A stretch of DNA of 63,996 nt, counting the filler, from Folioceros fuciformis (lineage: Eukaryota): assembly GCA_049999805.1 (NCBI GenBank). It is 4 parts of 3 records of this genome, joined end to end, with 100 filler letters (N's around TTAATTAATTAA, not from the genome) between each part and the next. Parts side by side here need not be neighbours in the genome. Positions count along the whole stretch, not along the records: positions 15,690 to 37,060 come from JBNGIO010006150.1; 3 more parts are not named here. One strand, 5' to 3'. The translations under genes were made by a program, and so were the position numbers. Shown one piece after another: positions 1 to 63,996 of the stretch. The notes below the pieces were generated by a model. The model saw nothing but the letters and a program-made list of their open reading frames with translations, did no database searches and was not told where the DNA came from. The first letter of the stretch is position 1; each line of letters opens with the position of its first letter.

Positions 1-2600
1 TATTGGCGATCCGGCCTCCACCCACGCACACCTCGCTTGATCCACTCTGCCTACTGGACCCGCTCTGCCTGGGTCCGCTCCAGCCTCATTCGCGGCAGGC
101 CCGGTGGCATCGCCTACCTGCAGCCTGGATCCTAGCCAGCTCTATGGTAGCTGTCAGCCGCTAATCTGGTCACGACTGGGCCGCGCCAGCTTGCCTCCTG
201 TCTGCCTCAATCCCGTCCAGGCAGTTAGCTTGCTGGCCTGCCTGCTACTTGCTTGCAGCAGGACCAGGCTACCTTCCTGGCGGCCTGCCCAGAGCCAGCT
301 GCCCATCTGGCTGGCTCGATCAGCAGGACCAGGCTACCTTCCTGGCGGCCTGCCCAGAGCCAGTTGCCCATCTGGCTGGCTTGATCCGCCCCCGCCCTGC
401 TGCTGCTTGGCCGCGGACTAGCCATCCTGCTAGACCCAATCCAGGCCAGCCTGCAACACGCTCCAGGCCAGCCCGCCATGGGTCCGACCCGGGCTGGGCT
501 GCTGCTAGGCCCTCCAGCAGCTATTGCCAGCCTGCCGACTGGCCATGGTCCAGCTAGTTGGCCTGGCTGCCTGGATCCATCGTCCCCCAGCCCAGCCTCC
601 TGGTGCCGCCTGCCCAGAGACCGCAACCTAGCCTCCTAGTGCCGCCTGCCCAGAGACCGCAACCCAGCCTCCTGGTGCCGCCTGCCTGGCCTCCAGCAGC
701 CGGGCCTGGCCTGGATCCACTTGTAAGGCCGCCTTCAGCCGGCCCGGGCTAGCTTGCCGGCTAGGCCCTTCAGTAGCCCGCCACCAGCCAGCTTGCCGCC
801 TCGGCCTACCGGCCAGGATTTCCTCTAGCCAACCGGCCTGTGCCCGGCGGCTGCATGGCCGGATCCGCCTACAGGTTTGCCTACCAGCCAGCCTGTAGAC
901 CGATTTGCTACCGGAGCTAGCCATGCCCGCTTGCCAGGATCCACCCCGGCCAGCCACCAGCCCAGTTGCCATCTGCTACTTGGGATCCTGCAGCTAGGCC
1001 GTTGCTTGGCTCCCGGATCTGGCCCCGGCCATCTCGCGAGGGCAGCACCTTGCTCCCGCCTAGTAGGCCTGGCCGCGATCATGCCAGCTACTAGGATGCG
1101 CATCCCCTGTAGCGGCTGGGATCCGGCTTGACAGCCTACCTGGCCTGGATCAGCCCGCAGCCCACCAGCCACCTTGTCCCGACTGGATCCGGCTCGACCT
1201 GCCTGCCGACTTGCACCCTGCTACCATGGATCTACCTCGGCCAGCCGCCAGACCGCCTTCGATCCTTTCCTCGGCCACGCGGCTACCCGGCAACCCGGTC
1301 GAATCCGCCTGCCAGCCCCTGCAAGCCGGCCTACCTGCTAGCAGCCAGACCGGGCTAGGCTAGCCGCTGGTGGTCGGGCTGCCTGCCTTCGCCTGGTGAT
1401 CCCGCCAGGCGCCTTCTTGCCAAACCCCCCCACTTAGCCAATCGCCAGCCACCATGTGGTGGCCTCGCTCTAGCAGCGCCCACCTACACCCTGCCTTGCC
1501 GACCAACCTGGCCGCCCAGACACCAAACGGCTGCCTGCCTAGCCTGGATTCGGATGCCACCTGCCGGCTGCCAGATCCGGCCCCGGCCTCAACAAGCCTA
1601 GATCCGCCCCAGCTGCCTGCGTGCAGCCTGCAGTCGGCTGGCGGGATCTGCCTTGTCCTCCTTTGCCCCGCGGCCAGCCTGCCCGCTACGTCCAGCCGCC
1701 AGTCCTATCCACGCCCGCCAAGATTCAGCGCCGCCCTTGCCCGCCTGTGCTGCCAAACCGAATCCGGCCAGCTAGCCTTCCAGGCCTGCTCCCGGCTTCC
1801 GCTTGATCTGCTAGGTCGCCCGACGGCTCCTTAGCAGCCTGACCGTTGATGGCTAGGCCACCAATTGGGATGCTGTTGGCCCGGCCAGCCACGCAGACCG
1901 CCTTCCTGCTCCAGCTCCGACCAGCCCGGCCACCCAACCAGGCTGCCCACACTCCGCATGGCCAGTCTGGGTTCATCCTGACTGCCTGCCTGCTGCCGAG
2001 CCAGGACGGCTGCTGGCTAAGCTCTTCAGCCGCCGCCTCCATCCAGCGGAACCCCCCTGCGAGAACCCACTGCCAGCCGGCTTGCTCCCGCTGCTGTCGA
2101 CGATGCGGCCAGCCCTCCACCTAGCCATGGTCCAGCCAGTCGGCCTGGCTGCCTGGACCCACAGGCCCGCCTGCGTGCTTGCAGCCGGCACGTTGGCTGC
2201 CCATGCCTGCCTCCCAGATCCGACTAGCCAGCCAGCCTACCCAGCCTAGCTGCCTGGCGTAGCTGATGTTGTTGGTTGTCTGAGACGCTGGGCTGCTGGC
2301 TAGGCTCCTTAGCAGCCCGCTAGACCACCAACTGGCCACCGGCCTGTCATAGACTGCCCCAGCGACCTGCCACAGGCCACCGAGTGCCTTGCCCCCATCT
2401 GGCCTACCTCCACCGCTGCGGGGATGCCAGCCTGCAGCTGGCCAGGCTGCCTGCCTCTTTCAGATTTGATGCACCCATGAAGTCCAGCCACCTCCTGCAT
2501 GGCTGCCTGATCTTAGTATCCTCGGCCCCCAGTGTACCTCGGGTAGAGGCCAGGGCAGGTCTAGGCACCTCCATACCTATCTCCCGCTTCCACCAGCACT
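1..2600. repeat. GC-rich, C-skewed low-complexity degenerate repeat tract (probably transposon internal sequence)
   Basis: Dense recurrences of GCCAGCC/GCCTGCC/GGATCC-type motifs. Local tandem duplications: 65 bp x2 at 256-385 and 36 bp x~3 at 587-687. Overlapping ORFs are all P/A/R/G-rich with no recognisable domain. Confidence 0.6.
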
Positions 2601-2838
2601 AGCTAGAGGGGACCCCAACTCACCTCCCATGACCCGTTCTAGGGTTCCTGTTCCTCTATTACCTTATCCTAAGGTACTGAAGCCCGTGTCCTATCTACCA
2701 CACACCCTCCTAGACCCCATCGACTCACCATTAATCTAGCTACTAATCTAACTTAATCTTCTAACCATTTCACTATAGGATTCACTCAAAGATTCCAAAA
2801 AAAAGAAATCCTACCATTTTCCCTGGACCTGTTTAGCA

Positions 2839-3838
2839 TGTGGAGTCCACAGCCACCAAGGGGGAACAGTTTTAGAGGAAGACTTAGCGGGCGACCATCC
2901 AGTAAGGAAGAGACGACGTCCGCAGATCTTTGAAGATCAGGTATCCTTCAAAGTCTTCGGATAGTTTAAGAGGTGGTAGATACTTGTGGTGGTAGGGTCA
3001 GCAGGTCGTAGGGCCAGCTCATTGGCGACAGGATGTGCTAGGAAAGTCTAAATAAGTGGCTTGTGACAGCCGGCTAGACTAGTGGTCGTATTAAAATAAT
3101 ATTTCTCATGCTAGAGAGAGGTGAAGTCAGAGAGAGAGAGGCTCCTATAAGATCAGGTGAGCCTATAGGAGGCAGGTTGTTACTTTGCGAGTTCTCTCAG
3201 GCTGTCCCTACTTGGATACAGCAGTGTGTGCTGGCTGTGCATGTGTGCATCGTCTGGTAAAGCTTTAAGAAGTGGTGGCCAGGGCGGGGTCCCTTTTAAT
3301 TCTTGATCATGCTCTCAGTATCATGTTCCCATGATCTGTCATTCTCGTTTCCTCGCAGGGCTAGAGTGAGTGCCAACCATGCTTGCATGGTGTCTGGTAG
3401 GATCGTGGGTGGCGGCATGCTTTTCTTTGGGGTTAGTTTAGTGACTCTTGCCGGGTAGGGGGAGTCAATAGGGACGTGTAGGAGGTAGTGCTGACTTTGC
3501 TGATTGCTGGTTACTGATGCTGGAGTGAGTGAAGTGAGTGAGGAAAGTTGTAGATCTGAGAGATTAGTGTCGTTGTAGTGACTGGAGTGAGTTTGTGGGC
3601 ACCGACAGACGTGCAGTTTACCGCTAGATAGCAAGGACTGTCCCACGACTGATCAGAGCTGGAGGGAGCCCTCGAATCCGTCATCGAGTCGATTGAGTCC
3701 GACCCTCCATCCATAGCAGCTAGAAACCCCATCGCTCCTTCGTGGGAACAAAACCCAATGTCTCAACGACAGTGGGATAAATGTGGCTGCTAAAGGTTGA
3801 ACTCGTTGGTAAACAGTGCTCGGGGTGTTGCCACCACA
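2839..3838 (+). mobile_element. LTR-like repeat, family A copy 1 (solo/orphan LTR)
   Basis: Starts TGTGGAG and ends CACCACA. Aligns by eye as the reverse complement of 14324-15510 over both ends. Internal TATA-like CCTATAA near 3144. Flanks TAGCA / GGTCC do not form a TSD. Confidence 0.75.
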
Positions 3839-3850
3839 GGTCCCCTTTGT

Positions 3851-4075
3851 CATTTCACACGACAACATCCTACGAGTGATAAGGCATCAACAATTGCAGG
3901 TCTAGCACCTCCATAGGCAGCGATGGTAGATGGGCCATTCATCATTTCACACCACGAAATCCTTGGAGCAATAGAACGGCAACGAGTGCAAGTCTAATAG
4001 CTTCATGAATAGGCACCGAAGGTAGGCAGGCCCTTCATCATTTCACACCACGACATCCACAGAGTGATAGCAAGG
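3851..4075. repeat. Degenerate ~95-bp tandem repeat x3
   Basis: Core CATTTCACAC(C/G)AC..ATCC recurs at about 3851, 3944 and 4039. Confidence 0.55.
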
Positions 4076-4451
4076 TATGAGAATGATGCCCATGGAAGAT
4101 AATCTCCCTTTGGCCCTCTTCAAGTTGTTTCTCACTCTTTTTTAGGGTAGATAGGATCTCCTATCTCTTTTCATTAAAATATGTAGGTCCAAGGGTCAAA
4201 GTTAGATCTTAGGAATTATATTATTAAAGCAATAGCTATAAATATGAGTGATAAAGCAAAAAAATTAAAAAAAGAAGAAGAAGAAAACATTGCAAGTTGA
4301 AAAGTGGAACTAATTTGCTAACTTATCCTAAATTGCCTAAACTTTTAGACCTAAAAACTTAATTTTAGATATATATTACTATGACATATTTTGATTTTGT
4401 CTAAAGGTACACAAATGTTGATTTGAAATCATTTGATTATCATATGTGAAC

Positions 4452-5729
4452 CTAGTGAATTGGTTCAACATCAAATTGAGAAAAATCAAAATCACAAGTA
4501 TCAAAAGCATTTGGAGGATCTATAAAATAACCGTTTAAAATTATTCTTGAAATTGTTTTATAAAAAGCTTCCGTAGGATGAAGACCATCCCAATTTAAGT
4601 ATTGATTTGGATTGTCGCACATTGTTGCATTTGGTGAACCACACATTGCATTTGGATTAAAGTTATACTTTCCTCCTCCTCCACAACATGCCTTTATCGT
4701 CTCTGTGAAACCATAGTCTCTGTGGTGTCCAGATATATTATATGATGCTCCAAAATAATCTACATAGATAATTCTTGCCGATGGAAGAGAAGAGCGCAAA
4801 ACTTGAATTCCTTGAAGTAGTGCAACGTTATGCATTGTCAATATAAGGTTTAAAGGAACGTAGCAACCATTTGCATCGTACGATTCTGAAGAGTTTTGAG
4901 GCAAGAATGTAAGAAACTCTGCTGAACACCCAATGGGAGGGACATTAAAAACCAAAAACATTCTAGCTCCTATATCATATAAGTCTCTCAAGCGTAGTAC
5001 AATTGCTTCAACCACAGTAGGCACCATCATCATTAATTGTTCTGCTGAGTAATTATGAACACCTATTGCTGCATTATAATCGTTAGCCCCCATACTAACA
5101 ACATATAATCCCTTGGAAAAATGTGATTCATCTGGTACGTATCCTCTCCACATTGATCCATAATTTGATTGACTTTGTGCATCGGCATAGAATTGCTTAA
5201 ACCAATTCACTTGTTGGTGAAGATGAAAAGGAACTACAAAAGAAATATTACTTGCAGTACCTCCAGAACAAGCAAAATTTGCCCCAAATTGTTTTTGTCC
5301 TATATTCTTCAAGTATGGATCCAAGAACGAAAATTTTAAAGCTTGTGCTGCAACAGAAAAACAAAAGCATCCAGACTAAAAGTGAGAAAGCTAACACATA
5401 ACAATAGCATCAAATAATAAAATCTAATCCTAATATAAATTCGTACCTATAAAATCAATTACGAGTCTCCCGTTTGAAAATCGATTTGAAGGTTTGCCAA
5501 AATAAGTTTGTCCATATGGAGACCCTGATGCAGCACGTTGCCATACAAATATTGTTTGAGCATTTCCTACGTCTATTTGTGAATCGCCAAAAGCAAATAG
5601 AGCTGGAAATCGACAATTCGATATATAAGGCGTATTATTGCTAGAATGTGTACCATTGCTAGCTGCTATTAAAAAAAGGCTAGCAAAAACAATTGCTAGC
5701 CCTAACATGAGCCTATATAGATGTTTCAT
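4452..5729 (-). CDS. GDSL-type (SGNH) esterase/lipase, secreted; exons 5729-5447 and 5347-4452
   Basis: Signal peptide MKHLYRLMLGLAIVFASLFLIA. Block I FAFGDSQ, RFSNGRLVIDFI, GANFA, block III GANDY, block V WDGLHPTE. A GT-AG intron at 5446-5348 restores the frame (DFIA|QAF). Confidence 0.93.
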
Positions 5730-6553
5730 TGTGTATAAAGATCTAGCTCTTGAAAAATGAGCCAAACTCAAAATTAAACATTCTTAACTACTTTTCTTCC
5801 TCTTTGCTCATGACAAATTTATCCAGCCAACTTGCGTTTCTGCAAATGATTTGCCTTGGAACGAGGTGGAAGCTTTTTGTAAAAAAAATTGTTGTAAAAC
5901 GAGGGATTCACTGTAGAGCGAGAAAAATGAGTAATTGTTGCTCAAGGATTCAAGTATGTCCTATGAATAGGCATATACTTGCCTATTTATAGGACATTGA
6001 ATGCATTCGTTCTCTTTAGAAACACACCAAACTATTCTTGATTTAGATAATACTATTTATGGTAGTGGATGATATTCACTATATACCTTGTCTTTCTCAA
6101 TTACCATTGCGTGGGATTGATGTCTTAATATGGCATTAAACTTTGGCTTTCCGATTTGATTTTTATCATTTAAGAATTAACTATAAATTTCAAAATATTT
6201 CTAATTTTGATTCATGGAAAATTTAATTTTCTAGTTTCACTAAAAATAGCTTTCGTCAGCTTGTTTAGATATATTATTTCTTAAATGCAAGAACTCTCTT
6301 AAAAAAAAATCTATTTATTCTTATTTTTCGTAAGGGTTCACATTCGCAATACAAGCCACTTGCTTAATTGGGACTAGATCGATAAAGTGTAGCTTTTTTG
6401 GCCTTATAGTGTCTAACCATGTATGTTGAGCTAATAATGATTCTAGCCAAGGGTGCGAGGGCCCTAGCATCTAAGTTAGGTCTTCTAATTTCATCTTGGA
6501 TTATTAGCTTTGCTTCTTACAAGTCTGCAAGATGGATCCTCTTTTTGTGGGCT

Positions 6554-7320
6554 TGGTTGTGTTTGTCCATTTGAGAGTGCGCACTTAGTCCCTTGTTTCA
6601 CACACTTGCATCCTTACACCGTCCTTGGTTGTGTTTGTCCGTTTGAGTGTGTGCACTTAGTCTCGTGTTTCACACACTTGCGTCCTTACACGGTCCACAG
6701 CCTATGTCTCGAATATAGCGACATCACCCACTTTGTCAAATTAATATTCTCTTTTGGTTGTGCAAAAGGTGGTTACAATTGTCATTGAATCACCCGCTCC
6801 AAGGCACGACACCAAGTCACTTGTTGCCGAGAGGCCACGAGACCAAATAATGCCTCTTGCTAGAGGACGGGCCAACGCGCATCGGAACAAAGCTTATCTC
6901 GACAAAACCCTCTCTTTGTGTACCCCTAGGGCCCTATGGCTTTACCAAGGCACACCAAGGACAAAACTTATTTTGACGAGCAATCTCTTCGTGAACACAT
7001 CCCTATGCTTTTGACGANNNNNNNNNNATCCCTATGCTTTTGACGAGCAATCTCTTCGTGAACACATCCCTATGTTTTAGGCACATTGGGGACAAAGCTT
7101 CTTGTGAGAGAACAATCCCTCCTTGTAAAGAGCCCTACCACTTTATGCGCACCGGACACCAGGCTTATTTTGATGAAACCTCCTTTCTTCTACATGGCCC
7201 TTTCCATTTCTTTGCGCACACATGGGGAACAAAGCATATTTTGATGGAACCCTCACTTTACGCGCACACGGGGAAAAAACCTTATTCTGCTGGAACCTCT
7301 TATACACAACGCTATGGCTT
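6554..7320. repeat. Tandem duplication (72 bp x2, 6554-6695) and degenerate array of ACAAAGCTTATTTTGA-type units (6880-7320); possible DNA-transposon subterminal repeats
   Basis: Direct repeats visible in the sequence; the ORFs here have no recognisable domain. Confidence 0.5.
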
Positions 7321-8224
7321 TTCTGGGTCGTGCTCTCTATATTGTTCCAATTTCAAACGGCTTTGCACAACTGTTCTATTAGATATATGTATATGTATTG
7401 AAATATCACGACAGAAAGTCCTCTAAATTCCGGGAAAGTATGATTGATGACGAGATGGGCCGTGCTGTGGCCGGTCCATGGAGGTGAGACCCCTTTCAAA
7501 TTCCCCTTGATCCGGAGACGCACATTTTGCTTTTTTTCGTAGCCAACAGGGCAGATGGCTGTGGCAGGTTCGTCTACGGCGCCGCGGCCATTCTTCTTCT
7601 TCTTCTTTCCCTTGTTGCTGCTTCTCCTGCGTCCGCTTCCCCTCGCAGCGCTTCGCCTCCGGTAACGAACCTGACGGAATCACCTCCCGCGTTGATCCGA
7701 GAATGAAAGTTGCTGCCATGTCTGAATTGGCGTGATGTTGCTGGCGTGTTTTGAAGGAGCTCGTGAGATTCATTTTTTGGGAGTCGGTTGGATGTTTTTT
7801 TTGGAGTGCGTTTAGCGTTTGCAGAGGGGATGTGTTGCGTCCACTGCCCCTAGCAAGCGAGGATGTAATTGAGGATTGAACAGATCCAAGTGGCAGAAAA
7901 TGCAGGTCGCTCTTCACATAATTGTTCGTTCATGTGTCCAGTGCCCGTTTCCACCCAATTCCCACTGAGTTCAGATTCCATCACAGGAGCACTATCCCCA
8001 CCGTGGAGAATGCGCCAAGGGATGGTATCTAGAGAGGACAAAATCGTCGAATGCTTGGGAATTTAGGGGTGAGGGAGCTGGTCAAGCCTCAACAAAATCA
8101 AGCCGGCCCCCTCCGCATTCAGCGGAGACTCGTCTATGGAGGAGGTCAGCTACGGCTGGTTTTAATGAGCTCCTAGAGGCAAAGTGCTGAATCGTGCCCA
8201 TGTTTTTGGACGTGACGTCCCTCC

Positions 8225-10150
8225 TTGAATTGCAATTTGTTTGATGGTGTCGCAGACGAGCAGGAGGAGACAATGGCGCACCACAGAAGTTCTTTCTCCG
8301 TTCAATCAAGACTCCTTGGTGCCCTCCTGGAGGACTATCGAAAGGACAGATGTTGTCACTTGGGCTGTTTTTCTGCGGAAGACATGGAGAAGGAAGAGAC
8401 AATCGCGGAGTTTCCCGCCTGTCATGGATTTAATTTCTCTGGGAGCGAGAAATCAGTCTGTGCTTTCCTTTTTGCATTGTCTGATACCATCCTTGCGATG
8501 CAGCTAGCATCCTGTATCTCTCATGTCCTGGAAGTCGAGGACCCTAAGTCACTCGTGGAAACACCGTGGGGAATACGGCTCGCGACAAAGCTGCTGCGCG
8601 AATGGTATTGTAATGTCCCAGAGTTGCTGCCCGAGCGTGCGTCCCCTCCCTATTTGACTGTGGCAAGACGCGCATCTGGCAAGTAGACGTGCATGAGTGT
8701 TGGATGGAGATGACAAACCAGGGGCAGGGGTGAAGTTCAATGAATTTGGTAGGCTGTGTGAGTATTTCCCTGTTAAGCTTTTGTCTCGGAAGTTTGTGGG
8801 ATACTCTTTCACGGCAGCGTGTGTGCTGCGCGTTGTCAGCTGGTACTTGCTTGAGGACGCTTGCATCAACTCCTGTGTTGAAGTCCCCATGTCCATGCTT
8901 TCCAGTGTGGGCACTCTCTGTTGTTTGCAGCTTGGCATGCAAGGTGGAAACAGCTCGTGGACCTGTGCATCTTAGCCTACCATTTCTTAGCTCCTCTGGT
9001 GGTGAAGCTCAAGGTGTCATCTATAGTGTCTTACGATTCTTCATTGATTACTCTTTACTTATGTTGAGGACTTGTGCGATCATCCAAACACTCAACCGCC
9101 TCTCCCTCGTGTCGATGCAGTCAGTCCTGATTATTTTTTTGGCAAGGTGCTTTTCAGGACAAATGGAGGAGAAGAGGAAGGAATGCTCCTTTCCCTGAGC
9201 AACTGTATGAGATCCACAGTGGCTGAGCCAGTCTTCCGAGGTGTGCTTCTCTGGCGATGTAAATTGTGACAAAGGCATCTCTCCGTTGGAAGCTGCGTTT
9301 GGTTGTCTGAACATTGGGCTTCTGGCAGGGCCTGTACCAAAAGACAATGAAGTATGTATTTCCCAGGACTTGAAGGTAACGTCGGTGAGGCGTGGCTTGT
9401 AAACCCTTGCTTTCTGCCGTGGAGCCATCTGTCTTCTTCTTCTCCATGCACGTTTTTGTCTGTCCTTCACTTGGGCAGGAACTGGTGGATTGGTACGCTG
9501 AAAGCGATGACAGTCTGCACAGCAATAAGTACTTGACCCTCATAGTAGTTCAGGATGTGATTGGGGCTGTGAAATCAAAGTTTCAGGTGAACACGACGCG
9601 AACTATGCCGGTGCATGGCTTTGCCATGGGAGCAGATAACGTTGTCAATCCTCATATGCTGTGTACGTTTGCACCTTGGTCTTTTGCCAAGAATATAATT
9701 GATCTTTCAAGTGAGAGCTAGGTTGGCTTTGATGGGGCGGCAATCGGTGACTTAGCTGCCATAGAAGGCATGGAATGGAACCCAAGACTTCAAGAGTTGA
9801 CAAAAGCGTGTGTAGCTCTCAGTACCAGCATACCTCAAGGCTGCCACCGGTGGCCTTCCATCACAAGATAGACATGTGAAAGATGCTCTTCTGTTTGCCA
9901 TGGGAGCTATTCGCGGTCGTCCGTCATTTTTTGCTGGACTCCTACCCAACCAGCTTGGGAGAGGACTATGTCATGCTTGGAGCAGCATCATGTGAATGAA
10001 CATCTCAAGCTTGTCCAGCGTGCAGATGGCAGATGGAGCAGCTTGGCCAAAATGATTGCTTGGTAGTGAACTTTCGGACCACCAAAAAGCTTCTGTTGCC
10101 GTAGATGGTTTCCTAGCTTTCCTGCGGCTCAAGTGTTTTTGGTCACACTG
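8225..10150 (+). pseudogene. Decayed HEAT-repeat / importin-beta (importin-7/8, SAD2-like) fragments
   Basis: Colinear weak motifs QLASCISHVLEVEDP, ELVDWYAE and RHVKDALLFAMGAI resemble recalled importin-7 motifs (QLGECLKTII..DYP, KDGALLA.GAL). Many stops and frameshifts. Confidence 0.3.
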
Positions 10151-10329
10151 AGCTCTTGTCGGTCTCTTTCCGATGGCGTTGAGGCACAAAGCCAAAATGT
10201 TAAAGAGGAAAGCAGAAAGTGGTCTTGAGATGTTGTCTAGTTGTGCTGCTCTATCATACTAACAAGTTCTTTGATCGAGATTAATGTATGTCCAGGGGTC
10301 TGGATAGAGCTGAACGGGAATTTATTAGT

Positions 10330-11150
10330 CTCTGCCCGTTTTGAACAGTTCTTGAGCTGGTGTGGAGAACATAGTTTTGCAATATCGGGAAAGCTGGCCA
10401 TTGTGGAGAGCAATGTGGAGGGAAAGCGAGAGGTAATTACTGATGACAGCAGGAGAGTGCGAGGAGTTGTTGCTGTTGAGGATATCTCACATGGTGACAC
10501 ATTATCGCCTTTACCTGTGAGGCATCATTCTGTTTGCTTTGCCGGATAGGCAGAATGAGTTTTGGCGAGGTGTGTAAGATGTTTGGTCAGGTCCGGATGT
10601 AGAATTTGTTCCAAGACGTGCCACTGTAATGTAAAACATCAAACTAAGGCTAATTTTGAGAGGGTTGCAGGCGCATTGGCCGTCTGAACCGGCTTGGCAT
10701 GGTAAGCTCGATATAGTTGCCAGACGGCCTTTGAGAAAGGGGGAGCAGCTTTTTGCATCGTTGGGACAAGGGTCAAACGACAATATGTTTCTCTGCCACG
10801 GTGACTGATACTCGTGTTTGCGCAACCGGTCGTTTACGCGGTAGAGGAAATCATTCGTGAGTAGTTCCTGTGGGTTTTTGCTTTTCCAGGTTCTGTGCTT
10901 GAAGATAATCCTCAAGGGACACAGCTCGTCTTTCCCAGTCTTCTGAGGTTGGCACAACATGACACCAGACAAGATGAAAGGAGGCCAGCTCGGTCCTTGG
11001 TAGTCAGAGGGTGGCCGGTCTGCTCCTTGAAGCTCTGAAAAGCGAATGCCACGGCCGTGTCGTGCAAGAGAGCGTAAGGTGGTTTTTGCAGCTTTGGAGT
11101 ACGAGTTACGGACAAGCGCTCAAGAGTCAATCAACCGGCATCGACCACAT
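10330..11150 (+). pseudogene. Decayed SET-domain protein of the Rubisco LSMT / SETD3-4 class
   Basis: FEQFLSWCGEHSF...RGVVAVEDISHGDTLSPLP matches the N-SET pattern. DIVARRPLRKGEQLFASLGQGSNDNMFLCHG at 10710-10802 matches the C-SET GEQ.F.SYG..N pattern. The central NH motif region is missing and the frame is broken. Confidence 0.6.
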
Positions 11151-11714
11151 GCAGCGGGCAACAATGGCACACAATATGGTCAAAGTCAGTCAAACCACAT
11201 GTGGGTAGGCATCGCTGTCGGTTATTCATGACAGAGCAAGGAATGGGTGCACCTTATCAATGACTGGGCAGATTTTGGATTCCAATTTCTGCCATGCAGT
11301 CCGTGTTCCATCAATCTATGAAGAAGCGAAGCCGACAGCACACACGAAGTGAGGGATGCTGTGAGAGCACAGTAGCGATGAGGAGCAATGACAAAAGAGG
11401 CACAACGGTCAAAAGGAGGCTGAGGCAGTGTAACCACGAAAGAGGTACAGCAGAATCGAGGTGTGTCTTTGCACCCCTTAAATGCTATGGAGCACGGTGC
11501 GCACTGTCCTGCAAATCCCGGAGCACATCTATATGTGGTATCCTCCCTAAACTTCAGCTGGTGAATTGCACCGTGATTGAGGGCGTCATCGGCAGCTGGA
11601 AAATCTCCTCCAACACTCCCACTCAGCGTAGATGATGAAATGCGGGAGTGTCAATGCCCAAACCCGCATGAGTCCCGGTCAATGGTTTGCCTCTTGTGAG
11701 GCGCTGGGTTGTCC

Positions 11715-14323
11715 TCAACGTGCCATGACGCTCTTTCCCAAGGCCCTTTGTGAGGATATTGGCTAACATGTTTTCGGTGCTGCAAAACTTCAACTCCACC
11801 TCTGTCCCGAGGCGCTCTCGGATGAAGTGAAATCGGATGATTGGATGTCGATATGTTTGGTTCTCTTGTGATGTTCCAGATTCTTGGCCAGGGCCATGCT
11901 GCTCTGGTTGTCGGTGTAGATGATTGTGGCCCCATCTCCATCATAGCCCAAACTTCCCAGCAAGTACCTAAGCCATATGGATTCCTTGGTTGCTTCCGAT
12001 TCTGTTGTGGAGGTGGCCACACATGGCTGCCTGGTGGATGACCAGCTCATGGGCGAGCCTCCTAGCAGGAAAACCATACCGGTGGTTGAGCGGTGGTCGT
12101 CCAAGCTCCCTCCGTAGTCTGCATCACTATAACCCTCCAGAGTTGTGGGTTGGGAATTTCCTCGCCTTCCACCAAGGCATAGGCTGTACTCCTTGGTCCC
12201 TTGCAAGTGGCGAAGGATCCTCTTGACACAAGTCCAATGCTGCGTCCCGAGGTTTGCGGAGAACTTGGTCACTAATCGTGCTGCGTAAGCGATGTCAGGT
12301 CTCAATCTTTAGGGCGTACAAGAGTTTCCCCACCGCCTTTTCGTAGAGTGGCTTGGAGATGGTGTCTCCTTCAGCCTTGTTGCCCTCGGCCTTCCGCACC
12401 AGTCGTGTTCCCAACTCGAGTGGTGTTGTCACTGCCTTACAGTCTACCATGTGAAGCTCCTCCAAAGTTTTCTTGATGTATGTGTGCTCTGGTCCAACGA
12501 CAACATCTTGTTTGGTCAATCGCGGGTGATCTCACTTCTACTACGAAATCGGCTTCTCCGAGATCAACGATCTCGAAGGCCTGGCACAACTCCCACTTAA
12601 CCTGGCGCATCAAGGTAAGGGAATTGCTGATAATTAGTAGATTGTCAACGTATACGGCAATCCACACCCGCGAGTCTCCGTCTCTAAGCATGTATACTCC
12701 GTGATCCTCCTCGCTGTGTTTGAAGCCTAGAGCCTTTAGGAGAGTGTTGAGCTTGAAGTACCACCTTTGTGCGGCCTGCTTCAAGCCGTAAAGAGCCTTC
12801 CTCAACTTGCAGACCAGGTGCTCTTTCCCACGCCGTTGAGGAAAGCGTTGCAGACGTCCATGTGATAGATCTCCATGTCTTCGATTGCTGCCAATGCAAG
12901 CGTGCATCGGCTTGATGTGAAGTTTACGATAGGTGAGAATGTCTCGCTGTAGTCCTCCCCATAATGTTGGTCGTAGACCTTTGCCACCAATCGTGCTTTG
13001 TACCGCTCGATGCTCCCGTCTCCCTTGTGCTTCAGCTTGAAAGTCCACTTGCTGCCGATTGGCCTTCGTCCGGGAGGGAGCTCGGTTGAGTCCCAAGTTC
13101 TGTTCTTGATCAGCGCATCGTACTCGGTGTGTATGGCCTTCAACCATTTCTCCCTATCTTCTGTTTCCAAAGCCTCCTTCAAGGTTGAGGGCTCTTCCTC
13201 CACCGTGCACTTCAAAGCCGAGTCCATGCTTTCCAGCATCTTTAAGGACGGCTTCCAAGATCGACTCTACCGTTCTATGGCCAAGCTTGTGTTGGCGGGT
13301 TGTGTAGCCTGACCGTGCTGTTCTCTTGTGCTTTTGCTGGTGTGAGGTGCAACTTCTCTGTGGGTATCCCCGTCGCGAGGGTCCTCTTCATCACTCTGGT
13401 AATCCCCTAGGATCGATGTGTCTGGCTCTCCTCCGGTCTCCAGGTGTGCTCATCTTGCGTGATCTCTTGTTGGTACGAGGTTGATGTGCTCCGATGGGTT
13501 CCCTTCGAGCGTGCTTTGTGGTAGTTCCCTGCTTGGTAAGAGTGATGGGGGCTGCAATTCTCCTGGTTGTGTTCCCCGTTCATCGAAGATGACATCTTTG
13601 CTCCGAATGATCCGCTTGGTCCGTGGGTTGTACGGTCAGTATGCCATGTTGTCTGGGCAATAGCCGAGAAAGATACATTCGATGGACTTGGCATCCATCT
13701 TGCTCCGTTCATCTCTCGGAATGTGTACGTACGCCTTGCAGCCAAAGACCCTCAAATGCCTCACGAATGGCTTGTGCCGTGTCCACGCTTCTTCTGGGGT
13801 GATGCCTTGGTCCTTCAATGCTTTTGTCGGGCTGCGATTCCAAACGTATGCCACTGTTGTAACTGCTTCTGCCCGGAATTGATCATGTAGCTTCCGAGCG
13901 TGCAACATGCTCGATGATTGTCCGATGCATCCTCTCCGCAATAGAGATTTGTTCCGATCGGGCGGCGATTTGATGTTGAATCCCGTGTTCTGCCAGGTAT
14001 CCTTTGAATGCTTTCGACGTGTACTCTCCACCGCCATCATGGTCTCCTAGGTGCCCAAATCTCTCATGCCACAATTGAACTGATTCGTTTGCAGCCTTGG
14101 TTTTGGCTAGGTTGGCCCTTTCTCTTGCAAGTTTTTCCTCGCTCTTGCTCTTGGTCTCATGAGTGCTGCAAGATAGCTGGTATAGGTTGTCATCCCCAAG
14201 GGTGGGTTCGGCAACTGTATCGCTGCGTAGGTCCTTGATGACGCAACTTGACCCCTTGAATGCCACTTCCAAGCCTACAGCACTGAGCCTACGCACAGAT
14301 AGTAAACTTTTGGTGAGCCCTGG
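11715..14323 (-). mobile_element. Degenerate Ty1/copia pol (GAG-pre-integrase, partial integrase, RT, RNase H)
   Basis: PGLTKSLLSV, LWHERFGHLG, DGGGEYTS, LRVFGCKAYVH, RYKARLVAK, HMDV.NAFLNG, LRKALYGLKQA, YVDNL, YSDADYG, RTKHIDI, ANILTKGL in copia domain order. Multiple frameshifts and deletions. Confidence 0.95.
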
Positions 14324-15510
14324 TGTGGAGGCAAAACCCCGGGCACTGATTGCCAACGGGTTCCACCTTTAGTGGCCACACTTATCCCACTGTCGTTGAG
14401 ACATTGGGTTTCGTTCCCACGAAGGAGCGATGGGGTTCCTTGCTGCTGTGGATGGAGGGTCGGGCTTGATCGACTCGATGATGGATTCGAGGGCTCCCCT
14501 CCAGCTCCGATCAGGCGTAGAACAGGCCTCGCTGTCCGGCGGTCAGCTGCACCTCTCTCGGTGCCCACAAACTCACTCCAGTCACTACAACGACCCTAAC
14601 CTCTTAGATCTGCGACTTCCCTCACTCACTTCACTCACTCTCTCACTCCAGCACCAACACCAGCAACTAACAATGACACCACTACCTTCTACACTTCCCT
14701 ACTGACTCCTCCTACCCAGCAAGAGTCACTAGACTAACCCCAAAGAAAAGAAAGAAGGGAACACACTCCCCTCTTGGATATCTCCTCCCCACAACCTTAC
14801 CAGATGCCATGAGACATGGCCGGCCTATACAGCACTTGTCCAAGCAAGGAACAAGAGTGGACAGGTCGAGAGAAAGACACATCCTTTACAATCAAGAGCT
14901 AGGGGCAAGCCCCTTCACCCTGGTCATTACACCTTGTGATCCTATCAGACACTATACAACCGGCAACATGCTGCCCGCAATCCTACCAGACACTGTACAG
15001 CCGGTAACATGCTACCTGCGATCCTACCAGACACTATACAGCCGGCAACACACGGCTTGCGATCCTACCAGATGTTGCACAGCCGGCAACACACTGCAGG
15101 TCCTAAACCGAGCAGGGACAGACCACAAAAGCTCATGAAGAGAGGACCTCCAAGAGCTCACGAAGGGATAGACTGACTCCCAAAGTGAATGACTCCCTCC
15201 TCCTATAGGCTCACCTGATCTTATAGGAGCCTCTCTCTCTCTCTCTGACTTCACCTCTCTCTAACTTGAGAAATATTATTTTAAAAGGACCACTAGCCTA
15301 GCCGGCTATCACCAGCCACTTATTTAGACTTCTAGCACATCCTGCCACCAATGAGCTCCTGGCCCTACCACCACAAGGATCTACCACCTCTTAGACTATC
15401 CTGAGACTTCGGAGGATGTCTGATCTTCAAAGATATGCGGACGTCGCCTCTTCCTTGCTGGATGGCCGCCCGCTAAGTCTTCCCCTGCAATTGTTCACCC
15501 TTGGTGGCTG
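14324..15510 (-). mobile_element. LTR-like repeat, family A copy 2, abutting and truncating the copia pol
   Basis: Reverse complement of 2839-3838. Its minus-strand end ...GCCTCCACA joins directly to copia codons CCA GGG CTC (PGL). Carries an extra 41-bp x4 tandem at 14938-15100. Confidence 0.75.
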
Positions 15511-15589
15511 AGCCAGCCTCCAGGGGAGGAGTATGAGAAGTAGGAAAGATAGAGAGGAGGTGGGAGGCAATGGGATCAGCAGCCGGAAC

Positions 15590-15689
15590 NNNNNNNNNNN
15601 NNNNNNNNNNNNNNNNNNNNNNNNNNNNNNNNNTTAATTAATTAANNNNNNNNNNNNNNNNNNNNNNNNNNNNNNNNNNNNNNNNNNNN
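15590..15689. other. Artificial contig-join spacer (N44 TTAATTAATTAA N44)
   Basis: Six-frame-stop linker at 15634-15645 inside a 100-nt N block; the same structure occurs at 37061-37160 and 52687-52786. Confidence 0.97.
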
Positions 15690-16292
15690 ACTTGGTGCTT
15701 GATGATGGCAGGGCATGCTAGAGGAACTTCAGCTTGTGGGTCCTTGATGATGGCAGGGCATGCTTGAGGGACTTCAGCTTGTTGCAACTTCAACACAAAA
15801 TATCATCAGAGGTTCTTGATAAGTGAAGTTGAGACTACCCACTCGTAATTGAGGCAGCTCTAGGACTAATTGGAAATGCTGGACCAGTCTGGACCTGCAA
15901 TGGATCAAATGAGCAATAGCTGTAGACACAGTGGGTGAAGGCAGGGGGGGCAAATTCTGTACCCTGTTCTTGTTTTTGGGAGGCGTGAGGCTCATGATAT
16001 GGGCACAAGAACAAGTCTTGATACATGGTACTCATCGTTGGCTAAAGGGCTTTGATCTTATTATGTCAAAGCCTAAGATAATTGTCAAGGCTGAATACAA
16101 TGCCACTAAGCAACATATGCTCGCAACAAGCTGTTGCCTTGTGACCTTCCATGAAGCACCGTACTCGTGGCCCCACGTTTATAGTCTCTTGTAGCCAAGT
16201 CTTTCTCGCATGCATCTTAAAAGAACACCAACACCACATGGCATTTGAGTCTTGTTTGGTGTCCCAATCCTCCCCGACAGTTGCTGGAAGAT

Positions 16293-17966
16293 ATGGAAGG
16301 GAATGCCTTGTCTGAACTCCCGTACTTGGACAAAGAGGAGTGCGGCGATTTCTTCAGAATGACAGCTTCAATGAGCACGGATGGCAGGCATTCGCGAGTG
16401 CGCAGGTGGGTATTAATAACTATCGGCCAATGCTGCAGTGTCCGCAGCGGCCTGTACATCCATAAGGATTGGGGGATTGGCATCGCTCGGTAGGATGAAT
16501 GCGCGGTTCTGTTGGGGGGCCTGGCATCCAACCCTTCCTTGGACTCTCTTGATCTGTATCAGTGCAAAGGTTTTCGAAGGCTGGCGGGTTGCAAGACCTT
16601 GGGCCAGCGTATTGCTTCTAGTCGCAGCTTGCGACCGCTGGAGGCAATCGAGATTGGGCTTGATGCCGCTAGACTTTGTGCTCTGGTCGATGGCTTGAAC
16701 CAAGATTTTGTCCTAGAGTATTTGAACCTAAGCGACAACAGAGTGGGTGATGGTGAAGAGGCACAACACTTGGCTCGCATGCTTGTTTCGGATAAAGTGG
16801 CCCTCTTTCATAAAAGCGTTGGCGTAGTCTTTGGAGAAAACTACATCTTTGAATGAGCTCAACATTCCGGAATGTGCCGGACTCGACAATGAGCTGTTCA
16901 GAGGGTTGATGTAGTTCCTCCAAGTGAACACCACGTTACAGAAGATCGACATAAGGGGTACAAACTAGGATAATGAGGGAAAGGGGTATATCATCAAGGT
17001 GACGTTGGCACGCAATGTTACTCACAGGGCCTATTGGCCTTTGTTTTTGGAGGGGCAAGAGGCTGTACAGCCCATGGTCGGGCGCCTTTTGTTCTGCGGT
17101 GCGCCTTACGCAGGGAAGACCACTGTCCGCACCACCATCATCACTGCATGGTGCGCATCACTCAACTTGTCGCTTCTTGTCCGCCTCCGGGAACAACTGC
17201 CTTTAGCTCAAGGATGGATACGTTCCTGCAGCCATTTCAGAACTGTCAGCAGAACTGAAGGCATAGAGATGGAGGTGTTGCGCAACGACCATGAGATGGA
17301 AGTTACCATCTGGGATCTGGCTGGACAAGCTCGTTTTCGAGCTCTGCAAGACTACTTGTTCCCCAGCTTCAACCAAACATGTGTCTTCCTGTTCACATTC
17401 AACCCATTTGATGCCTGCAAGCCTAGTGGACCCCTCCCGTCTACTGAAATGCTGTTGAACAAGTTTACAAACAGCTTCAAGTTTTGGCTTAAATTCATCC
17501 ACTCTAATTCTCGCAACGTGGGTTCCTGTTTGCCTCGTGTATTTGTGGTTGTCACTCATAAGGATCAGATGGAGGATCTGTACGCTAAACTACTAGTTGG
17601 TCTGCTGCAACCAGTCGTGGAAGAGTTGGCCAAGGCTTTTGAGGAGGTACTTCTTATCAGGACAATGCCTTTCTTCATGGATGCTCGATCTAAATAGATT
17701 GTGCAGCCTTTGCTGGAGCAGCTATTCCAATCATTTAAAGAGCTATTTGCGCTTCCTTTGTTTTGGGTCCCGGAGGCATGCAACTGATTCAGTGCTGTTT
17801 TGACTCATCGGGTATCTCGAAATCCAACTCAGCCTATTGTGACCAAGAAGCACTGCAAAAACCTGTTTAACGTGCAAGATGAGCAACGCCTTCAAGCAAT
17901 TCTTGCCTATCTGCACAACGCAGGCCAGGTCATCTGGTTTCAAGATGCAGATGGTGTGGTGGTGAT
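16293..17966 (+). pseudogene. TORNADO1-like Roco protein (RI-type LRRs, ROC GTPase, start of COR), pseudogenised and truncated by an LTR insertion
   Basis: LRRs LDSLDLYQC, LEYLNLSDNRVGD and NTTLQKIDIRGT. P-loop RLLFCGAPYAGKTT, switch RTEGIE, G3 IWDLAGQ, G4 VVTHKD, COR LAYLHNAGQVIWF. In-frame stops at 16912, 17695 and 17785, plus a frameshift near 16780-16840. Confidence 0.85.
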
Positions 17967-19722
17967 TGTGAGGAAGCACAAGCATGGGTGGAGCATGAAC
18001 CCGTGATGGACCTCAGTAACAGGCGATTGGAAGGAGGGTCCAAAAACCCGTGATGGACCTCAGTAACAAGCGATTGGAAGGAGGGTCCAAGAACCCATGA
18101 TGAACCTCAGTTTCAGGCGACTGGAGGGAGGGTCCTCCGTAACAGGCGACTGGAGGGAAGAAGGAGAACCCCTTGGTGGGCCCCACCCACGCCTCTGCTG
18201 GAAAGATCAAGTAGCAGCAGTGAGATAGAAACCCTGTGGGAGGATCTGCCTGACCAAAGGAGAGGAAGGAGGGCTCGAGGTTTTGGCAGGCGAGGGAGAG
18301 AAGTGCGACGACCCGACAGAGGCGAGCGTGGCGATAGGATAGGCTAGAGTTATTGCATCTTATAATAGTATACTGTAGGATCTGGAGAAGATGCTTTCTT
18401 GGACCTAATGCCGCTCGCAATTAAGAGCGCCTACCTGTCCGCAGACTAAACTTAATGGTGGCTGCGGACCCGCCACTGTGTACAAGAGGCTTGTTGGCAC
18501 CTCACTAAGTAGCAAGAAATTGGCATTCCGACCTGTGGGAGCCTTGCGACAAACCCTGCCAGATAGAGGGATCCGGGCAAGAGAGTGCGTGCAGTGGCAG
18601 GAGAGTGCGTGCGGGGGAAGGAGTTGGGGCGATTTCTCTGCTCCACATCGAGTGGTGTTAGGGACGAATCGGTGGAGATTCCCACCGAGCAAAAGGTGAA
18701 CTTCCCTTATTCCTGAGAACATTCGTTGTGCGCTGCAATAGGAAGTGAAGCGGGACGAATCCGCCAACCTGCGAAGAAGAGGGGGAAACTCTCCTTCCCT
18801 TATTCCCTGGATCGACTGAATTGTGGTTTGCGGTTGAGGTGAGAGAGACGAATCCGCCCGTGAGCGGAGTGGAAGAAGGGGCGCCTGCTTCCCTTATTCC
18901 TTGACTCTTCAAGTGCATTTCGAATTCATTGTCAAGAAGTGAGTGAATGTGGAGACTGACTATGTGTTGTGGTTGAGGAGAGGGGAACGAATCCGCCCAC
19001 AGTGCGGAGTGGAGGGAGATTTTCTCCTTCCCTTATTCCCCAACTGTCAGTTGCAACTTAGTCTTAGTAGTGGAGTGTGTGAGTGAAGGGTGAGTGTGTA
19101 AGAAGGAGAAGGGTGAAGGAGGGAGTGAGTTGAGAATGGTGGTGAGCGGAACAAATCCGCCAGCTGCGTGGAGTGGAAGCAGAACTGCTATTTCCCTTAT
19201 TCCCTGAACTGTTGACTGTGGTTCGTAAGCTAAGGAGAGGGGGACGAATCCGCCCACTGCGCGGAGTGGAGGGAGAGTGTCTCCTTCCCTTATTCCCTGA
19301 ACCGTTGGTTGCGGACGAGTGAGCTGAGAGATCGGGAGGTTAAGAAAGATTGTTGGGGCTTGGACGTGGTTGCCGGAGAGTTTCTAAGGGATTCTTGGAC
19401 ATTTGTGGAGAACTATTGACGATTGTGGAAGCTTGTAAGGAGTTGTGAAGGGCTGCTGAGAAATCACTAGGGATTTGTGGACGTTGTTGGAGGGTTGGAG
19501 ACATTTGGGAGCAGGCCTGTGAGAAATAACTATATACCAGAGTTCTGGTGTGCTATGCATGTGTTGCGAGTGCTATGTGGGTGTGAGCGTGAGGTGTAGC
19601 TGCCCCGCGGGACCTGGTTGTCCAAGAGTGGTATTTGTAGGTGTGAAAGGTGTTCAATAAACCCCGACCTGTGAGTCTGGGGGCTCTAGGTAGAAACCCG
19701 CGGTGGCACTTGCGCCAGCACA
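17967..19722 (+). mobile_element. LTR-like element, family B (TGTG...CACA, ~1.76 kb)
   Basis: The COR reading frame stops resembling COR at TGTGAGG (17967). Contains a ~46-bp tandem x3 (17997-18160), a structured 6x array, TATATA at about 19532 and AATAAA at 19656. The 3' end AGGTAGAAACCCG..GCCAGCACA resembles the family A terminus. Confidence 0.6.
18661..19297 (+). repeat. Array of six ~55-nt structured motifs GGGACGAA-[hairpin]-GT-[hairpin]-CTTATTCCC with diverged linkers
   Basis: Units at 18661, 18752, 18845, 18982, 19146 and 19241. Linkers of 37, 37, 80, 104 and 36 nt. Stems differ in sequence but keep pairing. Confidence 0.85.
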
Positions 19723-19737
19723 AATTAGTAAGGGGTT

Positions 19738-20150
19738 CGTGGGACCCACCACGGTCGTGGAACCCACCCCGATCGTGGAACCCACCCCGATCGTGGAACC
19801 CACCCCGATCGTGGAACCCACCCCGATCGTGGAACCCACCCCGATCGTGGANNNNNNNNNNNNNNNNNNNNNNNNNNNNNNNNNNNNNNNNNNNNNNNNN
19901 NNNNNNNNNNNNNNNNNNNNNNNNNNNNNNNNNNNNNNNNNNNNNNNNNNNTCGTGGATCCTCCTACCGGTCGTGGAACCCACCCTGGTCGTGGATCCTC
20001 CTACCGATCGTGGAACCCACCCCGGTCGTGGATCCTCCTACCGGTCGTGGAACCCACCCTGGTCGTGGATCCTCCTACCGATCGTGGAACCCACCCCGGT
20101 CGTGGATCCTCCTACCGGTCGTGGAACCCAATCCGGTTGTGGAAGCTACC
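19738..20150. repeat. 18-bp minisatellite (CGTGGAACCCACCCCGAT) with a 36-bp higher-order variant
   Basis: Near-perfect tandem units either side of an N gap; after the gap they alternate with CGTGGATCCTCCTACCGGT. Confidence 0.95.
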
Positions 20151-21899
20151 AGTTGTCACGAAGACCACAATCGCGGTCCTAGAGTAGGGACCATAATCGT
20201 AGAATAGGGTCTGTGGTAGCTAGGCTAACTGGGGGTAGTGGTAGGGAGCTAGCAGGTAGTAGGACAGTAGTAGGATATTAAATATTATATCGAAGATGAT
20301 CCATAACTAGTACCTAAATATCTGCGTATATGGCTCTTATTTTAATAAATATGTGTAAGTTTTAGAAAAAAAATGTAAAATAATCTTGGATGCAAGTACA
20401 AGTTTCTTAGTGGACAGCCACTTCTGCCCTATTAAATTATTACTTACACTGAGCCATGGCAGTCCATATGGACTCTAATAGAATTATGCTTTGCTCGTTT
20501 CTCTCGGGCTTCAACAATCGATGGCAACAATAATGAATGGCATTGATTCACAATTGTTCAACCAAGGTGGATGAACAGCTTCCAAGAAAGAGTCAAAAGC
20601 TCTCATCCCGAAAGTTTCTTGCTCAACCTCCCTGAGGAATTCTCTGCAGATTCGAGGAGTAGATCAGACACCCCTGGGCAAAACACTTTGGGGCTGAAGG
20701 CCTTGCAAGAAGGGCAATCCTTGCACAATTATCGTTGGTACTAAGTTTTGCCCACCCTCCAATAAATCGAGAGACAATGGAGGTTGGTGCAACCCTCCTC
20801 CACAACATTTTAACATGGCCCAGGCAGCTTTGGTTCAGGGTGCTCCGTACAATGTAGGGCAGCACGGTGCCCGCTAGCACTATGACCACTAGTTACTACG
20901 GAAGCCATCTCTTGCCTCCCACATCCAACTTCCCTTAGCTTCAAGGGCATTTGGCGCCACACGACTTTAACCCAACTAGTAGTTGGTACCATGCCACTTT
21001 CTACTTTGGTTTATAGCCTAACCCGTAGCCGCAACGAAACGTTGAGCAAAAAGAATGGAACCACATCCCCAACATGGATGTGTAGGCTAGGTCCCCCTCT
21101 TTGATTCCATGGTGTCTTGTGAGACAACTTACCATGGTGCATTCCATCCTATATACCACGTGTCACCCTATTCCAAAAACAATATGGGGGTATATTGCTC
21201 ACCTCACCTCATCTCATCTCATTTATTATTATGTTTAGTATACTATATTAAATATTATATCGAAGATGATCCATCCACTAACTATAATTTTATTGAATAT
21301 GTACTTACTTATAGTATAGTATGTGATCTTCAAGATATGGTTGTTGTAGAGAGGATGTTGTAGAGAGGATTGATCTTCGATAGGTATGCAGTCCATAACA
21401 AATCCACTTGAGAGCTAGAAGTTGAGCAACAATCAATCGACACAATGTTAGAGCACTACTACAACATCTTTCAAATGCAACTCATTATAAATGCACATTG
21501 ACAAGTAATGGTTTTTATCGCATGAGACTGTAAAACCCATGGAGTAAAGGCAGAGACACCATTGTGCAGCATCCTTGTACCAAATAATCGAATCAAGAGA
21601 GTGCAAATGAGCAACACCGGAGTGCAAACCAACAACATAGTTATCTACAAAAGGGAGACACTTTTCTAAGACATTGAACAATAAGACCTTTGCATCGGAT
21701 TAGCACAACCATACACAGCCTCACCAAAGCAAAACCATGCCATTAAGTGATATCTACTTTCCTCTCAAGTCCGACAAGCTTTGTTAAGTTTAATTGAGTT
21801 TTGAAGGTCAATCTGAACAGAAAAAAACGTTTTCTTGATTATTTGGAGTGAATATACAAATATATAATAATGATATTATAATTATACAAAAGATATCTT

Positions 21900-22400
21900 C
21901 AGAAGAGGGCTACAATATAAGACAAAGGAAAATAGACTTCATTCTTTGTTGGGCTATGGTATGCTTTTGCACATGTTGCGAAAAACACTGAGAATGCCTT
22001 ACATGTGGTTGCATGTTGGGTCTCAATAGCAAGCGAGAATGAAGGTATGTTACATAGAGATGTGTTTGTGAATCTTGGCCTCCACCGCCCAAACCTATGA
22101 AGACCCATGTAGGGTCCATCACAACCATATCAACCATGGAAACATGGTCCTTCTGGCCAAGAAGAAGTCAGCTTGGAGGCAAACTATGTTGAGAAGGGTT
22201 TAGGGTTGCTCTCTATATTGGGCAAGAAGCCACCCAAGTAGGCTTGAGGTTGGATCAAACTTAGGTGAAACCTCATTGCAGATGGAGAATCTAGCTAATG
22301 CAATTTGAAAAGCCTCAATGCATGGTTGTGCCCATAAGTATGAATGAATGTAAGCAAAGATTGAATTAACCAAAGAATAAAAGAGTCTCGTAGACAACCC
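21900..22400 (-). mobile_element. Decayed non-LTR retrotransposon 3' end (restriction-like endonuclease, CRE/R2-type)
   Basis: Colinear MRFHLSL, ADFFL...MVDMVVMDPT and FSLAIET resemble recalled REL motifs (LR.RLGL, R.D....DVVIADPT, F.PLA.ET). An AT-rich tail follows. Confidence 0.4.
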
Positions 22401-23226
22401 TTGCGTCTGTCTATAGAGAACCCCTCATAAAATAAATAGATTAATTTATAATAATAATAAATAATTTGAAAGAAAAAACATGATGTATCCATTGAAGCTG
22501 GGGGAGCAAGGGGGAGGGAGCTAAACTATGATCGGGAGCAAAGAATACGTGTGATAAAATGGTATACAGTATAAGGAAGTATGTACTGTACTAAAAAGTT
22601 TCATCCTCAGAGAACACGCACTATTACGCTGGACGACTCTGACGAGGAAGACTTGTTGACCGAGCGCACATTTGGGTGTACGCGCTAATGGCCGTGAAGG
22701 TTCGCGGAGTAAAGCTTGGGAGGGAGCAGCAGCACAGGCCTGGACGAGCTGTGGTGCTGGGAGGAAAGAGCAGCCGTGTAAAGTGCTCTCAGCTTCTGCC
22801 CGACTCAACGTCAAGCGCTTTGATTAAAGTGTTTCGGGACAGGAAGTTGTTGGGTTGTCTCGCCCGACCTGGCTCTTTTGTTGCTGGGAGAAAGAATGGG
22901 GTCTGGGGCGGCACGGCTCGGGGGTGCCGCAGTTTCGTAGCTTTTAGTACTCAATGTCTTAGCTGAAGGAGCAGCGGGCAGAAGGAATCGGGTTAGATGT
23001 CCATGGTGAGCTGAAGGGAGAGAATGAGCTTCTTCGTTGTCGGGAGGGAGTCCTGGTGGCTCTGATGTAAGAACCGGGTTGTTTCTCGTGGAGCTCAGCA
23101 CCTTCAAGTCCTGCTCCGACGAGGACAGCTGCAATTGAAGTGTAAGTGGTATTCGAGTGCAAGCCCTTGCTGTTGCAGTTGTGTGTGCCGCTGGGCGGGG
23201 GTGTGGTGCGGGAAAGGAGGGGCAGG

Positions 23227-26200
23227 ATGGCGGATGGGAGGGACGTGCCGTCGCAAGTGTTTGAAAACATGAGTCGGAGGGTTGCTATGTTAGCACGGAA
23301 GACAAGGAATGTGACCTCGGATAAGGCCCTGCCTGCCAGCCAGGTGTTGGGGTACCATGCCGGCCGGCTGGATCAGTTGGCGTTGCTGCTGAGGGAAGTG
23401 CAGAGGGAGGTGGAGTTGGGTAACGTGGAGGTGTCTGGGCTGGATTTGAGTGCAATGGAGGCCGAGCTGATGGCGGAGGAGAAGCTGATGGAGTTTTATG
23501 GCAGCAAGAGGAGTTTATACCTTGTTGTAGCGTGCCCTTATCTCATCAAGCACTTGCGCAATTCTGCTTTCATTTTGAGTCAGGGCATGGGGGTGATTGA
23601 GCAGAACGGTTGCCCTCCCGATTTGGAGCACGAGCTGACTCAGTTGCGGAAGATTTTTGAGGAGGAAGCTCCCAAGCTGAGGACCAGAGAGCAGCAGATC
23701 GTTGATTACTTGGAGACAGGTGTTTTGGACACGGTTGTCCACCACGATTCTCAGAGTACGAAGCTCGCTGAGCAGATTGCGGAGTGCATGGGGCTGTCTC
23801 TTGATAGTGACGCGTTCAAGGATGAGCTGGCGAAGTTTCAGGAGGAGAAAGGGACAGCGGAACAAATGGAGGGGAAAGTGCATGTGTTGATCCTGGATCA
23901 GTACATCAATCTGTTGGAGAGGGCTGTGGCCGACAAGTCTAATCCTGCGACACCTGTGCGTCAGGGGCCTCCCAGCAAATCTGTGACGACCATGAAGGAG
24001 ACACCGTTTCTCCCTCTCCAGTCCTTCGTATGCCCTATCACCAAGGAGGTGATGCGGGATCCCGTGCAGATTTCCTCTGGCCAGACTTATGAGAGATCTG
24101 CCATAGAGCGCTGGTTTGCAGCTGGTCACAATAGATGTCCGTTAGGAGTAGAGCTGAAGAACACCAAGGTGAAATCTAATTTTGCGCTGCGCCAATCGAT
24201 TGCAGAGTGGCGTGAGAGAAATTGGAACATCAGGATGCAGAGTGCGGAAGTGGGCTTGTCTTCAGAAGACTCGGAGGACAAGCTTAAGGCTCTGGTAGAC
24301 TTGCAAGTGCTGTGTGATGAGGACTCGCTGAACAGGTACTCCATATCAAAGAACGGGCTCCTTCCTCCACTAGTGCGTCTGCTGGAGTGCAAGAACGTGG
24401 AATTGAGGATCAAAACCTTGTCTACGCTCAGAAGCTTGGCGCAGGACAATTGTGAAAATCAGGTGCCGACTTATCAGCTGTCAGGGCTCTGTGTGCAGTT
24501 TCCTTTCACATTTATTATGCGGCCAGGATTCATCTTCTGTTATGTGGATTTCTGCAGTTTCTCATGGTCAGAGAAGGAGTCATAGACCTCATTGTTCGCT
24601 GCCTTGCTCGTCAGTATGATGAATCAAAAGAAGCAATCCTATTGCTGCGAGTGTTGTCAGCTAGCCCTGCATTTGCAGAGCTGATAAGCCGTTCCCAGGG
24701 TGCGGTGACGCTTGTGGTGACTATGCTAGGCTCCGAGGAGGGTGATATCATTGACGGTGTGAAGAGCATTCTTGAGAACCTGCCGCCCAGTGATGATAAT
24801 GTTATCATTATGGCGAGAGCCAACTACATGACACCTCTCATTTCTCGGCTCATAGATGGTACGCCCTTCAAGTCGTCACTCATCTTTTTCCCAGTCGTGC
24901 CACAGTTTCATGTGAAGCTCTGGACATTGGTGCAAGTATGACGTATTTAGTTCAGGTTTTGTGTTGTTGTTTGCTTGGTACGCAGGAAAGACTGATTCGA
25001 AGATTCTGATGGCAAGGACTCTTGCTCGTCTCCATATCCCTCACACGAGCAAGCAAAACCTAGCAACAGGAGAGGCAATCTCAACTCTGATACAAATGAT
25101 GGCATCGGCAAAGCCCGAAGAAAGTGAGAGTGCTATCAGCGCTTTGGGAAGTTTATCCTCTGTTCCCGTTGTTGCCAACCTGCTTGTGGATGGTGGCGCC
25201 CTGCACATATTGAAGAACAAGTTATCAATTCCAAGGTCAACAGTGGAAACAAAAACCGGCGTCGCCCATATTGTGAAGAACATTCTTGAGGCATGGGGCA
25301 GTAACTTGCCAGACAATGAAGGCAGCGAGGCAGAACTGGATGGAATGATTTACACTTGTCTCTCCTTGTTGAAGCCTTTAACTCCTGCGACGGTTCAGCA
25401 CTATCTCTTGATGGCTTTAGTTGGCCTGGCTCGTGGGAAACGATCTCGCAGAATTGCTAGGAAAAAGATGATCGAGCATCAAGCTTTTGCTACGTTGATG
25501 CCTCTGGTCAAAGCTGAAGCTTCCTCAGAGATGCGTACTTCTGCCTTGCAACTGTTTGCTAGCCTGTCGCGGAGCTTCAGTTCTGAAGCTGGGGCGGCTG
25601 TGGGTGAGGACGAAGCCAGCATGTCGTCCTTCGTGGATGCGATGCTAAGGGATCTGGGGCGCCATGGTGAGGAACAATTGTCGGCGGCAAGAATTCTAGC
25701 TAACTTGCCCACGGACACTGGCTTTACATCTGCTCTTGTCCAAGCGGATGTTGCGCGAATATTGGTAAAGCTACTGGGCTCTAGTAATTCTGCGTTGGAG
25801 GAAGCAGTGTCGGGGGCGCTTCTGCGATTTACTCTACCGAATGACACAGAAATGCAGCGGAAACTGGCAAGCCTTGGTGTCATCCCAAAGTTGCTGTCTG
25901 TTTTGGATTCAGGCAAGAGTGCAGCAAAAGCAAAGGCAAGTAGAGCACTCGCCAACTTCTCTGAAAATTCGAATGCTCTGAGTGAGGTTGTTGCGTCCCC
26001 GAAGTGGTGGGCCTGCTTTGCCCCCGTCCAAGAAAAATGTCGCCTGCATGGAGGCATCTGCTCAGTGGAGGGTACCTTTTGCTTGCTGGAAGCCAACGCT
26101 GTCAACCCTCTTCTTTCAGTCTTGAAAGATAAGGATCAAGATGCATGCGAAGCAGCGCTGGCAGCATTGGACACTCTGGCAAACGGGTACAACAGACACT

Positions 26201-26484
26201 GGGAACAGGGAGTCCGTCTGATCGCCAACGCTAAAGGAGTACCCCCAATATTGGAAATCCTAAGCTCTGGTTCTCCTGCCGCTCAGGAATGTGCTCTCAA
26301 CCTTGTCGAGAAGGTATTCTCGATCTCAGAATACAAGGATGGGTATGGGACATCAGCTCAGATGCGCATCATCACCGTGGCTCAACAAGGTCCTCCTCAC
26401 TTGAGGAATCTTGCTGGGAGGATATTGAGGCAACTTGACCTTCTACATAGCCAATCCAATTACTTCGCTCCATCAGTTGGGTAG
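23227..26484 (+). CDS. U-box/ARM-repeat E3 ubiquitin ligase, SAUL1/PUB43-44 type; exons 23227-24462, 24558-24858, 24986-26484
   Basis: U-box FVCPITKEVMRDPVQISSGQTYERSAIERWF, multiple ARM repeats and the diagnostic CRLHGGICSVEGTFCLLEANAV. Two GT-AG introns join the three ORFs in frame. Confidence 0.93.
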
Positions 26485-28016
26485 CCTGACTCTCGGAGAC
26501 CCCACCCTTAGCTGCAAAGATGGATGATCTGCTCCTCTGACCCGGCATCCCCACGCATACGGATGGATGTCTACCTCCCGTATCATGCCATGCAGAGTTT
26601 GGGATTCCCACAAGAATTACAAGATGTAGTAGAGCCAACTGTCTACTTGATAGCAGTCTCGTGGTTGCGAGGTCCTGCCCAACCTCAGCTTCAAGGCCCA
26701 TCCAGGATTTGCCGAGAAGCTTGTAACAATACTGTATCTCCCAGGGCGCTACTTTTAGAGCGCCTGCCTTCTAAGTTGTAAGTACCTAGACAACGCTCTC
26801 AAAGACTTGGATACTTTCCATCGATAGTTCCTCTAGGCTAGGCTAATTGCCTCTCATATCTCACACGTCTCTGAATTCTGCACGTGCGAGACGTCTGCCA
26901 TGCCACCACTCCAGTATCGATGTATAGAAGCACAGTTGGAGGACGGATGGGCTGCTCCACCCTCCTCCCAAATTTCTTGCCAGCGGTGTTGGTGTAGATC
27001 AATTGAAAGTCTCTAGAGTCATAATTTTATTTCAGGACATCTACGTTGCTCTTCTCTTCACTGCCGCTGGGTTCGAAAATCTACGGTGGATATGTGCTTA
27101 ATTGAAGAGGTTGTGAAGGCACTTTGAATTGCAATTTCCCTTGGCCATTCCTAGTTTGTAGTTTAGCTTGAGTAGTCGTGTCAAATGAAAAGCCTTTTAA
27201 GGCATTGTGTGTGTCTCATTGTATTGATGCAAATGGATTTGACCATTTACTTCCTATCATTGTAAGGGCTAAAGTTATTATGCGCTATGTTGGTGTTTGC
27301 ATTGGTTGAATTTTGGAAGTTGTCCAACAAAGAGTTTGTGGTTATGCAGAAGATTGGCATGCCTAGTCTTTAGTCTATGCACATCAATATTTCTAATAAT
27401 TGGCTATACTCTAATGCGCCTACATCTTATTCAATTAAAGTTCAATTTATTAGGCATCAATTTGTTTAGCTAGGAGCATAGTGTCACTGCCCTTAGCTCA
27501 AGAAAGCTTGCTTAGATAGTTCACTTTCACGCTTTAATTGTCATAATTGTAGCTTGTTTAGATAGTGCACTTTCATGCTTTAATAGTCATAATTATTCTC
27601 AGTGCATGTGTTTCAAATGCTCTTGTTGACAACACGTACTCATGCTTTGTTTTTGGTGCAACAGGTGTTCTCAACTTTCTTCGCATCTTACCAATGAGTT
27701 CTAAGCAGAAGACTTGACGACTGGTAGCGAAGGGCGGAAGAGGAAGTACAAGTTTTGGAGCATAGTGGTGGGAGCTAGCCGGAAGGCCAACCCTCTGGCA
27801 ATTATACTTATCCTAAAGCTCAAGCTCATCCCTAATTTTAGCACAATGAGGCGATTAAGAAGTGCACTCCGTACTTCTTCCAGTCCTGCCACTTCCACTA
27901 CTGTGACTGTGCCTCTGGCTGAACGTCCAATACCATTCGGCTCGGCTTCAGTTTACGAGGACTTGAAATGTAGAAGTGCGACATGAGGAGATTCCGAAGA
28001 CTAGATGGCTGCAACT

Positions 28017-29792
28017 TCAATCGTCCCCGGACATGGAGTCTCTGAAGACTGAGAGAAGCTTCATTGTATTTTCGTCTCGATAATCTGATGCACGATTTCC
28101 TTGAACCAGCTCTACGCTCAGGTAGACAGCATCCGCACCTGAAAGCTTCATCTGTACTGCGTCCTCAAGGGAACGGACCCCCTGCAGAGATGAACCAGAG
28201 CTCATGAGAAAATTTGGATCTGATGCTGGGTTTGGATACAGGGAACGCAACGTCTGTTTACCGCTATAGATGTTGCTCCAAACGGCACTTCACCAATGAG
28301 AGATTTCGCAATTCTTTCTCGTAACCCTGGTAGTGGCAGCTGTAGCAAAACAAACGTCAGAAACTACACAAACGCAGCAAAACCATGTGTCAACGGGGCA
28401 CATATCTGGAGATAGAGCTTGCTGCTACCCACCGACAGCCCCACTGAAATGTTGAACCCATACAGCGGTATGCCAAGGGGAATGACATCCTGCAACTCCT
28501 TCATGTTCACTACCTGCATGGAAAGAACAAAGCTTGCTTTCATGTATGAGTTCGACATGGAGGCATGCATGCAGACATGCGAACGAGACGTTTGAGCGAG
28601 CTCACCTCCACAATAGCATCAAGTCCTAGGGAGGCAGTGTACTTCAGAATAGCCGCTGTGCCTGCAAGAAGGACAAGCATGGGGGGAAGCAGACTTTTAG
28701 GAACAGGTGCACCAGGAGAGAGATATCCGGCTCGTTCTTGATCACCGTGACAAATTGACCGAGACTTGGACTACTCCAGCCAGGATTGGCCCTTGGCAAT
28801 GACCACTTGTGTCAGGAATGCCCGTTGGCATGAAACACGTTGTTCAGCACGATCGGTCATGACTATCACCTTTGCTGAGCACCGAGCACACCACGGTGAG
28901 ACCAGCAGCTCCAGCTTCTCGCGTCTCCACAATCTTCGACGTGAAGCAGAGACGATAGTCAGTGCTAGACAATGCCTCAGGCTCCTCGAATACTACAGCC
29001 GTTGTTCGTAATCACGTCTTTACCTGGAGAGGATGAATGATCCAGTCCTTTCTCAGGACTGGCACCTGCACCGCTGCACAACAACCACAGCCTATGATAC
29101 AATGTTCCACAGTCATAAAGGCGTGGCTGAAAACATGATTTGGAGAAAGGAGACAGGAACCTTGGCAAACTGCTCTGAGATCTGCCATCCCGTTCGGTGA
29201 CCTCTCTTCGTCGGTGCGTACAGCAAGAACGTCAGCTCCTTCCAGCCAAATCACTTCCTCCCATCAGATTCCAAACCTACATCGCTGGATCTCACAACAG
29301 TAAAACACAATGTCCAGCAGCACGCCAGCCATGCTTACCCCATTCCACATACTGGGAGCATCGCTGCGCAAGGCTGTCAGGAGATTCCGCAGGAGAAAGC
29401 CGAGCCACCTCCGCCACCACAGAGGTTTTCCCCTGGAAGGTGCCAGCTGCTATCCTTTCCAGCACCTGGTGGGCGGATGGCGCAGGCCGCACTGAAGCCA
29501 GCCGCTCCTCCAGCTGCCTGGCTGCCATGGCTCCCAGCTGAGACTGCAGAATCCGCTGCTTAGTCCGAATGATGCTTCCCAGCCTGGATCCCGATGAGGA
29601 TGAAGGCGCTGAGGAGCCGTCATCACCCTCCTGGCCTGCAGCAGCAAGGCCGCCGCCCCTGCTCCGTTGTAAGGGCCTCGACACCGTCCTGTGCAGTCCG
29701 TTGCTCCGATCTTGTGGGTCATGAAACAACGGTAGTCTAGCATCCCGGTGGCAGCTCGCAGACACATAATGTACCGGCTTCAAGGCAGCCAT
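28017..29792 (-). CDS. Plastid-targeted indole-3-glycerol-phosphate synthase-like TIM-barrel protein (multi-exon, probably non-catalytic)
   Basis: Transit-like N-terminus. VVAEVARLSP, GADVLAVRTD, PVLRKDWIIHPLQ, LGLDAIVEV, LYGFN and GADAVYL appear in IGPS order across short GT-AG introns. Confidence 0.82.
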
Positions 29793-29968
29793 GGCTGCGC
29801 ACTTTCTCACGCCTTTCAGCCCTCCTTGTCGAGGACAACACGGTTACGGTATGCCCATCTGATTCCTACCCAAACCCACATTACCTGCTAACATGTTCCA
29901 CGACTCTGCTCCAAGGGCAGAGCCAGAAATCAGACGACGATGGGCAGACCTGGAGAAATTCACGATCC

Positions 29969-30217
29969 ATGAAGCTGGCCGGGGTTCTCATCACCATTGT
30001 GACTCACAGCGTGATTCCTCTGTGGTTGCTGTTCTTGGCGGTGGTTGTGCTCACGCAATGGCTTAAAGCCGAAGTTTCTGAGGAGGATTACCAGAGTTTC
30101 ATGCTCGAACAAATTTTGTATGAGCAACGTGACAGGCAGCTGGGGCATCAGCTGCCCAAGCAGCCAGCAGCTCCGGGATGCTCAGCCTCGGAGGGACCGG
30201 AGAGCCCTGCCTGCTGA
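29969..30217 (+). CDS. Possible small membrane-anchored protein (82 aa)
   Basis: ATG-initiated ORF with a hydrophobic stretch (VIPLWLLFLAVVVL) followed by a polar helix-like segment; no known family recognised. Confidence 0.3.
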   Translation: MKLAGVLITIVTHSVIPLWLLFLAVVVLTQWLKAEVSEEDYQSFMLEQILYEQRDRQLGHQLPKQPAAPGCSASEGPESPAC

Positions 30218-30578
30218 AATCCAGTCGTGGTTGGCACTGAACAGCTCGTCCAGGGGGCTGCGTAAAGGGAAACGAGCCTCATAGCAGCAAGTATGGAACC
30301 GGATTCTAGCCCGCAATATACAGTTCATGCATACATCCATAAGAGCAAGCTTGCAGACTCTTTGTCATGGAACGTTGAAAAGAATGGTCGAGAGAAATCT
30401 GAGAAACCTGTCGAGTGCGATTGGCATCGGCTACTTGTATGTGGCCCTGGCTCAGCCAACCAGCGGCCAAATGTCTAGCGGGACCCAGCTAGGTGCTGGT
30501 AACCTCAGCGAGCGTTTCCTCTGGTTGGAATTCAGACCCAAGAAATAGCATCATCTGCGAAGCTTCGTGCTGTCGAAG

Positions 30579-32353
30579 ATGGCAGCCCTCGCGTCTCCAG
30601 CTGCTGCGGCGGGCACGCTGCACAGTTCCTTCCACCCTGCAGGTTCTGTTTGCAAACGAGGCAACAGGCGAGGAGGATTGCAACTGCGACGGGCCCATGA
30701 GGCGCCACGCAATTACTCCGCAGCAAGCCTGAGAGCTACTTCGGGTGCTGTATCGGCGACAGTTGTGCTTGACTCCGAGCCTGTACGCCTCCAGGAAAAA
30801 AAACTGCAAGAGAATTCCTTGCTTCCGGCATAGGTGCAGTTTGATAGGCACCTTCTCAAGAGATGTCGTGACATTGATTCATCAGAGGTTGCCAGGCGCG
30901 GAGAACGAAAAAGGTGCCGAGGAGGAGCTGCTTGCCTGCCCAATTTGCTTCCAGCCTCTCATTCGTAAAGGCCCTTCGGGGAATAAGCAGTGAGCATGGT
31001 TTCGGCTCCGATTTCATCCCATTTTTTTATGGGGAAGCGGAGGACATGTCATTGATGGTGAAGCCTTCTCTGCAGGAAAGCCCTGGCGAGATCAGGGTTT
31101 CAGTGTACACGATGTAGGAAAGCATACTCAACACGGGACGTTTTCGTGGACCTCACGGTCGTGAATGGAGCTAGGGAATACCAGGAGACCTTCTGGCAAG
31201 GAACTGAATTATTCAGGTTGTCCTCTAATCGCTTGTCCGAGGGAATCGTTTTGTTCGTAAGCAGTTTCCATGTAATGTCTGAGATTCTGTTGAGTGATTT
31301 GCAGGAGCCCCGTGGTGTCTTATGTCTATGAAAGAGGGTGGAGACAGAATTTTCGATCAGCCGGTTTTCCAGGGCCTGACGAGGAGGTATGTACTGGAGA
31401 TGCTATGCTCCAAAGGACTGTTGCAATTGCTAGCCCCTACTGAGGACTTTATTGTTCATGTTGCAGTTCAAGATGGCTCAGGAGTACCTCAAGCCCGCAC
31501 TTGGGGGAGTTCTTGTGGATGTCAGTTGTGGGAGTGGTCTCTTCACTCGCAGGTTCGCTCAAAGTGGGCTGTACAAATCTGTGATAGCCCTGGACTATTC
31601 AGAGAACATGCTGCGCCAAACCTCCGAATTCATGAAGCAAGACAGCTCACTTGCCGATGCGTAAGTCTTGTCGAGCCCTGTTGCGATCCTGATAACCATA
31701 TTGTTAGTGAGTTTGATCGCTGAAACTGGTCCTATCTCCTCTCCGTGCAGAGACGTTGTTTTGGTTCGTGCAGATGTGGGCCGGCTTCCCTTTGCAACTG
31801 GTGGCGTTGATGCAATCCATGCAGGGGCTGCGATACACTGCTGGGGATCACCCTCCGCTGCAGTACGTGCATACCGTCTCCCAGATTCTGCAGCAGATAC
31901 TCCATGTCATTGTTGTCGATAACAGGAAATAGTACAAACAGGTTGATGGAGAACTACCGTGGTAGGTTCTTTCATCTTATGGGCTTCGGTTTCTAACAAA
32001 CTGCAACACGTACTTCCAGGTAGCTGAGATTAGCAGGGTTCTGCGTCCGGGTGGTGTTTTCGTGGCTTCTACGTTCACAATCCCACAATCTTTTTTCAAA
32101 CCTGTCCGACGAGCAATCTCAGGGGTAACATTTTCAGCCTGTGAATTCTGGAGTTTCCCCACCCACCAAACCCTTTCTGTTTCATCCAAGTCGATGTTTG
32201 CAGGTCTTGGGACAGGTCGGCTTCAGTACCTCCATGCGCTTCTGGGAGAAATCGGAACTAGCTGATCTATGCAGGCTTTGTGGGCTACAAGAATACAGAG
32301 AAATTACTAGGGAGAGGTTCATCATGTTCACTGCTCGCAAGGCACAGCGGTAG
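30579..32353 (+). CDS. Plastid class I SAM-dependent methyltransferase (At2g41040/At1g78140 type), multi-exon
   Basis: LLACPICFQPLIRKGP, TELFRSP..SYVYERGWRQNF, motif I LVDVSCGSGLF, VRADVGRLPF, AIHAGAAIHCW, EISRVLRPGGVF. Mostly ~80-90 bp GT-AG introns. Confidence 0.92.
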
Positions 32354-33364
32354 ATAAGCTTCGTGATGCCGTTCTCATCCTCACAGGGTTTCTCAAAGGA
32401 TGGCATTGATAGCTATGGCAAGACCGTCACTGAGGACCTGTTCTCTGCTTTGGGCCACTTCCCATGCAGAACGATAAGGTTATTCATTCTCTTCTTACCT
32501 GCCAAATGCATCCACTCTATGCGGCGGCTGAAACAAACGAAAGTTCTAAATTCAGCATCTCACGATTGTTGTCCTAGGAGCTTGAGTGATAAATAAAAAT
32601 TCCGTTACAATAGCTCCTGCTAGCCTGTCTTCCGGGTCATGTTGTTGCCTGGGCTACACTTTCGTCCTGACGTAGAGTACATGGAGACATTTCTAAACGT
32701 CTCGAACCCATCAACCCTGGTTTCAGTGTGACGTGATCGTTTGTTGTGCGACCCCCCTTCCTTCAAAGGGCCCTTGTATCTCTCTTCAACTTAATTTTAA
32801 GCTGGGTGTTTCACCAATTGGGGATGTTATGACAAAAGCCAGCGTTTGCCTACGCACAACAGGTCATTGGATCTAAGGATCCTAGTTCAGCTTCGATGCA
32901 ACTGTTTGAAGCTGCACAATAGCGAAAAACCGAACATGAGCAGACCGACTCAAGGGATGGCGTGTACTCACAAAGAGATGCTAACTGCAGGGGATATCAC
33001 CTCTTGATAACAGATAGTTTTGTAGCAGCTTCCCTGCTGGTCTTGGTGTTGTCCTCTAAACCAAAACATGGGGAGGTTCAAAGCCTTGCACGGGGTGCTC
33101 GGAGTCATGATCAGTGACCACCTACACCCTTGTTTCTTTTAGACTACTGTGCATGGTTAGACAAANNNNNNNNNNCACCTACACCCTTGTTTCTTTTAGA
33201 CTACTGTGCATGGTTAGACAAACGAAGATGTATAGCTCAAATCAAGTACGGAGATCGAAGCACGTGAGAACATGAAATTGAGAACATTAAGAACCTTCGT
33301 TGCCTCACGAGATTCCCGGATGGATGACTGAGGGACTGAAACCATGATCAGGTATTCCCCACAT

Positions 33365-33740
33365 GTCTTCGTAGATCAAGCCAGTGCGACAGGGAACCAC
33401 TGACGCAACTTTGTAAGCATGTGGATTCAGGAGGTTCCAACACCTACCGTGTTTGTTTCGTCTAGTTCCTTGCTTGCGTGTCTTCAGACCGACCCGCAAG
33501 ACTCCTTTCGCTGTTGGGAGACGTACAAACTTGCTGATCTACCCAGGGCTTTCTGGGTTACAAGAACAGAGAGGAACTCCAGGGGAAGATTCATTGAATT
33601 CACTTCTTCGAAACTAGAGCAGTAGATATGCTGCGTGATGCCATTGTCATCTTCTTAGGATGTGCAAACAGGGGTGCATCAAGCTGTGGCAAGGCACCGT
33701 CAGTAAGAACCTGTTCACAGATTTAGGCAAGCGTCCATGA
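33365..33740 (+). pseudogene. Diverged partial duplicate of the 3' end (last exons and 3'UTR) of the upstream methyltransferase
   Basis: 33520-33730 aligns by eye to 32243-32455 (GCTGATCTA..GGCTTT.TGGG.TACAAGAA..AGAG; GTAGATA.GCT.CGTGATGCC), with a frameshift. Confidence 0.75.
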
Positions 33741-33806
33741 GAGCCTTCACCTTTTTCATTCTCTCCTCCGCTGCAAGAAGCATGTACTTCCCTCTTGTTC
33801 AAGCTA

Positions 33807-35080
33807 CTACACCTTAAACGGTGGATCCATATTCAGCACCCTCCACATATACCAGCAGCCCAGGGTCCGATACGGCCTCCACTTCAGTGCTAACTCCTCC
33901 ATGTCAGATGGTGCAGGCAATGCCTTCAACTGGAATAACTTCTGAAACCCCTTTCTAAGCCCCAGGTCTCCGACTGGAAGGATGTCTGGCCTGTGAAGTG
34001 AAAAGATCATAAACATATGTACAGACCATACTCCAATTCCCCGAACTGCAGTCAAGGCAACCATCAAAGCATCATCATCCATGTCTAAAATGGCAGCATG
34101 AGAGAGAGCCCCAGAAGTGAAATGCTTCGACAGATCATGGAGGTAGCTTGCTTTGCGCTCAGATATACCAACCGCCCGAAGCTCCGCTGCCGTGAGTTTT
34201 AACAGAATTTCTGGAGTGATGCAGTTCTCTCCCTGCAAAGACCATGGAGAATCAAGAACGCTTGCAGACCCATTCGACACTTTAAAACAGCAAATGTGAC
34301 AGACTCCACTACAAATCCTACCCCGCAAAGTGCCTCCACTCGACCATATATTGCAGAGGCAGCCTTGGTGGCAAGTTGTTGGAACACAATGCTGCGAGCC
34401 AAGGACACAAAGGCACTTCCACACTTCTGGAATTTTGGACCTTCGTTCATGTCGATGACACGTCTGAGTCTCTCATCAACATTCTTCAAATGTTCAAGAG
34501 CCAGAGACAATGATTCTGGGTCCGCCAAGCTGACAACAGCACATCTCGACAACATGGTTGACTCCTTTACAAGAGCTTGATTCCCAAGGACGGTCTCCAG
34601 GACGGCACTCTTCCCTTCCCCACCCGCCTGTTTTGCGGAACCGCTTGCCTCCTTGCCACCGAGCCCGAAGTATGCCAGTGATGATGGAGCACCTCCTGGG
34701 GCAGGAGATTCCATGAGAGATGAAGCTGGTCCCTTCCTCAACCGCTTTGACACAGTCTTGACAACTGAACGCTTGCTACCCATAGCAACCTGGGGTCCGT
34801 CCTCCCTGCTGGATGCCACACCGTGTCCATCAAATGACAAAGACCGTTTGCTCCTGGTAGCATATCCGCTCCTGACTGCATACACTGCACGGCCTGCTTC
34901 CTCCTGCAGCTTCACAGAGCCATCCTGGCCCAGGTTGCTCTCCCCAATCAGGCCCTCCGCCCGTGCTCCTTCCTTGGCAGTCGAACTTCTGCCATTTTTC
35001 TTCTTAGCCGTGGGAGGAGTGTCACCAGCCGGCATTCCATGACCATGAAATTGCAGGTCAGCAGTGGGACATACTTCCAT
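33807..35080 (-). CDS. DNA-3-methyladenine glycosylase, AlkA/HhH-GPD family; exons 35080-34322 and 34232-33807
   Basis: SLARSIVFQQLATKAA, GISERKASYLHDL, HhH LTAVRGIGVWSVHMF, RPDILPVGDLG, WRPYRT. Intron 34321-34233. Confidence 0.93.
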
Positions 35081-35427
35081 TCTGCTCTGAGCTGCAAACA
35101 ATCTGAACGATGTCAAAGAGGACCGCCCGCAAATGCCACAATCGCTGTAAGTTAAGAAGAGCGATAACTGGGACACAGAGAAGCGGGACACAGCAAACAA
35201 GAGCCTCGCCAGCTTGGGAAGGAGCAACAACACTTACACACCACGCCACGCGAGTTCTTCCTTGCTTCCTAAGGTTTCGGACATCGCCTGAAGGCATCGA
35301 TGTTATTTCGGAAATGAAAAATAAAACAATTATTATTATTCATATAACCTGAATGTCATGGTGAGCAGAAATTTATGATGAGACTATTATCCTCTCTATC
35401 AGTCTTATAAACTATGAATTTTGGCTT

Positions 35428-35925
35428 CTGTAGCCTGCTTCATCCCCGGCCAAGCCGGGGATGGCCGAGAGCCTCAGGTCTGAGACGGCACAGGTCGGGT
35501 CCGCGAGACAGAACTACATAAAGCATGGTCGGCAGGAGAGCGAACGGAACGGAAGGGACGGAGAGGGGTGGTGGTAAAGGCGATCCGCTGGGCAGGATGA
35601 GACCATCGCGCCGATTGGAGGTCGCGATGAGTACGATCTCATGGTTTCGACGCGGTTACCTAGACGGGTCGTTGCAGTCCGAATAGCTGGGTTCATTCCC
35701 CGAGCATCGTGGCTCGTCAACGTCTTCCTGATGTGGGATTGCACCAATTCCTCCTGCCGGACTCGAGAGGGTGTTGCCTACCTGCTTTGCATTGCGGAGG
35801 TCTCGGAACTACACCTACGCGTGCCCGGAAGTTCCGTTGGGCGACACCCCGGAGCAGAGAGGGAAGAGGAGGGGGAGAAGATCGCAGAAGCGTATGCGAC
35901 GATCCTAGAAGGCCAAAAGGCATGA
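35428..35925 (+). pseudogene. Possible heavily decayed PnsB1/NDF1 (GT9-fold NDH subunit) remnant
   Basis: Colinear ACFIPG, ARQNY, KAIRWA, EYDLMVSTRL, LHLRVP and EREE across shifting frames resemble recalled PnsB1 segments CCVISG, GKQTY, KNVRWA, YYDMVLSTKL, LPLRVS and ERENV. Confidence 0.35.
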
Positions 35926-37060
35926 CTCCAAGGCCCGTCTTTCGTTAAACAAGTGACCATTTATACAAAATCGGACCTCAAGTCCAGACAACACTCATAA
36001 CTGCAAAAGAAAATTGAATCCGATCCAATACGGCTACCTAGGGACTAGCGGACGCAGCCAGGACTTGCTTTAGTGTCTTAATGAGGAGGCGGGTGTAAGC
36101 ATGCTTTGGTGCCACACTTTTGAACCAATTGGCACAGGTACAAAAGGTCATGTTGTGCTCAAGAGAGAGAATGGTGGTTTATTTATTTATGTTATTTTTT
36201 CATATTTCACTTTAAGTAATTATTTTTTACTATTATAAAAAATTTATTTTCATGATTTTTTTTTATGGTTTATTTTCTACCGGCATGAAAAAGTTACCTT
36301 TATAATTTATAGTTACCTTCTTTTATTTGTGACTTCCGACTTCTTATACTCTCAATTTGGCGTCGAGTTATTTGCAGGCTTTGACAAATGCATTCGCGTT
36401 CAGTAGGAGACAACATGTTTCTTCCTTACTACACCTCCGTGGCCGGTGGCCGCCCCGGCGCATGCGGGCGTGCGTGGTGGAGAGTGATGACGATCGTGTA
36501 AAAAAAAAAAAAAAAAAAAAAGCCGAGGTTCGCGCTCTAAATTGTTGGTGTAGGGTGGCGCGCTTCCCGGCTTTGCAACTGCAACCAGCCATGTTTGGCC
36601 CTTCTGCCTTCCCATTGCAGCCTTTCGTGGGTGACCACATGACGTTGCTCAACCCATGTTGTTGTTGCTAGTGATCATCCCCTGCTGCTGCAATTGTTAG
36701 ATATCCAGGACAATTTGGCAAGAGCAAACAGATATGTCTGCTGACACTTGTTTCTTTTATGTTCTTGGCACTCACTGGTTGCTACCATTGACCCCTGGTT
36801 GTGCATGCCGCAGCTTGGCACCTGTCTCCAGATTCATTGGCATTTAAGGCTGCTGGCTCCTTCCCTCAAACGACCTTCAATGCTACTAAGACTTGGTGCT
36901 CAGCTCCTTGGTTTTTTTCCTTTTCTCTGGATTTTGGGGCCAGCACATCCTACCGTCTGCAAGTGAGGACCCACAATATACGCTTCTCCTATTGTTTCCG
37001 GGTGTGGGGTTAACCTTCTGTTATTCAAAGGCAGTCTTGGAGGAGCTCACAGAGGAAGAG

Positions 37061-37160
37061 NNNNNNNNNNNNNNNNNNNNNNNNNNNNNNNNNNNNNNNN
37101 NNNNTTAATTAATTAANNNNNNNNNNNNNNNNNNNNNNNNNNNNNNNNNNNNNNNNNNNN
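37061..37160. other. Artificial contig-join spacer
   Basis: N44 TTAATTAATTAA N44. Confidence 0.97.
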
Positions 37161-40100
37161 CATCACCCTGTTCGAGAAGTTTGACCAATGTGATCCATGG
37201 AGGAGAAGAGAAGCGCTTGAGAACCCATCACCCAATTTGATCGCGATCCAGAAAGAAGTTTGACCAACCTGATTCATGAGAGAGTTAGAAGGCCAATAAT
37301 CTCTCAACAAGTACTCCATTCTGAGAGCAAAGCAGGTGTCACACCCTCAGGTCTCGCACATGGATCAGCCTATAATGTGCCTGGCTGGGGAGGTACATTG
37401 GTGTGGAAAGGAGAAGGATGGAAGGCGGAAGGTGAAGGGGACGAAGGTAAAGAGAGGGAGGGAGCACCTATCATCTTGTGTGGTTGCGAGTAGTGACATC
37501 CTTATGTAACCGGCGAGATTTGGGGAGGATGAGCGTTAATTAGCAGCAAGGGAGGAAGTGTACTTGCTGCTACTTGTCAATGATTGGTGAAGACAAGTAG
37601 GAAATGGTATTCAAGTCCACTTCATGATTGGTGGAAGGAAGAAGCAGATGGAGGGAGGCAGGGAGATGCAGTCCCTTGCAGCCCGGACTCTGCCTGCTTG
37701 TGGGGTTGTGTGTGGACCAAGTGGATATGGGGAATGCGAGGCCAGGAATCCAACAACAAGAGGCCAACATTCGAGAAAGCCGCGGATAGCAGAGTGGGTA
37801 AACACTAGTCTCTGTCCCAGGGCCCAGCCCAGCCCAGCCCAGCCCAGCCAGCCCCTTTCGGGCCGGCAAAGAGTACATATATGTACATAGCTTGCTGGCC
37901 TCCAACTTGGAACACTTTGCACTGTGTGGGTGGGCAGTTTAGCAAAACATAGGTATGTATGTACATAGCATGGAATATATACAAGTGTACGTACGGAATA
38001 CGCACTGGGATGCACATATGTAGCATACGTATGTACGTCCCCGTAGCTGGAGGAAACATAGAGATGGGCAGCCTCCCGATGCTTATCGCCAAGCCTGCAC
38101 AATAATATAAGGATGAGTGGAACCCACCAAAGCCTGCAAGAAGTCACGGGCGGCTTTATATAGCGGCCCGCAACTTGGTCATAAAGCGCAACAAACAAAA
38201 CAGCGTAAACCCTAGAAAAGCCCTAAAAGGCAGCCCCACAGGGCGTCATCAAGGACGTCTGATAAACAAAGCCGAGTCTCAGCCGCTGCCCCTGCCTCAG
38301 CCCCAGCCGCAGTCCCGACCCCGGGCCACTGTCGTCAATGTTTACCTCGCAGCGATGAGCATTTCTCGGAAACCCGAACCCAGGAATACTGCGTGGCGAA
38401 ACACAAACCACGGCCCGGGTGTCGGCGCCCGCTGCGGCCGATATTTCTCCCGCCCTCCGCCGCTACCGGTCGCGGGCGCGGGCCCGGTCCGCGAGGCAGT
38501 GCTTGCCAGACATGCACCAGCAGAAAAAGGCAAGTGTCTGGCTGGCTCGGGAACTGCGTCCGACAGTGTAGGTGTGTGCACATTGCCACTGTGGATGCTG
38601 CCCACAGTCACCTACCTGGCCATGCTCAGTCGTGCCTCACGGCACGCACGAGCGTTAAGAGAAGTGGTGGCGGTAATGGCTGGCCTGGCCTGTCTGTCCT
38701 GTCCACTTACCGCCCTGGCTGGACGGATGTCAAGGTCTCGGACAGGCTGCAGTTCAGACTGACCTCATCAACAGCAGCCTGCTCTGCTGCTCTGCCACTC
38801 TGCTGCTGCTGCAAAAGGCATCATCACAGGCCAATCCTACGGTTAACTGCACATCACCACACTGCTCACTTCAGACCATGTGCCTGGAGCCACCTTACTT
38901 ACATGCGACACCGAACTCCGGGACTCACTGCCGTCTCTCTCACGGATGAGGCCAGACCTGCACCGTGAAAGCGGCTTGCATTGCTAAACCTGCAACAGGC
39001 CAATCCTGTGAGGAGCAAGAAGTAGAGGAGGGAGGAGGAGGAGGACAACTGGAATCGATGCGGTCAAGGACACGAGGTCAGTGTATCTCAGTTTCTGGAT
39101 ATTGCAGAGTCCCCAACATAACCTGCCTATCATGCCTGGATTTATCGGATTCGGCATTCAGTAACAAAAGTGACAGCTATCTCGAAGTTCAGAGGGCTGC
39201 TACTCAGTGGCTGACCGACGGTCGCAAACCCATCCATGAAGCGCTTCTTCACAGAACCAAGAAGTCCAGAGAACAGCAAAATGCCTTGATCTAGAACGGG
39301 GTTAGCCTGTCCGCATACGCATACTCCCAGTCATGTTAAGCAATGTAATGCATACAGATACCAAACACAAGACACTAGATGTCCAAGCGTTCCAATCCTT
39401 CAAAAACCCTGACCTGGTATCCTCCGAACACGAGCCACTGACTCCACGAGTACAGTGCTGATACTCGGGTCATCGGATGCTAGACTTTGGCGATGCAGTC
39501 TGCAATGCACAAGCACGGAGGGAGGCATACTCCATCATGGATGCTTCCCGAGCTAGATCGAAGTGCAGCAAAAGACATTCCAGTCACCACTGAATCACAG
39601 GAGAGGAATGTTGGTGTCCGCGAGGCCAGGACTGTGTGTGAACCCTCGCTGAAGTAAAAAAAAATACCGAGGAATCGCGATGACCACGGAGGCAACAGAA
39701 ATGAAGCAGGAAACAAGGAAGCCAAGAGCATATCAGTAACAAACAGCCGCCAAGTGCCAAGACACCGTCCGATCTGTCAGATTCTACAAACCTGCTACAC
39801 ATTGAACCTGTCCACCTGCGTGGATTTGCGCATTGCATGAACTTTGTCATCGCTGCGCATCCACAGTCGCTTCAGTGACGAATGCTATGATCCACTGTGC
39901 CACATCAACCTCTCTCGCAACAAACACTGAAGGATTTTGAAACACGGCTCGCGCGTCCAACTTCTCGGAATTCGTCCACTTCGACAGCATTTCGTCCGCT
40001 TCTCTTCGTCGGCGCGAAGTGATTAGGGTTTCGTCAGAACTACGGCAAAGTGGTGACACGGGTTTCACCTGATGACGACGACGAGCTCATGTCGGAGCTC

Positions 40101-41454
40101 GGCCGCCTCTTTGTCTGTCCTTCTGTTGCATCAGCTGAATCTAGCAGCATGCGTAGGCTGGTACTGCACGAAGCTGGTTCCCTTGGGATGTAGGTCCCCC
40201 ATCAACCTCAGCATGTGCCATTGTCTAACCGACTCTGGAGCAAGTAGCCAGTCTGTGCTTTGCTTTGCAAGACGAATCCGGAAAGCCCACTTAGTCCAGC
40301 CCTCCATAGGTGAAACAAGGAAAAGCGCCAAGGCTGCAACCTTCTACTCGAGTAAGCAGTGCCACAAGAATTTTACACGCTGTACAGAGAGGATATCGAA
40401 AATGGGCAAATAGAAGCAGCGACACAGCAACGAGGGAGCTCATGAGACTCTAGACCTGAGATACCTGGGAGTACAGCAGACGAACGTCATGTTGACTACC
40501 TGAATCTGTGGGAAAGGACATACTGCGGGATAACCGTCAATGCTAACAACAAAACGGCTACTACGAAGGATATGGTGGTCCAGGTCTTTGCCGAACGAGA
40601 CCTCTTAGCATTGTGTGAGCAGGCAGTCTACGGCCGTCAGCAACTAACGTTCTATGAGTTATGGTCATCCGTGCATCATCCTTGGAGGCGTAACAGAAAC
40701 ACAACAAAGAAGGAGGTGCACATTCTCCTACCACCTCCTGCACTGGAACGAATGCCCACTCTGTTGAGCTCGCTTGCAATCGACATGCTTGTAGTGTCGG
40801 CTTTTTGCCCGTACGCAATCCACATCTGTTTAAGGGTGATGAATCCATGAGCTACGTCCCTGAATACTGCTGCGTTAAGATATATGCCTCTGCAGGTACT
40901 CACAGGCCAAGTGCTAGGCCAACGACGGTCGGAGGAACCCTTTGTTCTCCAGACCCGTCCAGCAACGTGCGCAGCGATGCAACCGTGGCTGACACTGCTT
41001 CCGCCATTTGCCATCTGTCATCTTCCGTGCTTGTGATGACTGTGACTTGCTGATGATCACCATCACGCATGAATCGACTTGGAATCGGTCTGTGGAATGT
41101 AGGGGAAACAAGAGGCCTACGCTGGATCACCGCTGCATAGAAATCATCTGGGAGTCTCCTGCGGAGGAAGGCATTTGCTGGGAGCATTGGCCATTATTGG
41201 GCGGGGATCCATGGCATCCAATTTTCAAGCCCTAAGCCCTGGCACATTTTCTTGAAAGACATGGGGATGCCCATGTTCAGAAGCCGTGCTTTGCACAGAA
41301 AAGTAACAATCGTTGATGCTGGAAAAATCCAATGAAGCCAGGCCCGACGCTGAAGCATGAACATGCCTGCAGCGGCCGGAGCATAAGCATCTGCGCAAGG
41401 ATGATCACAATCCAGGCTCTGAGACGTCCTGAAACAGGGAAACGCAAGATTTAG

Positions 41455-41462
41455 TAGGGTTT
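41455..41462 (-). promoter_or_regulatory. Telo-box (AAACCCTA) upstream of CNX3
   Basis: TAGGGTTT lies 58 bp before the CNX3 ATG. Other telo-boxes occur at about 38208, 40024 and 48628 (FANCL intron 1). Confidence 0.5.
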
Positions 41463-41519
41463 AGGCGTTGGTTGGTAGCCGCTGGGAGGTGAGGGTGCCC
41501 GGAAGAAGGGGGTGACGCC

Positions 41520-42381
41520 ATGGTTCGGGAAGCGGCTGTTGGGATCCTGGGCAGGCTGCGTCGCAGGGTGGTCGTCTCCGATCCCTGGCATCAGGTGCTG
41601 GCTTCTGGTTTCCGGTCGTGGAGTCAGCCAGGGAGGACGTTCAGCTCTGGGGCGGAAGATGGAATCAAGGAGTTCGAGGAAGAGATGGCTGCAGTGTTCG
41701 GGACGCCTCTGGCAACTGGATCTCCGCTTTCACACACGCGGGGGGCGTCANNNNNNNNNNNNNNNNNNNNNNNNNNNNNNNNNNNNNNNNNNNNNNNNNN
41801 NNNNNNNNNNNNNNNNNNNNNNNNNNNNNNNNNNNNNNNNNNNNNNNNNNGGTGGAGGGGAATCACAGCCTGGGTGTCGGGGGCTCGATTCGGGCAACGC
41901 ACTCTCGCATGTGGATGATGCGGGGAAAGCTGCCATGGTGGATGTGTCGGGGAAGGCAGAATCCAGGAGAAAGGCGGTTGCTTCAGGTAAGGTGATACTG
42001 GGGCAAAAGGCTTTCGCTTTGGTAGCGGCCAATCAGATTGAGAAGGGGGATGTGTTGACGGTTGCGAAAATTGCTGGAATCTGTGGTGCCAAGCAGACTA
42101 GTCACTTGATTCCCCTGTGTCATAGCATCATGCTGAGTGGTGTGGATGTCACCCTTACCCTGGATGACAAGTCGTGCGCTGTTGACATCCGAGCTGAAGC
42201 AAGTGCTGTCGGTCCTACTGGTGTGGAAATGGAGGCTTTGACTGCTGTTTCTGTAGCCAGTCTCACTGTCTATGACATGTGCAAGGCAGTCTCCAAGGAT
42301 ATTCAAGTTTGTAGTATTCAGTTGGAGTCTAAGACGGGTGGGAAGAGTGGGAGCTGGCAGAGGGGAGAGTCAGAGAAGTAG
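41520..42381 (+). CDS. CNX3: Cyclic pyranopterin monophosphate synthase (MoaC/CNX3), mitochondrial, apparently intronless; spans an N gap
   Basis: R-rich presequence and EFEEEMAAVFG. MoaC core LSHVDDAGKAAMVDVSGK, KGDVLTVAKIAGI, LIPLCH, TGVEMEALTAVS, YDMCKAV, KTGGKSG. Confidence 0.95.
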
Positions 42382-42464
42382 ACATGGACTGGGTTTATTA
42401 GAAGAACCTTGGGGCTCTGGACATGTGAGGAATCGGACTCCGCCGCATTACTGTTCTTGAGTTG

Positions 42465-44123
42465 ATGACGATTCTAGCTCTTCCCATTGTCGCAAAGGAT
42501 GTTCATTGTGGAGTTATTTTTCCTCTGTGGGCTGGTGCAGCCACTGGCCGCGGACACAGCCTTCATCTGAAATCATTGTGGGGCAGCATGCCTTCATCTT
42601 CTCCTCCAGGGTATCCGCAGTCTGAGCCAAGGATGGTCTTCAGTGGCGCCAGCAGGAAACTGACAGTGGAAGCGGGGAGTGAGAAGCATGAAGTTGTCAT
42701 AGCTTTGGGTGGCAATTTAGGTGACCGGGTTCAAAATTTTAGAAAAGCTGTGGAGATGATGCGAGCTGCTGGCATCGAAATAGCAGGTCATGCTTGCTTG
42801 TATGAGAGTGCCCCAGCCTATGTCGTAGATCAGCCCAGCTTCCTTAACTCAGCTGTGAGGGCTCATACCAGGATGGATCCCAATGACTTGCTCAAAGCCC
42901 TGAAGAGTATCGAGAATGGCATTGGCCGGGTTGAGGGAGGAGTCAGGTTTGGTCCGAGGCCTATCGATCTGGACATCATTTTCTACGAGAATGTCACTGT
43001 GTCAACGAACACCCTTCAGGTTCCTCACTGCAGATTGTCAGAACGGCCTTTCGTTCTGGCCCCTGTTGTTGATCTTCTTGATGCTGAATTAGACCGCCAC
43101 GGCCATTGGTCTACACACCCAAGCACAAGTGGTGGCATTCTTAAGCTTTGGAATACTCGGGGTGGTGAAGCTCTTGTTGGGCAGGAAGGTCTAAAGCGGG
43201 TTATCCCTGTTGGAGACAAGCTTTGGGATTGGTCTCAAAGAACTCACATCATGGGAATATTAAATATCACTCCAGATAGCTTCAGTGATGGAGGGAAGTA
43301 CATGTCTGTGGGAGAGGCAGTGGCACACGCACGAGCGATGGCAACCCAAGGTGCTGATATTATTGATGTGGGTGCCCAGTCAACTCGACCCAATGCCAAG
43401 AGATTGTCGACCGAGGAGGAGCTGGCACGTCTTATCCCCGTTCTGGAGGAGTTTAAGAAGTTTCCAGAGTTGGAGGATGTCGCCGTCTCCGTCGACACCT
43501 TTGATGCAGCAGTGGCCAGGGAGGCAGTCAGCTGTGGGGCAGACATTATCAATGACGTCTCAGGAGGAAGCATGGACGCGGATATGTACAAAACAGCGGC
43601 TGGATTAGGAGCCGTCTACGTTGCAATGCACATGCGGGGTGATCCCACGACCATGCAAAGTGACAGTAACCTGAGATATGATAATGTGTGCCAAGATATT
43701 GCCAAGGAACTGAGTGAGAGACTGAGAGATGCTCAGTCTGCTGGTATTCCTGCGTGGTCCATCATAACCGATCCGGGGATCGGATTTGCCAAGAACCTTT
43801 GGCAAGACGTGGAGATCCTCCGAAACTTGCAAACTTTCAGAAAGGACCTTTCACACTCGAGCTTGGCGTTCACTCATGCTCCGGTTGTTGTCGGGCCCTC
43901 TAGGAAGAAGTTTTTGGGACGTCTTACTGGTGTCAGCAAGGCTGAGGATCGGGATGCAGCTACGATTGGAGCCATCAGCGTGGGAGTTCTAAACGGTGCC
44001 AACATTGTAAGGGTACACAACGTAGGCGCTGCCAGGGATGCACTGAAGGTCGTGGATGCTATTTGCAAAGGCACCTTGTCTGCCGTTCCTAAAGCCCGCC
44101 AACAAGTTGCAGAGGCGTCGTAA
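42465..44123 (+). CDS. Bifunctional HPPK-DHPS (folate synthesis), no intron within the catalytic ORF; true start uncertain (ATG 42465, 42588 or 42633, or spliced)
   Basis: HPPK: IALGGNLGDR, FLNSAV, RFGPRPIDLDI, PH..ERPFVL. DHPS: MGILNITPDSFSDGG, DVGAQSTRP, SVDTF, INDVSGG, MHMRG, DPGIGF, GPSRKKFLG, VRVHNV. Confidence 0.96.
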   Translation: MTILALPIVAKDVHCGVIFPLWAGAATGRGHSLHLKSLWGSMPSSSPPGYPQSEPRMVFSGASRKLTVEAGSEKHEVVIALGGNLGDRVQNFRKAVEMMRAAGIEIAGHACLYESAPAYVVDQPSFLNSAVRAHTRMDPNDLLKALKSIENGIGRVEGGVRFGPRPIDLDIIFYENVTVSTNTLQVPHCRLSERPFVLAPVVDLLDAELDRHGHWSTHPSTSGGILKLWNTRGGEALVGQEGLKRVIPVGDKLWDWSQRTHIMGILNITPDSFSDGGKYMSVGEAVAHARAMATQGADIIDVGAQSTRPNAKRLSTEEELARLIPVLEEFKKFPELEDVAVSVDTFDAAVAREAVSCGADIINDVSGGSMDADMYKTAAGLGAVYVAMHMRGDPTTMQSDSNLRYDNVCQDIAKELSERLRDAQSAGIPAWSIITDPGIGFAKNLWQDVEILRNLQTFRKDLSHSSLAFTHAPVVVGPSRKKFLGRLTGVSKAEDRDAATIGAISVGVLNGANIVRVHNVGAARDALKVVDAICKGTLSAVPKARQQVAEAS

Positions 44124-45105
44124 CAGGAAAGATTGTTCTCAAACCAACAAAGCATTGTACTTGCTAATGGATCCGGATTGATATATACAGGCATGTAGTA
44201 TTTTCTTCTGTGCCTTCCTGTAGCGAAGATGAGCAGCCGACGCAAAGCTCTCAGGACAAGTAGAGTTATCCAGAAAAAGGATGGCAACTTGGTTGAAAGC
44301 TGTCTCCAGGGTAGAGGAGAAACGGCTCTGGTGCGCAGATGCGCAGACCTGGCTTCTGCTTTCGTCATCTGGCTTCTGAAGATGCCGTTGGCAGATTACA
44401 GATCCTATGAGAGGACGGTCGCTTTTGTCAGCTGTCGGCATCTTTACTCTCTTTCAAGGCGCAGAGCATTTTTATAATTGGAAGGCTTTTGGCTTGAGAG
44501 GCTTCCTAGAACTTGCAGATGTGCCGTTACGCCCGGCCCACATGTCGGTTTCGCCAGATGAACTGACAGGCTATGCTCTTGGTGTGTCCTTCCTTTGCCG
44601 GTTTGATCCCGAGACTGGGCGACCTGGGATGACGGATGCGTGTAAAACATAAATAAAACAAACAAATCAACATTAAGTCAACAGGGACAATGCAAAGACG
44701 GGGAGAGGAAGGCTATGCTATGCATGGCATGTGGACATGTCGACAATTAGGCAGCTATGGAAGCGACGTTTACGGGTAGCCGCAGTTCACCACCTTCGTA
44801 TTAGATAAGAGTGTGACTTGGTGGAGGCACCACGTCCTGTAGAGTAGCATGGAAAGAATGAACCCATGTCTGGACACTGGACGCTCACATGACAGGATCT
44901 CACAACTTTAGAAGGTGGAGGGTGGAAGAATCCTCTGTCATCGAATTCCGTGAGGATTTGGCATTCTAGATGCGGATGAGCATCTTGAGGTGGATGCACT
45001 GTACATCTCGGAAGGCACGAGGTCTTAAACCCACATGAAGGACAGAAACTGAGCCTGCAACTGAGCCTGAGCCTGAGGCTTTCCAACAAGCTGTATTCGC
45101 TTGTC

Positions 45106-47101
45106 ATGGAGTTTGCCGTTGCCTTAGTGGCAGCTGTGGTGGCTGTTACAACAGTGCTATTGCTTCTGCGTGGTGTAGTGGTCAGGGCTCTGCTGATTAG
45201 GAAGCTTCCTCCGGGCCCAACTCAGCTTCCATTGCTGGGAAACCTTGGGATTCTGCTCTTCTCCAAGAATTTGCCTCGTGACCTGATCAAACTCTCCAAG
45301 CAGTATGGCCCCATCATGTGGTTGCAGCTTGGTTCTCGTGGAGCAGCTGTGGTGTCCTCTTCAGAGCTGGCCCGGGAGGTGCTCAAGGAGCAGGGTCAGG
45401 TGTTTGCCTCTCGTCCCTTCAACTACGCCTCGGCCCAGCTCACCTGTGATGCCCAGGACGTCGGAGTGGCTCCTTACGGCCCCCTTCAGACCCACCAGAG
45501 GTACCGGTATCCAAACGTTGGTGAACAATTTTTTAGTCATCCTTCCATTCTTTTCTATTCATGCATGCCTGAGATCCTCCGGACGTCGGTCTCGGCAGGA
45601 AGCTTCTGGCTTCACAGCTGCTCTACCCCATTATGACGGCCAAAAGTGAGCGAGCCAGAATGGCAGAAGTGAACTTCATGATGGAGGCCGTCAGGCTGCA
45701 CGTTCTCAAAGCCAAACCCAACAAACCGGAACCTGTGGATCTGGGACTCTTGTTCCGGATCCTAACCCTGAACAACATCATGCGGATTGGCACCAACCAA
45801 GCTCTGGTTACCTACGACAACATCGCAGGGGATACCACTTGTACCAAAGATGTGAGCTGAAATCCTAGAATGGATGCTGCGCCGGATCCCCGTCGTGAAG
45901 CTCCAATTTAGCTCCTCAATGCTTGGGACTGAATTCACCGTGGGCTCGTTTTGTAGTCTGCAGGTGCAAAGACGACGGGCGCAAGCCGATTCTACAGCAT
46001 GATGAAGGACTACGGAATGTGCTTCGCTTTGCCCATGTTGGGAGATTACATTCCCTGGCTATCCTTCGTGGATGTACTCAACGGCAACAGAGCCAGAGTG
46101 AAACACGTTCGGCGCCGGCTGGAGGCATACGTGAGCAGGGTCATCCAAGAGCATAAAAACAAGCGAAGCTCGGGCTCCGGTCACGATCAGCCCGAAGACT
46201 ACGTCGACGTCCTGCTCAGGCTGAATCAGCCAGACAAAGTCATCCAGGCCCAAATTCTGGTAATCCCTCGCAACAACGAACTTTCGCACCTTCCTCACCT
46301 TCCTACCAACATATCCATGCAACCTTGCAGGACCTGATCGTGGCGGGGACCGACACCATTTCCACCTCCTTGGAATGGGCCTTCACAGAACTGCTGCGAA
46401 ACCCTAGCGTGTACAAGCGGGCGAGGCAGGAGCTATTGTCCGTGGTCGGCCAGGACAGGTCCGTCATGGAATCTGATCTGCCCAACCTGCCCTACACCGA
46501 CGCGATAGTGAAGGAAACCTTGCGGATGTATCCCCCAGTACCTCTCCTGCTGCCACATCTCTCCATCTCCGACACCAAGTTGGCAGGCTACCACATCCCC
46601 GCCAACACCACCATCTTCATCAACGCTCTGGCCATCGGCAGAGACCCCAGTCTGTGGACTCGTCCCGACGACTTCTTACCGGAAAGGTGGCTGCACAGGT
46701 CTGGTATCTGATCTTGTCCCCCTCCCTCCATGCTGGTCTTGCGGATGATCGTGAGCTTGATATGCATCAGGCCATGCGCGCGCTCTACCAACTGAGCTAC
46801 ACTTCCGGATTCCCAGAGTAACCGTGTGTGTGTGTCATCCGTGCTTTGCAGTAACCAGGACGTGAACGTGTTGGGCCTCGGGAAGGGGCCATTGAAGATG
46901 GTGCCCTTCGGCAGCGGGAGAAGGTCATGCGTGGGAGCGGAGTACTCGTTGCGGCTGATGCCGCTCGCCATCGCCAGGCTGCTGCAAAGCTTCACTTGGA
47001 CTTTGCCTGACGACCTCCCAGAGATCGATGTGGTGGAGAAACCGGGCATTTTTCTCAGCCGACGCCATCCTGTGCGGGGCGTCCCATCTTTGCCTTCGTA
47101 G
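45106..47101 (+). CDS. Cytochrome P450, CYP71 clan; about 5 exons (45106-45500, 45599-45840, 45964-46259, 46331-46699, 46852-47101)
   Basis: Membrane anchor, LPPGP, FASRP, I-helix AGTDT, ETLR, PERW, heme FGSGRRSCVG. GT-AG introns can be placed to keep the frame. Confidence 0.93.
46771..46806 (-). other. tRNA 5'-half fragment (Ala-like) within P450 intron 4
   Basis: Minus strand reads GGAAGTGTAGCTCAGTTGGTAGAGCGCGCGCATGGC, with an intact D-arm/A-box but no T-arm. Confidence 0.6.
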
Positions 47102-47372
47102 GTCTACAACTCTTTTAATACGCAGATAATATGTATACATATTTAAACTGTATATATATATAAAATATGAAAACCAACGATAAGCCTGTTTCATTCAATT
47201 TCGTTGCGTAGGTGGTCATTCGAGGAGGCACAGATTGGTCTTTCCAGGGGATGGCGAAGGGCAGTCAGCAGGAGGAAAGATCGACCTAGATGACTTTGCC
47301 CAAAAATGAGGAAGCCAGAATGGCACAAGAGGCCTTCATGCTTCAGTTGGGTTGGGCCGTGAGAATATGCTG

Positions 47373-47985
47373 TCGGAACCTGTGGATCTGGGTCTCGTGT
47401 TCCGGATGCTCACCCCAATCAAGATCGAACGGATTGGCATAAGACAACACCTAAGGCTAGTCCAGTACCATGGGTGGTGAGCTGAACACGCAGACTTCAT
47501 GAATTCTGCTCCAGAGTACCCGACTCGAAGCTCAAAATGCTCGTAACTGAGTCGCCTGCGCGTCCTCAGTACGCAAATGCCAATGTAACTGGGATGGCTG
47601 CACCCCAGATCTCGGAAGGATGGATGTTTTAAACGATATACAGAACAGGGCCTCAGGATTTTCCAGCAGCTTCAAGTCTTCTGTTTACTGCGCTGCAGTG
47701 GTTTGTGTGCTACTGCTGCTGCGGGTCATGCGTGGATCAGGGCTCCCCAACTCAATCTCTCCACAGTTTGTTGGGAACTTTGGCATTCTGCTCGCCTCCA
47801 GTAAGCTGCCCGACCACAGGATCATGTGGCTGCCGCGGAGCAGTCCTCGTGTGTCTTGGGAGCTGGCCTGAGGGAGGCTTAAAGAACAGCGTGGTTCAGG
47901 TGTCCGCCTCTCGCCTTTGCAATTACGCCTCGTCCCAGATTTAACTGTCACCCTCCGGACATCAAGTTCGTGTCGTATCAGGAGA
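47373..47985 (+). pseudogene. Decayed duplicated fragments of the adjacent P450 gene
   Basis: 47373-47445 matches exon 2 (CGGAACCTGTGGATCTGGG..GTTCCGGAT). 47640-47985 matches the 5'UTR/exon 1 (ATCATGTGG, CAGGTGT..GCCTCTCG..AA.TACGCCTCG.CCCAG), with deletions and a stop. Confidence 0.8.
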
Positions 47986-48027
47986 ACAAACGACTATAAT
48001 ATGTATCAACAGTTCCTCAATTTTTGT

Positions 48028-48099
48028 GGTCTCAAAGTCTAGTGGTTAGGACTCTGAACTCTAAATCTAGTACCCCGAGCTCGAATCTCGGTTGGACCT
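48028..48099 (+). pseudogene. tRNA-Gln-derived pseudo-tRNA with CTA (amber) anticodon
   Basis: 72-nt paralogue of 48372-48443. Loop CT-CTA-AA. Mismatches in the acceptor and anticodon stems, GCTCGA instead of GTTCRA, and no oligo-T terminator. Confidence 0.85.
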
Positions 48100-48371
48100 G
48101 TATCAGATCTTTTGAAATAACGTCTCAAGCTGACAGGTTAAGCTGGTTCAAGGAACATCGTTCTCAAGCAGGCAATCTGAACTCCTGAAGCAGCAGAAAC
48201 GGAGAGGAAACATGACGGGATGCAAGAAAAGAAGTCCTTAAGCCAGGCAGTTTGAGCTCCTACGGGACAGTAAAAACGGTGAGATATGATAGGATGCAAG
48301 TAGAAACGGTTTGTAGTTCACCATTTGTAATAATAGTTATATTTAATAAAATTACGGTTGTTGGTGTACAT

Positions 48372-48443
48372 GGTCCTATAGTCTAGTGGTTAGGACACTG
48401 GACTCTGAATCCAGTAGCCCGAGTTCAAATCTCGGTGGGACCT
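48372..48443 (+). tRNA. tRNA-Gln(CTG)
   Basis: Cloverleaf: acceptor GGTCCTA/TGGGACC, D-loop TAGTGG, anticodon arm CTGGA-CTCTGAA-TCCAG, T-arm CCGAG-TTCAAAT-CTCGG, followed by a short T run. Confidence 0.97.
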
Positions 48444-48538
48444 TTTGGACTTTCTCTGTCGCTTCACTGCCAAGAACTTCGCCTTGTATAACTTTGCCTT
48501 CCGTTTTTTATGCGACATTCTCTGCAACAGTACATTCC

Positions 48539-50822
48539 ATGGCTCCAACTCTGCTCCCGCTCAACGTGCACTTGACAGCCTTCCATGTGATTCTGTTTCT
48601 GCAAGTAAGCGATGCTGCTGCTGGGTCTAGGGTTTAGGGTGAGTGGTTTGTCGGAACCTTGCAAAGGCTGGTAGTGGTCTTGGGACACGTCTGGTTCTGA
48701 GATGCGCGTATGGTTTCAGGGGCAGGAGTTTGCCTTCTCCTTGCACAATGTGCCGGGGCCAGAGAGCAAATCGTCTTTGAAAAATGCCAAGCTGGAGTGT
48801 AGCTCTGATCTACGTAGGCTTCTCAAGGGATTCGAGCGAACGCTGCAAGAGGTCTTTGGCGTCCCTATCTGATATGCAAGTGCTTTTGTGCTTCATGAAC
48901 TCTAGGCTAGCTAGAGGCATAATTCAGTCAAATCACTTGGTGCTTTCTGGCACGCCCAAAGACCTAATCTGTGACACATCTATGTGCAGAGATTGACTCA
49001 AAGCATGAATGTTGCGACCTTTGTGATAGAGCTAGAAGAAATCCTGGTTGTCAGCCTTGGCCTCGTCGTACTTGAGTCGCTATTGAATTCGAGTCACTTC
49101 AATCCTCATCCATTCCAACATTTGTCAGGAGCGGATTCTTTGCGCTCAACCAAAGATATGTCTGCCATCAGCAACTTTCTACACTCACGTTTGCTCAGAA
49201 GTAAGTTGGTACAATTCCTTCACAGAACGTGAGTTATTTTTCTCAGTCCCTGCGGCCAACTAACTGGAATTTTTTTTCGCAGCTGGGGTCTATTGGGCTG
49301 GAGCATTTGATGTGGCTGGGAGAAGATCTTAAACACTTGCGGCTCCGCGTTTTGTAAGTCCACTTGTCTTCTTGTGGATAGACTGGTAGATGGCCTTTGG
49401 CGTACATTGTGCAGCTTGGAGTAACCTGACTTCAACGGTAATGCTTGTCACACTCACACAGCGATCAGGCTGCCCGAGAGCATGCAGTGCATGTGGAACT
49501 ACCAGCCGCTTATCCAGACGTTGAACCAATCACTTCTGCAGTACGTGTGTAAGCAGGCCTCCACTGTTACTTCGTTTGGACTGGTTGCATGCCGGTAGAG
49601 ACTCTCAGCCATGTCTCGTTTCCAGGACCTGCCAGCTGCAGTGGAACTATCATGGTCTCGCGGTTCTTCCCTCAAGGACATCATAACACAATATGAACAG
49701 GTATGAGCACTACAAACTCAATCATTCCCTATTAAGAACTCACCGTTGTGAATCTTTTCTTAGGCGAGTCTGCTGAGAGTGTAGGCTGTAAATAAGTATC
49801 AAGATTTCTGGACTGTGATGGAGGACATCGACAGTAAGGTCTGGGTCATGGAACCCGAGCATCCTTCCAGAGCTGATACCTCCCGGCGTATTGCACTAGG
49901 TGCGTTGACCCTTAATGTGTGGAGGCAGTGCAGTGCAATAGGACACGAGCACATGCCATTCTGAGCTAGCTGGTTTTGATCTCTTACCAGGTGGCCACTG
50001 CTCGCTATCAGTAACCGTGGACCCTCTATTCCCACNNNNNNNNNNNNNNNNNNNNNNNNNNNNNNNNNNNNNNNNNNNNNNNNNNNNNNNNNNNNNNNNN
50101 NNNNNNNNNNNNNNNNNNNNNNNNNNNNNNNNNNNAGCGTTGACTGTGGTACGGGGTGTGCAGATGCCACTTTCTGGGCTCAGATGCCAGTGTTGGGCCA
50201 CTGAGAAAACAACTGAACAACAGCGCAGGCCTATGGTAGCCATCTTCAGCAACCGTGACCTATCATGCACATGACTGTTATGCCTCCTATGACCAGGGAG
50301 GGGTTCACGTTGCAGGAAGGCTGACAGGCTATTACTCAGAAACCTTGAGCAAATTCTGCAGATCAATTTCCCATCACCCCAAGACAAAGGGCAGCAAGAC
50401 CTGAGTGCGGATTGTGGAATTTGTTACGCATACCGAGCACCTGACAGTAAGGTCTCATCGATGTGTGTCATTGCAGTTGATTACCTGCTGACTTCAGGCT
50501 AACCACCTTGGCTCGCTGCTGAGGGAGTGCAGGTGGGACGAGGAAAAATTCAGGAGAAGGAAGCATTCCTGATCGTGCTTGTGACAACCCAAACTGCGGG
50601 CATCCCTTTCACAGTGCATGTCTGATCGAGTGGTTACAATCCATCGCGACCACCAGACAGTATGTCGTCCTTTCTTTGGTGACTTCGCCACCCTATTTCG
50701 TTAGGGAGGTATTTCTGCTTACACGTTTTGGATCCACCTTGCCATGCAGATCATTTGATGTCTTTTTTGGACAGTGCCCGTACTGCTCCCATCCTATTGC
50801 TGTGAAAGTAACTTCTTTCTGA
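48539..50822 (+). CDS. FANCL: E3 ubiquitin ligase FANCL (ELF, DRWD and RING), multi-exon, contains an N gap
   Basis: TLLPLN..Q|GQEF..LKNAKLEC, FVIELEEIL, REHAVHVELP..YP, FWTVMEDIDSKVWVMEPEHP..RRIALG, DCGICY, CDNPNCGHPFH..CL.EWL, SFDVFFGQCPYCSHPI. Confidence 0.92.
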
Positions 50823-52686
50823 GAGGTCGTGGGTGGCAAGGGAATCAACGCTGAGTTGCATGCTTTGGCCATCCTTGCTTGCTCCGGCATCCTTGCAGAG
50901 GTTCTTTCTGCCTTGTACAAGCCTGACATGCATATATACCAGTACCACCTAACCCAACTCACTTTCTTCCACTAGAAAGGAGGGAGGGACAAATGAGCCT
51001 GATCTCGGGTTCCCCACCCACTCCCCCTCCCGCTCGTGTGTGCCCTTGCTTCAAGTACATCTATACGCCAATGTAGTTTTGTGGGAGCATTCCGTCATGA
51101 GTGTCACCTCGTACAATACCTAGGTAGCAACTAAGGTATGCTCCAATCTCTGTTTGTGGGAGCTCACAGGTGCATCACACAACTCTCGTGTAGAGTGGTA
51201 TAGTATGAGCTGCAATGAACATGTCTACACGAAGCAGTTTCGTGCTGTTCTCACCATAGCACATCCTGGAAGAAGGTACTGGAAGCGCACTACTTGTTCT
51301 GAGAACGATAACTAGGGTTTGAGAGACAAGTGCTGCATGCATGTACTGGAATGTCTGCCCTCGGTTAACTACCTGTTCGTCTTCATCAATAATCCAGTGT
51401 TCACGTGTTCATACAATACCTGTAACTGACGTTGTGTCACAGACCTGTCCCGACTCCTGACGTTCTACAGGCCGGGACTACAAGTACACACAGCTTGGGT
51501 ACAGGCTCTCAAGGCCACCGGGGCGAGTACCCGCATCTCCGGAATCGCATGCGCGCACCGAGTCCGACTGACAACTTTTAAAGTCACCGTAACGGGCTGC
51601 CAGACAATCTGTTGACCAGTTGCACCAAATCTGTCGGGTCACGCCGACTATTACACCAACTTCTAGCCACTCAAACACAAGCAGGGAACAAACAAGGTTC
51701 ACTTTCGACGGATAAGAAACTGTGCGCAACCAGTTCTTTATTAAGGGGCCCAAATTTCGGCACCTAAGCAAATGTGTATCCAGTGTTTCCTACAGACGAA
51801 CCCCGAGATCTGAAAAGAGATGTCATTATCTCTACCAACCCGATGTAAGATTGATGTAGAACAGAGCTGCACTTGAGATGTATCAAACCCTTAACACCTG
51901 ACTGCACCGTCTTCAGTCAGTCAAGATGAAGATCAAAAGACCCAACAGCTTCCTCGCGTCGCATACCAGACCTCATGGAACTCTGAAGCTTGTCGGGCAT
52001 TTAAACATGCGGCAGAGTGTACAGCTCCTCAATAACAGAGCAGGAGAAATGTAAGGAACAGGCCGGCAAACAAAGCTTCTGGCTCCGCTCCAAACCAGCT
52101 ACACTTGCACTGCAATCCAGGGCAACAGACGAACAAGGAACAAACAAGAGAGTCGATCAGAAAACCTTCACTGGGCAATTGCCTGGTGCGTAACCTGAAT
52201 ATCCGAAGGAAAGACACGCAGGATACAACAGCGAGCGGCTCGACTGGTATCAGTCATGCCACACACACCCAACCGAAAAATGGCCACGCAATTATTTTGA
52301 GGTTGAAGAAGAGATTGCATTACGCAGCAACTTGGACGGGCAGCCCAAACGAAGATGCGGCCAGTGTCAACTTTCAAACACCAGCTGGTGAATGCCAGAA
52401 GGTGTCGCAAAACACCGGCAACATCGTCAACAATTGCCATGTCCAACCACTTCGTGATGCTCTCTCTTCTCCAACCCGAAAATTATTGCAAGCATGTATC
52501 CAGGCCCTGCCCTGCTTACATCGGGACCCCGATTTCCTCGACCCTTTACCGCTCCGTCACAGAAACAACTGCAACACACTGCCGGCACCAAGATCGGCTC
52601 GCCGGAGCTCAAAGGCGACAAATCCATGCACGCAAATCACCAAAAAAATCCTCCAAACCACTCCAACGGTCCAACCTCAACGCCAG

Positions 52687-52786
52687 NNNNNNNNNNNNNN
52701 NNNNNNNNNNNNNNNNNNNNNNNNNNNNNNTTAATTAATTAANNNNNNNNNNNNNNNNNNNNNNNNNNNNNNNNNNNNNNNNNNNN
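52687..52786. other. Artificial contig-join spacer
   Basis: N44 TTAATTAATTAA N44. Confidence 0.97.
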
Positions 52787-55759
52787 TCCTCTGCTTGGTC
52801 CATCTCATCAGTGATTTCACAGCTAGTAATACGGTCATCGGGTTTCGATACGTCCTCAAGCATTCTTGTCATCATGAAAGCACCAGCATCTGCAGCAATG
52901 CCTCGGATGTCCCTTGGTGTCAAACCAGAGGTCTGTGATGCTATCAATTTAAATTTGGCCTGAATTGCTTCCTATGGGCATAAAATGTGTATGATAAGCG
53001 ACCGTGCCTGATGCCAGCCATACGCAGGGGATATTCACGAAAACAGTCATCACGCAAGCTAGTCCTCGGAATCATAACGTAGAATTTGGAAGGGAGAACT
53101 AAGTTATGAACTGAAGGCAAAAAGTCCAGGTCGGCAGTCCTCACCCAAGATTCCATGTCATTGTCCAGTTGCAAACATTTGGGGTTGAGAAAAGTCTTCA
53201 GTAGCTTCAGGCGTTCATCCTCATTTGGTGTGCTTATTTCCAGGTCGTGGGTAAAGCAACGGCGAAGAGGAGGTGATAGGACTTCCATGTCTTCAGCAGC
53301 TGCAACAACAAGAACCAGGCCGTCTCGTACTCCCCGATGTTCAACAGTAAATTTCTGAGAACAGTTACACGTACTGATATCNNNNNNNNNNNNNNNNNNN
53401 NNNNNNNNNNNNNNNNNNNNNNNNNNNNNNNNNNNNNNNNNNNNNNNNNNNNNNNNNNNNNNNNNNNNNNNNNNNNNNNNNTACTGATATCAATGAGAAC
53501 GTAAACATTGACAATCCTCGAATTCAAGCGATCCCTAATAACTAGGGATACATGCTCCTCAAAAGCAACCACAGTGAAGCAGACCTTAGTTGAGCTGAAT
53601 GAAGACTTGCTGTTACGCAGATGACCAAACGCATCCACAGGTTTAGACAGTCTTGCTTCGACAGTAGATAACTTTTCTGCTTGTGTATCAGAATCCTCCG
53701 CCTCATCCCCCTCATCCCAGGTTTGCAGGTGTGTCTGAACACAGTCTCTCAAAGCGAAAGCAACCCGAGACATATTCTCGGTAGAAGGGTTCCCACTTGC
53801 CGATTTTCCAAGAGCATTGAAACGCCTAAGGAGGAGGATAGCTGGGGAATACCTGCACACACCATGCCAATATAAGTGCTGCAACCGGCACGACAGGCTG
53901 ACTCTTTTTTACCACAACTGCAAATACGTAACACAAATTCTGACCCCACAACATTGGGCTTACCGACTGGCTACTTTGAAAGCACTCATAATGGCTGAAG
54001 CGGTTTTTGCATCTGAAGCTCCAAGAAACTCATAGCAATTGTATTCGACCACATGAATACCTAGAAGATCAGCAGCTTGCCGAACGATTACGCGCTTTCC
54101 AACACCTGCACATAAGAAGCTGTGGACAACTAAGACTAAGACTGGAACTTTCAGCACCTTATTCGCGTGCTGTGTAGCACTGTTCCCACATGCAGATGAA
54201 TGAAAGGAGCTCATGAGACATGATCCTGTAACTGGGCCACACCTGCAGGTCCATGGATGAGCACAGATGTCTTGAGCTTAAGAGGACTCGTCTTGGGGTG
54301 CAAACAGGGTGCGAGAATAGCTGCTAACTTTTGCACGGCAGAAGACTGGTGCTGTGCAGATGGAGGGCGCAAAGACCTCATTACCAAGGGTGGCAGTGGA
54401 GATGGCACAGGGCTACTGAACACCAGTCGTGTGTGATGGCGCTTCACCAACAAGAAAGATTCTGTGGAAGGCTTCAGGGCAAGAACCTACTGGGCATGTC
54501 AAGTAGATGTTGTCGATCAGAGCATCTACCTGTGGCATGGCAGCGGGCAAGGAGAGTAAACAAAGACAGACCTTGAAGTACACCACATCATGTGCTGCAT
54601 TGTTGTCCACTTGTCCTGCAAGAACTGCTGACGGGACCCTATTTCTTCGACTGGATTGCTATTGTGACGGACAACACATCCCCTCTTGCAAAGACCCTGT
54701 CCACCTTGAAGTAGGATTGCAGTGCAGCAACTACTTCTGCCCAACGTTCCTTTGAGAAGGTAGTTGCATCTTCGCCAGGAGCTTTCAAGCTTGCAATAAC
54801 TGGTAATCTTACATAAGCTATTTGCATATCAGAGGCATAGTTCATGAAGAGTGGCCTGTATCCAGATTGCCCACAAGCAGGAAGAGCTCGAAAGTCTTCC
54901 ACGTTAGTATTTGATACATGGTCTGCTCGAAGAGGCTGAATCTCAATCACCGAGGAGCACTGAGAAGGAGCATTTGGCAAACAATCGGATGACTCCAGGC
55001 GGTTAAAAGTTGCCAGATAATGCAAGTAGGAGGACTGTAGACCAAGATTATATGCGAGTCTCGGTGACAAGAACCCAAGATTCCTTTCCACGTTGTTGGA
55101 AGTAGGCACCTTAAGCATATGATAAGGGAAGCATGCAATTTCACCGCTATCTGCCCCTACAGCAGGGCCATCCATCGCCCTGGGGATACTCGGTGGATCC
55201 AACACCAAAGCCCTTGCAGGCCTCCCAACATTCATCCCCACGTTTCTCACCAGCACCTGTAGTCTCCAACGCCAGACCAGTCGAGACATCGGAATTCGTT
55301 GGAAAAAATGCATCCTAAAACAGGAAAAACCAGCAGGAAGCAGAGAGAATCAGGGACTACCCAAGAGCCAGTGCTCACACACAGCTGACGCAGGACATCA
55401 GCAGACAGGCCCACGATCGCTCCATCGTCAAAGGAGATCGTCTTCCCCCCCCGACTATCCGACAGCCCCTGCCAGTCCGTCTTGGCATCATCACTATCAT
55501 TCTCGGGTGCTCCAAAATTTGATACCCCTCCCGGAAGAAAAAGCAAACCCGCTCCCACGGCCACCTGAGGCTGAGGAGAAATCTCAAGATCTGTGATCAG
55601 CTCATGAAACCGACCATCTACTAGGACACCCGGCTCCTCCTCCTCCTCCTCTTTCTTGCCCTCGTCCACCAATTCGCGAACGCCCTTGGGATTGTGCAGC
55701 ACCAAATTGACAGCGTTCAATGTCTGACAAAGAATCAAAGGTGCCCGCTCTTGTCCCAT
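52787..55759 (-). CDS. PEX6: Peroxisome biogenesis AAA ATPase PEX6, 5' part (N domains and D1); 3' end lost at the contig join
   Basis: MGQERAPLILCQT, VGLSADVLRQLCVSTGSW, FLSPRLAYNLGL, LAAILAPCLHP, Walker A VLIHGPAG|VGKR, IHVVEYNC, YSPAILLLR, LRRCFTH, QTSGLTPRD. Confidence 0.9.
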
Positions 55760-56045
55760 TGTCACCCTTCTCCTAGACAAGACAAATTGGCAATTCAACG
55801 CATAACGTACATACAGCCTTATGTAATTGTTGCTACAGCCCGCACGTGGTTGCCAAGTTCAAGGACACACAGCTATAGAATCTCATTGTCCTGAGTGCGG
55901 CGTGTCTGTGTCCCGAACCCTAGACAACATTCCTTCGAGACCTCTCATCTCCTCCGTGCAGACCGAGAACTATGGCGCAACTAATTGGAGTCGGGACACT
56001 TTAGGGATCGCGGTGGTCATGTACTCGAAATGCTCCACAGTAGAA

Positions 56046-58028
56046 CTAGTTGTGTGCAATGGCGGGAATCCGCAGTTCTTTCATAGCTTTGGAAGATAAG
56101 CAAAAATGGAGTACGCCGCGCAGGTCGGCGTTTTGCTGTCTAAGGGAAAGGACTTGTGAAGTGAGTTTCACTCGTTCCTTGAGAAGCTGGTTGTAGTGCA
56201 ACAAGGAATGTTCCAGAGCAGTCCAGATCCTGAGCACCTTGGGACTTATCACAGTAGTGAAGCTCTTCCAGAAGGCCTGCCACGCCAGCTTCTCCGGAGG
56301 CACGATCACTTCTCCTGTGAAAGCATTGGCGTCGCTGAGCAGCTCGCTCCACCTCTTGTTGACGACGACGGGCGGCGGCGTGTCCGGCTTCTTATCCTCT
56401 ATCAAGTACTCCACCACTCCAGGAACAATCTCATCCCTGTCGACAAGCTGCACGGACCGCTCCTCCTCGGTGCACGTGAGGAAGAGCCTAAGCTTCTCGA
56501 GCGCATTCCCGCTGTTAACTCCCAGCGCTCGTAATATGGACACAACCCGGACGTGGTCGTGCAGATTCGGCTCCAGTTTGGCCAAGGTTTTCTTGGCATC
56601 CTCATCCACAAGGAATGCAGCCTCGTCGCAGAGGGCTTCCAGCATGGGCTGATACGAATGGTGCGTCATGGCCTGCAGCAGGTCTTCGTCAGGAGGGTCG
56701 TCCGTAGTGGTGGAATTGTCAGGCCTGTTCTCCGCCAGCTCCATCTCAAGTATGTTGGTTGCTGCGAAGTTGGCGAACACCTGATCACTTGGAGGACGCC
56801 AGTGCCATCCCAGCTGTTGCTCCTGCACGATCTTGTCTGCCTGCAAAACCTTGCTTACCAGAACCGCAAGTGCGTGCTGATGCATGCAGAAGAACTCCCG
56901 GTGCTGCTTCTCATATGAGTCCCTCAAATCAAACTCCTTGTGCTGCAGCTCCTGCAACAGCCTGGTGGCGCGAGCGTAGTCATCAGCCAGCTTCGCATTC
57001 ACCTCCTTGAATTTCCTCTCCAGCTCCGCGTGCTTGTTCTTGAGCATCATCAAGGTGTCGCGCTGCTTGGTAAGCTTCTTCTTCTGCTGCGTGGTAGTAA
57101 TGTAGTTCTCCCGGTCCCTCTCCACCAGCACTCTGTAGTTGTAATCAAGCTTCTCGGAATTGGTCTGATACACCGCCTGCATCACCTCATAGTGTTGCTC
57201 CAGAATGGAGATGTCGTTCTCCAGCCGCACCTTCAACGTGTTATACTCCTCCATATCCGCATTCCGCAAATCGTCCAGCGTCTTCTTGTTCTCGTCCGCC
57301 TTGGCCCGCATGCTGTCGTAGAAGTCGCTCTCGTGCGTGAGCCGCTTTTTGATCAACGCCTCCATCTCCCGGAAATTAGCATCCATGAGGTCCTTCCTCT
57401 GTTGCAGGAATCCCTTCTCGATGTTGTCGAACTCCCTGGTATAGGCGTCGTGCATGCTGGCCACCTGCCGCGTCATGGCGGCCACCAGGGAATCCACATC
57501 CAACTTCTGCTGGTGCACGGCCTCCTCGTACTCTTCATCCTTGAGCTTCAGCTCCGCCCTAATCTCCGCCAACACGGCGTCCTTGGACGCCAGGACCTCA
57601 TGGCACGCCTTGCGCTGGTTCCGGATCTCGGCCGCCAGCTGCTGCGGGACCTGGAACCTGGCGACCTCGTCCCAGCGCTTGGCGATGGCTTCATTGTGCT
57701 TGGCCGCCTCTTCTGCCTCCTGCTCCACCCGGGACTTGATGGCGCTGAGGTGCTGGGCATCCAGGATCCGGCGGTTGCACTCCCGATCGTCCGCCGCTAC
57801 GCGCACAAGCTTCACCTCGTCCTCGGATTTGGTGGAGAGCAGGGACAAGGCGTGCAGGCTGTTGGCCAATTGTATGTCCCCCGGCCCCTTGGGCTCCGGC
57901 TCCACCTGCACCTTGGATACCCGATTCTGGGAGGCATGGCTGGCGGCGATGCGTGCCGCTACTCTTGCTCTTCTGATGGCAATGCGCTCCTCCCGCTCCG
58001 CGACTCTCAATTCGGCTGCAGTCGGCAT
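56046..58028 (-). CDS. DRC1: Dynein regulatory complex subunit 1 (CCDC164), 660 aa, intronless
   Basis: Coiled-coil ORF with EREERIAIRRARVAARI, ELKLKDEEY, EEYNTLKVRLENDISILEQ, YQTNSEKLDYNYRVLVERDREN, ADKIVQEQQLGWHW, WTALEHSLLHYNQLLKER..LRQQNADLR. Confidence 0.9.
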   Translation of the reverse strand: MPTAAELRVAEREERIAIRRARVAARIAASHASQNRVSKVQVEPEPKGPGDIQLANSLHALSLLSTKSEDEVKLVRVAADDRECNRRILDAQHLSAIKSRVEQEAEEAAKHNEAIAKRWDEVARFQVPQQLAAEIRNQRKACHEVLASKDAVLAEIRAELKLKDEEYEEAVHQQKLDVDSLVAAMTRQVASMHDAYTREFDNIEKGFLQQRKDLMDANFREMEALIKKRLTHESDFYDSMRAKADENKKTLDDLRNADMEEYNTLKVRLENDISILEQHYEVMQAVYQTNSEKLDYNYRVLVERDRENYITTTQQKKKLTKQRDTLMMLKNKHAELERKFKEVNAKLADDYARATRLLQELQHKEFDLRDSYEKQHREFFCMHQHALAVLVSKVLQADKIVQEQQLGWHWRPPSDQVFANFAATNILEMELAENRPDNSTTTDDPPDEDLLQAMTHHSYQPMLEALCDEAAFLVDEDAKKTLAKLEPNLHDHVRVVSILRALGVNSGNALEKLRLFLTCTEEERSVQLVDRDEIVPGVVEYLIEDKKPDTPPPVVVNKRWSELLSDANAFTGEVIVPPEKLAWQAFWKSFTTVISPKVLRIWTALEHSLLHYNQLLKERVKLTSQVLSLRQQNADLRGVLHFCLSSKAMKELRIPAIAHN

Positions 58029-58669
58029 TTTGCCCGAGCCTGCCTACGTTCGAAGCTCTGCGGTCTCCCTGCCTTTGCCCGCCTGAGGCAGGCCCCTTGA
58101 GCATGACATTCCCCCACTTACCACACCTAACAAACCGCCGAGCCAAGGCGAAGGCGAATTCAAAGGCTTCGTTCGTATCATGGTTTCCCGTTTCCCTTTC
58201 TCGTACCCCTTCCTTCATCTTCGTTCTTTCAGAAAGAAACCTTCACTGGTCCATGTCACGAGGCAGGTAATTAATACCTAACCTACATGTTCAAGCTGCC
58301 TAGCCTACTCCTTACTCCACCCAGCTCCACCAACCAGGTCTTCTTTCTAAGTTTTTATTCTTTTTTAATATATGTATAATAAAATTCTTAAATTTTGATC
58401 TCACTTAGATGGAAGCCCAAACCAGAACAGAAATTAATTAAGAAAGGGGACAGATTACCACTACTTGCATAGGGTGTGGCCTACTTCAAACTAAAAGCTT
58501 TGGTTTGGTGTGAACATGCAAGAAGACTCTGACTCTACTACAACATTGGAGATGATGTTGTGAGGCTTGAGGTCTACTTCCTGCCTACCACAAGATTTCT
58601 TACAAGAACAAAAGCAGCAGCAATAGCTCTGGAGATCGATCGCCACACAACATAATCTGCCAACCAATC

Positions 58670-59476
58670 CTACTTTTTCTTCTTAATGGATTGATACAAT
58701 GCTGCTGCAATGCCCAAAACAACACTCAACAATATGATGTCAATGCAGAAGTTCCTTGAGGAACGCACTTGTGTTATAGTGTCCTTCATCCGAGTATTGG
58801 TGGTCTTGAGATTAGCTGCAGCTTTGTCTACTTTAGACTCTATTTCATCAAGCAAGGGATTTTGCTTCTCAAGTTCTTCACCCATATCTGCAGCCATATT
58901 CTTAAGTGTAGATAGCCCTTCTGATATGATATCCAAACCTTGATCTTGCTTAGCCTGGCGTGACTGTACCTCTGACTCAAAGCTCTTGGATTCCTCAGAA
59001 TGTTGCTTGCTCCTGGCCATCATCTCCTCTGTGCTCATGCTGTCAAACTTGATTTCAACTTTGGGTTTTTCCTTCTTGTTGGAGATCTTCTTGCCCACAG
59101 CAATACCATCTGGAATGTCCTCTATCTTTGCTGCGATGGCTGTAACTAGCTCAGGTCTAGCTGCAAGCTCCTCAGGCTTCACTCCCTTAACTTTTTTGGT
59201 TGATAGCTTGGTGAGTTTAGGAAGCTGTTTCCTCAATGTTGCTTTCATGCGCCGCACCTCTGCGTTTAATGTGGCTACAACTGCTCTATTTTTTTCTGCC
59301 TGAGCATCATTTGATTTCTGGGTTGCACCTACTATGTCATTTTCCATTTCACTATACAGTCTAAGAAAATGGTCATGTGATGATATTTGATTCTCTTCTT
59401 TCTTGTCTGCATCATATTTCTCATATTTTTTGTATATTGCTTCTACTCGGACTAGAATATCAATAACATTTGACAT
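58670..59476 (-). CDS. Syntaxin of plants 7 family Qc-SNARE (SYP71-like), intronless
   Basis: VIDILVRVEAIYKKYEKYD, EKNRA..ATLNAEVRR.KA.L, SNARE QDQGLDIISEGL.TLKNMA.DM.EEL, C-terminal TM after RSSRNFCIDIILL. Confidence 0.93.
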   Translation of the reverse strand: MSNVIDILVRVEAIYKKYEKYDADKKEENQISSHDHFLRLYSEMENDIVGATQKSNDAQAEKNRAVVATLNAEVRRMKATLRKQLPKLTKLSTKKVKGVKPEELAARPELVTAIAAKIEDIPDGIAVGKKISNKKEKPKVEIKFDSMSTEEMMARSKQHSEESKSFESEVQSRQAKQDQGLDIISEGLSTLKNMAADMGEELEKQNPLLDEIESKVDKAAANLKTTNTRMKDTITQVRSSRNFCIDIILLSVVLGIAAALYQSIKKKK

Positions 59477-60327
59477 AATTTGTGCTTTTCAATTTCAAGC
59501 TCTCTTTATGATTCATTCATTCATTACAACCTTTCAACTATAAGGCTTACAAACTCTAAATCCTACACACATACACCAATGTGAACTTATTTCTAAAGTA
59601 AAATATAGCATCAAATATTCTTAGTAATATCTCAGAAGATCAAATAATAAATCTAATAAAGATTGACTAAAAATAATAATAATAAGATTTTTTAAGTTAC
59701 CATAAGTTGAACTACAAGTGGTATTTTGTGAGCGAGAACCTATTTCAAGTTTTTTTATATCTTTTGATATAGAAACATATATAAATATGTTTATAATTTT
59801 GTAAATATAATAAAAATATATACAAATATTAAAGATTAAAATAAAAATTTATTCAAATAGCTTTTGATCACTTGGAGAAAGATATGGAAGCTATTAGGAT
59901 CACAAGCAATACTATACAATAATAGACTCCATTACTATACCATATGAAGAAAAAAGAAGCATCAAGGTTGGATCCAACCCGTTCGCTTTTCATTCCTCCA
60001 TTTGGCGAAACAACAATTTGTAGCTTGTTTGTCTGTTTCGGTTAAAAAAACCTGAACGCAATCTGGATCAAAACCATCACCTGAAGGATGGATGCTGCAC
60101 GCAACAAAGAGGTGAAGGGATCCAAATCCGATTGCGAAGATTTGAGCATCTGGGCATCCAGGCGTTTTAGTTGGGCGACGTGATGGGAAACAGCAGCTTG
60201 GGATGTGAAAAGGGGCCCCATCCTTAGCATGTTTTTCTGAAGTTCTTCAATAGACGAAGGAGGCAAGCGATTACGGCAACCAAGGAGGAAGCGCCAGGCG
60301 GGAGGGGGAAAATTTGAGGGAGAGGAG

Positions 60328-63300
60328 ATGGCGTCACGATTGAGCTACGCACAGCTTTTCTCCTTTTCCGTGGAGTATACTAATCCAGATGAGAAGGTGC
60401 GACAGACAACAAATCTCACATGGAGCAACCTGATGAGCATAGTCAAGGACAACGTCAGACAGGTACGGCGTGGCCAAGAAGCACCTTAGAGCACACATTA
60501 TCCAATTTTGGATCTTTAGCTCCAGCATGTTATGGCTGGATTGGCAACAGAAACCGGGGGAATGGAGAAAATGCGTTTTGGAAGTGAATTTCTCCACGGC
60601 CAACCTTTTTCTCCAGGACAAGGACAGCAACATCTCGGTAGGTGTGCGGTGATCAGGATCTTGATTGAATTTGGTGGCTGGAACTTTGATGACATACCGG
60701 AAGGCATGACGAGATTTGTCTGCGACCGGTTGCCACAGACGCACTTGTTTACCGAGTACAAGACTTTCGCGATGTCAGGGAGCCAGGATGAGGACACACT
60801 CATCACCTTGCGGTTCAGGTATGCCACCTCTTTGTCGGAAAGGAGTCTGCGGGAGATGGCCGCGGAGGATGTTGATGCTGCTTTGCAGACTCCTGGAAAT
60901 TGTAAATCGTGTCTTTAACATATTGGATGCTAGGCAGCGGAGAGAATTGGCAACTTTTGCTGCAAAATTCTTCAGAGAGGAACACGTTGCTCCATCTCTT
61001 GGAGGTAGAGTTCTTGAATAACGAACGGGGCATGATGAATCTATTGTATGGGTGTTAGAGCTTTGTGTGGATGTGTTCCTGTGGAATGAGATGTATCAGC
61101 AGAATGTGAAGGCTGACAAAGTTGCAGGTTTCCGTGGTTCAGTGTTGCAAAAAGGGTCTGTCAGCCGAGGCAGCTGCCAAAAGCGGGAAGGGCCTCAATG
61201 GGCTGGTATAGATTGCAAACCTTAACCAGGTCATCTCCCTCTCACAGCATCAAGGTCCTTGGCCGAGTGCTCGTCTCTATCAATTGCTGCACGTGGTAAC
61301 AGACCCTCGATACTGTGACAACAAGCTTCTGCTTCATTTGTCTCACTCCTGAACAGGATAAAACTGTCCTCAGAAGTGGGATGCTCATGCGTCAGGGTAT
61401 AACAGAGTATAACGCCAATGAGCGGTATCTTGTTTTGGTACCTGGAAAACTTCTGCTCTTCAAGGTGCATGTCAAGTTTGCTGACCAGCCGAACATGAGG
61501 ACAGATCTATGACGGATCTGATTTGCACGACTTCCTCGTGCTGTGCAGACTATGGACATCCAGGGAAAGCACGTGCGATTTGTCACCACTCTAGTCGGTG
61601 CAAGGGTTGAGGTTGGTTCGCAGATCGGCTCTTCCTGACTGCACAATCAAGTCGGATGCCAATAAATTGTCTGGTGGTCGTGCAGATGAAGCAGGCGCTG
61701 GAGTTTCGCATCCAGACTGCTCGAATGAAAGAGGTCATTTTCCTACCGGCAAGGCCGGTGAGCAACTCATTCCCCATGGATTTGGGGAGGGATGAATCCT
61801 CTCGTGTCGTTCTTTGCGCCATCGCGTGTTCATCGCATGATGATGCAGGAGGACATGACGGCCTGGATTGGATCTTTCGAAAAGGCTATCAGCATTGGTG
61901 ACCGGATTGTAGAAGCTAATCCTGAGCCTCCCATACTCAAGGTACTCAAAGCACAGGGTGCGCATGGCGATCCACACGAGGACCTACCAGGAGAAGCATC
62001 TAGTAGTATGATGGACATGCCTCGATCTCAGTCGGCCCCTCCACGAACACCAGTTTCAGGGAGAGACTTCGAGCAGCCCGGAGTAAGGGGGGGAGGCATG
62101 AACTTGGCAAGGAAGGAGCCACAAGTATCACCATGGAAGGTCGAGCGTACACAGCTTGACCCTGCCTATTCCAGCTTCCAATCAGCAACTGGAGGTAGGG
62201 CTCAGGCTGGCCCTTCGTTCCCCCAAGATCAGTCATATTATGACAGCAGCGGCGGGAGCAGCACAGAGAGATCCGCTCCCGCCAGAGCAGCACCAATTCC
62301 TACCAGATTCCAAACTGATCTGTCGAGGGAGAATTCTCCAAGCAGAAATCAGTACCCTGAACAGTTCGACGGCGACTTTCCGGGACAGTCGTCCTCTAGA
62401 CCCGCACCCAGAGGTCCAGACCTGGGGAGAATGGCCAGACCCTTTCCTGGAGGCACTTCCAGTCCTTACCTGGCTCGTAGGTCAATCGAGGCTAGCAGAA
62501 GCGAGTTTCTTGGAGCCGTTGAGGCAGTGGGCAGTGTAAACCCCACCCGCCGGCCATCGCGTGGAGGCTCGCTGCCCCCGCCTCCTGCAGTGTTCGGAAA
62601 TGTCCAGGCCATACACCCAGCGAGAGCGGAGCCGAGCAACCAGTACGGAGCTCAGGAGATGGCCCAGCCCCAGGACTTTTGGAATCAAAGTACCTTCCAA
62701 GGAGCAAATATATCTCAGCAGCGGCAACGACCACAATACCAGGCTGGATTTCCAGGATCCCAGAATCAAAATCAGGGGGAACACCAGCGTTGTCCCGTCA
62801 ACCCATATGGTAGTCCATCTCAAGGAGGATATCCTGGAAACGCATTCCAGGGACAGCCCTCATTCGGACCAGCTAGGGGCCAATTCCAAGGTGGACACTG
62901 CAGCTCTGGTCCTATGAGCAGCAACCCATATGCACCTGATAACATGAGAATACCATCACGGGGTGGAGTCCTGCCTCCCCCGCCTGCCATATTTGGTACC
63001 GTGCAAGCAAGCCCTCCTCCAATGGCCCGGGTTGGAGAAGAGAGGTCCAGTCGGTCCAGTAAGGTACCCAACGTGCAATCTCGAAAGTGAGCTTAGAACC
63101 TGCACTTGCTGCAGTTGCTGTAGTGATAGATCCTTATTTCCGTGCAGACACGGCGGAAGTCTTCAAAAAGTGGTAAAAAGAAGGTACACGGCGCGGCTCT
63201 CGCAGTTCTTGAACGTTGAAACATCCTCATCGAAAAAATTGAACCATACCTCACATTTTCCTGTTCAATCTCGCAGAAGTCTATGTCAGGAAGGTGAGCG

Positions 63301-63382
63301 TCGTCAAGCACTCCGCAGTTGCTTCAACTGTGAAGAGGTACGAGGGTCGGAACCGATACGCGAGGCCCTGTACACAACTTGA
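60328..63382 (+). CDS. Multi-exon protein with an unassigned (possibly DEP-like) N-terminus, a PH domain and a long P/Q/G/S-rich disordered tail; boundaries approximate
   Basis: PH signature VLRSGMLMRQG....NERYLVLVPGKLLLFK ... EVIFL..EDMTAWIGSFEKAI. 432-codon low-complexity ORF with a repeated PSRGG.LPPPPA.FG.VQA. GT-AG sites flank the segments. Confidence 0.6.
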
Positions 63383-63486
63383 CGTGGAGTAATCGCAAAT
63401 TCTGGAGCCTGGGTTCAGAGTACCTTGTTGTGCCCATGCTGTGTAAAAGCCTGATCGGCTAGCTACAGTTTTGTTCCTGGAAAGTG

Positions 63487-63996
63487 TCATATTTCCAGCA
63501 AGGAGTTGACAACCCGGAAACCGTGACCTGGTGGCAGAGGACCATTACCTGGTCGCACCAGAATCTCTGTATTGAGCCCTGCAGACGATCCGAATAAGTG
63601 AAGGTCGGTGTCGCCAGCAAAGCTGAAGCACATCACTGACAGTGTTCTGCGAATATGGCACAGCCCCAACTCAGACTCACCAGCTTGTTTCGCTGCTTCA
63701 GCTTCAGCCAAAACGTCAATGGCTAACTTGATATCAGAGGGACTATCCACACCGACCGACAGGGCAATTTCCTTGTAGCTTCGCGCTTCCCGCTTGTTCC
63801 TACGAACATAGAAAACCTCATGGTCGTCAGACCAGAAGACCAGAAACGCTCCAGCGCCAATCTCTGCATACTCGTAGCTATGCACAGATACTCTCACCCT
63901 GTAGTGGTGTCGAAGTAACCAAACAAGTATACTCGGAGATCACCGTGCTTGGTGTTGCCAAAAATTAGCCTCTGGGCTTCTCTGCTTCCACTGGAA
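63487..63996 (-). CDS. DEP1: 3' exons of enolase-phosphatase E1 domain (DEP1-type methionine salvage enzyme)
   Basis: [33 protein letters not shown] | [18 protein letters not shown]...DV..EA.AAKQAG | [19 protein letters not shown]. Confidence 0.88.

Follow-up and report, generated by a model that had tools for sequence, protein, structure and literature searches.

Six diverged copies of a ~92-nt tandem repeat with dyad-symmetric boxes in Folioceros fuciformis, candidate multimerised cis-elements of a mobile element

The window analysed here is a stretch of 63,996 nt of DNA from the genome of Folioceros fuciformis. Its + strand carries, between positions 18704 and 19287, six occurrences of CCCTTATTCC, which was found nowhere else in the window when both strands were scanned. 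An earlier note on this DNA had described six short units sharing a three-way-junction layout (GGGA(A)-CGAA-stem A-GU-stem B-CUUA-UUCCC); all six are present, on the + strand and with the layout described, and a covariance model of the unit scored them at 56 to 92 bits, the next best score in the search being 12.5 bits. The junction residues that had been called nearly invariant are so: CUUAUUCC is found in 6/6 units, CGAAU in 5/6 (unit 5 has CAAAU) and GAGU in 4/6. Four boxes can be recognised in each unit: a pyrimidine box of 12 nt that is invariant (TTCCCTTATTCC), an ACGAATC box, a box with a palindrome, and one in the linker. The palindromic box reads TCCGC-N6/7-GCGGA in units 3, 4 and 6, is retained with a G-U in unit 5 and with one mismatch in unit 2, and is TCGGTGG-N6-CCACCGA in unit 1.

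The units, all on the + strand, differ in how well they keep the layout. Unit 1 (18661-18716; 56.2 bits) consists of GGGA-CGAAU, a stem A, a weak stem B and CUUAUUCC; the switch of its stem A to UCGGUGG/CCACCGA, which had been pointed out before, is present and the stem is paired. In unit 2 (18752-18809; 72.7 bits) stem A is down to 3 bp plus a C-A mismatch and stem B has 8 bp with G-U pairs. Unit 3 (18845-18903; 76.4 bits) has an intact stem A, a broken 5' strand of P1 (GAGA) and a stem B with an A/G mismatch and one change from A-U to G-C. Unit 4 (18983-19043; 86.3 bits) has a full three-way junction and is the sole unit keeping it with its natural flanks. In unit 5 (19147-19207; 77.4 bits) CAAAU replaces CGAAU, stem A includes a G-U, and the in-register pairing of stem B is broken, with an alternative AGCA/UGCU pairing. 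Unit 6 (19240-19300; 92 bits) is nearest to the commonest genomic form; it folds into the three-way junction when isolated and into a different structure, a long purine/pyrimidine hairpin, when its own linker is included.

Because the linkers are homologous as well as the units, the array is a diverged tandem repeat whose basic period is ~92 nt, and the six units are its conserved cores. The decayed repeat as a whole extends from 18622 to 19320 on the + strand, with unit spacings of 91, 93, 138, 164 and 93 nt and insertions in linkers 3-4 and 4-5. Units 5 and 6 with their linker are 73% identical over 160 nt to units 2 and 3 with theirs, the linker box GACTG..TGTGGTYCG recurs in the linkers of the window and in other genomic copies, and mean column identity across the units is 74%. 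The array was absent from the output of TRF because its copies are too diverged and carry indels. Conservation is uneven along the unit, mean pairwise identity being 1.00 in J3/1, 0.92 in J1/2, 0.67-0.87 in the stems, 0.35-0.50 in the flanks and 0.12-0.24 in the loops. The proposal that the junctions are fixed while loops and linkers diverge was thus correct for the junctions, which are conserved best, and for the loops, which are conserved worst, but not for the linkers, which are homologous between units and better conserved than the loops. Invariant positions make up 25/79 alignment columns and 12 of them lie in one run, which has a probability of ~5e-6 under random placement. This run is the pyrimidine strand, whereas its purine partner strands vary, which argues for a constraint on the sequence of the box and not on the pair. 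The invariant 12-mer holds no G and no CpG. The CpG-bearing ACGAATCCG is kept in 4/6 units; unit 1 has ACGAATCGG in its place, with the CCG position changed and one CpG remaining, and unit 5 has ACAAATCCG, with the CpG of ACG lost.

The repeat is abundant in the genome. In two runs of the organism's DNA, X1 and X2, 358 and 325 contigs respectively align at at least 80% identity, and only 22 and 19 at at least 99%. Joints within contigs skip or repeat units (for example by a return from 19302 to 19237 across 21-27 other letters), and units also occur in tight arrays of ~90 nt with a varying number of units. Loop position 19279 is T in 39 (X1) and 43 (X2) contigs. The array is a tandem repeat of a dispersed family, with units and spacers arranged head to tail and many copies elsewhere. 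Contig depth, a measure that cannot rank parts of the repeat, seems lower in the 5' half of units 4 and 6 than in their 3' half. A single 185-nt contig of another run (X4), guessed to be RNA, touches 19263-19303. Scans with the unit pattern gave no match in genome contigs, one match in viral contigs and one match at each of 21 loci in metagenome contigs, none of them unit-like between the anchors; the viral and metagenome counts are about the number estimated by hand beforehand for chance. The ten best-ranked of 152 papers matched in a literature string search for CCCTTATTCC all seemed unrelated (strings from, for example, blaTEM and vectors). Sampling of the green lineage to which the host belongs is poor: for a gene neighbouring the array, the best named relative is only 31% identical.

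The array is one section of a block of ~2.2 kb that is made only of short tandem repeats (47-nt, 20-nt, ~92-nt and 18/37-nt), and every tandem array of the block has a dyad-symmetric box of its own. On the + strand, a 47-nt repeat of ~3-4 copies (17998-18167) opens the block, with a GGACC..GGTCC dyad in each unit, and 2.5 copies of a 20-nt repeat (18575-18623) lie directly upstream of unit 1. Downstream, 18-nt and 37-nt repeats of the TCGTGGAACCCACCCCGA type (19737-20144, + strand), which carry a GTGG..CCAC dyad related to the unit 1 hairpin, flank a 100-N assembly gap (19852-19951). Between the array and these repeats, the + strand contains matches, by sequence only, to a TATA-like box (CTATATA, 19530-19536, 230 nt past the last unit) and to a polyadenylation-signal-like hexamer (AATAAA, 19656-19661). 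The CpG observed/expected ratio is 0.83-0.88 in 3/4 of the 200-nt bins over the array and 0.37 in bin 19000-19199, compared with 0.63 for the window. Family D1 of the repeat search in the window was discarded as an artefact of N runs.

The suggestion that the array lies inside an LTR was not confirmed, as there is no second copy in the window and there are no TG..CA ends with a convincing target-site duplication. Seven candidates for TG..CA ends with a 4-6-nt duplication were obtained, none of them convincing; the best of them have 4-5-nt flanks and weak terminal inverted repeats. Around the array, within the window, no LTR pair, primer-binding site or polypurine tract/LTR junction was found, TGGTAT at 19629 having, we presume, just a partial likeness to a primer-binding site for initiator tRNA-Met. 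No leader context (primer-binding site, gag) was found near the array and no transposon protein domain adjoins the block. The nearest transposon domain, a Copia reverse-transcriptase fragment (12437-13153, - strand), is ~5.5 kb off and unlinked to the array. As LTR hallmarks were not found, it is only the abundance and the architecture of the repeat that suggest a mobile-element context.

When the units were submitted to RNAalifold, the three-way junction was recovered unaided, with a covariation term of only -0.36 kcal/mol. The junction is the minimum-energy fold of 4/6 isolated units (1, 2, 4 and 6), and P1 is not formed in isolated units 3 and 5. Isolated units reach only modest z-scores, between -2.29 and +0.11 for the + strand and between -1.75 and +0.57 for the - strand, and the fold of the whole array has a z-score of -3.95 on the + strand, from only 20 shuffles, and of -1.77 on the - strand. 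With natural flanks included, unit 4 alone holds all three helices at a probability of at least 0.9, and in the ensemble of the whole array the probability of P1 is at most 0.01 in 6/6 units. According to these predictions, the junction is not the favoured fold of most units in their natural flanks.

The stems had been regarded as covarying. Pairs with changes on both sides do exist, but the events are few: they concern 5/19 pairs, of which two belong to the ragged P1 end, two are both found in unit 1 and one is found in unit 3. With stem B extended to its full length of 9 bp, two double changes break a pair, and units 2, 3 and 5 carry broken pairs. The main covariation, that of stem A in unit 1, looks like the swap of a box for that of the neighbouring palindromic repeat, because the stem resembles the 18-nt palindromic repeat located 1 kb downstream: 15 matches are found over 19 aligned positions of unit 1, a score reached by 41/5000 shuffles, while the other five units show no likeness to that repeat (193-1688 of 2000 shuffles reach the score). 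On the + strand 103/111 cells are paired, compared with 87.1% in shuffles and 54-68% when the 3' partner is slid by 1-3 columns; the latter value indicates that the purine/pyrimidine background pairs by itself. A neutral star simulation gave 91.2 +/- 3.0 paired cells as against the 103 observed, the simulations being based on six related units, dependent on their assumptions and without separation of the strands. Whichever strand is considered, more pairs are retained than under this crude neutral model, which is what a DNA dyad would show. The G-U pairs from which selection on + strand RNA had been deduced amount to 15 cells on the + strand and 5 on the - strand (with 103/111 against 93/111 paired cells), but 9/15 of the + strand cells come from two P1 positions that four or five units have in common, and which strand is preferred depends on the assumptions of the model. 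Among the tests run, nothing was specific to RNA or to the + strand.

A scan of Rfam, one of the checks that the earlier note had called for, identified no family matching the array. At the gathering threshold, Rfam 15 gave two matches in the whole window, both tRNA (48028-48443); with E up to 10, seven matches were obtained in the array region, all far below gathering scores (the best at 17.4 bits for a threshold of 40). As far as Rfam shows, the element is undescribed. A tRNA-derived origin was rejected, no tRNA match being found in the array even at E up to 10; the ACGAATCC box presumably resembles a T-loop. No ribozyme family (hammerhead, twister, twister-sister, pistol, hatchet, HDV-like and others) was found at E up to 10. 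As previously remarked, the units lack the hammerhead core, with 0 matches to CUGANGA on either strand in 18600-19350; with neither this core nor a ribozyme family in the Rfam search, the idea of self-cleavage is left without support.

The reading that we favour, and to which we give about an even chance, is that the array consists of multimerised dyad-symmetric cis-elements in the non-coding region of a mobile element, akin to the repeated motifs of Sirevirus LTRs. The block would be the non-coding regulatory (U3-like) part of the element and the units, if active at all, would be DNA cis-elements present in multiple copies, whose boxes would be bound by proteins of the host or of the element, a role already suggested for the palindromic repeated motifs of Sirevirus LTRs. 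The three-way junction would be a by-product of two inherited dyad symmetries next to purine tracts that face a pyrimidine tract, because such tracts pair readily in any register. This reading is suggested by the homologous linkers, the abundance of the repeat, the variable arrays and the dyad in each array of the block, by the TATA-like box and the AATAAA that follow the array and the CpG ratio raised in 3/4 bins, by the junction not being favoured in context, by the position of the invariant run in the pyrimidine strand, by the probable box swap in unit 1, by the pair retention on both strands, by the pairing that persists when the 3' partner is slid, and by the Sirevirus precedent. Against it, neither LTR hallmarks nor an adjoining transposon protein domain were found in the window, the CGG..CCG order of the Sirevirus motifs is confined to unit 1, and DNA half-sites alone do not predict the double change from A-U to G-C in unit 3, nor those of the unit 1 stem if that stem arose in place.

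The recovery of the junction by RNAalifold and the lower conservation of loops than of linkers would fit an RNA equally well. An undescribed structured RNA, a + strand three-way junction with the core CGAAU / AGU / CUUAU that would be multimerised in a mobile-element transcript and bind protein, is in our judgement unlikely. It would account for the junction residues being the most conserved and the loops the least, for the fold of four isolated units, for a pairing above that of shuffles and of the neutral simulation, for the G-U and z-score differences between strands and for the lack of an Rfam match. However, the structure was derived from the same six related sequences on which it is judged, the covariation term is small, neither strand is robustly preferred, the z-scores of single units are modest and P1 does not form in units 3 and 5; moreover, other folds mostly replace the junction when flanks or the whole array are included, the unit 1 stem may be a box swap, the full stem B includes two pairs broken by double changes, and conservation extends to the linker and is not limited to the fold. 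Packaging, a protein sponge and nuclear retention are roles that can be named for such an RNA. The more specific claim of a new class of ~58-nt three-way-junction RNA, which a high-copy mobile element would carry in tandem and which would act on the + strand transcript in protein binding or packaging or, with lower likelihood, in a new kind of self-cleavage, we consider slightly more doubtful still. An array of self-cleaving ribozymes like those of plant retrozymes and Penelope-like elements, either hammerhead-like or of a new class, would be in line with the topology, the conserved junction strands and the tandem arrangement in a repeat-rich, possibly mobile context, but it is very improbable given the missing core and families, junction strand lengths that misfit the hammerhead and loops without conserved tertiary contacts.

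Two other readings require no RNA fold. The array might be a functionless minisatellite, a decaying repeat whose dyads and boxes would result from descent, uneven mutation and template-switch correction of quasi-palindromes, with no selection. The irregular spacing with insertions, the mean column identity, the broken pairs in units 2, 3 and 5, the number of units that varies among genomic copies and an invariant 12-mer devoid of G, CpG and CHG sites are what such decay would leave; but the run of 12 invariant columns is hardly expected under even decay, the CpG-containing ACGAATCCG is still present in four units and pair retention exceeds the neutral simulation, and we regard this possibility as rather improbable. 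A decayed protein-coding repeat is close to excluded. A period of 93 nt would correspond to 31 codons, the 93-, 93- and 138-nt periods are divisible by three, units 4, 5 and 6 can be read without a stop in the same relative frame (..RIRPxxGVEGxxLLPLFP..) and a + strand ORF (19146-19322) covers two units. It was rejected because the frame is lost at the 91- and 164-nt periods, because units 2 and 3 are open in other frames, because neither of the two longest - strand ORFs that cross the array (18405-18893, 18658-19032) had a Pfam match, and because no homologue of the + strand ORF 19146-19319 was found at E <=0.001 among proteins of 31-102 aa; in addition, none of the three codon positions varies within the conserved box.

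If the cis-element reading holds, the array is a further and unsurprising example of how mobile elements multiply cis-elements with dyad symmetry in non-coding DNA of their own, and it would help repeat annotation in an under-studied green lineage. If the RNA reading were true, it would represent a new structured RNA family specific to a mobile element of the plant lineage, with an unusually clear junction core and, owing to the abundance of the family, directly testable. The array also provides a lesson about false covariation: purine/pyrimidine tracts and swaps between neighbouring palindromes mimic covariation when few related copies are compared.

Among known systems, hammerhead ribozymes occur in plant retrozymes and Penelope-like elements, and the units share with them a small three-helix junction in tandem within a repeat-rich, possibly retroelement context. 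In contrast, the catalytic core (CUGANGA, GAAA, UH) is absent from the units, and the hammerhead core has junction strands of 7, 4 and 1 nt, to which those of the units (4-5, 2-3 and 4-5 nt) cannot be matched. The packaging or dimerisation signals of retroviruses and LTR retrotransposons are multi-hairpin structures found as single copies in the 5' leader. As in the units, their stems vary and short single-stranded motifs are fixed, which would fit an RNA reading; unlike them, the units form a six-fold tandem array. Macas and co-workers are said to have described in 2009 how tandem repeats in the non-coding regions of plant LTR retrotransposons can seed satellites. The block resembles such repeats in its several unrelated short arrays and in a copy number that varies among family members, although its unit, with two dyads and invariant boxes, has a richer internal structure than plain satellite monomers do and the type of element is putative.

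The closest comparison is with the RM boxes of Sirevirus (Ty1/copia) LTRs, for which Bousios et al. (2010) proposed, without testing it, a cis-regulatory function (PMC2829016). These LTRs contain, upstream of the TATA box, 8-32 palindromic repeated motifs such as TCGGTCYCACCGA and AGGGCGGCAGTGCCGCCCT (PMC2829016). The Sirevirus boxes are present in at least 8 copies in the upper half of the LTR, whereas there are six copies here and membership of an LTR or of a Sirevirus is putative; the core signature CGG-CCG is found in unit 1 only, the other 5/6 units having it reversed (CCG..CGG); and the palindrome is here one part of a 92-bp repeat that also includes a second inverted repeat, a pyrimidine box and a linker box (PMC2829016). 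By the same account, the two systems have in common a short palindromic box that contains CpG and is repeated many times per element, a clustering of these boxes in a non-coding region upstream of a TATA box, which in the array would be the TATA-like CTATATA, and a likeness between copies, which is 66-100% for the Sirevirus boxes (PMC2829016). The arms of the 'Barbara' motif of Sirevirus, TCGGTCYCACCGA, are equal to the arms TCGGT..ACCGA of unit 1 (PMC2829016).

Six units of 56-61 nt were recovered on the + strand at 18661-19300, with the layout that the earlier note had given them; below, P1 is the outer helix, and J1/2 and J3/1 are junction strands. The sequence CCCTTATTCC occurs six times in the 63,996 nt, always in the array and on the + strand. 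Searching both strands of the window with a covariance model of the six units recovered the same six only (56-92 bits), the next best match scoring 12.5 bits. The array is a decayed tandem repeat belonging to a large family. TRF did not report it, and unit starts are spaced by 91, 93, 138, 164 and 93 nt, the two long linkers containing insertions. An alignment over 160 nt of units 5 and 6 and the linker between them to units 2 and 3 and their linker is 73% identical, so the linkers share an origin and do not simply diverge, as the earlier note had it. Contigs from three of the organism's DNA runs were aligned to 18150-19720 at a likeness of 80% or more, giving 358, 325 and 89 contigs, the majority below 95% (22, 35, 107 and 194 by likeness band in the first run). 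At many joints in these contigs units are omitted or duplicated; in one example, 19302 is joined back to 19237 through 21-27 other letters, a period of ~90 nt. The inserted letters carry the box ..GACTG(A)TTGTGGTCCGT.., which the window's linkers contain too, and position 19279 (stem B loop) is T instead of G in 39 and 43 contigs. The copy number of the family is sufficient for a proper covariation test. The third run departs from the window almost only by C>T (at 104 places) and G>A (at 28), as a bisulfite-type library would; many of the repeat block's cytosines are T in that run.

The array belongs to a ~2.2-kb block that consists of tandem repeats only, and every other repeat of the block has its own dyad. 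These are a 47-nt repeat at 17998-18167 (2.9 copies by TRF and a fourth, partial copy by repeat search; GGACC..GGTCC in each unit), a 20-nt repeat at 18575-18623, and 18-nt (TCGTGGAACCCACCCCGA) and 37-nt repeats at 19737-20144, which flank a 100-N gap and each carry GTGG..CCAC. The GGACCCAC variant may resemble GGNCCCAC, the plant TCP-factor site. The placement of the array inside an LTR was not upheld: the window holds no second copy, TG..CA ends with a duplication were unconvincing, and no retroelement domain adjoins. Downstream lie CTATATA (19530) and then AATAAA (19656), so that the order of array, TATA-like box and AATAAA would match that of a U3-R region, by sequence likeness only. Of the four 200-nt bins overlapping the array, three have a CpG observed/expected ratio of 0.83-0.88 and the fourth (19000-19199) one of 0.37, compared to 0.63 for the whole window.

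By its content, the window looks like nuclear scaffold sequence from a eukaryote of the green lineage. A plant-type, PUB-like U-box and Armadillo-repeat gene lies at 23146-26484 (+ strand, two long open frames); its Armadillo protein is 57% identical to an unnamed Logan protein and only 31% identical to its best named relative, from an angiosperm, and the host lineage is therefore poorly represented in protein databases. Upstream of the array, weak LRR matches (16494-16856), part of a Roc/Ras-like GTPase (16969-17697) and a COR-like tail (17788-18006) make up a decayed ROCO-like gene at 16494-18006 (+ strand), probably a pseudogene or interrupted by the repeat block since its pieces are in three different frames. 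The 47-nt repeat starts at the exact end of this reading frame (..GWSMNP, stop at 18006). Copia fragments at 10511-14368 (- strand; reverse transcriptase, RVT_2, at 12437-13153, E 1.3e-23; weak gag/pre-integrase at 13883-14368) had no connection to the array that we could find. The 12 runs of N, among them 15590-15689, 37061-37160 and 52687-52786, come in fixed sizes (10 N, paired 44 N and 100 N), and a candidate 36-copy repeat family, D1, was rejected as a spurious product of them.

The case for a fold was assessed on single units and on their alignment. Isolated units 1, 2, 4 and 6 have the three-way junction as their minimum-energy fold, while units 3 and 5 fold without P1; z-scores for units 1 to 6 were -1.16, -0.54, -0.92, -2.29, +0.11 and -1.82 on the + strand and -0.87, +0.57, -1.75, -1.31, +0.08 and -1.07 on the - strand. 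The RNAalifold consensus is the junction (19 pairs), with a covariation term of only -0.36 of -12.52 kcal/mol. Paired cells numbered 103/111 on the + strand (92.8%, compared to 87.1% in shuffles and 54-68% with the partner slid) and 93/111 on the - strand; two-sided changes occur in five pairs of the + strand alignment, and neutral simulation on a star phylogeny retained fewer pairs than observed (e.g. 91.2 +/- 3.0 vs 103). An undescribed structured RNA of the + strand could account for these figures, but we regard it as rather unlikely. The structure was derived from the same six related sequences and no others, the excess over neutral simulation is present on both strands, and the better-looking strand varies with the assumed ancestor and with whether stem B is taken as the full 9 bp, at which length two double changes disrupt pairing. 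The slid controls indicate that P1 and stem B pair in many registers because purine tracts face one pyrimidine tract. With 10 extra nt per side, all three helices kept a probability of 0.9 or more in unit 4 only, unit 6 falling to 0.02; over the ensemble of 681 nt, P1 did not exceed 0.01 in any of the units. Together with its own linker, unit 6 formed a long hairpin (-39.8 kcal/mol) in which the upstream purine tract pairs with the pyrimidine tract; unit 4 retained the junction. The G-U cells noticed on the + strand are there (15 in all), but selection on + strand RNA does not follow from them: nine represent two P1 positions common to four or five units, and the strand is G-rich (GC skew +0.215 at 18001-20000), which favours G-U pairs. 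The altered stem A of unit 1 does pair, but it resembles the 18-nt repeat that lies 1 kb downstream (15 matches in 19 aligned positions of unit 1, a score reached by 41 of 5000 shuffles, the other five hairpins being unremarkable). The change therefore has the look of one palindromic box of the block having been exchanged for another, rather than of stepwise compensation. Combined, the evidence from six units does not establish an RNA.

Conservation falls from J3/1 (1.00) and J1/2 (0.92) through the stems (0.67-0.87) to flanks (0.35-0.50) and loops (0.12-0.24), and an invariant run of 12 columns has a chance of ~5e-6 under random placement of invariant columns. The invariant run is on the pyrimidine strand and its partners vary, which places the constraint on the sequence of the box and also speaks against the RNA reading. 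That the array is a functionless minisatellite is, in our judgement, unlikely. A coding repeat would agree with the 93-nt periods (31 codons). However, units do not share one frame, the box is invariant at every codon position, and no homologue came from Pfam for the two longest - strand ORFs across the array or from proteins of 31-102 aa for the + strand ORF, leaving this reading barely credible. A ribozyme is highly improbable: CUGANGA was absent from both strands at 18600-19350, as stated previously for the hammerhead core, and Rfam at E up to 10 gave seven chance-level matches in the array region, none to a ribozyme. Over the whole window, Rfam reported no family at threshold except tRNA at 48028-48443, where 48372-48443 (+ strand) is an ARAGORN-called tRNA-Gln(CTG) (71 bits); a tRNA-like copy 344 nt upstream of it at 48028-48099 on the same strand (85% identical, 39.7 bits, no ARAGORN call) is probably its decaying duplicate. 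In viral, metagenome and prokaryote genome collections, the unit pattern had no match or single ones that were not unit-like.

The reading we prefer, at about an even chance, takes the units for dyad-symmetric cis-elements that a mobile element carries multimerised in its non-coding portion and that would act, if at all, at the DNA level. The closest precedent comes from Sirevirus LTRs, whose repeated motifs are palindromic, such as TCGGTCYCACCGA, number 8-32 and lie upstream of the TATA box; the regulatory role proposed for them is untested (PMC2829016). The array does not belong to this motif family: five of the six units miss its CGG..CCG order, and a Sirevirus context is not demonstrated.
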